A stretch of 64,000 bases of DNA. Origin: Treponemataceae bacterium. GTDB taxonomy: Bacteria > Spirochaetota > Spirochaetia > Treponematales > Rectinemataceae. Of the stretch, positions 1 to 64,000 are shown piece after piece. The DNA lies in the NCBI GenBank assembly GCA_963678065.2, contig CAXXVZ010000002.1:512001-576000 (forward strand), given 5' to 3'. The stretch's first letter is position 1; each line of letters begins with the position of its first letter. Under the pieces are notes generated by a model. It was not told where the DNA came from and ran no database searches. It saw only the letters and a list, made by a program, of their open reading frames with translations. Position numbers and translations under genes: made by a program.

Positions 1-91
1 GGAACGAAAAAACATGCTCCCTTCTTCCCGTGTCCCGATTTCGCGAAGCACGGCTCAACATCCTGATTCTCAACAATCTCCGATGCAGTCT

Positions 92-1387
92 CTACTCGTT
101 CAACAGCCTGTTGACGCGCTTTTCCGCGTCGGCAAAGAGGGTGTCGATATCCTGGCCCGTCACCCAGGCCGCATCCAGCGCCTTCGTGATTACATTCGCG
201 GCCTCGGTGTAGCCGGGATTCAAGGGACGTTTCGTTGCGTACACCATCTGGTCAACCGCAACTTTGAACTGCGGCGTCGATGCGTAGAGAGCCTTCATCG
301 CAGGCGATTCTACCGCGCTCCTGCGGCTCGGCATGTAGCCGGTAAAGGCGCTGGCATACGCGGTCTGCTCGGTGGCTGTCATCCATTTCACGAACTCCCA
401 TGCCGCGTCCTTGTTCCGCTTGTCGACCTTGCCGGAGATGGAGAGGTTTGAGCCGCCGGAGGGGACTCCGTATCTGACGCCCTTGGGCATGAAGGCGGTG
501 TTGATCTCGAAGTTGTTCGACTTGGCGATGCCCCTGTAGGTCGTGAGGCCCGCGGTGGTCTGGAACCACATACCGCATTTCTGGTTCATGATGTCCGCGG
601 TGGTTTTCGAAACATCGGCGCTGGCGACTATCCGGATGAGACCGGCATTTTTCAGATCATTGAAGAACTTGACCGCATCGCGGGCAGCCGCGCTGTTGAT
701 GTTGCTCGATTTCTCGTCATCGGAGAGGACAGTCGTACCGGCCTGCATGAGCAAGGCCTCGTAGACCCAGACATCCGACCAGATGGTCATGCCGAAAAGT
801 CCAGTTTTTTCCTTGATCGTCCTGCAGTACGAAGCGAGTTCGTCCCACGTCCTGGGGCCGGCAGGATCGAGCCCCGCTTTCCTGAGCACTGTCGTATTCA
901 TGTACAGGATCGGCGTGCTACGAAGGAAGGGCAGACTGTAGAGCTTCCCGCCGACATAGGAGTTGCCCATGAGTCCTTTCTGAAAATCCGAGAGGTCGAA
1001 TTTGTCGCGGGCGACGAGTTCGTCCACCGGATCGATCAGGCCGTTCATCGCGAAGGCTCCGACAGACCCTATCTCCGTCACCACGACCTCGGGAGCTTTG
1101 CCGGCGATGGAGGCAGCCTGGAATTTCTGGTTCAGCTCCGCATAGCCGCCCTGATACTCGGCCGTGACATGGATCCCCTTCTCTTTGCCGACAGTTTCGT
1201 TGAACTTCTTCGTCAGATAGGTATTGTTTTCCTGGACCACACCGGCATAGGCATACCAGAAGAGAATCTCGGTTGGCGCCTTCGCGCCATTCCCTGCCTG
1301 TGCGGCGAGATTCCCCGACCCCAGAGCGCCTGCGCAGAACAGCGCCGATATCAACAGTGCGCGAAATCTTCGTACCTGGTTTTTCAT
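92..1387 (-). CDS. ABC transporter substrate-binding protein, UgpB/glycerol-3-phosphate-like (CUT1)
   Basis: Signal-peptide-like N-terminus; LYSLPFLRSTPILYMN and AWEFVKWMT...TGYMP motifs of family-1 extracellular binding proteins; last gene of an ABC cluster. Confidence 0.85.
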   Translation of the reverse strand: MKNQVRRFRALLISALFCAGALGSGNLAAQAGNGAKAPTEILFWYAYAGVVQENNTYLTKKFNETVGKEKGIHVTAEYQGGYAELNQKFQAASIAGKAPEVVVTEIGSVGAFAMNGLIDPVDELVARDKFDLSDFQKGLMGNSYVGGKLYSLPFLRSTPILYMNTTVLRKAGLDPAGPRTWDELASYCRTIKEKTGLFGMTIWSDVWVYEALLMQAGTTVLSDDEKSSNINSAAARDAVKFFNDLKNAGLIRIVASADVSKTTADIMNQKCGMWFQTTAGLTTYRGIAKSNNFEINTAFMPKGVRYGVPSGGSNLSISGKVDKRNKDAAWEFVKWMTATEQTAYASAFTGYMPSRRSAVESPAMKALYASTPQFKVAVDQMVYATKRPLNPGYTEAANVITKALDAAWVTGQDIDTLFADAEKRVNRLLNE

Positions 1388-1401
1388 CGGAAACTCCTTG
1401 T

Positions 1402-2232
1402 TTATTTTTCACCCATATAGGTGAAGGCCTTGATTATCTGTCGCTGGGCGACGAGGAAAGCGGCGGCTATGGGAAGAATGAGCAGCAGGTTGCCCGCCAT
1501 GACCGTATGGTACGTGATGCCGCTTCCCACCATCCGCAGAGAGGCGATGCCCAGAGGCAGTGTGCGCACCGCGTCGCTCGTCGTGAGAACAAGGGGCCAG
1601 AAGTAATCGTTCCACGTCGAAATGAAGGTGAGAAGGGCGAGTGTGACGAGGGTCGGCCGCGCGATGGGCAGCATGATCTCGATCATGATCCGGAGTTCGC
1701 CCGCCCTGTCGAGGCGCGCGGCCTCGAGGACTTCTTCCGGCACCTGCCTGAAGGTCTGCCTGAGCATGAATATGCCGAAAGCGCTCGCAGCCGAGGGCAG
1801 GATCAGCGATGCGTAGTGGTTGATCATCCCGAAGCGGCCCATGAGGAGGAATACCGGCAGAAAGACGAGCTGGGCGGGGATCATCACTGTGGCGAGAGTC
1901 ATTCCGAACAGGAGGTTCTGTCCCTTGAAGGTGAATCGCGCGAATGCATAGGCAGCGGGAATGACGGTGAGACACTGGCAGAAAATTATCGAGGTGGAAA
2001 CGATGAGGCTGTTGCAAAGATACCTCAGGAAGGGAATCGTGGTGAAAGCGACGGCAAAGTTTTCCCAGTGGGGAAGCGAAACCCAGAAAGTCGGAGGAAA
2101 GCGGAGGGTTTCACCCTGGGATTTCAGGGCGGTCAGCGCCATCCAGTAAAAGGGCACAAGGTAGACGAGGACTATCGCCGCCGAGGCGATTGCGCGGGCG
2201 ATGATCGAGAGCGCTTTTGCTTTCGTTTTCAT
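1402..2232 (-). CDS. Carbohydrate ABC permease (UgpE/MalG-like)
   Basis: C-terminal 276 aa of track ORF 1402..3144, starting at MKTKAK; EAA loop EEVLEAARLDRA and FISTWNDYFWPL. Confidence 0.88.
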   Translation of the reverse strand: MKTKAKALSIIARAIASAAIVLVYLVPFYWMALTALKSQGETLRFPPTFWVSLPHWENFAVAFTTIPFLRYLCNSLIVSTSIIFCQCLTVIPAAYAFARFTFKGQNLLFGMTLATVMIPAQLVFLPVFLLMGRFGMINHYASLILPSAASAFGIFMLRQTFRQVPEEVLEAARLDRAGELRIMIEIMLPIARPTLVTLALLTFISTWNDYFWPLVLTTSDAVRTLPLGIASLRMVGSGITYHTVMAGNLLLILPIAAAFLVAQRQIIKAFTYMGEK

Positions 2233-2243
2233 GGTGTGCGCCT

Positions 2244-3110
2244 TTAGCGGTAATGGACCCTGCGGTCGAGCATCCGGAAATACAGTAGCGTGAATATTCC
2301 GACGAGCAGCATCAGGATGACTCCGACGGCCGACGCGTAGCCGATCTTGAAAAACTGGAATCCGTACTGGTAGATATAATGGACAAGGGTATTGGTGGAG
2401 TTGACCGGTCCTCCCTGGGTCATGATGCTGACTGTCTCGAAGGCCTTGAACGACGCGATGATGTTGGTCAGCGCCAGGAAGAAAAGCGTCGGCGACAGCA
2501 TCGGCAGGGTGATGGAGCGGAATACGGCTAAGGGCTTTGCCTTGTCGAGAGCGGCGGCCTCGTACAGGTATGCCGGTATGGACTGCAGGGCGGAGACGAA
2601 GATCAGGGTGTCGAAACCGAGACCTTTCCACACCGAGACCATCACGAGCGAATTGAGCGCGACGCGCGGATCGTCGAGCCAGCCGACCGGCGCCAGCCCG
2701 AACAGGCCCAGAAGGTAGTTGAGCAGCCCGAAGTCGGAATCCATAAACCACATCCAGATGAACGATATCGAAACGAGCGAGATGATATAGGGCGCGAAGA
2801 CCGAAGCCTGAAGGAAGCGGTTCATCTTTGTATTCCGGCGCAGGAAGAGGGCGAGGAGGAGCGAGATCGCCACGGACAGGATCACGCTGAGCGCCATGTA
2901 ATACAGAGAATTTCCGAGCACGCGGATGAACTCCCCGCTTGAAGCGAGGTCGGCATAGTTCCGGATTCCGACAAAAACCTTCGGTCCCATCATGTTCCAC
3001 TTGAAAAAGCTCAGGTATAGCATGTAGCCGATCGGGAACAGCGAAAAGACAGCGAAAACGGCCATCGCCGGGGCGACCATCAGGTAGGGGCGAAGCTTCG
3101 CCAGGTTCAT
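2244..3110 (-). CDS. Carbohydrate ABC permease (UgpA/MalF-like)
   Basis: EAA loop LYEAAALDKA, MTQGGPVNSTNTL, multiple TM segments. Confidence 0.9.
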   Translation of the reverse strand: MNLAKLRPYLMVAPAMAVFAVFSLFPIGYMLYLSFFKWNMMGPKVFVGIRNYADLASSGEFIRVLGNSLYYMALSVILSVAISLLLALFLRRNTKMNRFLQASVFAPYIISLVSISFIWMWFMDSDFGLLNYLLGLFGLAPVGWLDDPRVALNSLVMVSVWKGLGFDTLIFVSALQSIPAYLYEAAALDKAKPLAVFRSITLPMLSPTLFFLALTNIIASFKAFETVSIMTQGGPVNSTNTLVHYIYQYGFQFFKIGYASAVGVILMLLVGIFTLLYFRMLDRRVHYR

Positions 3111-4195
3111 GATGCCCCCGCAATCCGGGAACCGTGTGCGTCAAAATAAAAGAGATCCTTCCGGGCGGCGTGCACGATGATCTTCCCGTAGGGTATCCGC
3201 TTGTTCTCGTAGAGCTTCACATTGACGATTTCTCCGCCGCAGTCGGCCTTGTAGAGAACTTCCGAACCCAGCATCTCGTGTGTCGCGAGCATGCCGGAGA
3301 TGGAGAGAGCTCCGGCGGGGACCTCCGCCCGATCGGACACGATGTCCGCTTTCTCGGGGCGAAATCCGACAAAGCGCGTACCACGGGGCAGCGGGGACAG
3401 GATCTTCTCCGTGCCGGCCACTGATTCGACTTTTGTGTCGACGATGTTCATGGGGGGCGTGCCGATAAAACGCGCGCTGAAGGTATTGGCCGGACTCGCG
3501 TACAGCTCTTCGGGGCTCGCTTCCTGACGGATCCGTCCTTTCTCGAAGAGGATGATTTTCGTACCCATCGACATTGCCTCGACCTGATCGTGCGTCACAT
3601 AGACGAAGGTGCTGCCCAGGCGGCGGTGGAGTTCGATGAGTTCCGTCCGCAATTGACTGCGTAACTTCGCGTCGAGGTTGGAGAGAGGCTCGTCCATCAG
3701 AAAGATATGCGGCTGTTTAACCATCGCGCGCGCCAACGCGACCCTCTGCCGCTGGCCGCCCGAAAGGAACTGGGGCTTTTTCTTCATATAATCGCCCAGG
3801 CCCACCATTGCCGCGATCTCGTCGATGCGGCGCGTCCGCTCCGCCTTGGGCACTTTGTGGTTCCTGAGGCCGAACTCGATGTTCCCGTGCACACTCATCG
3901 TCGGATAGAGCGCGTAGTTCTGGAACACCATCGCGATGTCGCGGTCGCCGGGCTCGACCTCGCGCATGCTCCTGCCGTCGATGAAGATGTCGCCCGACGA
4001 GAACTTTTCCAGGCCGGCGATGAGCCGCAGTATCGTCGACTTGCCGCAGCCGGAGGGTCCCAGAAGTACGGTGAAACTCCCTTCTTCTATTTTAAGGTCG
4101 AGTCCGTCGAGCACTTTTTCCGGGCCATAGCTCTTGTGGACGCCGCGCAGTTCTATTGCGGGCGCCATCGCTTCATCATCGGGAAGACCGCTCAC
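3107..4195 (-). CDS. ABC ATPase (UgpC/MalK-like)
   Basis: Walker [26 protein letters not shown], Walker B LMDEPLSNLD, YVTHDQ; GTG start overlaps upstream stop. Confidence 0.93.
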   Translation of the reverse strand: MSGLPDDEAMAPAIELRGVHKSYGPEKVLDGLDLKIEEGSFTVLLGPSGCGKSTILRLIAGLEKFSSGDIFIDGRSMREVEPGDRDIAMVFQNYALYPTMSVHGNIEFGLRNHKVPKAERTRRIDEIAAMVGLGDYMKKKPQFLSGGQRQRVALARAMVKQPHIFLMDEPLSNLDAKLRSQLRTELIELHRRLGSTFVYVTHDQVEAMSMGTKIILFEKGRIRQEASPEELYASPANTFSARFIGTPPMNIVDTKVESVAGTEKILSPLPRGTRFVGFRPEKADIVSDRAEVPAGALSISGMLATHEMLGSEVLYKADCGGEIVNVKLYENKRIPYGKIIVHAARKDLFYFDAHGSRIAGAS

Positions 4196-5022
4196 TCGAT
4201 GAATCCCCGCCCGGCCAGATAGGTGGCTCCCCGCTCGATGGCGCGGTGATCGCGCAGTTCGAGAATCATGCGTGGGCTTTGTTCCAGCATGTCGATCGCT
4301 TCGAAGAGTGCGTGCCAGTTGACCTCGCCATCGCCCGGCGCCCAGTGCCGGTCGGTCTGCCCGTCGGAATCCTGGATGTGCATATGCTCAAGGAGCGGCC
4401 CCGCATCGCGCACCCACTGGTCGGGCGTCGGTCCGCCGAGCTTGTGCGTGATGAATGCGTGACCGACATCGAGGCTCATCCTGACGTACTCCGAATCGAA
4501 GGAGCGGATGAGGTCGAGAAGGGGCACAGTGTTGGTGTCCTGGACATTCTCGATCACGAGAACGCATTTCGCGGCTTCAGCCAGGCCAACTATCTCATCC
4601 AGGACAGCATGGACAGTGGCTTTTTCGTCGAACATGCCCTTCGGCCCTGAATCGATCGAGAAAGGGCTCGCCCCGAAAAACACATAGGGGCTGTGGATGA
4701 CCATGTATCCGGCGCCCAACTCGGCAGCGAATTCGAGGGACTGGCGCAGGCGGGCGATTACGATTTCGCATAACTTCCTGTCGAAACCGGCGCGGAGGCT
4801 GAAACCGATGAAGGGGCCGTGGACTCCCAACCTGCCCGTGTAGCCGGAAAGCGTCTCGCGCGCCTGGCGGACGAGAGCCTTCCAGTCGCCGTCGAGAACC
4901 GCGGGGATGGCGGGATCCTGGATCTCGATGTCGCGCTGCCCCGATATCAGCCAGTCGCGATGCTCACCGAGCGAGCGAATGGGCATTGCCGCCCCGATGC
5001 GGGGTTTCGAGCCGCCTTCCAT
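4192..5022 (-). CDS. Sugar-phosphate isomerase/epimerase family (AP-endonuclease-2 TIM barrel)
   Basis: VHGPF, VIHS, IENV, LDVGH, HMHIQD..DRHWAPGDG, ILE metal motifs; start set at MEGGSK downstream of GGAGG. Confidence 0.8.
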   Translation of the reverse strand: MEGGSKPRIGAAMPIRSLGEHRDWLISGQRDIEIQDPAIPAVLDGDWKALVRQARETLSGYTGRLGVHGPFIGFSLRAGFDRKLCEIVIARLRQSLEFAAELGAGYMVIHSPYVFFGASPFSIDSGPKGMFDEKATVHAVLDEIVGLAEAAKCVLVIENVQDTNTVPLLDLIRSFDSEYVRMSLDVGHAFITHKLGGPTPDQWVRDAGPLLEHMHIQDSDGQTDRHWAPGDGEVNWHALFEAIDMLEQSPRMILELRDHRAIERGATYLAGRGFIE

Positions 5023-5260
5023 ATTATTGCCTCCGGTAGTCTTCGGTTCTCTTCGTGTCGCGGAACGCTTTTTGCCCCGCCAACACGAGCCTACAGGAGT
5101 CTCGTGTTGATCACGTGTTGATTTCATGGAGAATCGGTCAGGCTTCTGTCAATTCGAGCCTTCGCTCCGATTCCCCTGCTCCGGAACACGACCTGCCCGC
5201 CCCATGCGGGCAAGTCCGGGGTGTCCTGCCTGGGCGGGACCGCTCATACGCCAAGAAGTC

Positions 5261-6445
5261 TCACTTGCCAGGCCGGGGATAGAGCGCATAAAGAACGGCG
5301 GCGCCCCAGGTCAGTGGAGCATCGGGTTTGGCCGGATCGACATTCCACATGCAGTTGCGCACGGACATGGTTCTGGATGTGGGGTCGATGCTGACGAGGT
5401 CGAAAGACAGTTTGGTTTCGTCCGTGGACGAGACAGTACCTTTCATGGGGGAATCGACGCCGACAGTATGAAGGACGACACCATTGTCCGGACCGGTCCA
5501 GTCGTAGTAACGGTTCAGATGATCGTTGCCGTGAAAATAAGCCGAGACATTGGAATGCCTGATCAGGAATTTTTCAAAATTCTGTTGCTCGATGGTGTTC
5601 GGGGAATCCACGGTTTTCCCGCCGGCCAGCTGATCGGCCAACAGGTTTTCGAACTTGTCGGTGGAATTGATGTCGTGCTTCCCGTTGGGGTTCGTGAAGT
5701 GCTTCGACTCCCCCGCCGGCTGATCGTGGCTGAACAGGATAACCGGAGTCTGGGGGCTGACGTTTTTGAGATCCTTGTCCATCCAGCCGATATTTTCCGA
5801 ATCGGGCCACATAGTGATGAAAATGAAGTGAATGCCCCCGAAATCGCAGGAGTAATTCACGCGATCCGTGGCGTAGTTCCAGCTTGCATTTGTCTCCGGC
5901 ACGGAGGGATTCATCATCCGGTTATAGATCTCCACCATGGACGTCGGGTCGGTGACAGGTGTCATCGTCTTGTAAAAACCGATCGCGTTCGTGAGATCGT
6001 GATTGCCGGGAATAATGAAAAGCGGAGTCTTCTTGCCGGATCTGTCGCTCAGATTCAGGGAGTCGATGTAGCCCGCCTGAAATTGCTTCCATGAGGCGGA
6101 GGCGCTTTGAATGGCGGTAGCTCCGGCTCCTTCCTCGCGATTGGCGATGTCGCCGCCTTCGACAATGAAGTCGATGGGGCCGACGATTTTGTTTCCGTTT
6201 ACGCCACCGTCATCCGGCAGGGTTATCGCGGAAATCGTGTTCATCTTGGCGATCATGGCAGCGTTGACGATGGCGCTGCTCACCTTGGTTGCGCTCCGGA
6301 AATTGGCCCGTGTAATACCATAATGGGCATCGGAGGTAAAAATGAACTGGATGGCGTCGGGTGCCGCGGTCTGGGCAAACGACAGCCCCATTCCCGCGGA
6401 TAAAATGAGAAATGCGGTCAACAGGACTTTTGCGAGTCGATTCAT
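5261..6445 (-). CDS. Exported metallophosphoesterase (calcineurin-like)
   Basis: Signal peptide MNRLAKVLL...FAQ; SDAH, GGDIAN, PGNHD, SHD, HGNDH motifs. Confidence 0.8.
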   Translation of the reverse strand: MNRLAKVLLTAFLILSAGMGLSFAQTAAPDAIQFIFTSDAHYGITRANFRSATKVSSAIVNAAMIAKMNTISAITLPDDGGVNGNKIVGPIDFIVEGGDIANREEGAGATAIQSASASWKQFQAGYIDSLNLSDRSGKKTPLFIIPGNHDLTNAIGFYKTMTPVTDPTSMVEIYNRMMNPSVPETNASWNYATDRVNYSCDFGGIHFIFITMWPDSENIGWMDKDLKNVSPQTPVILFSHDQPAGESKHFTNPNGKHDINSTDKFENLLADQLAGGKTVDSPNTIEQQNFEKFLIRHSNVSAYFHGNDHLNRYYDWTGPDNGVVLHTVGVDSPMKGTVSSTDETKLSFDLVSIDPTSRTMSVRNCMWNVDPAKPDAPLTWGAAVLYALYPRPGK

Positions 6446-6531
6446 GCGATGGCTCCTCTTTTCCTGGAAGGATTGTGTGCGCACATATCTTCCCGCTTCG
6501 CCATCAGCATTTGATTATCGATGTGTCAGAA

Positions 6532-6569
6532 ATGCAACAACCCCGCGGCACGCCGCGGGGTTGTTGCAT
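6532..6569. terminator. Perfect 18-bp inverted repeat between the two phosphoesterase genes; terminator or mRNA-stabilising hairpin
   Basis: ATGCAACAACCCCGCGGC-ac-GCCGCGGGGTTGTTGCAT. Confidence 0.6.
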
Positions 6570-6599
6570 CTATGGAGAATTGGTAGTTAGCGAATCGGA

Positions 6600-7589
6600 T
6601 CAGGGAAGGGTGGACGAGAGAACATAGCTCTTGACGCCGCCATTCCCGGCGATCGCGATCTGGAACTTCCTGCCGTCCTGGTAGACATCGACCGTAGCGT
6701 ACTGGTTGTGGTACGAGGCGTCATTCCCGTAGGCGGCGCTGGCCTGCAGCGTGATGTAGTGGATGCCGTTGACCTGCTGGTAGCCGCCGTCGTGGTAATG
6801 CCCCGCGATCGCGGCCATCACGAGTCCGCTCTTCTCGAGTATCGGGCGGACATCCGCGGCGTTCTTGATCGAGTGCGCGGGATCGAAGGCGGAGTCGACC
6901 TGCTCCTCGGGATTGAGAAGTTGGTGGGTAAACACGATAGTCGGCAGTTTTGTCGCCGCGAGGTCGGCCTTGAGCCAGGCGAGTTCGGCCGCGGGGATAT
7001 TCGCGTCGGACCAGAGGTAGCCGTAGCCAGCCGAGCCGGGCAGGCCCGAGTAGGCATTTCCGCCGGAAGTATAGCTGGCGTCGAGGACGATGAAGTGAAC
7101 GCCGTCCTGGTCGTAGGAATAGTAATACTGACCCGCCGGGAGCCTGATGCCGCTGTTCGGGGCTCTGGAACCCACATCTTCCTTCGAGAGTTGGTCTGTG
7201 TCGTGATTCCCGAGGACATGGTAGCGGGGGCCCTTGAAGACGGAGAGTTTCCCCTCAGCGTTGTCCAGGAAGCCGAGGACGGCGGCCTTGCGCCTGTCGT
7301 AGGAGAGGCTCCCGTCGGCGGGATTGTCCGTGAAATCGCCCAGTTCGGCGACGAAGGCCGCGCCCGCTTTGTTCATGGCCTGGGCAAAAGCCTCGATCTT
7401 CGCGGGGCCGCCCGAGAAGTACCGCGGCGCGGCGACAAGGGAAATAGCAGGCGATTGGTCGGCCTTATCACAGACGTGCGTGTCGGTGATCAGACCGAAG
7501 CGCACAAGCCTGACGGCCTGCGCGTTGACGGCTGTCCCGGCGGCGATAAAGGCCCCGACGAGACACAGGGTGCGGATGAATGTTCGCAT
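6600..7589 (-). CDS. Exported metallophosphoesterase (calcineurin-like)
   Basis: Signal peptide; canonical DTH, GDFTD, GNHD, THQ, GHYH motifs. Confidence 0.85.
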   Translation of the reverse strand: MRTFIRTLCLVGAFIAAGTAVNAQAVRLVRFGLITDTHVCDKADQSPAISLVAAPRYFSGGPAKIEAFAQAMNKAGAAFVAELGDFTDNPADGSLSYDRRKAAVLGFLDNAEGKLSVFKGPRYHVLGNHDTDQLSKEDVGSRAPNSGIRLPAGQYYYSYDQDGVHFIVLDASYTSGGNAYSGLPGSAGYGYLWSDANIPAAELAWLKADLAATKLPTIVFTHQLLNPEEQVDSAFDPAHSIKNAADVRPILEKSGLVMAAIAGHYHDGGYQQVNGIHYITLQASAAYGNDASYHNQYATVDVYQDGRKFQIAIAGNGGVKSYVLSSTLP

Positions 7590-7671
7590 GTTTCCTCCAG
7601 CGGAATCAAAAGATGAATGGAACGATAAACGTATCGGGTCAGGCGTGTATCAACCGTCTGTCAGAAGCAGG

Positions 7672-9378
7672 TCATTTTGCCATCAGCTCGACGAGACTCT
7701 GGGACAGGTACCACTTCGTTCCGTTGAAGACAGCCACGCCGTCGGAATCGACCTGTGCGCCGTTCAGGAATGCGATACTCTTGTTGCGGGGAATCCTGAG
7801 AGTATTCTTGCCATCCTTCGACACCGCCACCAGGACCGGGTTCTCGGCGTCGGTCTTGTCCTCGCTGACCGTCGCTCCCAATTTTTCGAAAGAAGACTTG
7901 GCTTCGACAAAGAGCCGGGCGGTCGTCGCGTCCAAATCAAGACCCATCGACGCGGCCATGTATTTCGCCACGCCGGTGTTGTCGATCCAGCCTGTGGGAC
8001 GGGCACCGGAGGGATCGTAGGCGTAGAGCACGACATCTTCGCCGGTATGGCCGTTGGTGGTGAAGCCGATTTTGGCCCGGGCTGCCAGCATGGGGCCGAC
8101 GGTGTAGTTCATGCTGCCGGCCTTGGTGAAGGCGATGGCCTCGACTTCGGCGGCGGTCAGATCCGCGATGCCGTAGTAGTCGGCCATGACTTTTTTGATA
8201 TCGGCGACTTTGTCGGGATTGACCATCATGGTCGAAGTATCCTTGCCTTCGGCGTCTTTTTTAGCGACAAGCATGGAGGCGGGCAGCAGGGCCTCGAGGC
8301 CTTCGCCGGTCAGCCTGGCTTTCTTTATCGGGTTGACGAACGCGGAGAAATTGGTCTTGTCGTAGCCCGAGCTCAGAGAGCGGTCGGCGATAGAGATGCC
8401 TGAGTTGCCGTGGTCGGACAGGGCGATGACGATGGTGCTTTTGCCGGCTTTGGCAAAGTCGAGGGCCGTCTGCACCGCTCCGTCGAAGGCCAGAATGTCG
8501 CTGACGATGCCCGCGGGGTCATTGGCGTGGGCCGCCCAGTCGACCTTGGATCCCTCGACCATCAGGAAGAAGCCATTCGGGTTCCTGCTCAGGATGTCGA
8601 GAGCCTTGGCCGTCATATCGCTCAGGGAGGGCTCGCGGGCCGGGTCGCGGTCGATGTCGTAGGCCATGGCAGTGGCGGAGGCATTTTTCCCGAAAAGCCC
8701 GAACAGCCTGTCGCCGGAAACAGCCTTGAGGCCGGCCGTGTCTTCGACATAGGCGTAGCCGCGCCCGCGCAGCGCTCCCAGCATGTCTTCCTTGTCCTTG
8801 CGCGCCGCGGGACTCAGGTACTTGATGCCGCCGCCCAGAACCACGTTGAGGCCGTTGTAGACGATCTGCTCGGTCAGGTTGTCGTAGTTGCTGCGGCTGA
8901 CATCGTGGGCGGCGAAATCGGCGGGGGTAGCATGCATGAACTCGCTGGTGCTGATCATACCGGTGGACCGGCCGGAGAGGCGGGCGGCTTCCAGGATGGT
9001 GGCCACAGGGCGCAGGTAGTCGCCGCTGGCCGGCTTGCGGACACCAGAAATAGAGTAGTCTTTGCCGAGCGTCGCGACATTGCCGGTCTGGGACTTCCAG
9101 CCGGTGGAATAGGCCGAACCGGCGGGCGCGGAGTCGGCTATCGTGCCGTCCGAGTTCCAGGTACCGACCAGGCCGCAGGAGAGTTCATCCAGAGCCAGAC
9201 TGCCGCCTTTGACAAACCGCGCCAGCGTGGTTCCCGCGACGCTCATGCCGTCGGGAATCATGATGATGACATTCTTGATCGCGCCGCCGGAGGCAGCCTT
9301 GGATTGGGCAAAGGCCGGAACGGCCAAAAGACTCGCGGCCAGAATCAGGCCGCACAGAATGCGTACGCTTCGCTTCAT
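7672..9378 (-). CDS. phoA: Alkaline phosphatase (PhoA family) with C-terminal extra domain
   Basis: Signal peptide; MIPDG, catalytic DSAPAG, HATPA, EGSKVDWAAHAND, SDHG, GHTGEDV. Confidence 0.9.
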   Translation of the reverse strand: MKRSVRILCGLILAASLLAVPAFAQSKAASGGAIKNVIIMIPDGMSVAGTTLARFVKGGSLALDELSCGLVGTWNSDGTIADSAPAGSAYSTGWKSQTGNVATLGKDYSISGVRKPASGDYLRPVATILEAARLSGRSTGMISTSEFMHATPADFAAHDVSRSNYDNLTEQIVYNGLNVVLGGGIKYLSPAARKDKEDMLGALRGRGYAYVEDTAGLKAVSGDRLFGLFGKNASATAMAYDIDRDPAREPSLSDMTAKALDILSRNPNGFFLMVEGSKVDWAAHANDPAGIVSDILAFDGAVQTALDFAKAGKSTIVIALSDHGNSGISIADRSLSSGYDKTNFSAFVNPIKKARLTGEGLEALLPASMLVAKKDAEGKDTSTMMVNPDKVADIKKVMADYYGIADLTAAEVEAIAFTKAGSMNYTVGPMLAARAKIGFTTNGHTGEDVVLYAYDPSGARPTGWIDNTGVAKYMAASMGLDLDATTARLFVEAKSSFEKLGATVSEDKTDAENPVLVAVSKDGKNTLRIPRNKSIAFLNGAQVDSDGVAVFNGTKWYLSQSLVELMAK

Positions 9379-9541
9379 GGTTACTCCTCATTCTACAACG
9401 TGAACGAATCCGGAATACCTGAAAAATCAGGATTTCCGGCGTTGTAGATGAGCAACATAATGAAGAGGGATTGTGTGTCGATGATCACGGCTCCGTTAAT
9501 TTCGGATGAAACCACATTGCCCCGGATGAGATGCCCCGCGC

Positions 9542-10201
9542 CTACTCGTTCAACTCTTCCCTTCGGCCCTCGACCATGTAGATTACAGCCTCGCAGATGT
9601 TCGTCATGTGATCCCCGAGCCGCTCGAGGTCGCCCGAGGTCTGGATTATCTTCGTCGCCGCCTTCACGAGATCGGGATTGCCCTTCATGAGTCCGAGGAC
9701 TTCCTCGACGAGCACGTGGTGTTCGGCGTCTATCGCGTCGTCCATGTGCGCGACTCGCTGCGCGGATTCGACATCCTGGTCGAGGTAGGCCGCAACGGCC
9801 CCGTGGATCATGTCGCGCCCCGCGAGCGCCATCTTCTCGAGCCGCTCGACCTGCCCCACGGATTTCCCGCCCGAAAGCTTGATCGCGGTCTTCGCGAGGT
9901 GGACGGCGTGGTCGCCCGCCCTCTCGAGATTGTCAGTTACCTTGAACAGCGTCACGAGTTCGCGCAGATCCCGCGCGACCGGCTGCTGGGTCGCGATGAG
10001 GATGGCCGCCTGGTCCTCGATCTTGAGCTGGAGGGCGTTCACGACGGCGTCTCCGGCCTTAACCTCGCGCGCGAGTTCCACGTTGCCGGTCTTGAAAGCC
10101 TCCAGGGCCTTCATGAGGTCTTCCTCGACCCGCACGCCCATCGCGAGAACGTCGTGGCGGATTCTGTTCATTTCATCCATCAGCCTGATGCGGTTGCTCA
10201 C
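9542..10201 (-). CDS. phoU: Phosphate signalling protein PhoU
   Basis: QQPVARDLR, LERAGDH, LERLGDHMTNICE; directly downstream of pstB. Confidence 0.95.
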   Translation of the reverse strand: MSNRIRLMDEMNRIRHDVLAMGVRVEEDLMKALEAFKTGNVELAREVKAGDAVVNALQLKIEDQAAILIATQQPVARDLRELVTLFKVTDNLERAGDHAVHLAKTAIKLSGGKSVGQVERLEKMALAGRDMIHGAVAAYLDQDVESAQRVAHMDDAIDAEHHVLVEEVLGLMKGNPDLVKAATKIIQTSGDLERLGDHMTNICEAVIYMVEGRREELNE

Positions 10202-10271
10202 GGCATCCTCCTTCGTCGATCCGGAATGAACCGGCCCGCGTCAAAATGCGGGTTACGCGATCTCATGCGGA

Positions 10272-11105
10272 TCAGCCGAAACGCCCGGAGATGTAGTTCT
10301 CCGTCCGCTCGTCGCGCGGATTGAAAAATATCTGTTTCGTGGGGCCGTATTCAACCAGGTCCCCCACGAGGAGGAAGGCCGTCGAATCGGAGACGCGGCT
10401 CGCCTGCTGCATGTTGTGCGTCACGATGATGATCGTGTAGCGCTGTTTGAGTTCGTCGAGGAGGTTCTCGATCTTGGATGTCGAGATGGGATCGAGAGCG
10501 CTCGTGGGCTCGTCCATGAGGATGATCTCGGGTTTGACGGCGATCGTGCGCGCGATGCACAGGCGCTGCTGCTGGCCGCCCGAGAGGGCGTAGGCGCTCT
10601 GCTTCAGTTTGTCTTTCACCTCGTCCCAGAGCGCCACCTGGCGCAGTGAGGACTCGACGAGTTCGTCCATGTCGCCGGAGTAGCCGTTTATCCGCGCGCC
10701 CCAGGCGATGTTTTCGTGGATGCTTTTCGGGAAGGGGTTGGGTTTCTGGAATACCATCCCGATCCAGCGCCTGACGTGCACAGGGTCGATGGCGGGATCG
10801 TAGATGTTCACGCCGTGAAAGAGTACCTCCCCATCCACCTTCGTGCCCTGGATGAGGTCGTTCATGCGGTTGAAGGCCCGGAGCGCCGTGCTCTTGCCGC
10901 AGCCCGACGGACCGATGATGGCCGTGACGCTGCGCTTCGGGAAACTCATCGTCAGTTTCTTCACCGCCGCAAAGCCGTCGGCGTAGGTGATAGTGAGGTT
11001 CCTGACGTCGAGGGCGCTGCCCTGCCCGCCCGCGATGGATTCCGCTCCGGTCGCGAGCGGAACCGAAAAAGGATTGTCGTCGTTCTTTCTGGCGAACATG
11101 CTCAT
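10272..11105 (-). CDS. pstB: Phosphate ABC ATPase PstB
   Basis: [45 protein letters not shown]. Confidence 0.97.
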
Positions 11106-12385
11106 TTTCCGAGCCTCTTCTCTTTTCGGTATTTATTGCGCACGATTATGGCCGAGGCGTTGAGCGTCAGGCCGAGAATCATGAGGACGAGGATGGCGGC
11201 CGCCGCGAGATTGCGGAACTCGGCTTGCGGTCGCGCCGTCCACTGGTAGATCTGTATGGGAAGCGTCGTGAACTTCGAGAAGGGCCCCGTCGGGTCCTGC
11301 GTGAGGAAGGTCGAAGCCCCGACGACGACGAGAGGCGCCGTCTCGCCGAGTGCGCGCGATACCGCGAGCACGGTCCCCGTCATGATGCGGTCGACCGAAG
11401 CCGGCAGGACGTGGTGCCAGATCGTCTGCCACTTGGTCGCACCCACGGCCAGGCTCGACTGCCGGAGCGAATCGGGCACGGCGCGCAGGGCCTCCTGCGC
11501 GTTGATGATGACGATGGGAAGGATGAGGACAGCCAGAGTGAGCGAGGCGGAGAGTATGGTCCTTCCGTTCGCGCCCCCGCTTCCCGCCGCGCCGGCGACC
11601 GATGCGGCGCCGGCCGCCACCTTGGCGCCGACTCCGAAAATCGCCCCCGATGTGAGCGGTTCGAGCAGCCGCACGAAAATCGCGAGCCCGAGCATGCCGT
11701 AGATAATGGAAGGAACGCCCGCGAGATTGTAGATATTCGTCTCTATCATCCGGTTGACCGGAGAGTCTTTGGCGTATTCTTCGAGATAGATCGCGGCGGC
11801 CACGCCGACGGGGAAGGCGATGAGAATGGTCAGGAGGATCGTCCCGAGCGAGCCGATGATCGCGCCCCGTATGCCGGCATCGAGGGCGACGCTCGACTGG
11901 GGTTTCGTGAAGAGTCCCCCGTTGATCCATGATCTGAAGGTCAGTTCGCCTTCGGGATAGACCTCCGCGACTTCCTTCCGTATCGCCTGCGCGCCAAGAA
12001 GGCTCTGTCCCAGTGTCCATGTTTTCTTGACGATGGGGTTGACGACCTCGGTGAGGACGAGCGCGTACAACTCATCCCTCGAGCGGGAGTTCATCGGCTT
12101 CTCTTCGTCGAGCTTGATGTAGAGTCGGCGGGAAATATTCTCCTGAAGGTCCGCGACGAGGGCGGTCGCGTCCTGCTTGACGAGCGGAACCCCATCCCTT
12201 TCGAGCGTCGCGGGATCGACTTCGGGGACAGTGAGGACGTAGCCGAAGCTCCGGTTCACGATGCTGGCGACGAGAGAAACGAGGAAGAGGACGGAGAGGG
12301 CGGTCGCGAGGAGGAAAACCACGCTCCAGCGTCTGCCCGCGGCATTCCTCGCCGGGAGGTTCGTGATGAAATCGTCCCGCTTCAT
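11102..12385 (-). CDS. pstA: Phosphate ABC permease PstA (long form with N-terminal periplasmic insertion)
   Basis: [26 protein letters not shown]; operon context. Confidence 0.93.
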
Positions 12386-13344
12386 TCGTAGACCTCCCGG
12401 TAGCGGCGGATGATCTTCCGCGAGAGGATGTTGAGCCCGAGCGTCACGAGGAAGAGAAGAAGGGCGATAGCGAAGAGGCTCCGGTAGTCGATGGAGTCGT
12501 AGGGGAGGTCGCCGCCTGAGATGCGCACTATGTGTCCCGTCATGGTCTCCGCGGAGCGGAAGGGGTTCAGCGTGAAATTGGGCCCCGCGCCCGCTGCGAG
12601 CGCGACGATCATCGTCTCTCCGACGGCGCGGGACAGTCCGAGGATGAATGCAGCCGCCAGGCCGGAAAACGCGGAAGGAACGACGATCTTTATCGAGGTC
12701 TCCAGCTTGGTCGCTCCCATCGCGAAAGAAGCTTCACGGAGCGAACCGGGCACAGCCGACAGGGCATCCTCGCACATCGAGGCGATGAGGGGCAGGATGA
12801 GGATACCCATGACGAGCCCCGCGGAGAGCGTGTTGTAGATCTCGACATTCTGTTGCCCGAAGACGCCCCGGATGAGCGGCGTGACCGTCGTGAGGGCGAA
12901 GTACCCGTACACGACAGTCGGAATGCCCGCGAGCACTTCGAGGATGGGCTTCAGGATGTCGCGGACTTGCGGACTGGCGTACTCGGCGAGGTAGATGGCC
13001 ACGACCATGCCGAGGGGCAGGGCCACCAGCATGGCGTAGAAGCTTGTCGTGAGCGTGGCGGTGACGAGGGGCAGGATGCCGAATTTCCCGATCGTGGGCT
13101 GCCAGACCGTTCCGGTGAAAAACTCGACCAGCGACACTTCTTTGAAGAATCCGAAGGATTCCCGTCCCAGAGTCAGGACGATGCCTATGGTCGTGAATAT
13201 GGAAATCACGGCGCAAAAGTACAGGAAGGCTTCGACGAGGGTCTCGCCGGGACGGACCGTCCGTCCCAGGCGAATGATTCCCGTCGACTCCTCCCTGTAC
13301 CCTCGCGTCGGGCCGGATCCTGCGGAACCGGTTCGCTCTGTCAT
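12382..13344 (-). CDS. pstC: Phosphate ABC permease PstC
   Basis: LAGIPTVVYG, RAVGETMIV; operon context. Confidence 0.95.
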   Translation of the reverse strand: MTERTGSAGSGPTRGYREESTGIIRLGRTVRPGETLVEAFLYFCAVISIFTTIGIVLTLGRESFGFFKEVSLVEFFTGTVWQPTIGKFGILPLVTATLTTSFYAMLVALPLGMVVAIYLAEYASPQVRDILKPILEVLAGIPTVVYGYFALTTVTPLIRGVFGQQNVEIYNTLSAGLVMGILILPLIASMCEDALSAVPGSLREASFAMGATKLETSIKIVVPSAFSGLAAAFILGLSRAVGETMIVALAAGAGPNFTLNPFRSAETMTGHIVRISGGDLPYDSIDYRSLFAIALLLFLVTLGLNILSRKIIRRYREVYE

Positions 13345-13346
13345 GT

Positions 13347-14330
13347 TCAGAAGCGTCCCTTCATCGCCGTGGCGAGAAGCTGTTTGGACTTCTTGATCTC
13401 CTCGGCGGGAGCGGGGAAGTAGCCGACCTTCTTGATGACTTTGTTGACAGTGGTCAGGTAGTAGGTGAGGAAGGCGGCGACCTGGGGCTTCTCGGCGATG
13501 ATGCGGGCGTCGGAGTAGAGGAAGAGAGGGCGGGCGAGGGCATAGGTGCCCGCATCCACGGACGCTTGGCTGGGCTCGACACCATTCACGGAGACGGCCC
13601 TGAGCTTGGCCTTGTTCTCGACGTAGTAGGCGAAGCCGAAGTAGCCGATCGAGTATTCGTCGCCCTCGACACCCTGGACGAGAACGTTGTCATCTTCGGA
13701 GAGCTGGAGATTCTTCGCGCTGAGGAGAGGCTTCGTGTCTTTCTTGAAGAGGTGCTCGACCAGGTAGCTGAAGGTGCCGGAGTCGGTGCCGGGACTGAAG
13801 CGCTTGATCTCCTTCTTGGGCCAGGCCGCGCGGACGTCGGACCAGTAGGTCGCGGTGGAGAATATCTTGGCGAGCTCGGCGTTCGTGGCGTCCTGGAGGA
13901 AGGTGTTCTTGGTGCTCACGACGATGGAGAGGGCGTCGGTGCCGATCCTGAACCCGATGGGCGTCCGGGGAGGATTCAGCTTGGCCGCGGAGTCGATCTG
14001 AGCCGCGCTGATCGCGACGGAGGCGTTGGAGATGTCGGTCTCGCCCGCTTTGCAGAAGCGGTCGAATCCGGCTCCGGAGCCGATGGAGTCGATGGTGATC
14101 TGGCCAGTGAAACCTTCCTTCTTGAAGCGCTCGGCGATAGCTTCGGAGAGCGGGAAGACCGTGGATGAGCCGGCGGTGATCACGGTGCCGGTCACTTTGG
14201 AGGGATTGACGCCGGGCAGAATTTTGTCGACATCGTCGGAGACGGAATCGACCCAGGTGAACTTGCTCTGGGCGAAAGCGGAGAAAGCCGCCATCGTCAA
14301 CAAGGCAACTACAAGGATTTTCTTCATCAT
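13347..14330 (-). CDS. pstS: Phosphate-binding protein PstS
   Basis: AGSSTVFP, GSGAG, TDSGT, SEDDN, YALARPLFLY. Confidence 0.93.
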   Translation of the reverse strand: MMKKILVVALLTMAAFSAFAQSKFTWVDSVSDDVDKILPGVNPSKVTGTVITAGSSTVFPLSEAIAERFKKEGFTGQITIDSIGSGAGFDRFCKAGETDISNASVAISAAQIDSAAKLNPPRTPIGFRIGTDALSIVVSTKNTFLQDATNAELAKIFSTATYWSDVRAAWPKKEIKRFSPGTDSGTFSYLVEHLFKKDTKPLLSAKNLQLSEDDNVLVQGVEGDEYSIGYFGFAYYVENKAKLRAVSVNGVEPSQASVDAGTYALARPLFLYSDARIIAEKPQVAAFLTYYLTTVNKVIKKVGYFPAPAEEIKKSKQLLATAMKGRF

Positions 14331-14429
14331 GATCCTCCGTGCTACGTAAAAACATTCGGCTCCAGATGAGCGTGGGCAAAAAGTACGGGATGCCGGTGAG
14401 TATTCAAGTAGCCTTGTGTCAGGATTCGG

Positions 14430-17653
<3,224 letters not shown>

Positions 17654-17657
<4 letters not shown>

Positions 17658-18784
17658 ATCCCTATGGCGACACCCGTCAATGTCTGGTTCACATGAATGC
17701 CGTTGTACTGCTCGCCGTAGGTGCTGAAGCCCACGAAGTTGTAGGCCCTGAGCGCCTCTCCCGCAGCTTCGACCTGGCCACTCTGCTCGAGTTCGAGTCG
17801 CCGGAGGATGCAGTCGCAGCCCAGAATCAGCTGAAGGCCGGGCACGCGTTCGCGAAGGGCCGCAAGTTCGGCCCCGAGATGCTCGACGAGGTTTTTGCCC
17901 TGTGCGACCGTGAGGACAAGCCCGTTGTCGATGGCGCAGAAGAAGGTCAGGCTCCCGTCGGAGTTGGCCTTCTGGATGGCGCGGACAAAGTATTCACCCC
18001 CGATGCGCAGCATTACAGGGTAAGCCGCGAAGACCTGAGGAGTCAGTTCCGTGAGTTCGAGCCCGACCACCTTTGCATACTCCTCGGCTGCGGGGCCGCC
18101 ATTGATTTCGTACACTGTCCGCGTCGGCCCGTCGGCTTCCGTGATGACAAGGCGCCTGCCGGTCGGCTCAAAATGCTGGATCTTGAAAGTTTCGAAAGGA
18201 AGGGAGGTGTCGACGAGAACGAGGACAGCCGCATCGGACTGGAATTTTCCATCGAAATACACATAAGTCCTGCCGAAATTGAGCCCGTCGCCCGCGGAGC
18301 CTCCGATCAGGGGCACTCCGTCGAGGCTGCCGAACAGCATGGCGACGAGCTGCTCCTCGAGCATGGACATACCGTCCACCAGAAGGAAGGTGAACATCCT
18401 CGCGGCCTTCAGGACTTCGCCGCCAGTCGCCTCGTCGCGTAAACTCTGAGCCAGCTCGCGGGCGGCAATCACATCGAACTGCCCGAGTCCGGAAATGAGG
18501 CGCGGATAGGCTTTCAGTTCGGCCGAATAGAGCGAGACGAGGATGAGGCCGCCCTTCACATACCCTTCGGGCCCATATATCTCTCCGGCCGACGTGCAGC
18601 CGACGACCGTTCCGGGGATGAAATCGGGGATGGCCTTCCCCATCGCGTCGAGGTCGTACTCGGACGAACAGAAGACGATGGACAGGCTGGGCTTCCCCTC
18701 CGGCATGCCGGCAGTCGCCTCGCGCAGCGCGCCATAGGGGTCACGATTCCTGCTGAAACCGCGGTGATACTCCAGCCTTCCCAT
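17654..18784 (-). CDS. nosP: FIST-domain sensor protein (NosP-like)
   Basis: VFCSSEYD, GCTSAGEI, GGSAGDG, FFCAIDNG, GCDCILRRLE, GFSTYGEQ, HVNQT; coupled to a hybrid kinase. Confidence 0.82.
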
Positions 18785-18956
18785 GCCGCATCCTCCCTGC
18801 CACAGAACACATTCTAGCAGACTCTCATCCGGAAGGAATCCTTTCTATACCAGTATAGGTTGAAAAACGGCCAGGCTTCAATTTTTAACCGCAATTCCAT
18901 GCGCCGCGAGAGCCTTTCAGGCTCTTCCGGCCGGGCTCGGGGAGCAATACCCCGAT

Positions 18957-19382
18957 TCAGACTCCCCGGCTCAGCGCGAACCACAAGCATCCGAACAGCA
19001 GAAGTCCGAGGTTGGCGAACAGTGCCACCGCATCCTTCGCCTCGATCCTGATCGCGAGCACTTCGGAGCGGAAGGCAGCCGCTGCGAGGCTCAGGACCAG
19101 AATCAGGAGCCAGAAAGAAATCGTGCAGGCTTTGCCGACAATATACAATTGCCTCTCGTCGAATGCACGGCCAGGCCGTTTTAGCGAAACAAGGCCGATG
19201 ATGAAAAACACGACCCAGCTCCCGCCGATCCCCGCCGTCAACCCCGAAGTAAAGGATTCTCCCATTTTCAGGAACCCACCGAAGAGTGCCACATTGACGA
19301 ACATCAGCGCGAGCACGGCATTTGTCGCCACAAATTTCTTCATCGTCATTTTTCTTATTCCGTTCATCCTCATCGCGTTCAT
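18957..19382 (-). CDS. Small four-TM membrane protein with DER motif (DUF2178-like)
   Basis: Hydrophobic helices, FDERQ motif, start overlaps stop of upstream XRE gene. Confidence 0.65.
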   Translation of the reverse strand: MNAMRMNGIRKMTMKKFVATNAVLALMFVNVALFGGFLKMGESFTSGLTAGIGGSWVVFFIIGLVSLKRPGRAFDERQLYIVGKACTISFWLLILVLSLAAAAFRSEVLAIRIEAKDAVALFANLGLLLFGCLWFALSRGV

Positions 19383-19594
19383 TTTTCTTCCTCCAGAGTG
19401 GTTTCCGGCAACAAAAAAAGCTTCTCCACCGTCGAGCCAAGTTCGCGGGCCAGCATCAAGGCCAGCGTCAGGGAGGGATCGTAGCGCCCCCCCTCGATCG
19501 AGATGATTGTCTGACGCGACACGCCGAGTTTCCTGCCGAGATCTTCCTGGGTCATCCCGGTATGAGTTCGGAGTTCGCGCACGAGATTCTTCAT
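19379..19594 (-). CDS. XRE-family helix-turn-helix regulator (71 aa)
   Basis: MTQEDLGRKLGVSRQTIISIEGGRYDPSL; GGAG RBS. Confidence 0.92.
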   Translation of the reverse strand: MKNLVRELRTHTGMTQEDLGRKLGVSRQTIISIEGGRYDPSLTLALMLARELGSTVEKLFLLPETTLEEEK

Positions 19595-19646
19595 CGCAAC
19601 TCCTCCCGCGCCTGACGGGCTTCCCCTTCGCGGCGGAGGGAAGATT

Positions 19647-19707
19647 TGTCAAGCACGCTTGACATACCATAGCGCGACAAAGCCAAAAATGTCAAGCACG
19701 CTTTACA
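19647..19707. promoter_or_regulatory. Two 18-bp palindromic operators upstream of the XRE gene
   Basis: TGTCAAGCACGCTTGACA (19647-19664) and TGTCAAGCACGCTTTACA (19690-19707). Confidence 0.7.
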
Positions 19708-19846
19708 AATCATCATAAACCGAGAACCTCTGGATTCGCCACACAGCGGCGGCGAATGGGCCGATGCGCCACAATTTCCGGTAAAAAGAGTGCTTCAGCG
19801 CAAAGCGGCTTGACAGCGGCCGGGGTATCCGGCGGAGAATGCCGCC

Positions 19847-20128
19847 ATGAGTGCGTACTTTGTCGCCTTTATCCGAATTTCAGATAAGGCCCGCTACGAA
19901 GAGTATCTCGCAGGTTTCGACGCCGTCTTCGAGGGCGGCGAAGTCGTCGCGGTCGACGACGCGCCCATCATTCTCGAGGGAAACCCACCCGGGGGCCGAG
20001 CCGTCATCATCCGCTTCCCCGACGATGCAACCCTTCGCCGCTGGTACGACTCCCCCGGCTACGCCCGACTTCGCGCTATCAGGCAGTCGGCCTCGGAAGG
20101 CGACATACTCCTGGTGCATGGACGATAG
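19847..20128 (+). CDS. DUF1330-family small protein
   Basis: ILEG...VIIRFPD....RWYDSPGY...R pattern. Confidence 0.8.
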   Translation: MSAYFVAFIRISDKARYEEYLAGFDAVFEGGEVVAVDDAPIILEGNPPGGRAVIIRFPDDATLRRWYDSPGYARLRAIRQSASEGDILLVHGR

Positions 20129-20193
20129 CCATCTCTCCTGCGTCGACACGAAAGTTGGTTGACGCAATCATCCAACCAGACGTATAATGCTTC

Positions 20194-22824
20194 ATGAAGT
20201 ACGGCCATTTCGACGACAAAGCCCGCGAATACGTCATCACCCGCCCCGATACGCCCTTCCCCTGGCTCAACTACCTGGGTCAGAACGATTTTTTCGGCCT
20301 GTGCACCAACACCGCGGGAGGCTACACCTTCTGGAAGGACGCGCGCTTCCGCCGCCTGACCCGCTACCGCTACAACAACGTCCCCACCGATCTCGGCGGG
20401 CGCTACCTATATGTCAACGATTCGGGCTCTGTCTGGAATCCCGGATGGAAGCCGGTCAAAGCGAAGCTCGACCGCTACGAGTGCCGCCACGGCATGGGCT
20501 ACACGAGGATCCTGGGGGAAAAGGACGGCCTGGAAGTCATCCAGACCATGTTCGTCCCGCTGGACGAAAACCTCGAGCTCTGGAAGATCGAAGTCGCCAA
20601 CCCGGGGGCCGTGCACAAGTCCGTGAAGCTCTACTCTTACCAGGAGTTCGCATTCTACGAAGCCCTGAACGATATGACCAACTACCAGCGCACCTGGTCT
20701 ATCGGAGAGGTCGAGGTCGAAGGCGGGGCCATCTACCACAAGACCGAGTACCGCGAGCGGCGCAACCACTACACGCTCTTCGCCTGCACCCGGCCCGTCT
20801 CGGGCTTCGATACCGACCGCGATGTCTTCGTCGGTGTCCACGAAGGGCTGCACGAGGCCCGCGTGCCCTTCGCGGGCGCAGCCGCAAACAGCATCGTCTG
20901 TGGCTGGAATCCGGTCGGCAGCCACGAAATCAGCCTCGAACTCGAGCCGGGGCAGCGGGAAAGCTTTGCCTTCATCCTCGCATACGTCGACCGGGACCTC
21001 GGAGGATCCGCTGTCGGAACCCCGACAAGGACCGCTGGCGTTCGTGGCGCGGGCGGTGAAAACTCATCGCCGAAAGCGGACAAGTTCACGGCTCCCGGCG
21101 TCATGGACAAGACCGAAGGCCGGGCAATCGTCGCACGCTACAGCTCTCCCGGCGCCGTCGACGCCGCCTTCGCCGCGCTGAAAGAGTACTGGGATCGCAG
21201 CCTCGCAGCCTTTGTGGCGGACTGCCCCGATCCCCACCTCTCGCGCATGGCCAGCATCTGGAACCAGTATCAGTGCATGGCCACCTTCAACCTGAGCCGC
21301 GCCGCCTCGATGTATGAAACCGGCATAGGGCGAGGCATGGGCTTCCGCGACTCCAACCAGGACATACTCGGCTTTGTCCACATGATCCCCGGGCGCGCCC
21401 GCGCGCGCATCCTCGACATCGCCGGGACCCAGCTCTCCGACGGGACCTGCTACCACCAGTACCAGCCGCTCACGAAGAAGGGCAACGCCGACATCGGCGG
21501 CGAATTCTACGACGACCACCTCTGGCTCATCCTCTCCACGGCAGCCTACATAAAGGAAACGGGCGACCTCTCCATCCTCGATGAAGCCTGCGGCTACGCC
21601 GATGGAGTATACGACAGCGAAGATACAGGTCACGAGGGCGGGGCTGCCCGGAATGCCGCGCCGCGCGTCCGCGAGACCCTCCTCCATCACCTCGAGACCT
21701 CGATCGCCTACACCATGAAGAAGCGCGGCCCCCGCGGCCTGCCGCTCATCGGCCACGCCGACTGGAACGACTGCCTCAACCTGAACTGCTTCTCGACCGA
21801 GCCCAACGAGAGCTTCCAGGCCTCAGGCGATGTGAAAAATTCGCAGGCCGAATCGGTCATGATCGCGGGGCTCTTCCTCTACGCGGCGCGCGAGCTGGCC
21901 GAACTCTACGGCTTCATGGGCAGGGCGGACGACGCGGCGCGCATCGCCCGTCTCCGGGACGAGATGCTGAAGACCGTGGAGCGCGTGGCCTGGGACGGCG
22001 CGTGGTACACCCGCGCCTACGACGCCGCCGGCAGGGTCATCGGTTCGAAAACAAACGACGAGGGGCAGATCTTCATCGAGAGCCAGGGCTGGTGCATCCT
22101 CGGCGGGGCGGGGATCGACAACGGGCGCGCCCGACGCGCCCTCCAAAGCGTGCACGAGCGCCTCTACACACCCGACGGCATCATCCTCCAGCAGCCCGCC
22201 TACTCGACCTATCGCCCCGAACTCGGCGAGATCAGCTCCTACCCGCCCGGCGTCAAGGAAAACGCGGGCATCTTCTCGCACAACAACACCTGGATTCACC
22301 TCGCCTTGAGCCTCCTCGGCGAGGGGGAGCGCGCACTCGAGTACTACCTCTCGATCTGCCCCTCGGCCAAGGAATCCAAAATCGACACCTACCGCTCCGA
22401 GCCCTACGTCTACGCCCAGATGACGGCGGGCCGCGATTCTCCGCGCGCAGGGGAGGCCAAGAACAGCTGGCTCACCGGCACGGCGGCATGGTCTTTCGTA
22501 TCCGCCAGCCAGGGCATACTCGGCGTGAAACCCGGCTATTCTGGCCTCGTCGTCGATCCCTGCATCCCGAAATCCTGGCCTAGCTTCACCGTCACGCGGG
22601 TTTTCCGCGGCGCAACCTACCATATAGATGTGAAGAACCCCGCCGGAGTCTGTGCGGGTGTCGTTTCGGCTACCGTGGACGGCCGGCCCCTCGTCCCCGA
22701 GAGCGGGATCGGCAATGGCAGCACAGCCGTGGCCGGCGGAGAGGGCAGCGACGGGCGCAAAGCCGTCCGCCTTCCGGTATTCCCCGCCGGAACCACACAC
22801 AGGGTCGAGGTGGTCCTGGGCTGA
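20194..22824 (+). CDS. GH94 glycoside phosphorylase, most like cellobiose phosphorylase
   Basis: MKYGHFDD..EYVIT, RRLTRYRYNNVP, GRGMGFRDSNQD, catalytic region ADWNDCLNLNCFS, KENAGIF, SWLTGTA. Confidence 0.9.
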   Translation: MKYGHFDDKAREYVITRPDTPFPWLNYLGQNDFFGLCTNTAGGYTFWKDARFRRLTRYRYNNVPTDLGGRYLYVNDSGSVWNPGWKPVKAKLDRYECRHGMGYTRILGEKDGLEVIQTMFVPLDENLELWKIEVANPGAVHKSVKLYSYQEFAFYEALNDMTNYQRTWSIGEVEVEGGAIYHKTEYRERRNHYTLFACTRPVSGFDTDRDVFVGVHEGLHEARVPFAGAAANSIVCGWNPVGSHEISLELEPGQRESFAFILAYVDRDLGGSAVGTPTRTAGVRGAGGENSSPKADKFTAPGVMDKTEGRAIVARYSSPGAVDAAFAALKEYWDRSLAAFVADCPDPHLSRMASIWNQYQCMATFNLSRAASMYETGIGRGMGFRDSNQDILGFVHMIPGRARARILDIAGTQLSDGTCYHQYQPLTKKGNADIGGEFYDDHLWLILSTAAYIKETGDLSILDEACGYADGVYDSEDTGHEGGAARNAAPRVRETLLHHLETSIAYTMKKRGPRGLPLIGHADWNDCLNLNCFSTEPNESFQASGDVKNSQAESVMIAGLFLYAARELAELYGFMGRADDAARIARLRDEMLKTVERVAWDGAWYTRAYDAAGRVIGSKTNDEGQIFIESQGWCILGGAGIDNGRARRALQSVHERLYTPDGIILQQPAYSTYRPELGEISSYPPGVKENAGIFSHNNTWIHLALSLLGEGERALEYYLSICPSAKESKIDTYRSEPYVYAQMTAGRDSPRAGEAKNSWLTGTAAWSFVSASQGILGVKPGYSGLVVDPCIPKSWPSFTVTRVFRGATYHIDVKNPAGVCAGVVSATVDGRPLVPESGIGNGSTAVAGGEGSDGRKAVRLPVFPAGTTHRVEVVLG

Positions 22825-22936
22825 AGCTGCCCTTCTCGCGTCACGGCAGCATCCTTAAGCCTCGCGGCGCCATGAATTCCGAAAGCCGGCCAACCGGGGC
22901 CTCGTGACCTTTTTGTCGATACTATCCTGAATTGCA

Positions 22937-24187
22937 TCAGGCCGTTTCGGCGATATCGACCGCGACGATGCGCCTGTCCCAGCGGTCGACGAATGTGGCG
23001 CCTGCCGCCCAGCACAGGCATAGCGCCGCAGTCGCCACCCACAGAACCGGATGCCCGCCGTCTTTCAGCACCGGCCCGGCGACGAGGGGCCCGACCGTCC
23101 AGCCCGCGGAATAGAACACGCCCATGAATGACTGGAATGAGGCGCGCCAGTTCGCGGGGGAATGCTTCGCGACGAATACACCCATGTTGACCGCGGCCAC
23201 GATCTCTCCCACCGTCCAGATGAAGGTCGAAACCGCGAAACCGGCCTTCCCGAGGGAGAACGCGAGCATGCCGAAGCCGATCACGTAGAAGCCCCCCGAG
23301 TACGCCATGCAGGCGAGAGGCGTCTTCGTCCGGAGCAGCCGCGCTATCGGTATCGAAAAGAGTATGACGGTGACTGCGTTGAGCGACATCACGAAGCCCA
23401 TGAAGCGGGGACCGTCGGCCCCGAGGGCCTCGGATATTTTCAGAGGCAGGCCGAAACCGGACTGCGAGTACGTGATGCTGTTGAGAAGGGTGAGTCCCGC
23501 GAAGGCGACGAGTATGGGCCGGGCGACGAAGGCCCGCAGGGCGCCCCGCTCGTCGTGCTTTTCCAGCGAAGTCGTCGCGTGCGAGAGGGCGGGCACATGG
23601 ACCCCGCGCGCGATCAGGAAAACCGAGGCGATGGTCGAGAGCGCGTCGCCGCGGAAGAGCCAGGGAATGCTCCGGTCAAAGAGGAAGGCCGCCACGAGAG
23701 GGCCGATCGCGACGCCGACATTGATCGACCAGTACTGCAGCCCGAAAACTTCCTTCCGCCGCCCCGCCGGGGAGAGATCGGTGAGCACGGCGCTTATGAG
23801 GGGCCGGGCGCCGCCCCGGAAAATGCTTCCCGCGACGATGAGCCAGGGCGCCCAGGCGTAGGCGTAGAGGAAACTCAGGGAAAAGTTGACGAGGCCCGCC
23901 GCCGCCTGACAGAGGAGGAGAGCCCGCTTGCGTCCGACCCTGTCAGCTATCCGTCCGGAAAGCAAGGACCCCGCCATCGATGCAGCGAAAACGAGCGAAA
24001 TCGTAGTCCCCGTTTTGATCGCGTCGAATCCGAGAATGCGAGAAAGATAGAGCGCGAGAAAAGCCCCGATAAAATCCCCGAAACGGTTGATCATGGTCGC
24101 GAAAAACATCGACCACAGAGAGCCGCCCAAACCCCGGTACGGGGCGATCAGTCTTTCAAACAGAGGGCGGTTTGTCGTTTTTCCCAT
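22937..24187 (-). CDS. MFS transporter
   Basis: Motif A GRIADRVGRK, about 12 TM segments; start set at MGKTT. Confidence 0.88.
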   Translation of the reverse strand: MGKTTNRPLFERLIAPYRGLGGSLWSMFFATMINRFGDFIGAFLALYLSRILGFDAIKTGTTISLVFAASMAGSLLSGRIADRVGRKRALLLCQAAAGLVNFSLSFLYAYAWAPWLIVAGSIFRGGARPLISAVLTDLSPAGRRKEVFGLQYWSINVGVAIGPLVAAFLFDRSIPWLFRGDALSTIASVFLIARGVHVPALSHATTSLEKHDERGALRAFVARPILVAFAGLTLLNSITYSQSGFGLPLKISEALGADGPRFMGFVMSLNAVTVILFSIPIARLLRTKTPLACMAYSGGFYVIGFGMLAFSLGKAGFAVSTFIWTVGEIVAAVNMGVFVAKHSPANWRASFQSFMGVFYSAGWTVGPLVAGPVLKDGGHPVLWVATAALCLCWAAGATFVDRWDRRIVAVDIAETA

Positions 24188-24251
24188 GGTGGAGCGATTA
24201 TACGGAAAAACTATCGCCTCATCCACCATTCATGTTGACAACACCACTATC

Positions 24252-24271
24252 ATATGTTATCAATAACCTAT
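24252..24271. promoter_or_regulatory. Imperfect palindrome between the MFS and hydrolase-PadR genes; candidate PadR operator
   Basis: ATATGTTATCAATAACCTAT, just downstream of TTGACA at 24235-24240. Confidence 0.4.
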
Positions 24272-24322
24272 GAATTCATGAACATCATCCTGAACGAAAC
24301 GTTTCAGGCGTGGGGAGGAGTT

Positions 24323-25174
24323 ATGGCAGGAGAATATGGAGCCGTTTTCAAATCGGAGCAGAGCGAAAAAACCGTTCTCGAGGCCTGCGATGCCGCTCTG
24401 GCGTCGTGGCCGGTTCCGTACAGGCTGGAGAGCGTTCCGACCCGCCTCGGCGATACGCGCGCCATTGTCTGCGGAACTCCCGGAGCTCCTCCCCTCGTTC
24501 TCCTCCATGGTTCCGGAACGAATTCCCTTTTCTGGAAAGGCGACATCGCCCGCTACGCCGCCGGATACCGCGTCTACGCCGTCGATATTCCCGGGGAACC
24601 GGGTTTCAGCTCGAGGGCGCGGGGAGACTGGAACGGCCCCGAGTATCCGGGATGGATCGGCGATGTCATGGAAGGCTTCGGACTTGGTCAGGCCGGTTTC
24701 GTCGGTTGTTCCATCGGCGGTTTTTTCTCGCTCCGCTTCGCGACCCTCCAGCCGGAAAAGGTGACGAGGCTCGTTCTCCTCGGAAGCTCCGGACTGGCCC
24801 GGCAGCGGCTCTCTTTTATTCCAAAGGCGCTTTTTTTTATGGCCTTCGGGCGGAGCGGAATCGACAGGATACTGAAAACCGTGAACGGCGGGGTTGCGTT
24901 GCCGGCGGAAGCCCTCGACTTCGCGAGGCTCCTCGCGATTCACTCCAATCCTCGCATGGGCCAGGTGCCCCTCATTCCCGACCAGGACCTGAAACGCCTC
25001 TCCATGCCCGTACTCGCCATCGGAGGGGAGAAGGATGCTCTCCTCGACACGCGAGCGAGCCTCGCCCGCCTCGCATCCCTCGTCCCGTCTTCGAAGATCC
25101 TCGAAATCGCGGGAACCGGCCACGTCGTGACCGGCATGATCGATACCATCATGGATTTTCTGGAGGAAGCCTGA
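24323..25174 (+). CDS. Alpha/beta-fold hydrolase
   Basis: LLHGSG, DIPGEPGFS, nucleophile elbow GCSIGG, GEKD, TGH; GGAGG RBS. Confidence 0.88.
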   Translation: MAGEYGAVFKSEQSEKTVLEACDAALASWPVPYRLESVPTRLGDTRAIVCGTPGAPPLVLLHGSGTNSLFWKGDIARYAAGYRVYAVDIPGEPGFSSRARGDWNGPEYPGWIGDVMEGFGLGQAGFVGCSIGGFFSLRFATLQPEKVTRLVLLGSSGLARQRLSFIPKALFFMAFGRSGIDRILKTVNGGVALPAEALDFARLLAIHSNPRMGQVPLIPDQDLKRLSMPVLAIGGEKDALLDTRASLARLASLVPSSKILEIAGTGHVVTGMIDTIMDFLEEA

Positions 25175-25722
25175 TGTCGCTGCCCCACACCATTCTCGGC
25201 ATGCTGGACTGGAAGCCCTTCACGGGCTACGACCTGAAGAAGCGCATTTCGCGGGCCGAATTCCTTCCCTGGTCCGGCAACAGCAACCAGATCTACAAGT
25301 CCCTGCTCGAACTCGCCAGAGCCGGATACGTCAGCTGCGAGGTCACGCATCAGGACGACGGACCGACAAAGAAAATCTACACGATCACGGATTCAGGGCG
25401 AGGGGAACTCAAGCGCTGGCTCCGGTCGAAGCCCGAAGCCCCGGAAATCCGGAACCTCTTCCTCGCGCAGCTCTCCTGGGGCGATCTTCTCGATCCAGCG
25501 GAGCTGGACACCCTCATCCTCGCATACGAGGAGGAGGTGCAAGGACAGCTCCTCATGGCGCAGGAGGAAATGCGGCGGGGAACCGACACCCCGCGCAGAA
25601 CCGCCCGCGAGGCCTTCCTCTGGGAGATGATCGCCGGGAACCGCGTGAACGCCCTCGAGGCCGAGCTCTTGTGGGTATACCGCCTCAGAAACGGAATCCC
25701 GGCAGCCAGGACTGCTTCATGA
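25174..25722 (+). CDS. PadR-family transcriptional regulator
   Basis: C-terminal part of track ORF 24310..25722; MSLPHTILGML...TGYDLKK...QIY...KKIYTITDSG; TGATG coupling with the hydrolase. Confidence 0.88.
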   Translation: MSLPHTILGMLDWKPFTGYDLKKRISRAEFLPWSGNSNQIYKSLLELARAGYVSCEVTHQDDGPTKKIYTITDSGRGELKRWLRSKPEAPEIRNLFLAQLSWGDLLDPAELDTLILAYEEEVQGQLLMAQEEMRRGTDTPRRTAREAFLWEMIAGNRVNALEAELLWVYRLRNGIPAARTAS

Positions 25723-27055
25723 TGTACATGGCCTCGTCAGCGCGCTGAAGCAGAGTATCCTGGTCGTCGCCATCGAGGTATTCCGCCGCGCCGATACTGG
25801 CTGTTATGAAAAACTCTTCATCCTGGAACAGGACGGGAATCTTGTTCAGGGATTTCCTGATACGCTCGACCACGACCGATGCCTGCCCCACGGTGGTCTC
25901 CGGCAGGGCGATCGCGAACTCGTCGCCGCCGAGACGCCCGACAAAATCGCTCTGGCGCAATCCCGACAGGTCGATCGCCTTGACCAGAGTCCTGAGCGCC
26001 TCGTCGCCCGCCGCGTGCCCCCGCGAATCGTTCACCGCCTTGAATCTGTCGATATCGAGCACGAGAACGGAGAGAGGCCTGCGATACCTGGCGCTGCGCT
26101 GGATTTCCGCCCTGAAGAGATGCATGAAGTGCGCGCGGTTGGAGATGCCGGTCAGAAAATCGGTGGTGGCCTGGCGCAGCAGGGCATCTTGGAGCCTCTT
26201 CCTCTCGTCGAGATCGACCTGGAGTTCCTCGTGGAGAGCCGCGTTCTCGACCGCAATCGAGGCGAGATCGGCGAATCTTCCGAGAACATCCATCTCCGTC
26301 TCGCTGAAAACCGAACCCGCCTCCGCACGGCTGACTCCGATTACCCCGACGATTCGTTGACCGGATTTGAGCGGGACCGCGGCGATGGCGCGGAAACCCG
26401 CTTTGTCGTATGTTTTGGCCCTCCCTGCCCAGGATGAATAGTCCGTGACCATCATCGCCTGTCCTGTCTGCCAGACCTGCCCCGAGAGACCCTCTCCGGA
26501 TTTCAGCCTGCTTCCGATGATTCCGGAAAATACGCCTATCCCGAGCTTGACTTCGAGATATTCGCCGTCGGGTTTTGCCAGGTAGAGATAGCCGTGCGGA
26601 GTCCCCAGCAGAGCCGCGGCGCGGGTCACGATATCCGACAGGGCCTGGTTCAGATCGCGGTGATTGATGAGACCGAGGCTGGTTTCGTGCAGCGCGGCCA
26701 GATATGCGTCGTGACTCCGAACATGATCTTCGGAGCGCCTTTTCACTTCCGCGAAACGCAGCATCAGCTCGGCCACGATCCCCGTCGACAGGAGAAAAAC
26801 GACGATAGAGGCTGGTGGAACAGGCGATTTTATCCTGAATGCCACCGCGGGGCCGGCAGCCAAAATGCCGACGATGCCGAGCATGATCAGATATGTGCGC
26901 CGGGGGTAGCGGGCTGTGCTGAGGACGACAGGTCCCGCGAGCATGATGAGCCAGGGATCGGGCAGACCGTGAGCGATCGACAGCGCTCCCGTCACAGCCG
27001 ACAGCGAGAAATAAACCGCCAGCCAGATGCCCTCCGAAGGCCAGAGAATTTTCAA
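25685..27055 (-). CDS. Membrane-anchored GAF-GGDEF diguanylate cyclase
   Basis: N-terminal TMs, GAF region, DIDRFKAVND..GH, I-site RQSD and RLGGDEF. Confidence 0.9.
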   Translation of the reverse strand: MKILWPSEGIWLAVYFSLSAVTGALSIAHGLPDPWLIMLAGPVVLSTARYPRRTYLIMLGIVGILAAGPAVAFRIKSPVPPASIVVFLLSTGIVAELMLRFAEVKRRSEDHVRSHDAYLAALHETSLGLINHRDLNQALSDIVTRAAALLGTPHGYLYLAKPDGEYLEVKLGIGVFSGIIGSRLKSGEGLSGQVWQTGQAMMVTDYSSWAGRAKTYDKAGFRAIAAVPLKSGQRIVGVIGVSRAEAGSVFSETEMDVLGRFADLASIAVENAALHEELQVDLDERKRLQDALLRQATTDFLTGISNRAHFMHLFRAEIQRSARYRRPLSVLVLDIDRFKAVNDSRGHAAGDEALRTLVKAIDLSGLRQSDFVGRLGGDEFAIALPETTVGQASVVVERIRKSLNKIPVLFQDEEFFITASIGAAEYLDGDDQDTLLQRADEAMYIMKQSWLPGFRF

Positions 27056-27248
27056 TCTGAATCGCCCCCTGACATCGCGGAACGGAGGAAAAAATTAAGG
27101 AGTGTTTACTTTAATCCAAATTCGTCATTCTGTCGAGATACTCCACATATCGCACTCGTGGCATGGAATTGCGGAATCCGGCCACGACGAGGGAACCCGG
27201 GCTTTCAATCCGGCTTGTTCTTTACGTATACTGCGCAGACAGTTCAAC

Positions 27249-28019
27249 ATGGCAACCATCATGATCGACACTGCTCACGCGCCGGCTCCGCCCATTGCGG
27301 ATGTCGCCGCTATCCTCCTGCGGCGCTACGGTCCGTGGCCCGACGAGAGCTCAGGACCTGTCCTGGACCAGCTCGTCTGGTTTCTCCTCAGCACGAGGAC
27401 GACGGTGGAGAACTGCGAGGCGGCCTACGCCGCTCTCCGCTCCCGCTACCCGACATGGGACGATCTGGCCACGGCGCGGGAAGAGGATCTCTATGCCCCC
27501 CTGCGTCCCGCCGGCCTTTTCCGCGCGCGGGCGAAGAATCTCCTTTCCGCCCTGACCGCCATTCAGGCGCGATTCGGCTTTGCAAGTCTCGAGGCTCTCA
27601 GATCCTGGAGCGACGGCGGGTGCGAGACCTTCCTTCTGTCGCTGCCCGGGGCAGGACTCAAGGTCGCGCGCTGCGTCATGTCCTTCGGCCTCAGGCGGCG
27701 GGTCTTCGCGGTGGACGCTCACATCTGGCGCGTGACTCGCCGCCTCGGCTGGCACGCATTCCCCGGCGAGGCTCCCTCGCGCCGCGGCGCCGACTTCCTC
27801 CAGTCCCTCGTCACCGAGGCGCCGACAGTGACTGAGTCCGCGGTCAATACCTCGACCGGGATCGCTGCCGAAGTCCCGGCCGGGACTGGCACGGACATCC
27901 TTTCCTTCCACGTCAACCTGATCCGCTTCGGAAGGGAATTCTGTCCTTCCGGCGAGCCGCGCTGCGTCGCCTGCCCCCTCGCGGGACTCTGCGCGAACTG
28001 CCTCGACGGCGCCGAATAG
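27249..28019 (+). CDS. Endonuclease III-like HhH-GPD DNA glycosylase with [4Fe-4S] motif
   Basis: HhH LSLPGAGLKVA with Lys, AVDAH Asp, C-terminal CPSGEPRCVACPLAGLC; start uncertain. Confidence 0.82.
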   Translation: MATIMIDTAHAPAPPIADVAAILLRRYGPWPDESSGPVLDQLVWFLLSTRTTVENCEAAYAALRSRYPTWDDLATAREEDLYAPLRPAGLFRARAKNLLSALTAIQARFGFASLEALRSWSDGGCETFLLSLPGAGLKVARCVMSFGLRRRVFAVDAHIWRVTRRLGWHAFPGEAPSRRGADFLQSLVTEAPTVTESAVNTSTGIAAEVPAGTGTDILSFHVNLIRFGREFCPSGEPRCVACPLAGLCANCLDGAE

Positions 28020-28086
28020 GCCGGGGACCCGAACCGTCGACCCGATACGCCTTGCCGCGGCCTCACACGACACCTACAATCGGTTC

Positions 28087-31671
<3,585 letters not shown>

Positions 31672-31703
31672 ACGAGTTCATCTCCCCCCACGGAGGCTGA
31701 CTG

Positions 31704-32540
31704 ATGGGAAAAAAGAAACCGGTCCCCATGGCGATATGCTACGACTTCGACGGAACGCTCGCTCCGGGCAACATGCAGGAGTACAATTTCTTGCCCGCGA
31801 TACAGATCAAACCGGATGCATTCTGGGCCGAATCGAGAGCCCTCGCCGTGGGGCAGGACGCCGATGAGATTCTCGCGTACATGCGACTGATGCTGGATAA
31901 AGCGCGGGCCGCGAAAGTCAGCGTGACGAAAAGGGCGTTCCGCGATTTTGGTTCGACGATCGAGTTCTTTCCCGGCGTCGCGGATTGGTTCGCGCGCATC
32001 AACGAGTACGCGCGGGGAAAAGGCGTGGGGCTCGAACACTACATCATCTCATCCGGTCTGCGGGAGATGATCGAGGGCACGAAGATCGCGCGCGAGTTCA
32101 GAAAGATCTACGCATCGGGCTTCATGTACGACGAGAACGGCGTGGCGGTGTGGCCCGCCCTGGCGATCAACTACACGACCAAGACCCAGTTCCTCTTCAG
32201 AATCAACAAGGGAACTCTCGATGTCTCCGACAACTCCCTCATCAACACGTATGTTCCGAAGGAAGATCGTCCGCTGCCCTTCGAGAATATGGTCTACATC
32301 GGGGACGGCGAGACCGACATTCCCTGTTTCCGCATGGTGAAGAAAGAGGGAGGTTATTCGATCGCGGTGTACCAGCCGAGGAAAGGCGGCTCGAAACAGC
32401 GCATCGAGAAGCTTCTCGCCGAAGGCAGGGCCAATCTGATTGCGCCGGCAGACTATCAGGGCGGGTCGGTCATCGACTCGAGCGTCCGCGCCATCGTCGA
32501 CAGGATCGAGGCTTCTTCCCGCATCGGAGGCGCGAAATGA
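31704..32540 (+). CDS. HAD-superfamily hydrolase
   Basis: Motif I YDFDGTL, IISSG, TTKT, YIGDGETD. Confidence 0.87.
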   Translation: MGKKKPVPMAICYDFDGTLAPGNMQEYNFLPAIQIKPDAFWAESRALAVGQDADEILAYMRLMLDKARAAKVSVTKRAFRDFGSTIEFFPGVADWFARINEYARGKGVGLEHYIISSGLREMIEGTKIAREFRKIYASGFMYDENGVAVWPALAINYTTKTQFLFRINKGTLDVSDNSLINTYVPKEDRPLPFENMVYIGDGETDIPCFRMVKKEGGYSIAVYQPRKGGSKQRIEKLLAEGRANLIAPADYQGGSVIDSSVRAIVDRIEASSRIGGAK

Positions 32541-32568
32541 CTCATATAGCCGCTCCGGAACCGCGGCT

Positions 32569-33996
32569 TCAGCCGCGAAGTACTCCTTCCTCCGCAAAGA
32601 ACTCGGCGAGCCTGGACACGCCCCGGCCGATAGCGGCCTCGTCGAGGTGTCCGTAGCCCACCAGGAAGCTGTCCATCCAGCGCCCGGGGACGAGGGCGTG
32701 GCCTTCTACCCCTGTCAGAGCGATCCTGCGTCCGCGCGCGCGGGCGTACAGGGATTCGTCCATGCGCAGGCCGGAAAGGCGGACCGCGACGTGGAGGCCG
32801 GCGGAGTCGCCGAGGACCCGCGCGCGGTCTTTGAAGGCCGAACTCAGGGCGGAAAGGAGGGCCTCGCGGCGGCGCGCGTAGAGCCGCCTCATCCGGGCGA
32901 CGTGCCGGTCCACGGTCCGGTCGGCAAGGAGGCGCGCCAGGGCAGCCTGCCCGAAAGGCGGATTCTGCACATCCGAATGGATGCGGGCGTCGAGCCAGGC
33001 GCACCGGAGAGCCCGGGGGACGAGGGCGTAGCCAATCCGGAGGGCAGGGAAAAGGGTCTTGCTGAAGGTCCCGACGTACACGGTCCGTTCCGGATCGAGA
33101 GACCACAACGGCGCGATCGGGGGGCCGGAATAGCGGAACTCCGCGTCGTAGTCGTCCTCGATACTATACGCGTCGCGCTCCCGCGCCCAACGGACAAGTT
33201 CGGTGCGCCGGGAAGCGGGCAGAACTCCCCCGAGGGGGAATTGATGGGAGGGAGTGATGTAGGCCGCGATCGCTTGGATCGAGGACAGGAACTCTGTGCG
33301 CATGCCCGACTCGTCGGCCTCGACGGGGACGACGCCCAGCCCGACGCCGCGGATCGTCCGGATCATGCCGCTGTGGCAGGGATCCTCCGCGGCGATCGCC
33401 CCGCCGCGGAGCGCCAGCGTCAGGGCGATCACGTGGAGCGCGTGCGTCGCCCCGGCCGTCACGAAGACTGCCTCGGGGGACACGCGCAGGCCCCGAGCGC
33501 GGAAAAGATAGGAGGCGATCTCAGTCCGAAGGGCGGGAAGACCCTCGCCCGGACCGTAGAGCCAGTCGCACGGCTGTGAGCCCTCCGCCGCCCGGAGAAG
33601 AGCCCGGCTCCAGGCCGCGCGCGGTATGGTCGCCGAGTCCGGCCTCCCCGTGCGGAAATCGACCTCGATCGGCTTCCCCTTCCCGACGCCGCGTGCATCG
33701 TCCCGCAGGGCTTCAGGCCCCGGAAACGCCGCGACATCCGCCGCCCTCAGAGCGACGCCCCGCGCGATCCGCGCCCGCGTCCCCACGGAGCACTCGATGT
33801 AACCCTCCGCGGCGAGGAGATCGTAAGCCTCACAGACAGTATTCCGGGACACGCCCATCTGCGCGGCCAGAACACGCGTCGCGGGGAGATGCTCTCCCGC
33901 GGGAAGCCTGCCGTCCAGCGCGGCGGCTCGAAACCATTCGAATATCTGTCGGGACAAGGCGAGATCCTGATTTCGCACAAGCGGTGGAAGTTCCAT
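32569..33996 (-). CDS. MocR/GabR-family regulator (GntR wHTH plus PLP aminotransferase domain)
   Basis: LPATRVLAAQMGVSRNTV, TPSHQFPLG, IEDDYDAEFRY, GTFSKTLFPALRIG; GGAGG before MELPP. Confidence 0.9.
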   Translation of the reverse strand: MELPPLVRNQDLALSRQIFEWFRAAALDGRLPAGEHLPATRVLAAQMGVSRNTVCEAYDLLAAEGYIECSVGTRARIARGVALRAADVAAFPGPEALRDDARGVGKGKPIEVDFRTGRPDSATIPRAAWSRALLRAAEGSQPCDWLYGPGEGLPALRTEIASYLFRARGLRVSPEAVFVTAGATHALHVIALTLALRGGAIAAEDPCHSGMIRTIRGVGLGVVPVEADESGMRTEFLSSIQAIAAYITPSHQFPLGGVLPASRRTELVRWARERDAYSIEDDYDAEFRYSGPPIAPLWSLDPERTVYVGTFSKTLFPALRIGYALVPRALRCAWLDARIHSDVQNPPFGQAALARLLADRTVDRHVARMRRLYARRREALLSALSSAFKDRARVLGDSAGLHVAVRLSGLRMDESLYARARGRRIALTGVEGHALVPGRWMDSFLVGYGHLDEAAIGRGVSRLAEFFAEEGVLRG

Positions 33997-34032
33997 GTAT
34001 CCCTCCAAAGCGGTACTCTCAACATAGCGCAG

Positions 34033-34057
34033 AAGTGGATCTTTTGCCATTCCACTT
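34033..34057. promoter_or_regulatory. Inverted repeat between divergent MocR and EamA genes; candidate MocR site
   Basis: AAGTGGA-N11-TCCACTT. Confidence 0.55.
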
Positions 34058-34099
34058 TTCATCGTACCATCGCCTGGAACAGAAACCGGGGAGGACGAG

Positions 34100-35029
34100 A
34101 TGCGCAGCGAGAAGGCAGGTGGCTTGTATCTGGCGGCGGGCTTCATTCTGGCGGGCTCGGCGACGACGGCGGGAAAAGGACTCGTGGCCACGCTCGGCCC
34201 CTTCACCATAACGGCCGCGGGGCTCGCCTTCGCGCTGCCCGCCCTGGTTCCCTTCGCCCTGAAGGGACCCCGCCCGAGCCGCCGGGAACTCGGCCTCACC
34301 GCGCTACTCGGTTTCTTCGGGATCTTCGTGTACCGCATATGCCTGATCTCGGCTCTCTCCCTTGTGAACGCGGGAGAGGCCGGGTTGATGACCGGCGCCG
34401 CGCCAGCGTTCACAGCCATCGCCTCGTGGCTTTTCCTGCGCGAGCGACCTTCCCCGTTGCCGGTTCTCGGAGTCATCGCCGCGAGCGCGGGGATCTTCCT
34501 GGTCAGATTCGGCGCGCTCGGCGGCGCGGTCGATGCCGCTTCCGGCTTCACATCTTCGGGACGCTCTCTCGGTCTTCTCCTGGCCCTGGGCGCCGCCGCC
34601 TCGGAATCGGTTTTCGCCATCCTTTCGCGCCTGGCCTGGAGGAAGGATGCAGACGCGGACTCGCGGAGAAGGGCAGCCCTGACCGCGGCCTGGGCTTTCG
34701 CGTTCTCGCTCGGGCCCGCCGCGGCGGAACGGCCGCTCGGGGCGCTCGCCGCCTTGCCTCCCGTGGCCTGGATCGCGCTCGCATGGTACGGACTCTTCGT
34801 GACGGCGGCCTCCTACATATGCTGGTACGAAGGAATCAGACGCGTCGAGGCATCCCGGGCGGCGGCGTACACGGGCATCGTGCCGGTCGTCGCCCTCGCC
34901 CTGCCCGCACTGCTTCTGGGCGAGAGGCCCTCGGCGACGAGCGTCGCTGGCTGCTTCCTCGTCGCGCTCGGGATCGTCGCGACTGCGCTGCCGCGGAACC
35001 CGCAATCCGTGCAACCGCAGACACACTGA
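34100..35029 (+). CDS. DMT/EamA-family exporter
   Basis: Two EamA-like repeats (LFLRERP, LLLGERP), about 10 TMs, GGAGG RBS. Confidence 0.85.
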   Translation: MRSEKAGGLYLAAGFILAGSATTAGKGLVATLGPFTITAAGLAFALPALVPFALKGPRPSRRELGLTALLGFFGIFVYRICLISALSLVNAGEAGLMTGAAPAFTAIASWLFLRERPSPLPVLGVIAASAGIFLVRFGALGGAVDAASGFTSSGRSLGLLLALGAAASESVFAILSRLAWRKDADADSRRRAALTAAWAFAFSLGPAAAERPLGALAALPPVAWIALAWYGLFVTAASYICWYEGIRRVEASRAAAYTGIVPVVALALPALLLGERPSATSVAGCFLVALGIVATALPRNPQSVQPQTH

Positions 35030-35128
35030 CCACACACAGTGACACCGCATGCCGAGACAGGCGCGGGTTGGGTGTCCGGTTTCATAACGCTCCCGGTAGA
35101 ACTATATTCAAAGGTGAACGGAGGAATC

Positions 35129-35596
35129 ATGGACATCAAAAAACGCATCGCGCTCGTCGCCCACGACAACGAAAAACGCGACCTCACGGAGTGGGTCCAG
35201 TACAACTGGGAAACCCTCATCGGGCACGAACTCGTATCTACGGGCACCACAGGGCGCCTCATCGAAGAAACGATTCTTGCCAAGGCCGGAGAGGATCGGG
35301 CATCGGAACTTCGCCTCACCCGCCTGAAATCGGGCCCCCTCGGCGGGGACCAACAGCTCGGCTCCCTCATCGCCGAGGGGAAAATCGACATCGTGATCTT
35401 CTTCTGGGACCCCATGTCGCCCCACCCTCATGACGTCGACGTCAAGGCCCTCCTCAGGATCGCAGTCCTTTACAATATTCCCATGGCCTGCAACCGCTCG
35501 AGCGCGGATTTCATCATCTCGAGTTCCCTCTTCCAGGAGAAATACGAACCCGAAGTCAGGGACTATGGGACCTACCTCGCCAGGGCGATCAAATGA
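35129..35596 (+). CDS. mgsA: Methylglyoxal synthase
   Basis: IALVAHD, STGTTG, SGPLGGDQQ, FFWDP..PHDVDVKALLR. Confidence 0.96.
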   Translation: MDIKKRIALVAHDNEKRDLTEWVQYNWETLIGHELVSTGTTGRLIEETILAKAGEDRASELRLTRLKSGPLGGDQQLGSLIAEGKIDIVIFFWDPMSPHPHDVDVKALLRIAVLYNIPMACNRSSADFIISSSLFQEKYEPEVRDYGTYLARAIK

Positions 35597-35628
35597 GGAG
35601 AGCCGGCTAGGCCGCCCTTCGCGCGCGC

Positions 35629-36582
35629 CTAAAAAACGACGCCGACCAGGATCATGCAGAGTGGAATCGTCGCAAGGCTGAGCACTGTCGAGAGAGAGGT
35701 TGCGACCCCCGCGTATTCCGGGTCAGCCCCGTAGGTCGCAGCCAGGATGGGAGTCTGGGTCATGGCGGGCATCGAAGCCTGCACGAGGAAGACTTGTTTC
35801 ATGAGGAGGGGCAGGTCGAGGGGGCGCACGACGAGTACGAGGAGAAGCGGGGAGACGAGGAAGCGCCCCGCGAGGACGAGAAGGAGGTCGCGCTCGACCT
35901 TGAGCTTCTTCCACTCGACGCGCGAGATCACGATACCGATGAAGAGCATGGACAGCGGCGTCGTCATGGAGCCGAGGGTTTTGCAGAAATCCATGATCGA
36001 CTTCGGAAGGCGGATACCGAGCATGATCATGGCCACTGCCGCCATGAAGGCCACAAGGGGCGGAGAGAGTATGCGCCTGAGTCCTTCCGCGGAGACGAGA
36101 GAAGGACGGGGCCGTCCGCTCCGGACCGCGCCGTCCGCGGCGATACCGTAGACGCCGATCGTCCAGAAGAGCGTGGTGTTCGCGATGTAGTAGAGAAGAA
36201 CGGAGGAGAGGCTTTCGTCGCCGAAGAGGACGAGATTGACGGGGAGGCCGATGAAAATGGTGTTCGAGAGGGCGAACATGGAGGCGAAAGTGCCCCGCCG
36301 CCCCCGCGGCAGACCGATGAGGACGGCGATGCCGGCCGCGATCGCGAAGCAAGAGGCCATGACCGCGAAGGGGACGGGAAGACCCGGCAGCATGGAGAGG
36401 AGCTTGGCCCGGTCGTAGCCTCCCATGAGGTTGGAGATCATGTAGGCAGGAAGTGCGACCGAGACGACAAGTTTGGAGAGAAGTGCGCTCGAGTTCCCCT
36501 CGAACCACCGGCGCTTCGCGAGAACGAAGCCAAGAGCGATCATGAGTATGACGGACAGCACGCTTTCGAGGGCATTCAGCAT
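35629..36582 (-). CDS. AEC (auxin efflux carrier/malate permease) family transporter
   Basis: SNTIFIGLP, TTPLSMLFIG, QASMP; about 10 TMs. Confidence 0.85.
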   Translation of the reverse strand: MLNALESVLSVILMIALGFVLAKRRWFEGNSSALLSKLVVSVALPAYMISNLMGGYDRAKLLSMLPGLPVPFAVMASCFAIAAGIAVLIGLPRGRRGTFASMFALSNTIFIGLPVNLVLFGDESLSSVLLYYIANTTLFWTIGVYGIAADGAVRSGRPRPSLVSAEGLRRILSPPLVAFMAAVAMIMLGIRLPKSIMDFCKTLGSMTTPLSMLFIGIVISRVEWKKLKVERDLLLVLAGRFLVSPLLLVLVVRPLDLPLLMKQVFLVQASMPAMTQTPILAATYGADPEYAGVATSLSTVLSLATIPLCMILVGVVF

Positions 36583-36706
36583 GGCTCAATCCTGGCCGGC
36601 GGAAAGGTCTCTGTATAGCCCCTCGCCCCACATGCCGGATACTCTCTCGCAATGTCCTTCGGCCACGCATTGACCCGAAACGCACTAATCCGTGACACTG
36701 CCCCGC

Positions 36707-37243
36707 ATGGCCCTCAAATCGACGATCTACAAGGTTGAACTCGACATTGCTGACCTCGACAGGAACTACTACGCGCCCCATACGCTTACCCTGGCCTGCC
36801 ACCCCTCGGAGTCCGAAACCCGCATGATGATCGGCCTCGTCGTCTTCGCCCTCAACGCCCACGAGAGGCTCGCCTTCAGCCGCGGCCTCTCCGAGACCGA
36901 GGAGCCCGATCTCTGGCAGCGCGATCTCGCAGGCGATCTGGAACTCTGGATCGAACTGGGCCACCCCGACGAGAAACGCCTGGCCAAGGCCTGCGGCCGC
37001 TCGCGGGCGGTGCTCGTCTACACCTATTCGGCTTCTCCCGAACTCTGGTGGGATCCCGCTTCTTCGAAACTGTCGCGGTTTAAAAACCTCTCGGCCCGCC
37101 GCTTCGATCCCGCCGAAACAGCTGCCCTTGCCGGTTTTGTACAGCGCAGCATGAGCCTGTCCTGCACCATCCAGGACGGTGAGGTCTGGCTTCGCGACGC
37201 GGATGACCGCGAGGCGCGGCTGTCGGTCGGGGTCATCAAGTAG
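36707..37243 (+). CDS. yaeQ: YaeQ-family protein
   Basis: MALKSTIYK, HPSESETRMM, EPDLW, LWIELGHPDEKRL. Confidence 0.9.
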   Translation: MALKSTIYKVELDIADLDRNYYAPHTLTLACHPSESETRMMIGLVVFALNAHERLAFSRGLSETEEPDLWQRDLAGDLELWIELGHPDEKRLAKACGRSRAVLVYTYSASPELWWDPASSKLSRFKNLSARRFDPAETAALAGFVQRSMSLSCTIQDGEVWLRDADDREARLSVGVIK

Positions 37244-37377
37244 CGATTCCCCAAAAAGGAAAATCTGTAATACAGCCCTCCCGACCGGGGCTTCCAGCCA
37301 ACTCTGCTCCGGCGGAAGAGGAACGACTCATGGCGAACATTTTTTCCTTGACAGGTAAAAAATACCGTGCTACTCAT

Positions 37378-37393
37378 GATTAATCGTTTAATC
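37378..37393. promoter_or_regulatory. LacI-type operator downstream of TTGACA (37348-37353)
   Basis: GATTAATCGTTTAATC palindrome with central CG; LacI gene ends the same operon. Confidence 0.65.
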
Positions 37394-37414
37394 TCACTTT
37401 TTTCTGGAGGCACT

Positions 37415-38668
37415 ATGAAGCTGAAAGCGGTATTTTTCCTCGTAGTCGCTATAACCATGCTCACAGCGGCGTCCGTGACGGCGCAGCAGGCGACAGAGCT
37501 TCGCTTCGTCACCTGGACGGGCAACCAGGCCCAGCTCGATCTTCTGGGAACCTTCGCCAGGGAATTCGCGCAGAAGAGCGGCAAGAACGTATCGGTCAAG
37601 TTCGAGACCATAGCCTTTGCCGAGTACAACACCAAACTCGCACTGCAGCTGCAGAGCAGCTCGCCCCCTGACGCTGGCTGGATCCTCGAAACCTCGGCGC
37701 CCGCCTTCGTGGAAGGCAACCTTCTCCTCGACCTGACCGCGGCCATGAAGCCCTACAATCCCGCCGACTTCTCGGAACCCGCGATGGAACTTTGGAAGAA
37801 GGGCGGAAAAATCTATGCCGTCCCCTTCTCGACCTCCCCCTTCGTGATCTTTTTCAACCGCGACCTGATCGCCAAGGCCGGCATGGCCTCCCCCGACGAG
37901 CTCATGGCCAAGGGCGACTGGACTCTCGCCAAGTTCCGCGAGATCTCGCTGAAAGTCAAAAAGGCGACGGGCGTCTACGGATTCCAGGGGGTCGACGGCC
38001 AGGCCTACGATTCGCGCATCTGGCACAACCTCGTTCCCTTCATCCGCGGATTCGGCGGCGACGCCTGGCTGGATGACGGCACGGTCATGATCAATTCCGA
38101 AAAATCCATCGCGGGCGTGAATTTCTTCAGGGACATGCTCCTCGTCGACGGTTCGGTAGTCCCCCCGGGCGACCAGAGCGACTTCTACAACGGCACCGCC
38201 GCGATGACGGTTGGCCAGCTCTCCCGCGTATCCAAGCTCTCGGGCGTATCCTGGAAGTGGGGCATGGCGACGCTCCCGACCGGTCCCGCGCTCAACTCCC
38301 AGGTCATCGGACAGGCCGGCATGGGCGTATTCGCCAAGGGAAAGAACGCCGCCCTCGCCGCCGATCTGGTCGCCTACATGACCGGCGAATCCTGCGTGGC
38401 CCGCATGGCCGGCATCTGGCCGCCCGCCCGGAAATCCGTCCTCGACTCCAGCGCCTTCCTCTCGTCGAACCCGGCCGTATCCCCCGCAGTGATGAAGTCG
38501 GTCATCGCCAACGCCATCAATGTCGGGAATGTCCTTCCGGCGCACAAGAATTTCACCCAGATCGACATGGAATCCAAGGCCGAATTCGACAAGCTCTGGA
38601 AAGAAAACGCAAATGTGAAGGGCATACTGGACGCCGTGGCCGCGATCATCAAGAGATACTCCAGGTAA
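37415..38668 (+). CDS. Sugar ABC substrate-binding protein (CUT1)
   Basis: Signal peptide, IYAVPFSTSPFVIFFNRDL, GGAGG RBS. Confidence 0.88.
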   Translation: MKLKAVFFLVVAITMLTAASVTAQQATELRFVTWTGNQAQLDLLGTFAREFAQKSGKNVSVKFETIAFAEYNTKLALQLQSSSPPDAGWILETSAPAFVEGNLLLDLTAAMKPYNPADFSEPAMELWKKGGKIYAVPFSTSPFVIFFNRDLIAKAGMASPDELMAKGDWTLAKFREISLKVKKATGVYGFQGVDGQAYDSRIWHNLVPFIRGFGGDAWLDDGTVMINSEKSIAGVNFFRDMLLVDGSVVPPGDQSDFYNGTAAMTVGQLSRVSKLSGVSWKWGMATLPTGPALNSQVIGQAGMGVFAKGKNAALAADLVAYMTGESCVARMAGIWPPARKSVLDSSAFLSSNPAVSPAVMKSVIANAINVGNVLPAHKNFTQIDMESKAEFDKLWKENANVKGILDAVAAIIKRYSR

Positions 38669-38817
38669 TGTGGAGCAGTGCCGGCCTCAGGGGAGTTCCC
38701 TTCCCCGGCCGGCACGCGACCGGCGCGTCGCCGTGGAAAAGCTGCGACGACCCCACCGCCCGCCGGACAAGGGCGCAGCCACACCACGACCATGACCAAA
38801 AACCGAAGGACATCCCG

Positions 38818-39720
38818 ATGACGAATACCCTGCGCGCGGCCCGGCGACGCGAAAGCCTGGCAGGCTGGCTCTTCGTGCTTCCCCAGATCGCGGGCTTCCT
38901 GGCCCTGGTGCTGATTCCCACGGTTCTGGTGATGTACTACTCCCTCCAGGAGAGAAACCTCCTCTTCGGGACCAGGAGCTTCGTCGGCCTCAGGAACTAC
39001 GCCGACATCGCCGGGGATCCCCTTTTCTACAAGACCCTGGGCAACACCCTGGTCTTCTCCCTGGGAGCCGTGCCGCTCAACATCGGGCTCTCCCTCGTCG
39101 CGGCGATCTTCCTCGCGAAGAACTTCCGCGGGGCCGGCTTCATCCGCGCCTCCATCTTCGCGCCGGTGGTGACCTCGGCGGTCGCCTGGGCCATCGTCTG
39201 GAAGTTCCTGCTGCAGGGCGGCGACGCCGGCGTCATCAATAGGATCCTCGCGATCTTCGGCCTCGCGGGCCCCAACTGGCTGCGCGAGCCGGGCTGGGCC
39301 ATGGCCAGCGTGGTCGTCACCCGCGTGCTCAAGAACCTGGGCATGAACGTCCTCATCCTGACGGGCGCCATGCTCAACACGCCCGCCGAGGTGATCGAGG
39401 CGGCGACGATAGACGGGGCCAGGGGCTGGCGCATGTTCTCGTCGATCAAGATTCCCCTGCTCTCGCCGACCATCATCATGGTCACCATCATCACGGTCAT
39501 CGGTTCGCTCAAGGTCTTCGATTCGATCAAGCTCATGACCGCGGGAGGACCCGAGAATTCGACGATGGTTCTCGTCTACTACATCTACTACCAGGGCTTC
39601 CAGCTCTTCAAAACGGGCTACGCGAGCGCGGCCTCGGTCATCCTGTTCGCCATCATTCTCGGCCTGACGATGATCCAGTGGCGGCTGCGCGGAAGGCTGT
39701 CCTTTCAGGAAAAGGAGTAG
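38818..39720 (+). CDS. Sugar ABC permease (MalF-like)
   Basis: C-terminal part of track ORF 38257..39720; EAATIDGA, MTAGGPENST. Confidence 0.88.
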   Translation: MTNTLRAARRRESLAGWLFVLPQIAGFLALVLIPTVLVMYYSLQERNLLFGTRSFVGLRNYADIAGDPLFYKTLGNTLVFSLGAVPLNIGLSLVAAIFLAKNFRGAGFIRASIFAPVVTSAVAWAIVWKFLLQGGDAGVINRILAIFGLAGPNWLREPGWAMASVVVTRVLKNLGMNVLILTGAMLNTPAEVIEAATIDGARGWRMFSSIKIPLLSPTIIMVTIITVIGSLKVFDSIKLMTAGGPENSTMVLVYYIYYQGFQLFKTGYASAASVILFAIILGLTMIQWRLRGRLSFQEKE

Positions 39721-39723
39721 GGC

Positions 39724-40566
39724 ATGCGCAGATCCAACTCCCGCACCGCGCAGGCATGGGCAAAGCTGGCCCTCGGCCTCCTCGTCACTCTGCCATTCCT
39801 GTATCCCTTCTGGTGGATGCTCGTGAATTCCCTGAACACCGCGCCGGAGATCTTCGGGGCGCCCTCGCTGTTGCCGAAGAGCTGGCGCTGGGCGAACTAC
39901 CGCGAAATCTTCACCTACCAGCCCTTCGCCCGGCACTACCTCAACAGCCTCGTCGTGGCCGGAATCGGCGTCGTCGGCAATGTGCTCTTCGCCGCCCTCG
40001 CCGGCTACGGCTTCGCCCGCCTGCGCTTCAGGGGACGCAATGCCATGTTCATGGTCATCCTGACGGCCCTGATGATGCCCGTCGAAGTCACCATCATCCC
40101 CCTTTTCGAGATGGTCAAAGGCGTCGGGCTCTACAACAGGCTCGCCCCCCTTGTGCTGCTCGCGATATTCGGCTCGCAGGGCGCATTTTCCACCTTCCTC
40201 ATGCGCCAGTATTTCATGTCGCTTCCTAAAGAGCTCGAGGAGGCGGCGCGTATCGACGGCCTGGGGCCCTTTGCGACCTTCGCCAGGATCGCCTTCCCCC
40301 TCGCGGCGCCGGCCGTGGGCTCTGCGGCGATCCTGGCCTTCCTCGCAAGCTGGAATTCCTTCCTGGAGCCCCTGGTCTTTCTGAGCGACCTCGCGAAGTT
40401 CACCCTGCCCCTCTCGCTGGCCAACTTCACCGACACCTACGGCCTCCCGCAGTGGCATCTCCAGCTCGCCGCGACCAGCCTCGCGGTGCTGCCCATCCTC
40501 GTGGTATACGTGGTGTTCCAGCGAAAGATCGCCGACGCCATGGTTTTCTCCGGACTGAAGGGTTGA
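39724..40566 (+). CDS. Sugar ABC permease (MalG-like)
   Basis: LEEAARIDG, WNSFLEPL. Confidence 0.9.
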   Translation: MRRSNSRTAQAWAKLALGLLVTLPFLYPFWWMLVNSLNTAPEIFGAPSLLPKSWRWANYREIFTYQPFARHYLNSLVVAGIGVVGNVLFAALAGYGFARLRFRGRNAMFMVILTALMMPVEVTIIPLFEMVKGVGLYNRLAPLVLLAIFGSQGAFSTFLMRQYFMSLPKELEEAARIDGLGPFATFARIAFPLAAPAVGSAAILAFLASWNSFLEPLVFLSDLAKFTLPLSLANFTDTYGLPQWHLQLAATSLAVLPILVVYVVFQRKIADAMVFSGLKG

Positions 40567-40633
40567 GAGCCGGGCATATGCCTGAACTCAAGCCTGCATT
40601 TTCTTTCCCTCACATACAACAAAGGTGAATGCA

Positions 40634-42007
40634 ATGAACGATTCCGATAGTTTTGCCTATGATCTCGTCGTCGCCGGTCTCGGCATCTCGGGCAGCATGG
40701 CGGCGGTAGCCGCCGGACGCCTCGGACTCAAGGTGCTCGCTTTCGACTACGGCGCCTTCCCCGGCGGCGTCCTGACCTCCTCGGGCACAGGGCCCATGAT
40801 GACCTTCCACGCCGGGGACCTCCAGGTCATCCGCGGACTGACCGGCGAACTCGTGGACCGCATGGTCTCCAAAGGCTGGTCTCCCGGCCATCAGCCGGAT
40901 TCGACGGGCTTCACCTACACGGTGACCCCCTTCGACCACGAGGGCATGAAGCGCGAACTCGAGCTGATGCTCGACGAGGCGGGGGTGCGGATCCTCTATC
41001 ACGCCATGCTGGACGATGTCGAGGTCGACGACGGGAAGATCTGCGGTGTTTCCGTGATGACCAAGTCGGGAAAGCTGCGTTTCGCCGCCCCGTATTTCAT
41101 CGACGCAACGGGCGACGCGGAGCTGGCGTACAGGGCGGGCGTGCCTTGCGAGTTCGGCCGGCCCGAGGATGGCTTCGCCCAGCCCATGACCATGAAACTC
41201 CGCCTCCATGACGTGGACATAGCGGAAGTGCGCCGCTACATGCGCGAGAATCCCGGCGAGTTTCCTCTCCTGAAAGGCAGGAACGAGATACTCGACGCAG
41301 CGCAACGGCTCTCCTGTCTCGGCTTCACCTCCATCCTCCGCGACGCGATGGAGGCGGGCGAGCTGAGTTTCGGGCGCGAGACCGTACTCTTCTTCGAGAC
41401 AAACACCCCCGGCGAGGTGATCGTGAACATGAGCCGCATCCTCGGCAAGCGCTCGGTCGACCCCTGGTCCCTCTCCGACGCGGAGACCGAGGGGCGGGTC
41501 CAGGCCTGGGAACTCTACGAGTTTTTCAAAAAGCGCGTGCCGGGCTTCTCCCGCGCAAAGATGGGCTTCTCCGGGCCCTGCGTCGGCGTGCGCAGCTCGC
41601 GGCAGATCGTCGGCATGCACAAAATCACCGTGGACGAGCTCTTCGCCCGGACGCGTTTTCCGGACCTGATTTCCCATTGTGGCTATCCCGTGGACATCCA
41701 CAATCCCGACGGCTCCGGCACCGAACACAGGCACTTCGCCCACGGCGCGTATTACAATGTCCCCCTGCGCTCGATGCTGGCCAGGGAAATTTCCAACCTC
41801 GCGACGACGGGCCGATGCATCTGCGCTGATTTCGCCGCCCAGGCCTCGCTCAGGCTCTCGCCCCACGCGGGGGCCCTCGGTCACGCGGCGGGCGTGGCCG
41901 CCGCCGTCGCCTCGCGCTCAGGGACATCCTTCGCTGACGCCGATTGCGCGGAAATCCGCCGCGCGCTGCGGGATCAGGGCGCCTTCCTGAACGAATCGAA
42001 CGGCTGA
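40634..42007 (+). CDS. FAD-dependent oxidoreductase (FAD_oxidored-type family)
   Basis: VVAGLGISG dinucleotide motif, GGVLT, FIDATGDAE, QPMT, YPVDIH, YNVPLRSM, TGRCI. Confidence 0.82.
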   Translation: MNDSDSFAYDLVVAGLGISGSMAAVAAGRLGLKVLAFDYGAFPGGVLTSSGTGPMMTFHAGDLQVIRGLTGELVDRMVSKGWSPGHQPDSTGFTYTVTPFDHEGMKRELELMLDEAGVRILYHAMLDDVEVDDGKICGVSVMTKSGKLRFAAPYFIDATGDAELAYRAGVPCEFGRPEDGFAQPMTMKLRLHDVDIAEVRRYMRENPGEFPLLKGRNEILDAAQRLSCLGFTSILRDAMEAGELSFGRETVLFFETNTPGEVIVNMSRILGKRSVDPWSLSDAETEGRVQAWELYEFFKKRVPGFSRAKMGFSGPCVGVRSSRQIVGMHKITVDELFARTRFPDLISHCGYPVDIHNPDGSGTEHRHFAHGAYYNVPLRSMLAREISNLATTGRCICADFAAQASLRLSPHAGALGHAAGVAAAVASRSGTSFADADCAEIRRALRDQGAFLNESNG

Positions 42008-42024
42008 AGACGGAGCGTATCGGT

Positions 42025-43041
42025 ATGCGCAAGAGGACGACGATCAAGGATGTGGCAGCCGCGACGGGCGTCTCCGTGGCGGCTGTGTCTGCCGTGCTCT
42101 CGGGAAAGGGCGGCGCATCGATACGGGTCTCCGCCGAAACCCGCGACAAGATCATCGCGGCCGCCGAAGCCCTGAAATACGTGCCGGATCGCCGCTCGCG
42201 CTCGCTGCGTGAACGGCGCTCGGACATCATCACCGTGATAACCTACGAAAAAGTCTTCCCCGTGGACTGGCGCAACGAATTCTACGGCTTCTTCGTTGGC
42301 ATCGAGGAGGAGGCCGCCCGCCGGGGCTACGATATCCTCATCCTCAACAACAGGCCCGACCTCGCCCCCGAGACCTCCGGCCGCATCGACCAGCTCGGCA
42401 TAGCGGACGGCGCCGTCGTCATCGGCATCTCGAAGGACGAAGACTCCCTCGCCCGCTTCCTGCATTCGGGCTTCCCGATCTTCTTCGTCGGGAGGCGGGA
42501 GATAGCGGGCATCGAGCCGAACTTCGCCACCTTCGACTACGCGAGCCCCATCGTCGAACTGGTCGCCCGGACGCGCGCGGCGGGATTGACCGGCGTCGAC
42601 TTTCTCCCCTGCGGAGCCGGAGAACCCCTGCGCGACAAGCGGCGCTTCCTCGCGGAGGCTCTCGAGGCCAAAGGTCTCTCGTTCAGGGAACTGCAAACCG
42701 AGTTCAGCCCGGACTCGGTCAGACGCATGGCCGCCGACGCCGACGCAGAAGGCAGGGTCCTCGCCTTCAACGGCATGGCCCTCGCGGAGGAATTCCGTCG
42801 AGCGGCCACCCCGCTCGGCCTGGATGCCGGCGCAGATTTCGAGGCCGCTGTCCTGGAAGACCGCTGGCAGGACAAAGACGACTTCTGGACCCGGCTCGAC
42901 TCCGACCGCGTCCTCCTCGGAAAAACGGCGGTCTCCTGCCTCGTGGACATCATGTCCGAAGACATGGCCGAGCCCGTCCGACGACTTATCCCTGTGCACC
43001 TCGTTCCCGGAGCTTCGTCGCCGGGGCTCTATCGGGCCTGA
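42025..43041 (+). CDS. LacI-family transcriptional regulator
   Basis: TIKDVAAATGVSVAAVSAVL...LKYVPD. Confidence 0.9.
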   Translation: MRKRTTIKDVAAATGVSVAAVSAVLSGKGGASIRVSAETRDKIIAAAEALKYVPDRRSRSLRERRSDIITVITYEKVFPVDWRNEFYGFFVGIEEEAARRGYDILILNNRPDLAPETSGRIDQLGIADGAVVIGISKDEDSLARFLHSGFPIFFVGRREIAGIEPNFATFDYASPIVELVARTRAAGLTGVDFLPCGAGEPLRDKRRFLAEALEAKGLSFRELQTEFSPDSVRRMAADADAEGRVLAFNGMALAEEFRRAATPLGLDAGADFEAAVLEDRWQDKDDFWTRLDSDRVLLGKTAVSCLVDIMSEDMAEPVRRLIPVHLVPGASSPGLYRA

Positions 43042-43059
43042 TCCGGATCCGGGCTCCAA

Positions 43060-43488
43060 CCCTGACGGGCGTTTTGCGGCGTATTTTCACGCGCATTTCG
43101 GTAATCGGGATCGTCGGAAACCTTCGGGGCGATTTCGTCGCGGATTCGCCGCGCGATCTCGGCATCCTCGTCGGCGAGGGCCAACGCGGCAGCTGTCCAT
43201 GTCGATGGATTCGAGAATCCCCCGCGCCAGATCCTCCTCCACGGGAGCGGGCAGCTTCGGTACGAGGGCTTGCCGTAGTACAGCTCAAAATGGATGGACT
43301 CATCGTCGATTCCCTTGTGCAGTACGTCGATGACGGTCGAAATCCTTCGGACTTCCCGCGATGTAGCCCACCCTGTAGGCCGGGGACGCTTCGGCGGAAA
43401 CACCGGGAGCGACTGCCATGCCATCCAGGCCGGTCAGGGGGCGGACTTTGATTGTTTCGAGTCCCTTCTCGCTCGTGACGCTCGGCAT
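43060..43488 (-). pseudogene. hsdR: Collapsed remnant of a Type I restriction subunit gene
   Basis: Successive fragments in three frames: MPSVTSEKGLET...AGSPKDFDR; VIDVLHKG...FELYYGKPS; PKLPAPVEEDLARGILESIDMDS; LADEDAEI/RIRDEIAPKV...YRNARENTP; recalled as N- and C-terminal HsdR segments. Confidence 0.65.
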
Positions 43489-43756
43489 CGCGCACTCCCT
43501 TGATAATCCACAGCGAATATCGTGAAATTTATCAACGAATAATTTCACATCATCGGTCTTTGTTTTTTCCCTTGATATTTCTTTGTTTGCGTTGATATTT
43601 ATCAGCCCCTTCAACAACAAACCACGCTGTCCAATAGAGAGGACCGTTCCATACAGGATCTGGACACGTTCTGGAACTCGATTCCAGAAAGGAGCGCAGG
43701 GGAATGGCGTGAATAGCGCGTTTACGGGATACGGGTAGCCCGTGTCGACTCTCCGT

Positions 43757-44956
43757 TTAGCCCACCGTCTCCAGCCTCTCCAGATACATCCGCCACGGCA
43801 GCACCTCGACGAAATCGAGCCTGAACGGTTCCGGCGCAGAGCAGACGAGAAAACAGGGGACCGCCGGATTGTCGTCGCGGAAAGACCTGAGCCCGCTCAG
43901 GTCGGCGCCCGACACCATCGCTCGACTCTTGAACTCTACGGCCATGACAAGCTTTCCCTTCGCCTCGATCAAGAGGTCCACTTCCGCTCCGTCTTTGGTC
44001 CTCCAGTAGTGGAGTGCCGAGTCTACCCGCCGGTAATCCAGACGTCTGAATGTCTCCTGTACGAAGAACTGTTCGAACAGGCGTCCCCGGACCGAAGCAT
44101 CGAGGGGACCCGAAAGGCGGTGGGTCAGTGCATTGCTGAGTCCATTGTCGAACAGATAGTACTTCGGATGACTGACAAGGCGTTTCAGAGGGCTCTTCGT
44201 CCACGCAGGAAGGCGCAGGGCGATGAGGGTATCCTCCAGCACCTCGAAGTATGATTGCACCGTCCGGATCGGCAGGGCAGTTTCCTTCGCGATCGAACTG
44301 TAATTGAGGATTTCGCCGCAGTATGCCGCCGCGTAGTCGATGAACCGGGTGAAACCTCCCAGATTCCGCACGAGTCCTTCCAGTTGTATCTCTTCCCGTA
44401 GATACAGTTCGACATAGGTTTTCAGGGTATCACGCGCATCTCCTTCGTCCAGTCCGAGAAGGGGTGGAAGGGTCCCCCACTGAAGTGCATGTTCCAGATC
44501 GAATCTTTTGCCCAATTCTTTTGCCGTGAATGGATGAAGGTATCTCAAGAGCGCCCGGCCGCCCAGAAGATCCGCGCCGCCGGACAAGGCACTGCCTGAC
44601 AAGCCGCTGCCGCGCTTGAGCTTCCGCGCGCTCGACCCGGAGAGTATGAAACGTACCGTGCTCGACTCCAGAAGGTCGTGAACTTCGCTCAAGAGCGCCG
44701 GAATGCGCTGGACCTCGTCCAGTATGATCCATTCGACGCCATCGCGTATCCTGGCCTCGGCTTCGCGGCGGAACTGCGCCGGATCGCGCAGATAGCGGTA
44801 AAAGGTATCATTGTGGAGCAGGTTGATTGTCCAGGATTTCCCGCGATCCCCGCTTTCCCCGCGTGCCAGGCTAGCGAGCCAGGTGCTCTTGCCGGTCTGG
44901 CGCGGACCGAAGAGAAAGAATGAGCGATCCGGAGGCATTATCTCTCTAGTAATCAT
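43757..44956 (-). CDS. AAA-type ATPase with C-terminal DUF4143 (PD-(D/E)XK-like) domain
   Basis: GPRQTGKST, LDEVQ, SGSS, LLGGR, PKYYLFDNG, GRLFE, YWRTKDGAEVDLL...EFK. Confidence 0.87.
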   Translation of the reverse strand: MITREIMPPDRSFFLFGPRQTGKSTWLASLARGESGDRGKSWTINLLHNDTFYRYLRDPAQFRREAEARIRDGVEWIILDEVQRIPALLSEVHDLLESSTVRFILSGSSARKLKRGSGLSGSALSGGADLLGGRALLRYLHPFTAKELGKRFDLEHALQWGTLPPLLGLDEGDARDTLKTYVELYLREEIQLEGLVRNLGGFTRFIDYAAAYCGEILNYSSIAKETALPIRTVQSYFEVLEDTLIALRLPAWTKSPLKRLVSHPKYYLFDNGLSNALTHRLSGPLDASVRGRLFEQFFVQETFRRLDYRRVDSALHYWRTKDGAEVDLLIEAKGKLVMAVEFKSRAMVSGADLSGLRSFRDDNPAVPCFLVCSAPEPFRLDFVEVLPWRMYLERLETVG

Positions 44957-45033
44957 GATGCCAAAGTGTACGACATTTTGGCAGGATATGCAAACTATCC
45001 GGCTTGTTTTTACATCTCTGCTGGCGAACAGAA

Positions 45034-46293
45034 TCACGAAGTCACGAAAGCCCCCGCCATCTTCTCTTGCTCCGTCCTGGAAATACCCAGTTCCTCCGCC
45101 AGCTCCCGCCAGCGGGATACGGAGGCGACTACCGATTCACGGATATTTTCCGCCTCCCGTGCTTCCAGTCTGAAATAACGCGCCACCGAGAGAGCAAGAT
45201 CGAAATCGAGGGCGTTGTCGTTTTCGTCGATGCACAGCGACAATCCTCCGCCGAAGGGAGAGGGATTGAGGTCGTATGCGGGAGAGAGCCTCCATCCTCG
45301 CTGCCCCAGAAGGAATCCGTGGTTCCGCAGATGATCGTCGGTATTCGAAATGGCGATGCCGAAGACGATGCGTCGCCAGAGTTGCGCGAGATCCTCATCA
45401 GGAGAGGCTCCATTGCGGATGAGGAAGTCGGCGATTTCGAGGTAGCTGGCTCCCGCAGACGAATCGTCGCCGTCCTTCCTGCCGAGCATGGTCATCGCGG
45501 AGGCAAAATGAATCCGCTTCGCGGAGTCGACGCGGTCAAACCGCCGCGTCAGAAAGGTCGACCCCCGGGACGACAATGATTCCAGCCTGCATTCGCTCGT
45601 CACGATTCCCGCGTTGCGCGCAAGCGTCGCGACGAGCATCTCCCATACGCCGACATCCCGGTCATCGTCTTTCCCCGGAAACTTCGCGATCCACAGGCTC
45701 CCGTCGGAATCGACGACGCTGGCCTTGGGCCTCGCTCCGCCAAGCGACGAGCCCGGGGCGATGAGAAGGGCGAGCCATGGATCCAGTTCGTCGTCGCTGA
45801 CATCGCTCTCCACGATATGACTCGCATATTCGAGGTCGCGAAGTCTGGCCCACGGTGGGGCGGCCATGGCGGTATCGCTGCTCTGGAAGACCGGGCTGCC
45901 GATTTCCCGGAAGCGGAGCGCCCCCATCCGGTTTTCATCGTACACGCCAAGCAGGTAATCCGATTCCGCGAGTGCCCGCACTCCACGCCCCTCTTTGCGG
46001 GCAAGGATTCCTTCCCTCCGGCGCATGAGAACGCGCCCCCAGCGATCGGGCGACGAGTCGAGAAATATGCCGAAATTCAGCTTTTCCCTGGCCGGATACT
46101 GCGGGCCCTTGAAAAGCCTGAGTTCCGGATCGAGCGCACGTCCATCCGTGCGGAGAAGCCATTCTTTTTCATAGTCGAACGAGAATACTTCCTTTCCCCT
46201 GGCGGGGATCGCGGACAGCGTCCCCATTTTGACAGCTTTTCCCAAGCCAGCCCAATCGGCGTATACTTCTATGCGGCGGACTATCCCGCTCAT
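45034..46293 (-). CDS. hipA: HipA-family Ser/Thr kinase toxin
   Basis: DSSPDRWGR, SLGGARPK, IAKFP, RRFDR, NTDDHLRNH, SPAYDL. Confidence 0.9.
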   Translation of the reverse strand: MSGIVRRIEVYADWAGLGKAVKMGTLSAIPARGKEVFSFDYEKEWLLRTDGRALDPELRLFKGPQYPAREKLNFGIFLDSSPDRWGRVLMRRREGILARKEGRGVRALAESDYLLGVYDENRMGALRFREIGSPVFQSSDTAMAAPPWARLRDLEYASHIVESDVSDDELDPWLALLIAPGSSLGGARPKASVVDSDGSLWIAKFPGKDDDRDVGVWEMLVATLARNAGIVTSECRLESLSSRGSTFLTRRFDRVDSAKRIHFASAMTMLGRKDGDDSSAGASYLEIADFLIRNGASPDEDLAQLWRRIVFGIAISNTDDHLRNHGFLLGQRGWRLSPAYDLNPSPFGGGLSLCIDENDNALDFDLALSVARYFRLEAREAENIRESVVASVSRWRELAEELGISRTEQEKMAGAFVTS

Positions 46294-46619
46294 GGAGTTT
46301 CCTCCCGCTTCGCTTTCCTTGCGCGCATGCGAATCGGCAAGCGTGCATCCTGAAGCGTTCGTCCGAACTCGTCATCGCGGGCGACGGCGAGCAGATCCTT
46401 TTCGAGACCGACGACAAAGAGAGTCTGAACCCATGCTCCCATCGACACCGAAGAGGATCCGGATTCGATCGCGTTGAGGGTCGATCTGCTGATGCCGGCC
46501 CGTTCGGCCAGCATCTGAGTCGATAGATTGCGCCGCAGTCTCGCAAACCGCAGGTTTTCTCCAAGTTCGACAAGGACTTTCCGGGCGGAGGGCAGAAGTG
46601 TTACGGATTTTTTCCCCAT
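46290..46619 (-). CDS. XRE HTH antitoxin (HipB-like)
   Basis: LRFARLRRNLS...LAERAGISRSTL..IESG; 4-bp overlap with hipA. Confidence 0.85.
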   Translation of the reverse strand: MGKKSVTLLPSARKVLVELGENLRFARLRRNLSTQMLAERAGISRSTLNAIESGSSSVSMGAWVQTLFVVGLEKDLLAVARDDEFGRTLQDARLPIRMRARKAKREETP

Positions 46620-46927
46620 AATGCTTTATATTATACGCTATAACACCAATAATGACCATATAATAAGACATTTAAGATTGGACTGCCTGCAGTGGACAAG
46701 CAAGACCCGTCGGGCTTCGGCCAGACTGCAAGCCCCAAAGCCCCAAAAGAGACGGAAATGGCTGTACCGGAAGAGGGGTTCAAGATGACGTCCGGGCAAA
46801 CCGGCGATTGACGACGGGCCATCGCCCAGTATACTTGAGTCATTGTGAGGGAGTTTTCTGTGGTCGGCAGAGAGCACGGGCCATATGGAAAATCCCGGAA
46901 TATGTCTGGAACTTCCAGGATGGGAAC

Positions 46928-47347
46928 ATGGAAAAGTCGGACGCGAACCAGGGCCAGTCGGCATCGGAGCTCATCTCGAAAAAAATCGCCGAACTCGGGG
47001 ACTGGCGCGGGGAAACCCTAAAGCGAATGCGCAAGCTCATCAAGGAAGCAGACCCGGATGTCGTCGAGGAGTGGAAGTGGATGGGCACTCCGATTTGGTC
47101 GCACGACGGCATCATCTGCACTGGCGAATCCTACAAGAATGCCGTGAAGCTTACCTTCTCCAAGGGCGCGGCTCTGGAAGATCCGGCCCGACTCTTCAAT
47201 TCGAGTCTCGACGGAAACACACGCCGGGCGATCGACATCCACGAAGGAGAAGAAGTTGACTCATCCGCCTTCAAGGCGCTCGTTCTCCAGGCGATCGCCC
47301 TCAACAGTTCTGGCAAGTCGAAACCTTCGAAGAAAGCGAAATCCTGA
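46928..47347 (+). CDS. DUF1801 (YdhG-like) protein
   Basis: [42 protein letters not shown]. Confidence 0.85.
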
Positions 47348-47467
47348 GGGATTCCGCCGCGGAATTTGACGTAATCTGCGCGTATAGATGTATACGACGC
47401 ATCATGATTCACTCCTGCCTTTTCGGTGGTTTTGCCCTGCCTCCCGTATCAGGTGCGAGGTTCGTAT

Positions 47468-47959
47468 CTATAAAAGTTTTTCATAAGCTATGAAGTCCGT
47501 ATCATACAAATGCACCATCCCCAGTTCTCGATATCCCATTCTCCTGTAAAGTCTATTTGCAGCTGTATTTACTTTTGCCGCAAGATGATGGGTTGCCTTG
47601 AATCCCCTGCTTTTCGCATAGGCGCTTATATTTCCCATCATCTTTTCCCCGATACCTTTGCCTTGATGCTCAGGCGATACGCATAAACGGACAAGAAAGC
47701 ATGCTTTGACGTTTACCCAATCCAATGATTGTATATCCGGGTCATCCTCTTCGAATATGGATATTGTAGCCAATATTTCATCGTGTCCGATCAATGCGAA
47801 TAGTCTTCCGTTTTCCAGATCTTCTCTCAATATGTCTTTATTGGGATAATCTTCATCCCAATCCGAAGTACCGTCTTCCCTGCCTTTCGCTTTCACTGCT
47901 TCATAGAGAGAGAAGATTACGTTTTCTTCTTCCAATAGTGCTTTTCTGAACTGTTGCAT
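47468..47959 (-). CDS. GNAT-family N-acetyltransferase (AT-rich gene)
   Basis: RLCVSPEHQGKGIG, NTAANRLYRRMGY; WDEDYP motif. Confidence 0.85.
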   Translation of the reverse strand: MQQFRKALLEEENVIFSLYEAVKAKGREDGTSDWDEDYPNKDILREDLENGRLFALIGHDEILATISIFEEDDPDIQSLDWVNVKACFLVRLCVSPEHQGKGIGEKMMGNISAYAKSRGFKATHHLAAKVNTAANRLYRRMGYRELGMVHLYDTDFIAYEKLL

Positions 47960-48260
47960 GCGTTGAATCCTCTATCAATACGCGACTGATGTCCATTGCT
48001 CTTCATGTGATGGCTTCGTTATGGAAAAAGGCCGCCAGGCGCATTGCCGGACGGCCTTTCGCATGTTCGCAATTCGCTGGAAGCGAACCGTTCGTGCGTT
48101 ACCTGAATTTCAGATAACGCCCCCGAAACGCGGTCCATCTCGCGCCCGGACGTACTTGCTTCCTGATGCCGGAAAACGCCTTCATCCGCAGGAAGCCGGG
48201 CGGATGCCTCGTCACCCCGCGGATGACGCCGGCATCGCCCAGACATTTATTCAAGACCCC

Positions 48261-49625
<1,365 letters not shown>

Positions 49626-49659
49626 TCAAGACGGCCGCGCGCCGGGCCGGCCGCATGGC

Positions 49660-50466
49660 TCATTTGAGTCCGGCCCGCTCCCTCGCTTTTTTCGCGACCG
49701 AGTCGACCTGGCCCGCGAGCTCGCCTGAGGTGAAGGCCCTCATGGCGGCGGCGACACCGAGACCGGGATTGCGCATGCCCGAGGTCGAGAAAGTGCGCAT
49801 GTAGAGCATCTTCTTCCCGCCCACATCGATTTCCTTGAGATACCACGACGAGTCGGCGGCATAGAGTTTGCCGTCGAGGCTCTCGGTCATCCTGTAGCGG
49901 AAGCCGGCGGCGCCGTCGGGCAGGTTGTCCCGGTACGACTCGAGGCGGAGCTTGTAGCCTATCCTGATGCCGAGGAAGTTGATGCCGATCTCCTCGTAGA
50001 CTTTGATCGATCCCTCCGCGCGATCCTCCACTTTGGCTTCCTGGAGTCGGGGAGAGATGGTCTTGAGCACGGGGTAATCCCAGAGAAGCGTGGCGACAGC
50101 CTCGAGCGGGACCTCGTAGATGCCGTGAGCCTCGCCGGTGCCGAGCACGCGCCTTTCGCCGGGGACTTGCTCGGGGTTTATCACGTCGACGGCGAAGGAC
50201 TCCGACCTGCCCGCCAGTTTCGCGGCGCCGGCCTCGTCGAGGTTTCCTGCGCCTCCCGGCCCGGTCGCTCCGTAGCGCAGGTTGAAGCCCGCGAAGCTCG
50301 TGAGGGTGCCGCCGTTGACCGCGGCCGGGGGTGCCGCCGCAGAGCCCGCAGGCGAAGCACCCTGAGCGGCCGAGAGCGGGGCGAGGCCCGCGGCGCAGAG
50401 AAGTATTCCGGCGGCGAGGCTTCCCACGAGGCGCCGAGCCACCGTCATGCCCTGTTTCGGCTCCAT
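49660..50466 (-). CDS. Exported hypothetical protein, possibly START/SRPBCC fold
   Basis: Signal-like segment; VPLEAVATLLWDYPVL..ISP pattern; follows parB directly. Confidence 0.55.
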   Translation of the reverse strand: MEPKQGMTVARRLVGSLAAGILLCAAGLAPLSAAQGASPAGSAAAPPAAVNGGTLTSFAGFNLRYGATGPGGAGNLDEAGAAKLAGRSESFAVDVINPEQVPGERRVLGTGEAHGIYEVPLEAVATLLWDYPVLKTISPRLQEAKVEDRAEGSIKVYEEIGINFLGIRIGYKLRLESYRDNLPDGAAGFRYRMTESLDGKLYAADSSWYLKEIDVGGKKMLYMRTFSTSGMRNPGLGVAAAMRAFTSGELAGQVDSVAKKARERAGLK

Positions 50467-50480
50467 GAAAGTCCCTCCCC

Positions 50481-51536
50481 TCATCTGCCGAGAACCTCGA
50501 TGATGCGGTCGAGATCCTCGAGCGAATAGTATTCCACTTCGACGATTCCCTTCTTCGCGCTGCCCTTGATGCTGACCTTGGTGCCGAGGCTCTGGATGAG
50601 TTTCTGTTCCACGGCGACGAGGTCCGGATCGCGGTTGGCGGCTTCGGCGGCCTTTCTGGCGGCCTTGGCCTTGCGCGCGCTTCCCGGAGCCGCGGCGAGG
50701 ACTGCCTGGGCGGCATCCTCGGCCTGGCGCACCGAGAGGGATTCCTCCGAGATGCGGGCGAAAAGCTTGTCGCGCACCGGCGCGTCGGGCAGAGCCAGAA
50801 GCGCGCGCGCGTGGCCTGCCGTAATGACGCCCGAGCGGAGCGACTCGAGCATGCGGGGCGAAAGTTTGAGGAGGCGGACGGCGTTGGCGATGGCGGAGCG
50901 GCTCTTGCCCACGGCCTCGGCGATCTCGTCCTGGGTGGCCCCGGAGAGTTCCATGAGGCTCCGGTAGGCCTCGGCTTCCTCGACCGGGTTCAGGTTCTCG
51001 CGCTGGATGTTCTCGATGAGCGAGATCTCGAGGCGCTTCGCTGGCGTGAACCTGCGGACGATGGCCGGGATCTCCGCGAGGTCTGCGCGCAGAGCCGCGC
51101 GGTAGCGGCGTTCTCCCGCGATGATGCGGTAGAAGCTTCCTTCCTCAGACGGATCGCTCCCCGGCGCCCGGATTCCGCTTTCCGCGCGCGAGTCGATCTC
51201 GACGAGGATGGGCTGGATGAGGCCGTGTCTCTTTATGGAAGAGGCGAGTTCTTCTATGGATTCCTCGGGGAAATCCTTGCGGGGCTGGTCGGGGTTGGGT
51301 CTGATGCGGGCGAGAGGGATGATGAGAATCTCCTCGCCTTCCGGGAGGGTGCCCATGCCCGACGTCGCGCGGCCGTCGGAACTCGCGGCCACATCCGTCG
51401 ACCCGCCGACTGGCGCCGTCTCTCCGGGGCCGAAGCCCATCGCGACCTCGACTCTGTCTCCGGGCGCGCCGCGCACGGGAAGCCGTTCGGGGATGAGGGC
51501 CCCGAGTCCCTTTCCGAGACCGAATTTATTCGCCAC
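50481..51536 (-). CDS. parB: Chromosome partitioning protein ParB/Spo0J
   Basis: GLGKGLGALI, PNPDQPRK, IIAGERRYRA, LIENIQRENL, GHARALL. Confidence 0.95.
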   Translation of the reverse strand: MANKFGLGKGLGALIPERLPVRGAPGDRVEVAMGFGPGETAPVGGSTDVAASSDGRATSGMGTLPEGEEILIIPLARIRPNPDQPRKDFPEESIEELASSIKRHGLIQPILVEIDSRAESGIRAPGSDPSEEGSFYRIIAGERRYRAALRADLAEIPAIVRRFTPAKRLEISLIENIQRENLNPVEEAEAYRSLMELSGATQDEIAEAVGKSRSAIANAVRLLKLSPRMLESLRSGVITAGHARALLALPDAPVRDKLFARISEESLSVRQAEDAAQAVLAAAPGSARKAKAARKAAEAANRDPDLVAVEQKLIQSLGTKVSIKGSAKKGIVEVEYYSLEDLDRIIEVLGR

Positions 51537-52284
51537 GCTCGATTATCTCCTTTGCCAACGCCTCGTAGCTGCGCGCTCCGATGCAGGTCGGATCGTAGAG
51601 GCAGACGGGAAGCCCGTGCGAGGGCGCTTCGGACAGGCGCACATTGCGCGGCACGATTGTCCTGAACACGCGGTCCTTGAAGTACTCTGTGACCTGACGC
51701 ACGACTTCCTGGGCGAGCCGCGTGCGCGAGTCGTACATAGTGAGCATGATGCCTGAGACCTTGAGCCCGGGGTTCATGCTTTTCTGCACAAGCCCGACGG
51801 TCTGCAGGATGAGCGAGAGACCTTCCAGGGCGAAATACTCGCACTGGAGCGGTATGCAGACCTCCTGGGCGGCATTGAGCCCGTTGAGCGTCAGGATTCC
51901 GAGGGAGGGAGGGCAGTCTATGAGTATGAAATCGTACGTGTCGGATACGGTGGCGATCGCCCGCTTCAGGTAGTCGTTGCGGTCGGGCTTGTCGACGAGT
52001 TCGACCGTCGCGCCGGAGAGATCTATGGAAGACGGCACATAGGAGAGGCCGGGAACTTTGGACTCATGCACCACTTCGACGAGTTCCATCTGCCCCGTGA
52101 TGACCTGGTATATGCCTTTGTCGCGGGCGGAACCGCCCACGCCGCTCGTCATGTTCCCCTGCGGATCGAAATCGACGAGGAGGGTCCGCTTCCCCGCGAG
52201 GGCGAGATAGGCCCCTATGTTTATGGCGCTCGTGGTTTTGCCCACACCGCCTTTCTGGTTCACGAAAACGATGATTCGAGCCAT
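51526..52284 (-). CDS. parA: Chromosome partitioning ATPase ParA/Soj
   Basis: NQKGGVGKTT, DFDPQGN, IDCPPSLG, QCEYFALEG, PRNVRLSEAPSHG. Confidence 0.96.
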   Translation of the reverse strand: MARIIVFVNQKGGVGKTTSAINIGAYLALAGKRTLLVDFDPQGNMTSGVGGSARDKGIYQVITGQMELVEVVHESKVPGLSYVPSSIDLSGATVELVDKPDRNDYLKRAIATVSDTYDFILIDCPPSLGILTLNGLNAAQEVCIPLQCEYFALEGLSLILQTVGLVQKSMNPGLKVSGIMLTMYDSRTRLAQEVVRQVTEYFKDRVFRTIVPRNVRLSEAPSHGLPVCLYDPTCIGARSYEALAKEIIERGE

Positions 52285-52480
52285 GCAGCCTCTCCGCTCC
52301 GGATTCGTTCCGAGTGTATCACACTCCGTCAAAAATTACCTAGTCCGGGACAGGGAAGCGGGGATACCGCGAAGCGCCGGACAGACTGCGACGCGAAGGC
52401 AGACGGGCCATGCAAGGGCAGGCCGGAAACTTGACCCTGCGGCGGATGGAAGGGTACATTCGAGGGACAAGGAGTTCCTT

Positions 52481-52705
52481 ATGATCGTCGAACAGGTCAA
52501 GAAAGCGATAGAAGAAGTGCGCCCCTCCCTCCAGGCTGATGGCGGCGACATCGAGCTCGTCTCCGTGGAAGAGGACGGCACTGTCAAAGTCCAGCTCACG
52601 GGCGCCTGCGGTTCCTGCCCCATGTCCACATTCACCCTCAAGCAGGGCGTCGAAGCCTATCTCAAGAAGACCATCCCCGAAGTGAAGGAAGTCGTCCAGG
52701 TCTGA
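52481..52705 (+). CDS. NifU-like (Nfu) Fe-S carrier domain protein
   Basis: VRPSLQADGGDIEL...GACGSCPMS..TLK. Confidence 0.92.
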   Translation: MIVEQVKKAIEEVRPSLQADGGDIELVSVEEDGTVKVQLTGACGSCPMSTFTLKQGVEAYLKKTIPEVKEVVQV

Positions 52706-52805
52706 TCCCGCTACTTTCGGGACCCGCGAAGCCTGAGCGCGGTACGTCAGCCGCTCAGGCTCCGACACGGGAAACGGAGCCTGGTCTGCGAGTCGAAGTA
52801 CAGGC

Positions 52806-53618
52806 TTATTTCCCCATCTTCGACTCGAACCACCGGAACAGCGCTTCCGCCCGGTTCGAGAATGAAACTTCGAGCTTTCCCTTGAATATGCCGGGCGCCT
52901 CCGCCCCGCTCTCCGCGTAGAACACGATCGCGTCCTCCGCCCTGATGAGAAAGAGGCGGGTGGAGAGAGCCCCAGCCGCCATGACGGGCACCAGTCCGTA
53001 GTTCATCCTCGTCAGGTTAGTCTGAGTGACGAGGAAGTTGTCCTCCGAAAACGAATAGTCATACCGGTAGACATTGGAGCCGAAGCTGAGATCGCGCTGA
53101 AAGGCGAAGAAGGACTCGGCGGCCGGAATCTTGCCGGGCAGGGGTGCAGGCGGGTCGGGAATTTTTTTCCGGGACTCGGGGCTCTCTATCCTGTAGGATT
53201 CGGCGTAGAAGGTGCGCAGTTCGTTGCGGCTCGCCGACCAATACTCGATGCCCTGGAGCGATCCTACAGATCTCAGGTAGCCGTAGATTCCGGCCAGCTC
53301 TGCGGCCGCCGCCGCGGGGTCCTGCGGTCTGGGCCGTGCCAGGGAGAAGAGGGTCTCGACGAGAATGCTCGACTTGGATGACGCGATCGCCGCCTTCAGC
53401 ACCGCGGACGTGGGATGATCCGGCAGGAGAGACGGCTCTCCCTTGTAGGCGACGCGCACCACTCTTCCCGTCGTCGCGAGGGAGCCGACGACGGTCTTGC
53501 CGTACAGGCTCTCAAGGGTATACGGCCGGACAGACTGGGCGCCGATGTTCACGCTCCCGGACAGCAGCAAAAATGCGAGGCACATGAGGGTCGGGACGGG
53601 CCGGATGGGCATCTTCAT
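52806..53618 (-). CDS. Exported spirochaete-type hypothetical protein (DUF6675-like)
   Basis: Signal peptide; LQGIEYWSASR, QRDLSFG, SFSNRAEA..WF, recalled from Treponema proteins. Confidence 0.6.
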   Translation of the reverse strand: MKMPIRPVPTLMCLAFLLLSGSVNIGAQSVRPYTLESLYGKTVVGSLATTGRVVRVAYKGEPSLLPDHPTSAVLKAAIASSKSSILVETLFSLARPRPQDPAAAAAELAGIYGYLRSVGSLQGIEYWSASRNELRTFYAESYRIESPESRKKIPDPPAPLPGKIPAAESFFAFQRDLSFGSNVYRYDYSFSEDNFLVTQTNLTRMNYGLVPVMAAGALSTRLFLIRAEDAIVFYAESGAEAPGIFKGKLEVSFSNRAEALFRWFESKMGK

Positions 53619-53770
53619 ACGCCTACTATACCACGTTTGAGCCCCTCTATGCACAGGGCGTTCCGATCATATATACAGAGCATGCGAAATCCCCTCAAAC
53701 CCCACACGCATCCAGCCATAAAGGCCTCGCCCCCAAGGGCGCCTTTTGGGTTCCGAAGGAGACCACGGCA

Positions 53771-55432
53771 ATGACGATCCTCACACTAGTACTGGAATTG
53801 GTCGGAGGTCTGGCAATGTTCATGCACGGCATGGAATTGACCAGTGACGGCATCCAGCGCGCGGCGGGGAACAGGCTGCAGCGCACCGTCAATTTCATGA
53901 CGAAGAACAGGGTCATGGCTGTACTCACGGGAACGCTCGTCACCATCCTGATCCAGTCCTCATCGGCGACGAGCGTCATGGTCGTATCCTTCGTGAACGC
54001 CGGTCTACTCTCTCTCGTTCAGGCCATCGGCGTCATCATGGGCACCAACATAGGGACGACCCTCACGGGCTGGATCATCGCGGCGGTCGGCGTCGGAAAG
54101 TTCAGCGTCGCCGCCCTCGCCGTGCCCATTTTCGGACTCGGCTTCTTCATGTCGCTCATGAAAAAGCGATCTGACTCCTTCAGAAGTTACGGTACGGTGT
54201 TCATGGGATTCTCCATGATTTTCCTCGGCCTCGGTTTCATTTCGGAATCCATCCCAAAGCCCTCAGGCGACGTCCTGTACTTCCTCCAGAATTTCTCCAA
54301 CCTCGGATTCCTCTCCATAATCATCGCCGTCCTGGTCGGCACGGTCTTCACCATCCTCGTCAACGCCTCGAGCGCGACGCTCGCCATCGTCATAGCCCTC
54401 GCCACCGAAGGCGTGATCGATTTCCGCATGGCCGCGGCCCTCACGCTCGGCGCCAACATCGGCACGACCTTCGACGCCTTCCTGGCCTCATTCGCCACCA
54501 ATGTCGACGGCAAGAGAGCCGGTTACGCCCACATCCTCTTCAACGTCTTCGGGACCCTCTGGGTCATCGCGGTCTTCGACCCATTCCTCAAATTCGTGGA
54601 CTTCGTGACGCCAGGAGAGATCACTCCCGCCACTCTCGGCGTCCACATCGCCATGCTGCACACCCTGTTCAACACCTGCAACACGATCATCCTTCTGCCC
54701 TTCGTGAATCAGTACGCCGCATTTATGCGTAAAATTTTCCCGGACAAGCCCGGCACGAAAGGACAAGTCCTCGTCTACCACCCCCAGCCGATCCTGCCCA
54801 CGCCGGAACTCTCCATCATCCACGCACGGAAGGAAATATCCGACATGTCTATCCTTGCGCGCGAGATGTTCCTTCGCGCCCGCGACGGACTCGTCACCTT
54901 GCCCGAAAACATGGAGACCGAACTCGAGTGGTTCGGCAAGCGCGAGAGCTACGCCGACTCGATGCAGGAAGAGCTCACTCGCTACCTTCTCACCATCAAC
55001 CGCCAAGACGTCAACGCCCGAACCGAAGAAAACCTCGGCCAGCTCATGCACATGGTAGACGACCTCGAAAACATCACCGATTCCTGCCTGAGCCTCGCCT
55101 ACCTCCTCGAACGCCAGGGCAAAAAACAGCTCATCTTCGGGAAGAAGGAGTCCACGGGACTCTTGCCCTACACAGCCCTCGTCGACGAATTTCTCGCCTT
55201 CATTGTCGGGAACATCGGCGGCCAGCTCTCGCCGGAGCAGCTCGACCTCGCGGGGGAATACGAGAATCGGGTCGACGCGATGCGCAAGGAGCTTAAAAAG
55301 AAGGCACAGAAGCGTCTTAGGGAGGGCAGCGAAGTCAAAGCCGAATTGCTCTTCCTCGACATCATCCGGCAGATCGAGAAGATCGGCGATCACGCCTTCG
55401 GAGTGGCCGCAGCCCTCAAAGCTCTTACATGA
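53771..55432 (+). CDS. Na/Pi cotransporter family protein with C-terminal PhoU-like domains
   Basis: QSSSATSV, GTNIGTT, GANIGTT, DLENITD, IEKIGDH. Confidence 0.92.
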   Translation: MTILTLVLELVGGLAMFMHGMELTSDGIQRAAGNRLQRTVNFMTKNRVMAVLTGTLVTILIQSSSATSVMVVSFVNAGLLSLVQAIGVIMGTNIGTTLTGWIIAAVGVGKFSVAALAVPIFGLGFFMSLMKKRSDSFRSYGTVFMGFSMIFLGLGFISESIPKPSGDVLYFLQNFSNLGFLSIIIAVLVGTVFTILVNASSATLAIVIALATEGVIDFRMAAALTLGANIGTTFDAFLASFATNVDGKRAGYAHILFNVFGTLWVIAVFDPFLKFVDFVTPGEITPATLGVHIAMLHTLFNTCNTIILLPFVNQYAAFMRKIFPDKPGTKGQVLVYHPQPILPTPELSIIHARKEISDMSILAREMFLRARDGLVTLPENMETELEWFGKRESYADSMQEELTRYLLTINRQDVNARTEENLGQLMHMVDDLENITDSCLSLAYLLERQGKKQLIFGKKESTGLLPYTALVDEFLAFIVGNIGGQLSPEQLDLAGEYENRVDAMRKELKKKAQKRLREGSEVKAELLFLDIIRQIEKIGDHAFGVAAALKALT

Positions 55433-56066
55433 GGGTTTCAGGCAGACTGTAGACTTCCGAGACCTTCTCGATGAGGATGGCCCCCATGCCGAGCGCGAGA
55501 GCGGGAGCGAGGTCGACGTCGTAGCGGTCGCCGACAGAGACGAGATCGGCATACTGCGTTCCCAGCCGGGCGGCCGCGAGCATAAAGGGCGCGGGGTCGG
55601 GCTTGCTCTTCAGGGTATCGTCGAGCCCGACGACGACCGTGAAACAGTCCCGGATGCCGAGCGCGTCGAGACTCGCGGTCCCGACGGAGCATGGATTGTT
55701 CGTGACGAGGGCGAGGGGGAAGCGGGCGGCCAGGGAGGAAAGGGCGCGGGCGAGTTCGGGATCGGGCCGGAGCCACTCGGCGGGTCGGATGCCCTCCTCG
55801 CGCCAGCGCGCACTCGTGGCGATGTCGACGCCGAAGGCGGCCGAGAGATTGGCCATGCTGGTCGGCGGCAGCCCCACCGCGGCGCGTTCAGCCTTGAGAC
55901 GCGCGAGTTCGGCCCGGGCGCCGGCCAGATCGGTCCCGAGGAAGCCGGCGAGCCGCTCTTCCAGTATTCTGGCCTGAAAATCCGTGTAGGCCGCGTTCGT
56001 GTACAGCGTGTTGTCGAGATCGAAGATCAGGGCAGAAATCTGCCCTGGCAGGCGAAAAACCTTCAC
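55425..56066 (-). CDS. HAD-superfamily phosphatase
   Basis: C-terminal part of track ORF 55425..57389; FDLDNTLY, VTNN, KPDP, VGDRYDVD; GTG start overlaps prs stop. Confidence 0.85.
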   Translation of the reverse strand: MKVFRLPGQISALIFDLDNTLYTNAAYTDFQARILEERLAGFLGTDLAGARAELARLKAERAAVGLPPTSMANLSAAFGVDIATSARWREEGIRPAEWLRPDPELARALSSLAARFPLALVTNNPCSVGTASLDALGIRDCFTVVVGLDDTLKSKPDPAPFMLAAARLGTQYADLVSVGDRYDVDLAPALALGMGAILIEKVSEVYSLPETLM

Positions 56067-57427
56067 AGATCGTCGGCGGGTTCGAAGGGAATGGGCTCGT
56101 CGAGCCCCTCCTGTCCGGCCGGAGGCTCCTGCTTCTGCGCCGCAAAGGCGTGCGCTTGCTGGGAAGTCGCCGGCTTCACGCCGGACTGCTTGTCCATCTG
56201 CTTCTTGATCAGCTTGGCGACCACGTCGCGGTTGTCCAGCATCGAGGAGAGCGAGCGGTCGTGGTGGATGAGGCTGATGATCTGGGCGAACAGCCCCGTG
56301 ACGTCTGCCTGGATGAACCACTCGCGGTCCGAGAGCTCGGTGTTGCGCACGGCGTTGGTCCCGATGATGCGGTAGAACAGTCCCTGCTTGTAGGCGGCGT
56401 CGAAGTCGTTGATGGCGTTTCCGGAAAAGAAAGGCAACGAGACCGCCGAGATGACTTTGGTGGCTCCCATTTCTTTCAGGTTCTTCATTCCCTTGATGAG
56501 GGTTCCGCCGGTCCCGATCATGTCGTCGGCCATGAAGACCGTCTTGCCGCGCACGTCGCCGAGGAGCTTCATCTCGCTGATGTTGGTCTCGGAGGCGCTC
56601 TTGGTGACCTTGGAATAGTCGCGCTCCTTGTAGAGGAGGGCGAGCGGGCGCTGGAAGGCATTGGCGTAGAACTTGTTGCGGTCGACGGCGCCGGTGTCGG
56701 GCGCAAGCACGACGAGGTCGTCTTTCTTTATGTCGATTATGCCGATGAGTTTTTCGATGATCTGGAAGGAGGCGTGCAGGTTCTCGACTCTCAGGTTCGT
56801 GAAGCTGTTTTCGATCTCCCGCGAGTGGATGTCGAGGGTGATGATGCGCGAGACGCCGAGATTTTCCAGCATCTGGCCGACGCGGGCGGCGGTGAGGCCC
56901 TCGCGTCCCTTTTTCTTGTGCTGGCGGGCGTAGGGATAGGAGGGCAGGACGAGATTGACCCGCCCGGCGCCGGCTTCCATGGCCGCATCTATCGTGACGA
57001 AGAGGGAGAATATGTGGTCGTTGACGGAAAATTGCTTGTGCGTCGTGCCCTCGTTGAAGGCGATGGGCTGATGGTTTTCGATATCCTGGAAAATGTAGAG
57101 ATCCTTGCCCCTGACCGATTCGAGGATCTCCGTCTTGACCTCTCCGTTGGCGAAGAAGGTGTGCCGTGTGTTGATCTTGAGGCGGGGAGGGCGATACTGG
57201 TTCACGTTGCCGGGGATATAGGAGAGGCTCGAATTGGTATCCTGCGCGAAGTTGATCTTGCGGGTGACCAGTTCCTGGGAAAGGTGGTAGCGGGACGCGA
57301 GAGCTGCGGTCTTTCGGTCGAAACGGCGCTTGTAAATCCCGGCGAGCCTGCGGATCACCTGATCCGCGAAAGCCTCGCCGCCGGGGCAAGCAAGAATTCC
57401 GAGCTTTGAAGGATCAGAGTAGCTCAT
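56063..57427 (-). CDS. prs: Ribose-phosphate pyrophosphokinase (long form)
   Basis: FANGE, YPYARQ, TLDIHS, PDTGA, KER, DDMIGTGGT. Confidence 0.93.
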   Translation of the reverse strand: MSYSDPSKLGILACPGGEAFADQVIRRLAGIYKRRFDRKTAALASRYHLSQELVTRKINFAQDTNSSLSYIPGNVNQYRPPRLKINTRHTFFANGEVKTEILESVRGKDLYIFQDIENHQPIAFNEGTTHKQFSVNDHIFSLFVTIDAAMEAGAGRVNLVLPSYPYARQHKKKGREGLTAARVGQMLENLGVSRIITLDIHSREIENSFTNLRVENLHASFQIIEKLIGIIDIKKDDLVVLAPDTGAVDRNKFYANAFQRPLALLYKERDYSKVTKSASETNISEMKLLGDVRGKTVFMADDMIGTGGTLIKGMKNLKEMGATKVISAVSLPFFSGNAINDFDAAYKQGLFYRIIGTNAVRNTELSDREWFIQADVTGLFAQIISLIHHDRSLSSMLDNRDVVAKLIKKQMDKQSGVKPATSQQAHAFAAQKQEPPAGQEGLDEPIPFEPADDL

Positions 57428-57641
57428 GGGTACTGCCTTTTTGGGTGGGACTTGGTCTTCAGCCTACCCGCGCGCTGTACCTTAGTCAATGCCCCGCATT
57501 GCCTCATAATTTTTCGAGACGAAAGAGTGAGTCTGCCTCATAAGTAAATCACGACGAAGGGCCCCGCATTGCCTGTCATCGGTTATTGTCCCATCACTTG
57601 TTATATCTTCATGATGTGCGAGGGGGACCGCGGATCGCCTG

Positions 57642-58631
57642 TCAGAGCAGCTTCCGGCTGCTCACCCTCACGTTGATGATGACAGCGAGGGCGATGACGA
57701 GGCCGACGAACGCGTCCTGGATGTACGCGTCGGTTCCGAGGAGGACCAGGCCCGTCCGCACCTCGGCCATGATGAAAGTCCCTATGAACGAGCCGATGAT
57801 GCTTCCGATGCCGCCCGACATCGAGGTGCCGCCGATCACCGCCGCCGCTATCGCCTCGAGCTCGAGACTGGTTCCCTGCGTTGGGGTGACCGTTTTCAGG
57901 TATCCGAGCGAAACAAGGGATGCGAGCCCGGCCGCCCCGGCGGTAAGAAGGAAGCAGATCCTCTTTATGTGGACGGTCTTGATGCCGGCGAGCTCCGCGG
58001 CGTCGCGGTTGTCTCCCGACGCATACACCCGGACTCCGAACGTCGTGCGGTGCAACACGACGTACATCGCGATCCCCCACGCGAGCACCCAGAAAACAGG
58101 GACAGGAATCAGTCCAAACAACTCCGAACGGCCCATGATGCCGTAGAAGGGGTTGTCGTCGAATGTGGATATCGGCTGCCCCTGCGAGAGGACCATCGCG
58201 ATGCCCCGAAAGACCATCATCGTCGAGAGTGTGGCGATGAAGGAATTGATTTTTGTGGTTGTGACGAGGAGTCCGTTCAGATAGCCGAGGATGAGAGCGC
58301 TCGCGAGACCAAGCACGGCCGAAAGCCAGATGTTCAGACCGAGATTCTTCGTCAGAAGTCCGGTGACAACTCCGGTGACGGCGAATATGGCGCCGACGGA
58401 CAGATCGAATTCTCCGGCGATGATGAGAATCGTCATCGACATCGCGATGATCCCGAGCCCCGCCGTCTGGCGGAGGAGGTTGAAGAAATTGTACGCCGTC
58501 AGGAAGACCGGCGACGTGAGCGAAAAAAATATCCCGATGAGTATGGCCGCGGCCACTACGCCGAAGTCCCGGAATCCGACAAAGCGCCTGATGACGGAGC
58601 CCTTGCCTGAAGATGATGTGCCGTTTGCCAT
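57642..58631 (-). CDS. Monosaccharide ABC permease (RbsC-like)
   Basis: FDLSVG, FIATL, GDNRDAAELAGI, ELEAIAAAVIGGTSMSGG. Confidence 0.92.
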   Translation of the reverse strand: MANGTSSSGKGSVIRRFVGFRDFGVVAAAILIGIFFSLTSPVFLTAYNFFNLLRQTAGLGIIAMSMTILIIAGEFDLSVGAIFAVTGVVTGLLTKNLGLNIWLSAVLGLASALILGYLNGLLVTTTKINSFIATLSTMMVFRGIAMVLSQGQPISTFDDNPFYGIMGRSELFGLIPVPVFWVLAWGIAMYVVLHRTTFGVRVYASGDNRDAAELAGIKTVHIKRICFLLTAGAAGLASLVSLGYLKTVTPTQGTSLELEAIAAAVIGGTSMSGGIGSIIGSFIGTFIMAEVRTGLVLLGTDAYIQDAFVGLVIALAVIINVRVSSRKLL

Positions 58632-58655
58632 GTTTCGCGCTCCTTGTGTTCCGCC

Positions 58656-60146
58656 TCAGGTGCTCGAAGCGAGGACGAGATCGTCCTTGGTCGCCTTGTC
58701 GCCGGGAAGAAGGATTTTCATCCGTCCCTTGCTCATCACCAGGATGTCGTCCGAGAGCCGGAGAAGCTCTTCGTGTTCCGACGAAGCGATGATGAACGAG
58801 TACCCCTGGTCCGCGAGGTCTTGGATCAATGCCAGAATTTCCTGTTTCGCGCCGACGTCGACGCCGCGGGTCGGCTCGCTCATCACTATGAGCCGCGGAC
58901 GCAGGGCGAGCCAGCGGGCGATCAGCACTTTCTGCTGATTGCCGCCCGACAGGGAACTCACGGGCGCGTCGGGGCCGCTCATCTTGATGTGGACATCCTG
59001 CGACGCGCGGGCCGTCGCCTGGCGAAGCTTCTTTTCGTTCACGAACGCGCCGCCGGAAAAACGGTCGATGCCCGGCATGCACAGATTCAGTTTGACGTCC
59101 AGGTGGTGAAAAAGCCCGAGCTTCTTCCGGTCTTCCGGAACCATGCCGATACCATGGCCGATGGCCTCGGCGGGAGAGGAAATGCGACATTCCTTTCCGT
59201 CGATCAGGATCGTTCCGGAATCAGCCGGGGGGGAGCCGAACAGCGCGCGCGCGATCGCCGACCTGCCCGACCCGGCGAGTCCCGCTATTCCGAGGATGCC
59301 GCCCCGCGCGACAGAAAAACTGACATCGTCGAACTCCCCCCCGAGCCCGAGATTCCTGACCTGCAACAGGGTTTCCCCGCGCGGTTTGACCGTCCTGCGC
59401 ACCACCGTCTCCAGCCGCCTTCCCGCTATCATGGACGAGATCGCGCGGGTGTCGAACTCTCCCTTTTCCAAGGAGCCGATGAACGAGCCGTCGCGAAATA
59501 CGACAATCGAATCGCAGAGCGAAACCAGCTCTTCGAGCATGTGGCTGACGAACAGGAAAGTGACTCCGCGATCGCGAAGCCGCCGTATGATGGTGAACAG
59601 ACGCTCGACTTCCGGCGGTGTGAGCGCGGTAGTCGGTTCGTCGAGAATGATGAAGGATGCGTTCCGCGACAGGACGCGCACGAGAAGTGCGAGCTGCGTC
59701 TCGGCCGTCGAGCAGTCCCTGACGAGCCGCGTAGGATCGATGTCCTCTCCGAGCAGATCGGCGTACAGTCGCCGGCATTCCTCGTTCATGCGCTTCCAGT
59801 CGGGGGAGAGCCCCTTGCCCGGCATCGCCGGTCCCAGGAAGACATTGGCCGCGACCGACAGGTGGGGGCAGACGGGGATTTCCTGGTGGAACACGCTGAT
59901 CCCGCGCTTCTCCGCCTCTTCCGGACCCTTGGGGCGGTAGGCTTCTCCCCGGAGCTCAAGCGTGCCGGAATCCGGCTTGTGGACTCCGCAGAGGATTTTG
60001 ATGAGAGTGGATTTGCCGGCTCCGTTTTCTCCCGCAAGCCCGACAATGCTCCCCTTCTCCACGGAAAAGGAGACGGAATCGAGGGCCTTCGTGGATCCGA
60101 AGCTCTTGCTGATCGAGTGAATGGCAAGTATCGGGCTGCTGCTCAT
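58656..60146 (-). CDS. Monosaccharide ABC ATPase, tandem NBD (RbsA/MglA-like)
   Basis: GENGAGKST, LDEPTTAL, VSH, GLAGSGRS, PEDRK, LSGGNQQK, EPTRGVDVGAK. Confidence 0.93.
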   Translation of the reverse strand: MSSSPILAIHSISKSFGSTKALDSVSFSVEKGSIVGLAGENGAGKSTLIKILCGVHKPDSGTLELRGEAYRPKGPEEAEKRGISVFHQEIPVCPHLSVAANVFLGPAMPGKGLSPDWKRMNEECRRLYADLLGEDIDPTRLVRDCSTAETQLALLVRVLSRNASFIILDEPTTALTPPEVERLFTIIRRLRDRGVTFLFVSHMLEELVSLCDSIVVFRDGSFIGSLEKGEFDTRAISSMIAGRRLETVVRRTVKPRGETLLQVRNLGLGGEFDDVSFSVARGGILGIAGLAGSGRSAIARALFGSPPADSGTILIDGKECRISSPAEAIGHGIGMVPEDRKKLGLFHHLDVKLNLCMPGIDRFSGGAFVNEKKLRQATARASQDVHIKMSGPDAPVSSLSGGNQQKVLIARWLALRPRLIVMSEPTRGVDVGAKQEILALIQDLADQGYSFIIASSEHEELLRLSDDILVMSKGRMKILLPGDKATKDDLVLASST

Positions 60147-60155
60147 GGCTTCCCC

Positions 60156-60195
60156 GGCGGAATGCCGGACCCGTCAGTGGATCCGGCATTCCGCC
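60156..60195. other. 14-bp inverted repeat between binding-protein and ATPase genes
   Basis: GGCGGAATGCCGGA...TCCGGCATTCCGCC. Confidence 0.6.
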
Positions 60196-60297
60196 ATGCA
60201 GGTTTCATTGTCCGCTCGCGAAAGCGGCCGATGTGCGTATATGGTACCCGTGTCGCCGCGATGGCATTGCGCCTCGCCGCCGTGGCGACACGATCCG

Positions 60298-61251
60298 TCA
60301 GCGGTATCCCTTCGCCGCCAGATCCATGACCGCCTTCACGTTCTCGGCCGTGACGGGAGCGATGCCGGTGTTGATATCGCAGGGCGTCAGGCTGTACTTC
60401 TTGAGCAGATACAGTTCGACGACACTCTGGTATCCCTGCAGATAGGGTTGCTGATCGATCGTGAACGACATGGTGCCCTTGGTGATGCCCGCGAGCACAT
60501 CGGCGACGAGGTCGAAGCCTCCACCGACGACCTTGCCCTTGAGCTTGTCGCGCTCGATGATCTGGGCGATCGCCGAACCGGTCACGTCCTCGACCCCGAA
60601 CATTCCCTTGATCGCGGGATTGGCCTGGTAGGCGCTACCGATGAGGGACACCGCCTTGACCATGTCGGTTCCGGTAGCCACGACCCGGTACTTGAACTTT
60701 CCACCCTGGGCGTCCAGAACGTCTTTAACGCCCTTGATGCGGGCCTCGAGGTTTTCCGCGCCGGCGGTGTGGATGCACAGAAGAACGTCGCCGCCTGCGG
60801 GCAGGAGCTTGACGACCTGCCGTCCCATGGACTGTCCGGCCTCATAGTTGCCCTGGCCCACGTAGGCGAGGCGGCCGGAGGCCGGAGCGTCGGCGTTCAG
60901 CGCGATCACCGGTATGCCCTTCGACATCGCTTCCTTTACGACATCGTTGAACGCGGATGTGTCGGGCATCGTGGTCGCGATGCCATCGACTTTCTGGGCG
61001 ATGGCGGACTTGATGTAATCGATCTGTTTCTGGATGTCGAATCCGGAAGGCCCGGTGTAGACGACATCGCAGCCCAGGTCCTGGCCCGCTTCCTCGGCGC
61101 CTTTCCGTACGGGCACGAAGAAGGGAACCGCTGTGGCGTGTGTGATCACCACGAATTTATACTTTTTCGCCTGGGCCGCTCCGCTCATGACCGGCAGGGT
61201 CGCCAGAACCGCCGCGAGCAACAGTACCGATCCGAGACCTTTTCTGACCAT
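60298..61251 (-). CDS. Monosaccharide-binding periplasmic protein (RbsB-like)
   Basis: Signal peptide from MVRKGL, YVGQGNYEAG, GFD, IDQQPYLQGY; GAGG RBS. Confidence 0.9.
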   Translation of the reverse strand: MVRKGLGSVLLLAAVLATLPVMSGAAQAKKYKFVVITHATAVPFFVPVRKGAEEAGQDLGCDVVYTGPSGFDIQKQIDYIKSAIAQKVDGIATTMPDTSAFNDVVKEAMSKGIPVIALNADAPASGRLAYVGQGNYEAGQSMGRQVVKLLPAGGDVLLCIHTAGAENLEARIKGVKDVLDAQGGKFKYRVVATGTDMVKAVSLIGSAYQANPAIKGMFGVEDVTGSAIAQIIERDKLKGKVVGGGFDLVADVLAGITKGTMSFTIDQQPYLQGYQSVVELYLLKKYSLTPCDINTGIAPVTAENVKAVMDLAAKGYR

Positions 61252-61341
61252 GGAGTCCTCCTTGTTGTTCCCCTCCGCAGCCTGTTGAGGCGATCCGCGC
61301 GCCGGCCGGAGGGAGATCGAATGCAGGTGCACCGCCATGTC

Positions 61342-61357
61342 TGCACGTTTCATGCCA
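61342..61357 (-). promoter_or_regulatory. Sigma-54 (-24/-12) promoter of the sugar ABC operon
   Basis: Minus strand TGGCATGAAACGTGCA versus consensus TGGCACG-N4-TTGC(A/T), exact GG-N10-GC spacing, about 90 bp before the start. Confidence 0.72.
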
Positions 61358-61515
61358 GAGAACATACAATGCCCGCATTTCCGGAAATATCCTGAAGATT
61401 CGCGCGAGATTACATCGTTTTCAAGTATCCGCGTTCTTTTGCGCACCAGAACACGTTATCTGGGCGGAGGCGGCGGTCTGGAAACGATTCCGGCTTGCGG
61501 GAACCGGGAAGCGGT

Positions 61516-61563
61516 TGTACAGTAAATGTACAGCCTGAACAGCGAGTGTACAAAATTTGAACA
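61516..61563. promoter_or_regulatory. Tandem enhancer (UAS) sites for the sigma-54 activator
   Basis: TGTACAGTAAATGTACA (61516-61532) and TGTACAAAATTTGAACA (61547-61563), both TGT-N11-ACA, 31 bp apart. Confidence 0.6.
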
Positions 61564-62894
61564 CGACCATCCTGATCGTCGACGACCGGATCATGCTCTG
61601 CGAAAGTCTCCAGGCGAGCCTGGAAGAACGGGGTTACCGCGTCCTCATCGCGACCTCGGGCGGCATGGCGGTCGACATGTTCCACAACGAGAACATCCAG
61701 GCTGTCCTGCTCGACATCCGGCTCGGCGAGGAGGACGGAATGACTATCCTCCCGCGCCTCGCGACGATCGATCCCCTGGTTCCGGTGATCGTGATAACCG
61801 GCTACGGGACGGTGGAAAGCGCCGTGACCGCGATCAAGGAAGGGGCATTCGATTATCTCGAGAAGCCCGTCAAGGTCGAAAAACTGCTCATCGTCCTGGA
61901 GAACGCGATCCGGATGTCCGCCCTGGCGCGGGAAAACCGCGAACTGAAACGGAAAGGCTGCCTCTTCGCCTTCACGACCCGTTCAAGGGACATGAAATCT
62001 ATGCTCGAACGCGTGACCCGACTCGCGATCTCCGATTTGCCCATACTCATCCGGGGGGAGAGCGGCACCGGAAAGGAGCTGGTGGCGGAATACATCCACC
62101 AGACTTCGCCGCGGGCCCAGGGAACGCTCGAAAAGATCAACTGCGCCGCCTTCCCGGAAAGCCTGCTCGACAATGAACTGTTCGGCCACGAGAAGGGAGC
62201 CTTCACCGGCGCGGATTCGGTTTTCCGCGGAGTGTTCGAGCGGGCCCATGGTGGTACGCTCTTCCTGGACGAAGTCGGCGACATGCCCCCCGCTATCCAG
62301 GCCAAGATCCTGCGGGCGATACAGAACAAGGAAATCAGGCGGATCGGCGGATCGACCACGATCAAGGTCGACATCCGCTTCCTGGCCGCCACGAACCAGG
62401 ACCTCGAGACCCTGGTCGCGGAGGGCGCTTTCCGCAGCGATCTTCTGTACAGGCTCAATGCCGCGACGGTGCGGGTGCCCCTGCTTTGCGAGCGACCGGA
62501 AGACATTGTGCCGCTCGCCGAAAAAATGCTCGCCGACCTGGCGTCCGCGGACCGCCAGTGGCGACTATCCCCGGAAGCCGCGGTCGCCCTGGAGCGCTAT
62601 TCCTGGCCGGGCAATGTGCGCGAACTGAAAAGTGCGGTCCACTATGCCTGCACTGTCGCCCTCGATCCCATGATCCGGGAGCGCGACCTGCCCGAGAGCC
62701 TCGCCCTTCCCGTATCAGAGGACAGGAGACTCGGAGTGAGGGAAGGCGCCGAACGCTCCCTCATCCTGCGCACTTTGTCGGAGACCGGACACAACAAGAA
62801 GAAATCTGCGCAGATCCTTCAGATGAGCAGGGTGACGCTGTACAATAAGATGAAGAAGTATGGAATCGGAAGCGACGCCCCTCGTCCGGCTTGA
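61557..62894 (+). CDS. Sigma-54-dependent response regulator (NtrC/AtoC family; REC-AAA+-Fis HTH)
   Basis: IVDD, LLD phosphoacceptor, GESGTGKE, ELFGHEKGAFTGA, LFLDEVG, WPGNVREL, SRVTLYNKMKKY; TTG start. Confidence 0.95.
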   Translation: MNTTILIVDDRIMLCESLQASLEERGYRVLIATSGGMAVDMFHNENIQAVLLDIRLGEEDGMTILPRLATIDPLVPVIVITGYGTVESAVTAIKEGAFDYLEKPVKVEKLLIVLENAIRMSALARENRELKRKGCLFAFTTRSRDMKSMLERVTRLAISDLPILIRGESGTGKELVAEYIHQTSPRAQGTLEKINCAAFPESLLDNELFGHEKGAFTGADSVFRGVFERAHGGTLFLDEVGDMPPAIQAKILRAIQNKEIRRIGGSTTIKVDIRFLAATNQDLETLVAEGAFRSDLLYRLNAATVRVPLLCERPEDIVPLAEKMLADLASADRQWRLSPEAAVALERYSWPGNVRELKSAVHYACTVALDPMIRERDLPESLALPVSEDRRLGVREGAERSLILRTLSETGHNKKKSAQILQMSRVTLYNKMKKYGIGSDAPRPA

Positions 62895-64000
62895 GGGTAT
62901 ACAGGTCCGATACGGCAGTCTCACCGTGCTGGGGAACCTGCATTTTTCCCTTGTCCCCGGAGAAATCCACGCGATAGTCGGCGAACACGGCGCGGGCAAG
63001 TCCACGCTGGCCCGGGTGATCGCCGGAGCGATCAGACCGTCGGCCGGCCGGGTTTCCTGGGAGGGGCGGCAGAGGGCTTTCTTCAACCGCGACATAGCGC
63101 GGAACCTCGGCATCGAGTTCGTCGCGCAGGAGACGAGCATCTTCCGTCACCAGTCGGTGGCCTTCAATCTTCTCGTCAACAGGAAAAGTCTTTTCCCCGG
63201 CCCGCTCTTCAGCCCGCACCGGAATGTCGAAGAGGCGGAGCGCTACCTCGCGCGGATGGGCGTATCGATACCGGCGCGCGCCCTCATGGAGGGGCTCGCC
63301 CTCCCGGACAGGGTACTCATCGACATCCTGAGCTGCCTGTACGCGGGGCCGCGGCTCCTTATCCTGGACGAGGCCCTCGAAAAGCTGTCCGCCGAGGACC
63401 TCGCCAGGGTCCGCCCGCTCCTGCGGGGCATAGCCCGCTCAGGCGGCTGTGTCCTTGTGATCACCCACCGGATCGACGACATGTACAATCTCGCCGACAG
63501 CCTCACCATTCTCCGCGCGGGCAAAATCCTGATGACGGACAGGGTGCGCAACATCGACAAGGTGAGTGTCATCAAGCTCGCCTACACACAGATCATGAGC
63601 CGTCCGGAAGCCGAGGACATGAACGAGGAATTCCACCACTTCCTCAAGTACAACGAGGCGGTTCTCGAACATCTTCCGGTCAGCCTGGTGATCGTCGACC
63701 GGAACGGGAAGATCAAAATGTACAACCGCCGGGCGCAGGAATTTTTCGACCTGCCGCAGGTGCCGGCTGGAGAGCGGGGGATCGAACTCCTTTTCCGGCC
63801 GGAGGAAGAGGACGCTATCGCCGCGGTTTCCGCGGCGATAGAGAGGCGGGTTCTGGATTGCGCGTACGGCATGAGGCTCCGGAAAGGAAAGGGCGACCGG
63901 ACGGTCGATTTTACGTACAATCCCATTTTCGACGGGGATCACTTCATAGGGAGCATGCTGATCTTCAATGACATCACCGAGCAGGAAGAGCTGCGCGCGG
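62860..64000 (+). CDS. Partial ORF (runs off window): RbsA-like ABC ATPase domain fused to a PAS domain; probable sensor histidine kinase
   Basis: Hand-translated, no stop in 380 codons: GEHGAGKST, FVAQE, LLILDE, VITH, then VLEHLPVSLVIVDRNGKIKMYN...LIFNDITEQEELRA; overlaps the regulator 3' end by 35 bp. Confidence 0.85.
   Translation, partial: MESEATPLVRLEGIQVRYGSLTVLGNLHFSLVPGEIHAIVGEHGAGKSTLARVIAGAIRPSAGRVSWEGRQRAFFNRDIARNLGIEFVAQETSIFRHQSVAFNLLVNRKSLFPGPLFSPHRNVEEAERYLARMGVSIPARALMEGLALPDRVLIDILSCLYAGPRLLILDEALEKLSAEDLARVRPLLRGIARSGGCVLVITHRIDDMYNLADSLTILRAGKILMTDRVRNIDKVSVIKLAYTQIMSRPEAEDMNEEFHHFLKYNEAVLEHLPVSLVIVDRNGKIKMYNRRAQEFFDLPQVPAGERGIELLFRPEEEDAIAAVSAAIERRVLDCAYGMRLRKGKGDRTVDFTYNPIFDGDHFIGSMLIFNDITEQEELRA

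Follow-up and report, generated by a model that had tools for sequence, protein, structure and literature searches.

The locus described here raises the question of whether a bacterial histidine kinase can carry, as its input module, the ATPase domain of a sugar transporter, and whether such a domain reads the importer encoded next to it. To our knowledge, the ABC-transporter-coupled kinases described to date are separate proteins or depend on adaptors, and the route from transporter state to kinase is poorly resolved. An earlier note on the window (the whole stretch of 64,000 nucleotides analyzed here) had described a frame open from an ATG at 62860 to the window end, encoding a single sugar-type nucleotide-binding domain (NBD) followed by a PAS domain, and had predicted its continuation into a soluble kinase for an overlapping NtrC-type regulator.

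A predicted soluble histidine kinase with an ABC ATPase domain

The frame has no stop within the window and ends at 64692 in the genome, giving a protein of 610 residues (Table 1). Pfam matches run from ABC_tran (residues 25–173) through PAS_4 (269–376) and HisKA (393–450; PF00512, 34.4 bits against a cut-off of 26.9) to HATPase_c (499–607; PF02518, 57.1 bits), with domain limits at residues 8–243 for the NBD and about 253–376 for the PAS domain and its N-terminal helix. The H-box, expected past position 64000 in a form resembling AHE.NNP, was found as GVAHEINNPL with H400 as the acceptor, and the reading frame does not end after the PAS domain. Across a conservation set of 149 family sequences (under 60% identity, and 25–51% identical to the query), H400 is present in 100%, as are N512, D544, G546, G573 and G575 of the N, G1, F and G2 boxes of HATPase_c. 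Because the peak 19-residue hydropathy is only 1.54, a membrane segment is not predicted; values of 1.8 or more occur in at most nine of the 149 members. By these features the protein is a soluble histidine kinase with an intact catalytic core, for which autophosphorylation and phosphotransfer are predicted. Three sequencing runs, DNA or unlabelled and from three studies, yielded single contigs that span the whole gene without an indel, so the NBD-PAS junction, whose possible origin in misassembly had been a concern, is real; an assembly artefact as the source of the fusion is ruled out by these contigs and by the conserved family.

Table 1. Features of the locus, in coordinates of the window
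Feature	Position	Strand	Basis or remarks
RbsC-type permease (BPD_transp_2), single gene	57642..58631	-	Pfam/NCBIfam
RbsA/XylG-type two-NBD ATPase, intact	58656..60146	-	GENGAGKST in NBD1, LSGGNQQK in NBD2
CUT2 sugar-binding protein (Peripla_BP_4), 317 aa	60298..61251	-	Pfam/NCBIfam
Candidate sigma-54 -24/-12 promoter, TGGCA-N7-TGCA	61342..61357	-	sequence match; faces importer operon
TGWACA-N5-TGWACA palindrome array	61516-61532, 61536-61552, 61547-61563	.	candidate regulator-binding sites
NtrC/AtoC-type sigma-54 response regulator, 445 aa	61557..62894	+	REC-Sigma54_activat-HTH_8, D53, GAFTGA
Histidine kinase gene, 610 aa	62860..64000, runs on to 64692 (G000:C2:574860-576692)	+	frame and Pfam
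NBD1-like ABC domain of kinase	62881..63588	+	Walker A 62980-63006, Q90, no signature (aa 146-152), LILDEALEKL, H203, C-terminal helix KLAYTQ
PAS domain with N-terminal helix (EFHHFLKYNEAVL), ends DITE	63616..63987	+	generic PAS fold, no assignable ligand

Origin and conservation of the ABC domain

Walker A (GEHGAGKST, residues 41–49) is followed in order by FVAQE, LALPDRVLIDIL, LLILDEALEKL, ITH and DITEQEELRA, so that all the motifs described previously could be located. Among the 149 sequences K47 is kept in 96%, D170 in 97%, E171 in 89%, Q90 in 79% and H203 in 71%. The six ATP-site residues are all present in the query, and an SGG-type signature was found in none of the 149 kinase NBDs. The degenerate signature described in the earlier note is present, but it is not special to the kinase, since NBD1 of the neighboring motor ATPases likewise lacks LSGGQ; the single-domain CUT2 ATPases at two loci (L092 and L100) do carry SGG. 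With one NBD, the kinase has neither the tandem NBDs nor the intact signature of CUT2 motors. Changes particular to the kinase family are the replacement of the Walker A asparagine by H43 (74%), a D-loop of ALEKL or ISSKL in place of PTxxL, and LAYTQ where NBD1 of CUT2 ATPases has the MVGR linker.

The suggestion that the input module is a repurposed transporter ATPase is borne out by several comparisons. The domain is 28% identical to NBD1 of CUT2 ATPases and 21% to NBD2, its boundary coincides with the end of NBD1, and the best NCBIfam matches to residues 3–244 are RbsA, XylG, LsrA, YtfR and AraG, with scores far below the family cut-offs. Like NBD1 of these tandem ATPases, it has Walker A and B, the Q-loop and the H-loop with a degenerate signature, and thus the same half-site; PMC11466899 describes RbsA as having one degenerate site. 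It differs from them in having no NBD2, in the Walker A, D-loop and linker changes given above and in its eroded cleft residues (see below). We conclude from sequence that the kinase ABC domain is derived from NBD1 of RbsA-type (CUT2) ATPases. That it arose as a local copy of the adjoining ATPase can be rejected, as the nearest NBD1 is that of the own-locus ATPase in only three of the 36 kinases that have an ATPase in their locus, and a single branch of a quick tree sets the 39 kinase NBDs apart from the rest (SH-aLRT 72; L108_K1 on a long branch). The domain is accordingly placed as having a single, old origin.

The motifs retained in the query (Walker A and B, Q-loop and H-loop) might suggest that the NBD serves the importer as a motor subunit, active or in reserve, with the kinase simply carried along; we regard this as extremely unlikely, given the absence of a signature from all 149 sequences, the loss of the proline of DEPT and the adjoining two-NBD ATPases, whose motifs are intact in 64 of 68 cases. 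It is also very improbable, if less so, that the NBD does no more than anchor the kinase to the transporter or the membrane, or stabilize its dimer, the signal being constitutive or coming from another partner. Such a role would accommodate the subfamily-B branch, many members of which have lost H203, Q90 or H43, the complete set of six ATP-site residues in only 89 of 149 kinases, and a full-length model without a fixed domain arrangement (pTM 0.44; pLDDT <50 in linker 234–265); a passive tether would not need the Walker A lysine and serine or threonine together with the Walker B aspartate, which are all kept in 142 of 149 at 25–51% identity to the query.

Distribution of the family and linkage to CUT2 importers

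The kinase family comprises 247 full-length homologues, from Spirochaetota and KSB3. The co-occurrence with CUT2 transporters and sigma-54 regulators proposed for the family was found at nearly every locus: of 68 kinase genes, 66 have a sigma-54 regulator as their immediate upstream neighbor (the two exceptions sit at contig ends) and 64 have a CUT2 sugar permease within 6.5 kb, compared with a MetI-type permease near one. In the source genome MetI-type permease frames are the commoner (about 152 versus 46 of CUT2 type), and the background for a CUT2 permease within 6 kb is 9.6% of random positions and 4 of 32 kinase-core hits. Three loci (L090, L138 and L139) lack a nearby CUT2 permease though the kinase is not cut by a contig end. 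The idea that such transporter-less kinases have decayed NBDs was rejected, since the motifs are normal in L138 and L139, and the changes in L090 are common to L089, which has a transporter.

Linkage to CUT2 importers alone also agrees with a simple arrangement of a regulator next to its target. Among 18 dereplicated modules, pairwise divergence of the kinase NBD correlates with that of the regulator (r 0.79) and with neither that of the ATPase (-0.03) nor that of the permease (0.00). Because the NBD tracks the regulator rather than the importer components, the regulator-kinase pair has been re-attached to different importers while keeping to CUT2, the class from which its NBD derives.

Wider searches bear on the extent of the family. 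A scan of genome contigs was dominated by a generic H-box pattern and gave full-length fusions at only 6 of 80 loci, and among plasmid records no fusion spanned 80% of the query. At E 1e-70, with eight candidates scored per genome, the family was not found in 151 genomes from the phylum to which a Chloroflexia genome belongs. A search for shorter forms returned apparent fragments and ordinary ATPases, as judged by names and scores, and a seemingly longer architecture (P0212, 851 residues) was rejected as a duplicated-segment artefact.

The regulator, its candidate promoter and the importer

The regulator overlaps the start of the kinase by 35 nucleotides and, as had been noted, retains both its phosphoacceptor and GAFTGA (residue 214), a motif present exactly or as a close variant in 36 of the 39 family regulators read. 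The pair is indeed divergent from rbsB/A/C-like genes, and within the window no gene intervenes between importer, regulator and kinase. In one small-share run, RNA contigs reach into all five genes (binding protein, ATPase, permease, regulator and kinase) and cover each in part; this coverage is not counted as evidence because it may reflect DNA carry-over.

The sigma-54 promoter postulated for the importer corresponds to a pattern with two matches in the window against 0.56 expected, which is weak alone but recurs in relatives: by sequence match, 24 of 29 divergent loci have a site directed towards the transporter, compared with one of 29 on the other strand and 1.8% of shuffles. The palindrome array lies 160–205 bp upstream of this candidate promoter, over the regulator's own start; its pattern has four matches against none in 100 shuffles, a control that flatters since the pattern was read off the same sequence. 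Several relatives have looser TGT-N11-ACA-like palindromes close to where the regulator begins. The two proteins resemble the AtoS/AtoC and NtrB/NtrC pairs in combining a PAS-HisKA-HATPase core (best match AtoS, residues 254–607) with a REC-AAA+-HTH regulator (best match AtoC); they differ from AtoS/AtoC in scoring under the cut-offs (191 versus 646 for AtoS, 400 versus 714 for AtoC) and in having an ABC NBD as the input region. Taken together, the locus very probably encodes a soluble two-component system that induces the adjoining CUT2 importer.

Does the kinase contact the importer?

As the kinase has an importer-derived ATPase domain and an adjoining regulator that would switch such an importer, it probably reads the importer itself, and on the sequence evidence we lean modestly towards sensing by direct contact. 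That no membrane or periplasmic sensor is predicted speaks for the same reading. In it the kinase would be a dimer whose NBDs, since neither has the signature motif, would be unable to form a hydrolytic site together; the two NBD1-like domains would bind ATP and touch the importer from its cytoplasmic side, at the coupling helices of the permease or at NBD2 of the motor. The transport cycle driven by sugar-loaded binding protein would then be relayed through the C-terminal helix of the NBD, the N-terminal helix of the PAS domain and the signalling helix to H400, as activation or as release of inhibition, either sign being conceivable. In line with such a relay, mean column conservation is higher in the post-NBD linker (0.49) and the signalling helix (0.60) than in the PAS core (0.37). 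Phosphate would pass from H400 to D53 of the regulator, which would bind the palindromes and fire the promoter, giving positive feedback on uptake.

As to where contact is made, one tentative proposal, less likely than not, is that the kinase takes the position of the motor ATPase on the permease, the two NBDs of a kinase dimer occupying the pair of coupling helices that a CUT2 permease dimer offers. With the RbsA-type ATPase, the same binding protein and permease would thus work as a pump; with the kinase, they would serve as a sugar receptor that does not transport. One adaptor would then have been re-attached to many different monosaccharide importers in two phyla. Contact with NBD2 of the motor, whose intact LSGGNQQ would complement the half-site kept by the kinase, is a slightly less likely alternative.

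The docking proposal can be compared with positions of the NBD (52, E91, P96 and G107) that we provisionally assign, by analogy with MalFGK2, to the cleft that receives the permease coupling helix; a literature search gave no passage confirming the cleft residues of MalK. On this provisional assignment, position 52 is lysine in 92% of 24 transporter NBD1s and lysine or arginine in 44% of kinases, and the other presumed cleft positions fall from 92% to 21% (E91), from 71% to 28% (P96) and from 75% to 3% (G107). The picture is thus mixed: the kinase NBD keeps the fold and hydrophobic pattern, but the presumed cleft residues K52, E91, P96 and G107 are eroded. A spare permease is absent from nearly all loci, and with the adjoining ATPases intact the kinase would have to compete with the motor; the eroded residues and the absent permease argue against permease docking. 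Direct contact in general has to be set against the absence of co-divergence, at depth, of the NBD with permease or ATPase, which a specific interface might leave. Its specificity also needs explaining, as the source genome has about 40 similar ATPases but one such kinase. Mutual information in the family is dominated by the split into two subfamilies, with pairs between H43 and the D-loop ranking low, and yields no interface, and no solved structure matching the importer permease was found. The full-length kinase model, used in a structure search, matched only separate NBD or PAS-kinase pieces.

Sensing in the cytoplasm without contact is somewhat unlikely. The PAS domain or the remodelled NBD would bind the imported sugar or a derivative, the NBD pair would serve, in an ATP-dependent way, to clamp the dimer or to gate it by energy state, and the importer would be no more than the regulated target and the entry route of the inducer. 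Walker A and D-loop face each other across NBD dimers, and the family-specific changes sit in Walker A (H43) and the D-loop (ALEKL/ISSKL); nowhere is the NBD better preserved than at its ATP-binding residues, and the presumed cleft residues are relaxed. The PAS domain is the most variable of the kinase (26% mean identity), as expected if ligands differ by locus; ligand specificity would also explain more easily a single kinase among so many similar transporters. Left unexplained is why cassettes that changed partners are still found beside CUT2 importers (64 of 68) and hardly ever beside the commoner MetI type (1 of 68). Moreover, no conserved pocket motif was found in the family PAS domains, and fold searches gave generic PAS matches without a standout (the 50 best PAS domains range in Z from 12.4 to 10.3).

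Comparison with known systems and significance

In the MalK-MalT system an importer ATPase governs an activator and no kinase takes part, KdpD has a regulatory ATP-binding input domain that is not an ABC NBD, and CbrA and CrbS are kinases fused to a membrane SLC5 transporter domain; unlike these systems, the kinase described here fuses a soluble ABC ATPase domain. BceS is membrane-anchored and BceR is of the OmpR type. A parallel is the Bacillus subtilis BceAB-BceS/BceR system, where, as outlined in PMC6978683, an ABC transporter is the co-sensor for a separate kinase that has no ligand sensor of its own and controls the transporter genes. The importer here would likewise co-sense for the kinase controlling its genes, BceAB being an efflux-type resistance transporter (same paper). 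Unlike BceS, the present kinase is predicted to be soluble, has the transporter NBD in its own chain and works with a sigma-54 activator and a sugar importer (BPD_transp_2). PMC6978683 also describes how, in Escherichia coli PstSCAB-PhoU-PhoR/PhoB, the importer signals from the PstB side to a kinase without a canonical periplasmic sensor, the adaptor PhoU being needed. Our loci differ in their sugar-type importer, in having no recurring adaptor gene and in the covalent fusion of the NBD-like domain to the kinase.

The literature search found no characterized protein with the ABC_tran-PAS-HisKA-HATPase_c architecture, as the earlier note had supposed, and no description of the family in print. 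It also found none of an ABC NBD as the ATP-gated regulatory domain of a kinase, which the protein would represent even if it senses a cytoplasmic ligand. If the contact is real, it would define a new class of histidine-kinase input domain and turn a monosaccharide importer into a receptor. The coupling part seems to be built into a soluble kinase as a recognizable ABC domain with defined residues (K47, D170, E171, H43 and the D-loop), and a single sigma-54 promoter offers a simple read-out. Contact would also shed light on how spirochaetes and KSB3 filaments sense sugars. Outgrowth of KSB3 in reactors is linked to rises in glucose or maltose in PMC4312070. The KSB3 filaments carry up to six copies of the kinase.

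The kinase gene and its family

The reading frame opening at ATG 62860 (+ strand), which the earlier note expected to run past the window end as a soluble kinase, is stop-free up to that end and terminates at window coordinate 64692 in the genome sequence, giving a protein of 610 amino acids. Beyond position 64000 it contains the H-box (GVAHEINNPL) and the HATPase_c domain sought there; because 19-residue hydropathy peaks at 1.54, the full-length kinase is predicted to have no membrane segment. The concern that the junction between the ABC nucleotide-binding domain (NBD) and the PAS domain might be an assembly error is dispelled by single contigs covering the whole gene, with no insertion or deletion, in three of four sequencing runs (X3, X5 and X6, from three studies; one of these runs may be the source sample). 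Pfam matches agree with the earlier description of the neighbours: an overlapping sigma-54 regulator and, transcribed divergently from it, genes for a binding protein of the Peripla_BP_4 family, an intact sugar ATPase with two NBDs and a single permease (BPD_transp_2).

Features of the kinase, its neighbourhood and related loci
Feature	Coordinates	Strand	Remarks
ABC_tran	kinase aa 25-173		Pfam, over cut-off
PAS_4	kinase aa 269-376		Pfam, over cut-off
HisKA	kinase aa 393-450		Pfam, over cut-off
HATPase_c	kinase aa 499-607		Pfam, over cut-off
Regulator, REC-Sigma54_activat-HTH_8	61557-62894		Pfam; 35-nt overlap with kinase start
Candidate sigma-54 -24/-12 promoter	61342-61357	minus	sequence match, ~90 bp ahead of binding-protein start
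Three overlapping TGWACA-N5-TGWACA palindromes	61516-61563		candidate activator sites, at expected place; span regulator start
Ribose-phosphate pyrophosphokinase	56063-57427		Pfam; housekeeping neighbour
Na/Pi cotransporter-like gene	53771-55432		presumed from motifs; region 49660-57427 presumably housekeeping
parA/parB-like genes	50481-52332		presumed from motifs
Split or truncated kinase genes	L008:2646-4450; L091:8849-10698; L114:9081-10677; L098:9038-10612		four bacterial metagenome-assembled loci; frameshift-split or truncated, by assembly error or decay

The domain-architecture search proposed earlier established that the ABC_tran, HisKA and HATPase_c fusion recurs: 247 of the 278 proteins collected, the remoter ones by an additional unindexed search, are full-length, and the 149 left below 60% identity share 25-51% identity with the query. 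PF00005, PF00512 and PF02518 occur together in 119 of the best 120 homologues listed (about 560-640 aa, the query's record included), the sole exception being a 478-aa piece; their names, where present, are automatic and indicate Spirochaetales or Treponema. Searching genomes with a 110-sequence alignment gave matches in 14 of 401 from the window's phylum (Spirochaetota, judging by the names of relatives; three candidates scored in each), 17 of 301 from its order, 14 of 69 from its taxonomic family and 7 of 9 from the KSB3 phylum (at most six copies each). No member was found among 151 genomes from the phylum of a Chloroflexia genome (at E 1e-70, eight candidates scored in each). Genomes G457 and G479 carry four and six copies. 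The ESM Atlas lists the family with a score of 0.99 and 62 members; its leads below 0.9 include ABC_tran-GAF-HisKA clusters of ~830-850 aa, commonest in Actinomycetota, among which two ABC_tran-GAF_2-HisKA clusters (one of 166 proteins at 852 aa, the other of 64 at 826 aa) possibly represent an independent fusion of like kind.

We found no published description of an ABC NBD-histidine kinase fusion in the full-text literature, a scope mostly outside subscription journals, and structure comparison returned no solved structure covering the whole fusion. A further literature search yielded reviews and studies of co-sensors as separate proteins. The main text of the KSB3 genome paper (PMC4312070) has no mention of ABC, histidine kinase or 'fused', and its supplementary Table S8, on sensor domains, could list the architecture. 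The closest mechanisms, BceAB-BceS and PstSCAB-PhoU-PhoR (described in PMC6978683), involve systems to which the query kinase does not belong. The kinase has a real and conserved architecture for which no description was found, within a tightly conserved module comprising a sigma-54 regulator and a CUT2 (monosaccharide) importer.

Linkage to the regulator and the importer

Gene neighbourhoods were compared for 68 kinase genes: the window's own, seven from six fusion loci of a contig scan, all non-self matches of the phylum, taxonomic-family and one further search, and 15 of 21 further KSB3 matches (the other six, four new order-search matches and L136, a duplicate of L133, were left out). A few of the genes carry frameshifts or are truncated by a contig end. 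The regulator is immediately upstream, in the kinase's orientation, in 66 (both misses are at contig ends), and 64 have a CUT2 permease no more than 6.5 kb away (the exceptions are L090, L138, L139 and, at a contig end, L099). As background for this co-occurrence, which the earlier note proposed to test, a CUT2 permease falls within 6 kb of 9.6% of random positions in the window's genome and of 4 of 32 kinase-core matches, query counted. A MetI-type permease occurs within that 6.5-kb distance at one kinase of the 68, in comparison with ~152 MetI-type and 46 CUT2-type permease ORFs in the window's genome (both MetI seeds were identified solely through adjacency to an SBP_bac_1 gene). These counts come from related genomes and are non-independent; the link nevertheless recurs in each of the two phyla and in each kinase subfamily.

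Several loci deserve separate mention. In L090 (4807-16127) the cassette has no importer, a strong sigma-54 site points at an Ig-like/ice-binding gene, and LacI and araBDA genes lie downstream of the kinase. In L138 (14927-19901) the closest transporter is of branched-chain amino acid type, its permeases also BPD_transp_2; in its close relative L141, whose NBD is 95% identical, a CUT2 importer follows immediately downstream. Cassettes occur in close pairs, each with an importer nearby, at L063:4968-11812, L133:1604-12700 and L108:5576-15147. The window's genome is very transporter-rich (~40 two-NBD ATPase ORFs besides its permeases, in 5.3 Mb), and its second sigma-54 two-component system (L119:3892-11367, from G000:C4:778000-796000) adjoins a xylose-like CUT2 importer; by eye, membrane segments and an outer sensor region are apparent in that kinase, an NBD is not, and it is a conventional counterpart.

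Of the first-set kinases, 43 have a regulator and sufficient flanking sequence, and 29 of these have a divergent transporter; scored at >=9 of 11 against a -24/-12 consensus, a sigma-54 site occurs on the transporter-facing strand in 24 of these 29 and on the regulator strand in one (shuffles, 1.8%), and a second, mostly KSB3, locus set gives the same pattern. The exact palindrome pattern is almost unique to the window's locus, with looser palindromes at comparable positions in several relatives. Since the sigma-54 sites face the transporter and the palindromes lie where an activator would be expected to bind, the importer operon is very likely the regulator's target, and regulation of the importer by the kinase-regulator module is well supported. 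The regulator's TTG start codon falls within the last palindrome (61547-61563), which suggests autorepression; in several relatives (L105-L107, L098) a -10-like hexamer immediately precedes the regulator ATG, a position that would fit leaderless messages.

Origin and conservation of the ABC domain

The kinase NBD is 28% identical to NBD1 and 21% to NBD2 of the neighbouring tandem ATPases, and 24-26% identical to three single-domain CUT2 ATPases; the comparison with neighbouring ATPases rejects a copy of the local gene. The fusion point coincides with the end of NBD1, and in a tree a single, modestly supported branch separates the 39 kinase NBDs from the other sequences. Among the 149 homologues, Walker A residues are kept (G41 97%, K47 96%, S/T48 97%), as are Q90 (79%), D170 (97%), E171 (89%) and H203 (71%), and the SGG-type signature is absent from all. 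NBD1 of the neighbouring tandem ATPases likewise has no signature, their working site being formed between the Walker motifs of NBD1 and the signature of NBD2; RbsA is described as having one degenerate site (PMC11466899).

Specific to the kinases are H43, present in 74%, at the Walker A position where Asn is otherwise invariant, a D-loop reading ALEKL or ISSKL where NBD1 has PTxxL, and a C-terminal NBD helix with Y242 in 93%. Position 52 is K in 92% of 24 NBD1s versus K or R in 44% of kinases (R52 in the query), and E91, P96 and G107 are also less conserved in kinases; by analogy with the maltose transporter, we take these four positions to form the lining of the cleft in which the permease coupling helix sits. 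Together, the kept ATP site, the new H43 and D-loop and the eroded cleft positions indicate that ATP binding is under selection, that the NBD-NBD face is remodelled and that the permease face is probably relaxed or diversified.

How the kinase might sense the importer

Physical coupling of kinase and importer seems likely, and a direct reading of the importer by the kinase is somewhat favoured. Docking of the kinase NBD on the permease would be a tentative choice of contact, and pairing with NBD2 of the motor ATPase, a still less probable one. The E. coli proteins RbsA, RbsB and RbsC reportedly form subcomplexes that vary with nucleotide state, one of them without RbsA; if so, coupling helices would sometimes be free, which could explain the restriction to CUT2. 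In the main rival explanation, less probable in our estimate, PAS would read a cytoplasmic ligand and an NBD pair would act as an ATP gate; the PAS structure model fits many PAS domains equally well, so that no ligand can be assigned. The full-length model (pLDDT 76, pTM 0.44) has good domains in no fixed arrangement.

Divergence bears on direct reading of the importer in both directions. Close-kin loci are passed on whole. In a set of 18 modules (34 before dereplication), the NBD, the PAS domain, the kinase core and the regulator diverge together (r 0.75-0.89), as do ATPase and permease (r 0.61); between these sets no such correlation is seen (r -0.14 to 0.00), and kinases L108_K0 and L111_K0 belong to different subfamilies, yet adjoin transporters with 72% identical permeases. 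No sign of a partner-specific interface emerges, yet the module would seem to have re-paired repeatedly, each time with its NBD's class of origin. The kinase as a substitute for a missing motor is rejected, because motifs are intact in 64 of 68 neighbouring tandem ATPases and almost all loci supply the permease with its motor.

Beyond the window end (L001:10711-19941), a 399-aa serine hydrolase of the beta-lactamase family follows 18 nt past the kinase stop on the same strand, then, on the opposite strand, a 1126-aa GH38 alpha-mannosidase and two large ORFs (633 and 526 aa) with no Pfam match at 1e-5; these genes might point to a substrate related to mannose or glycans.
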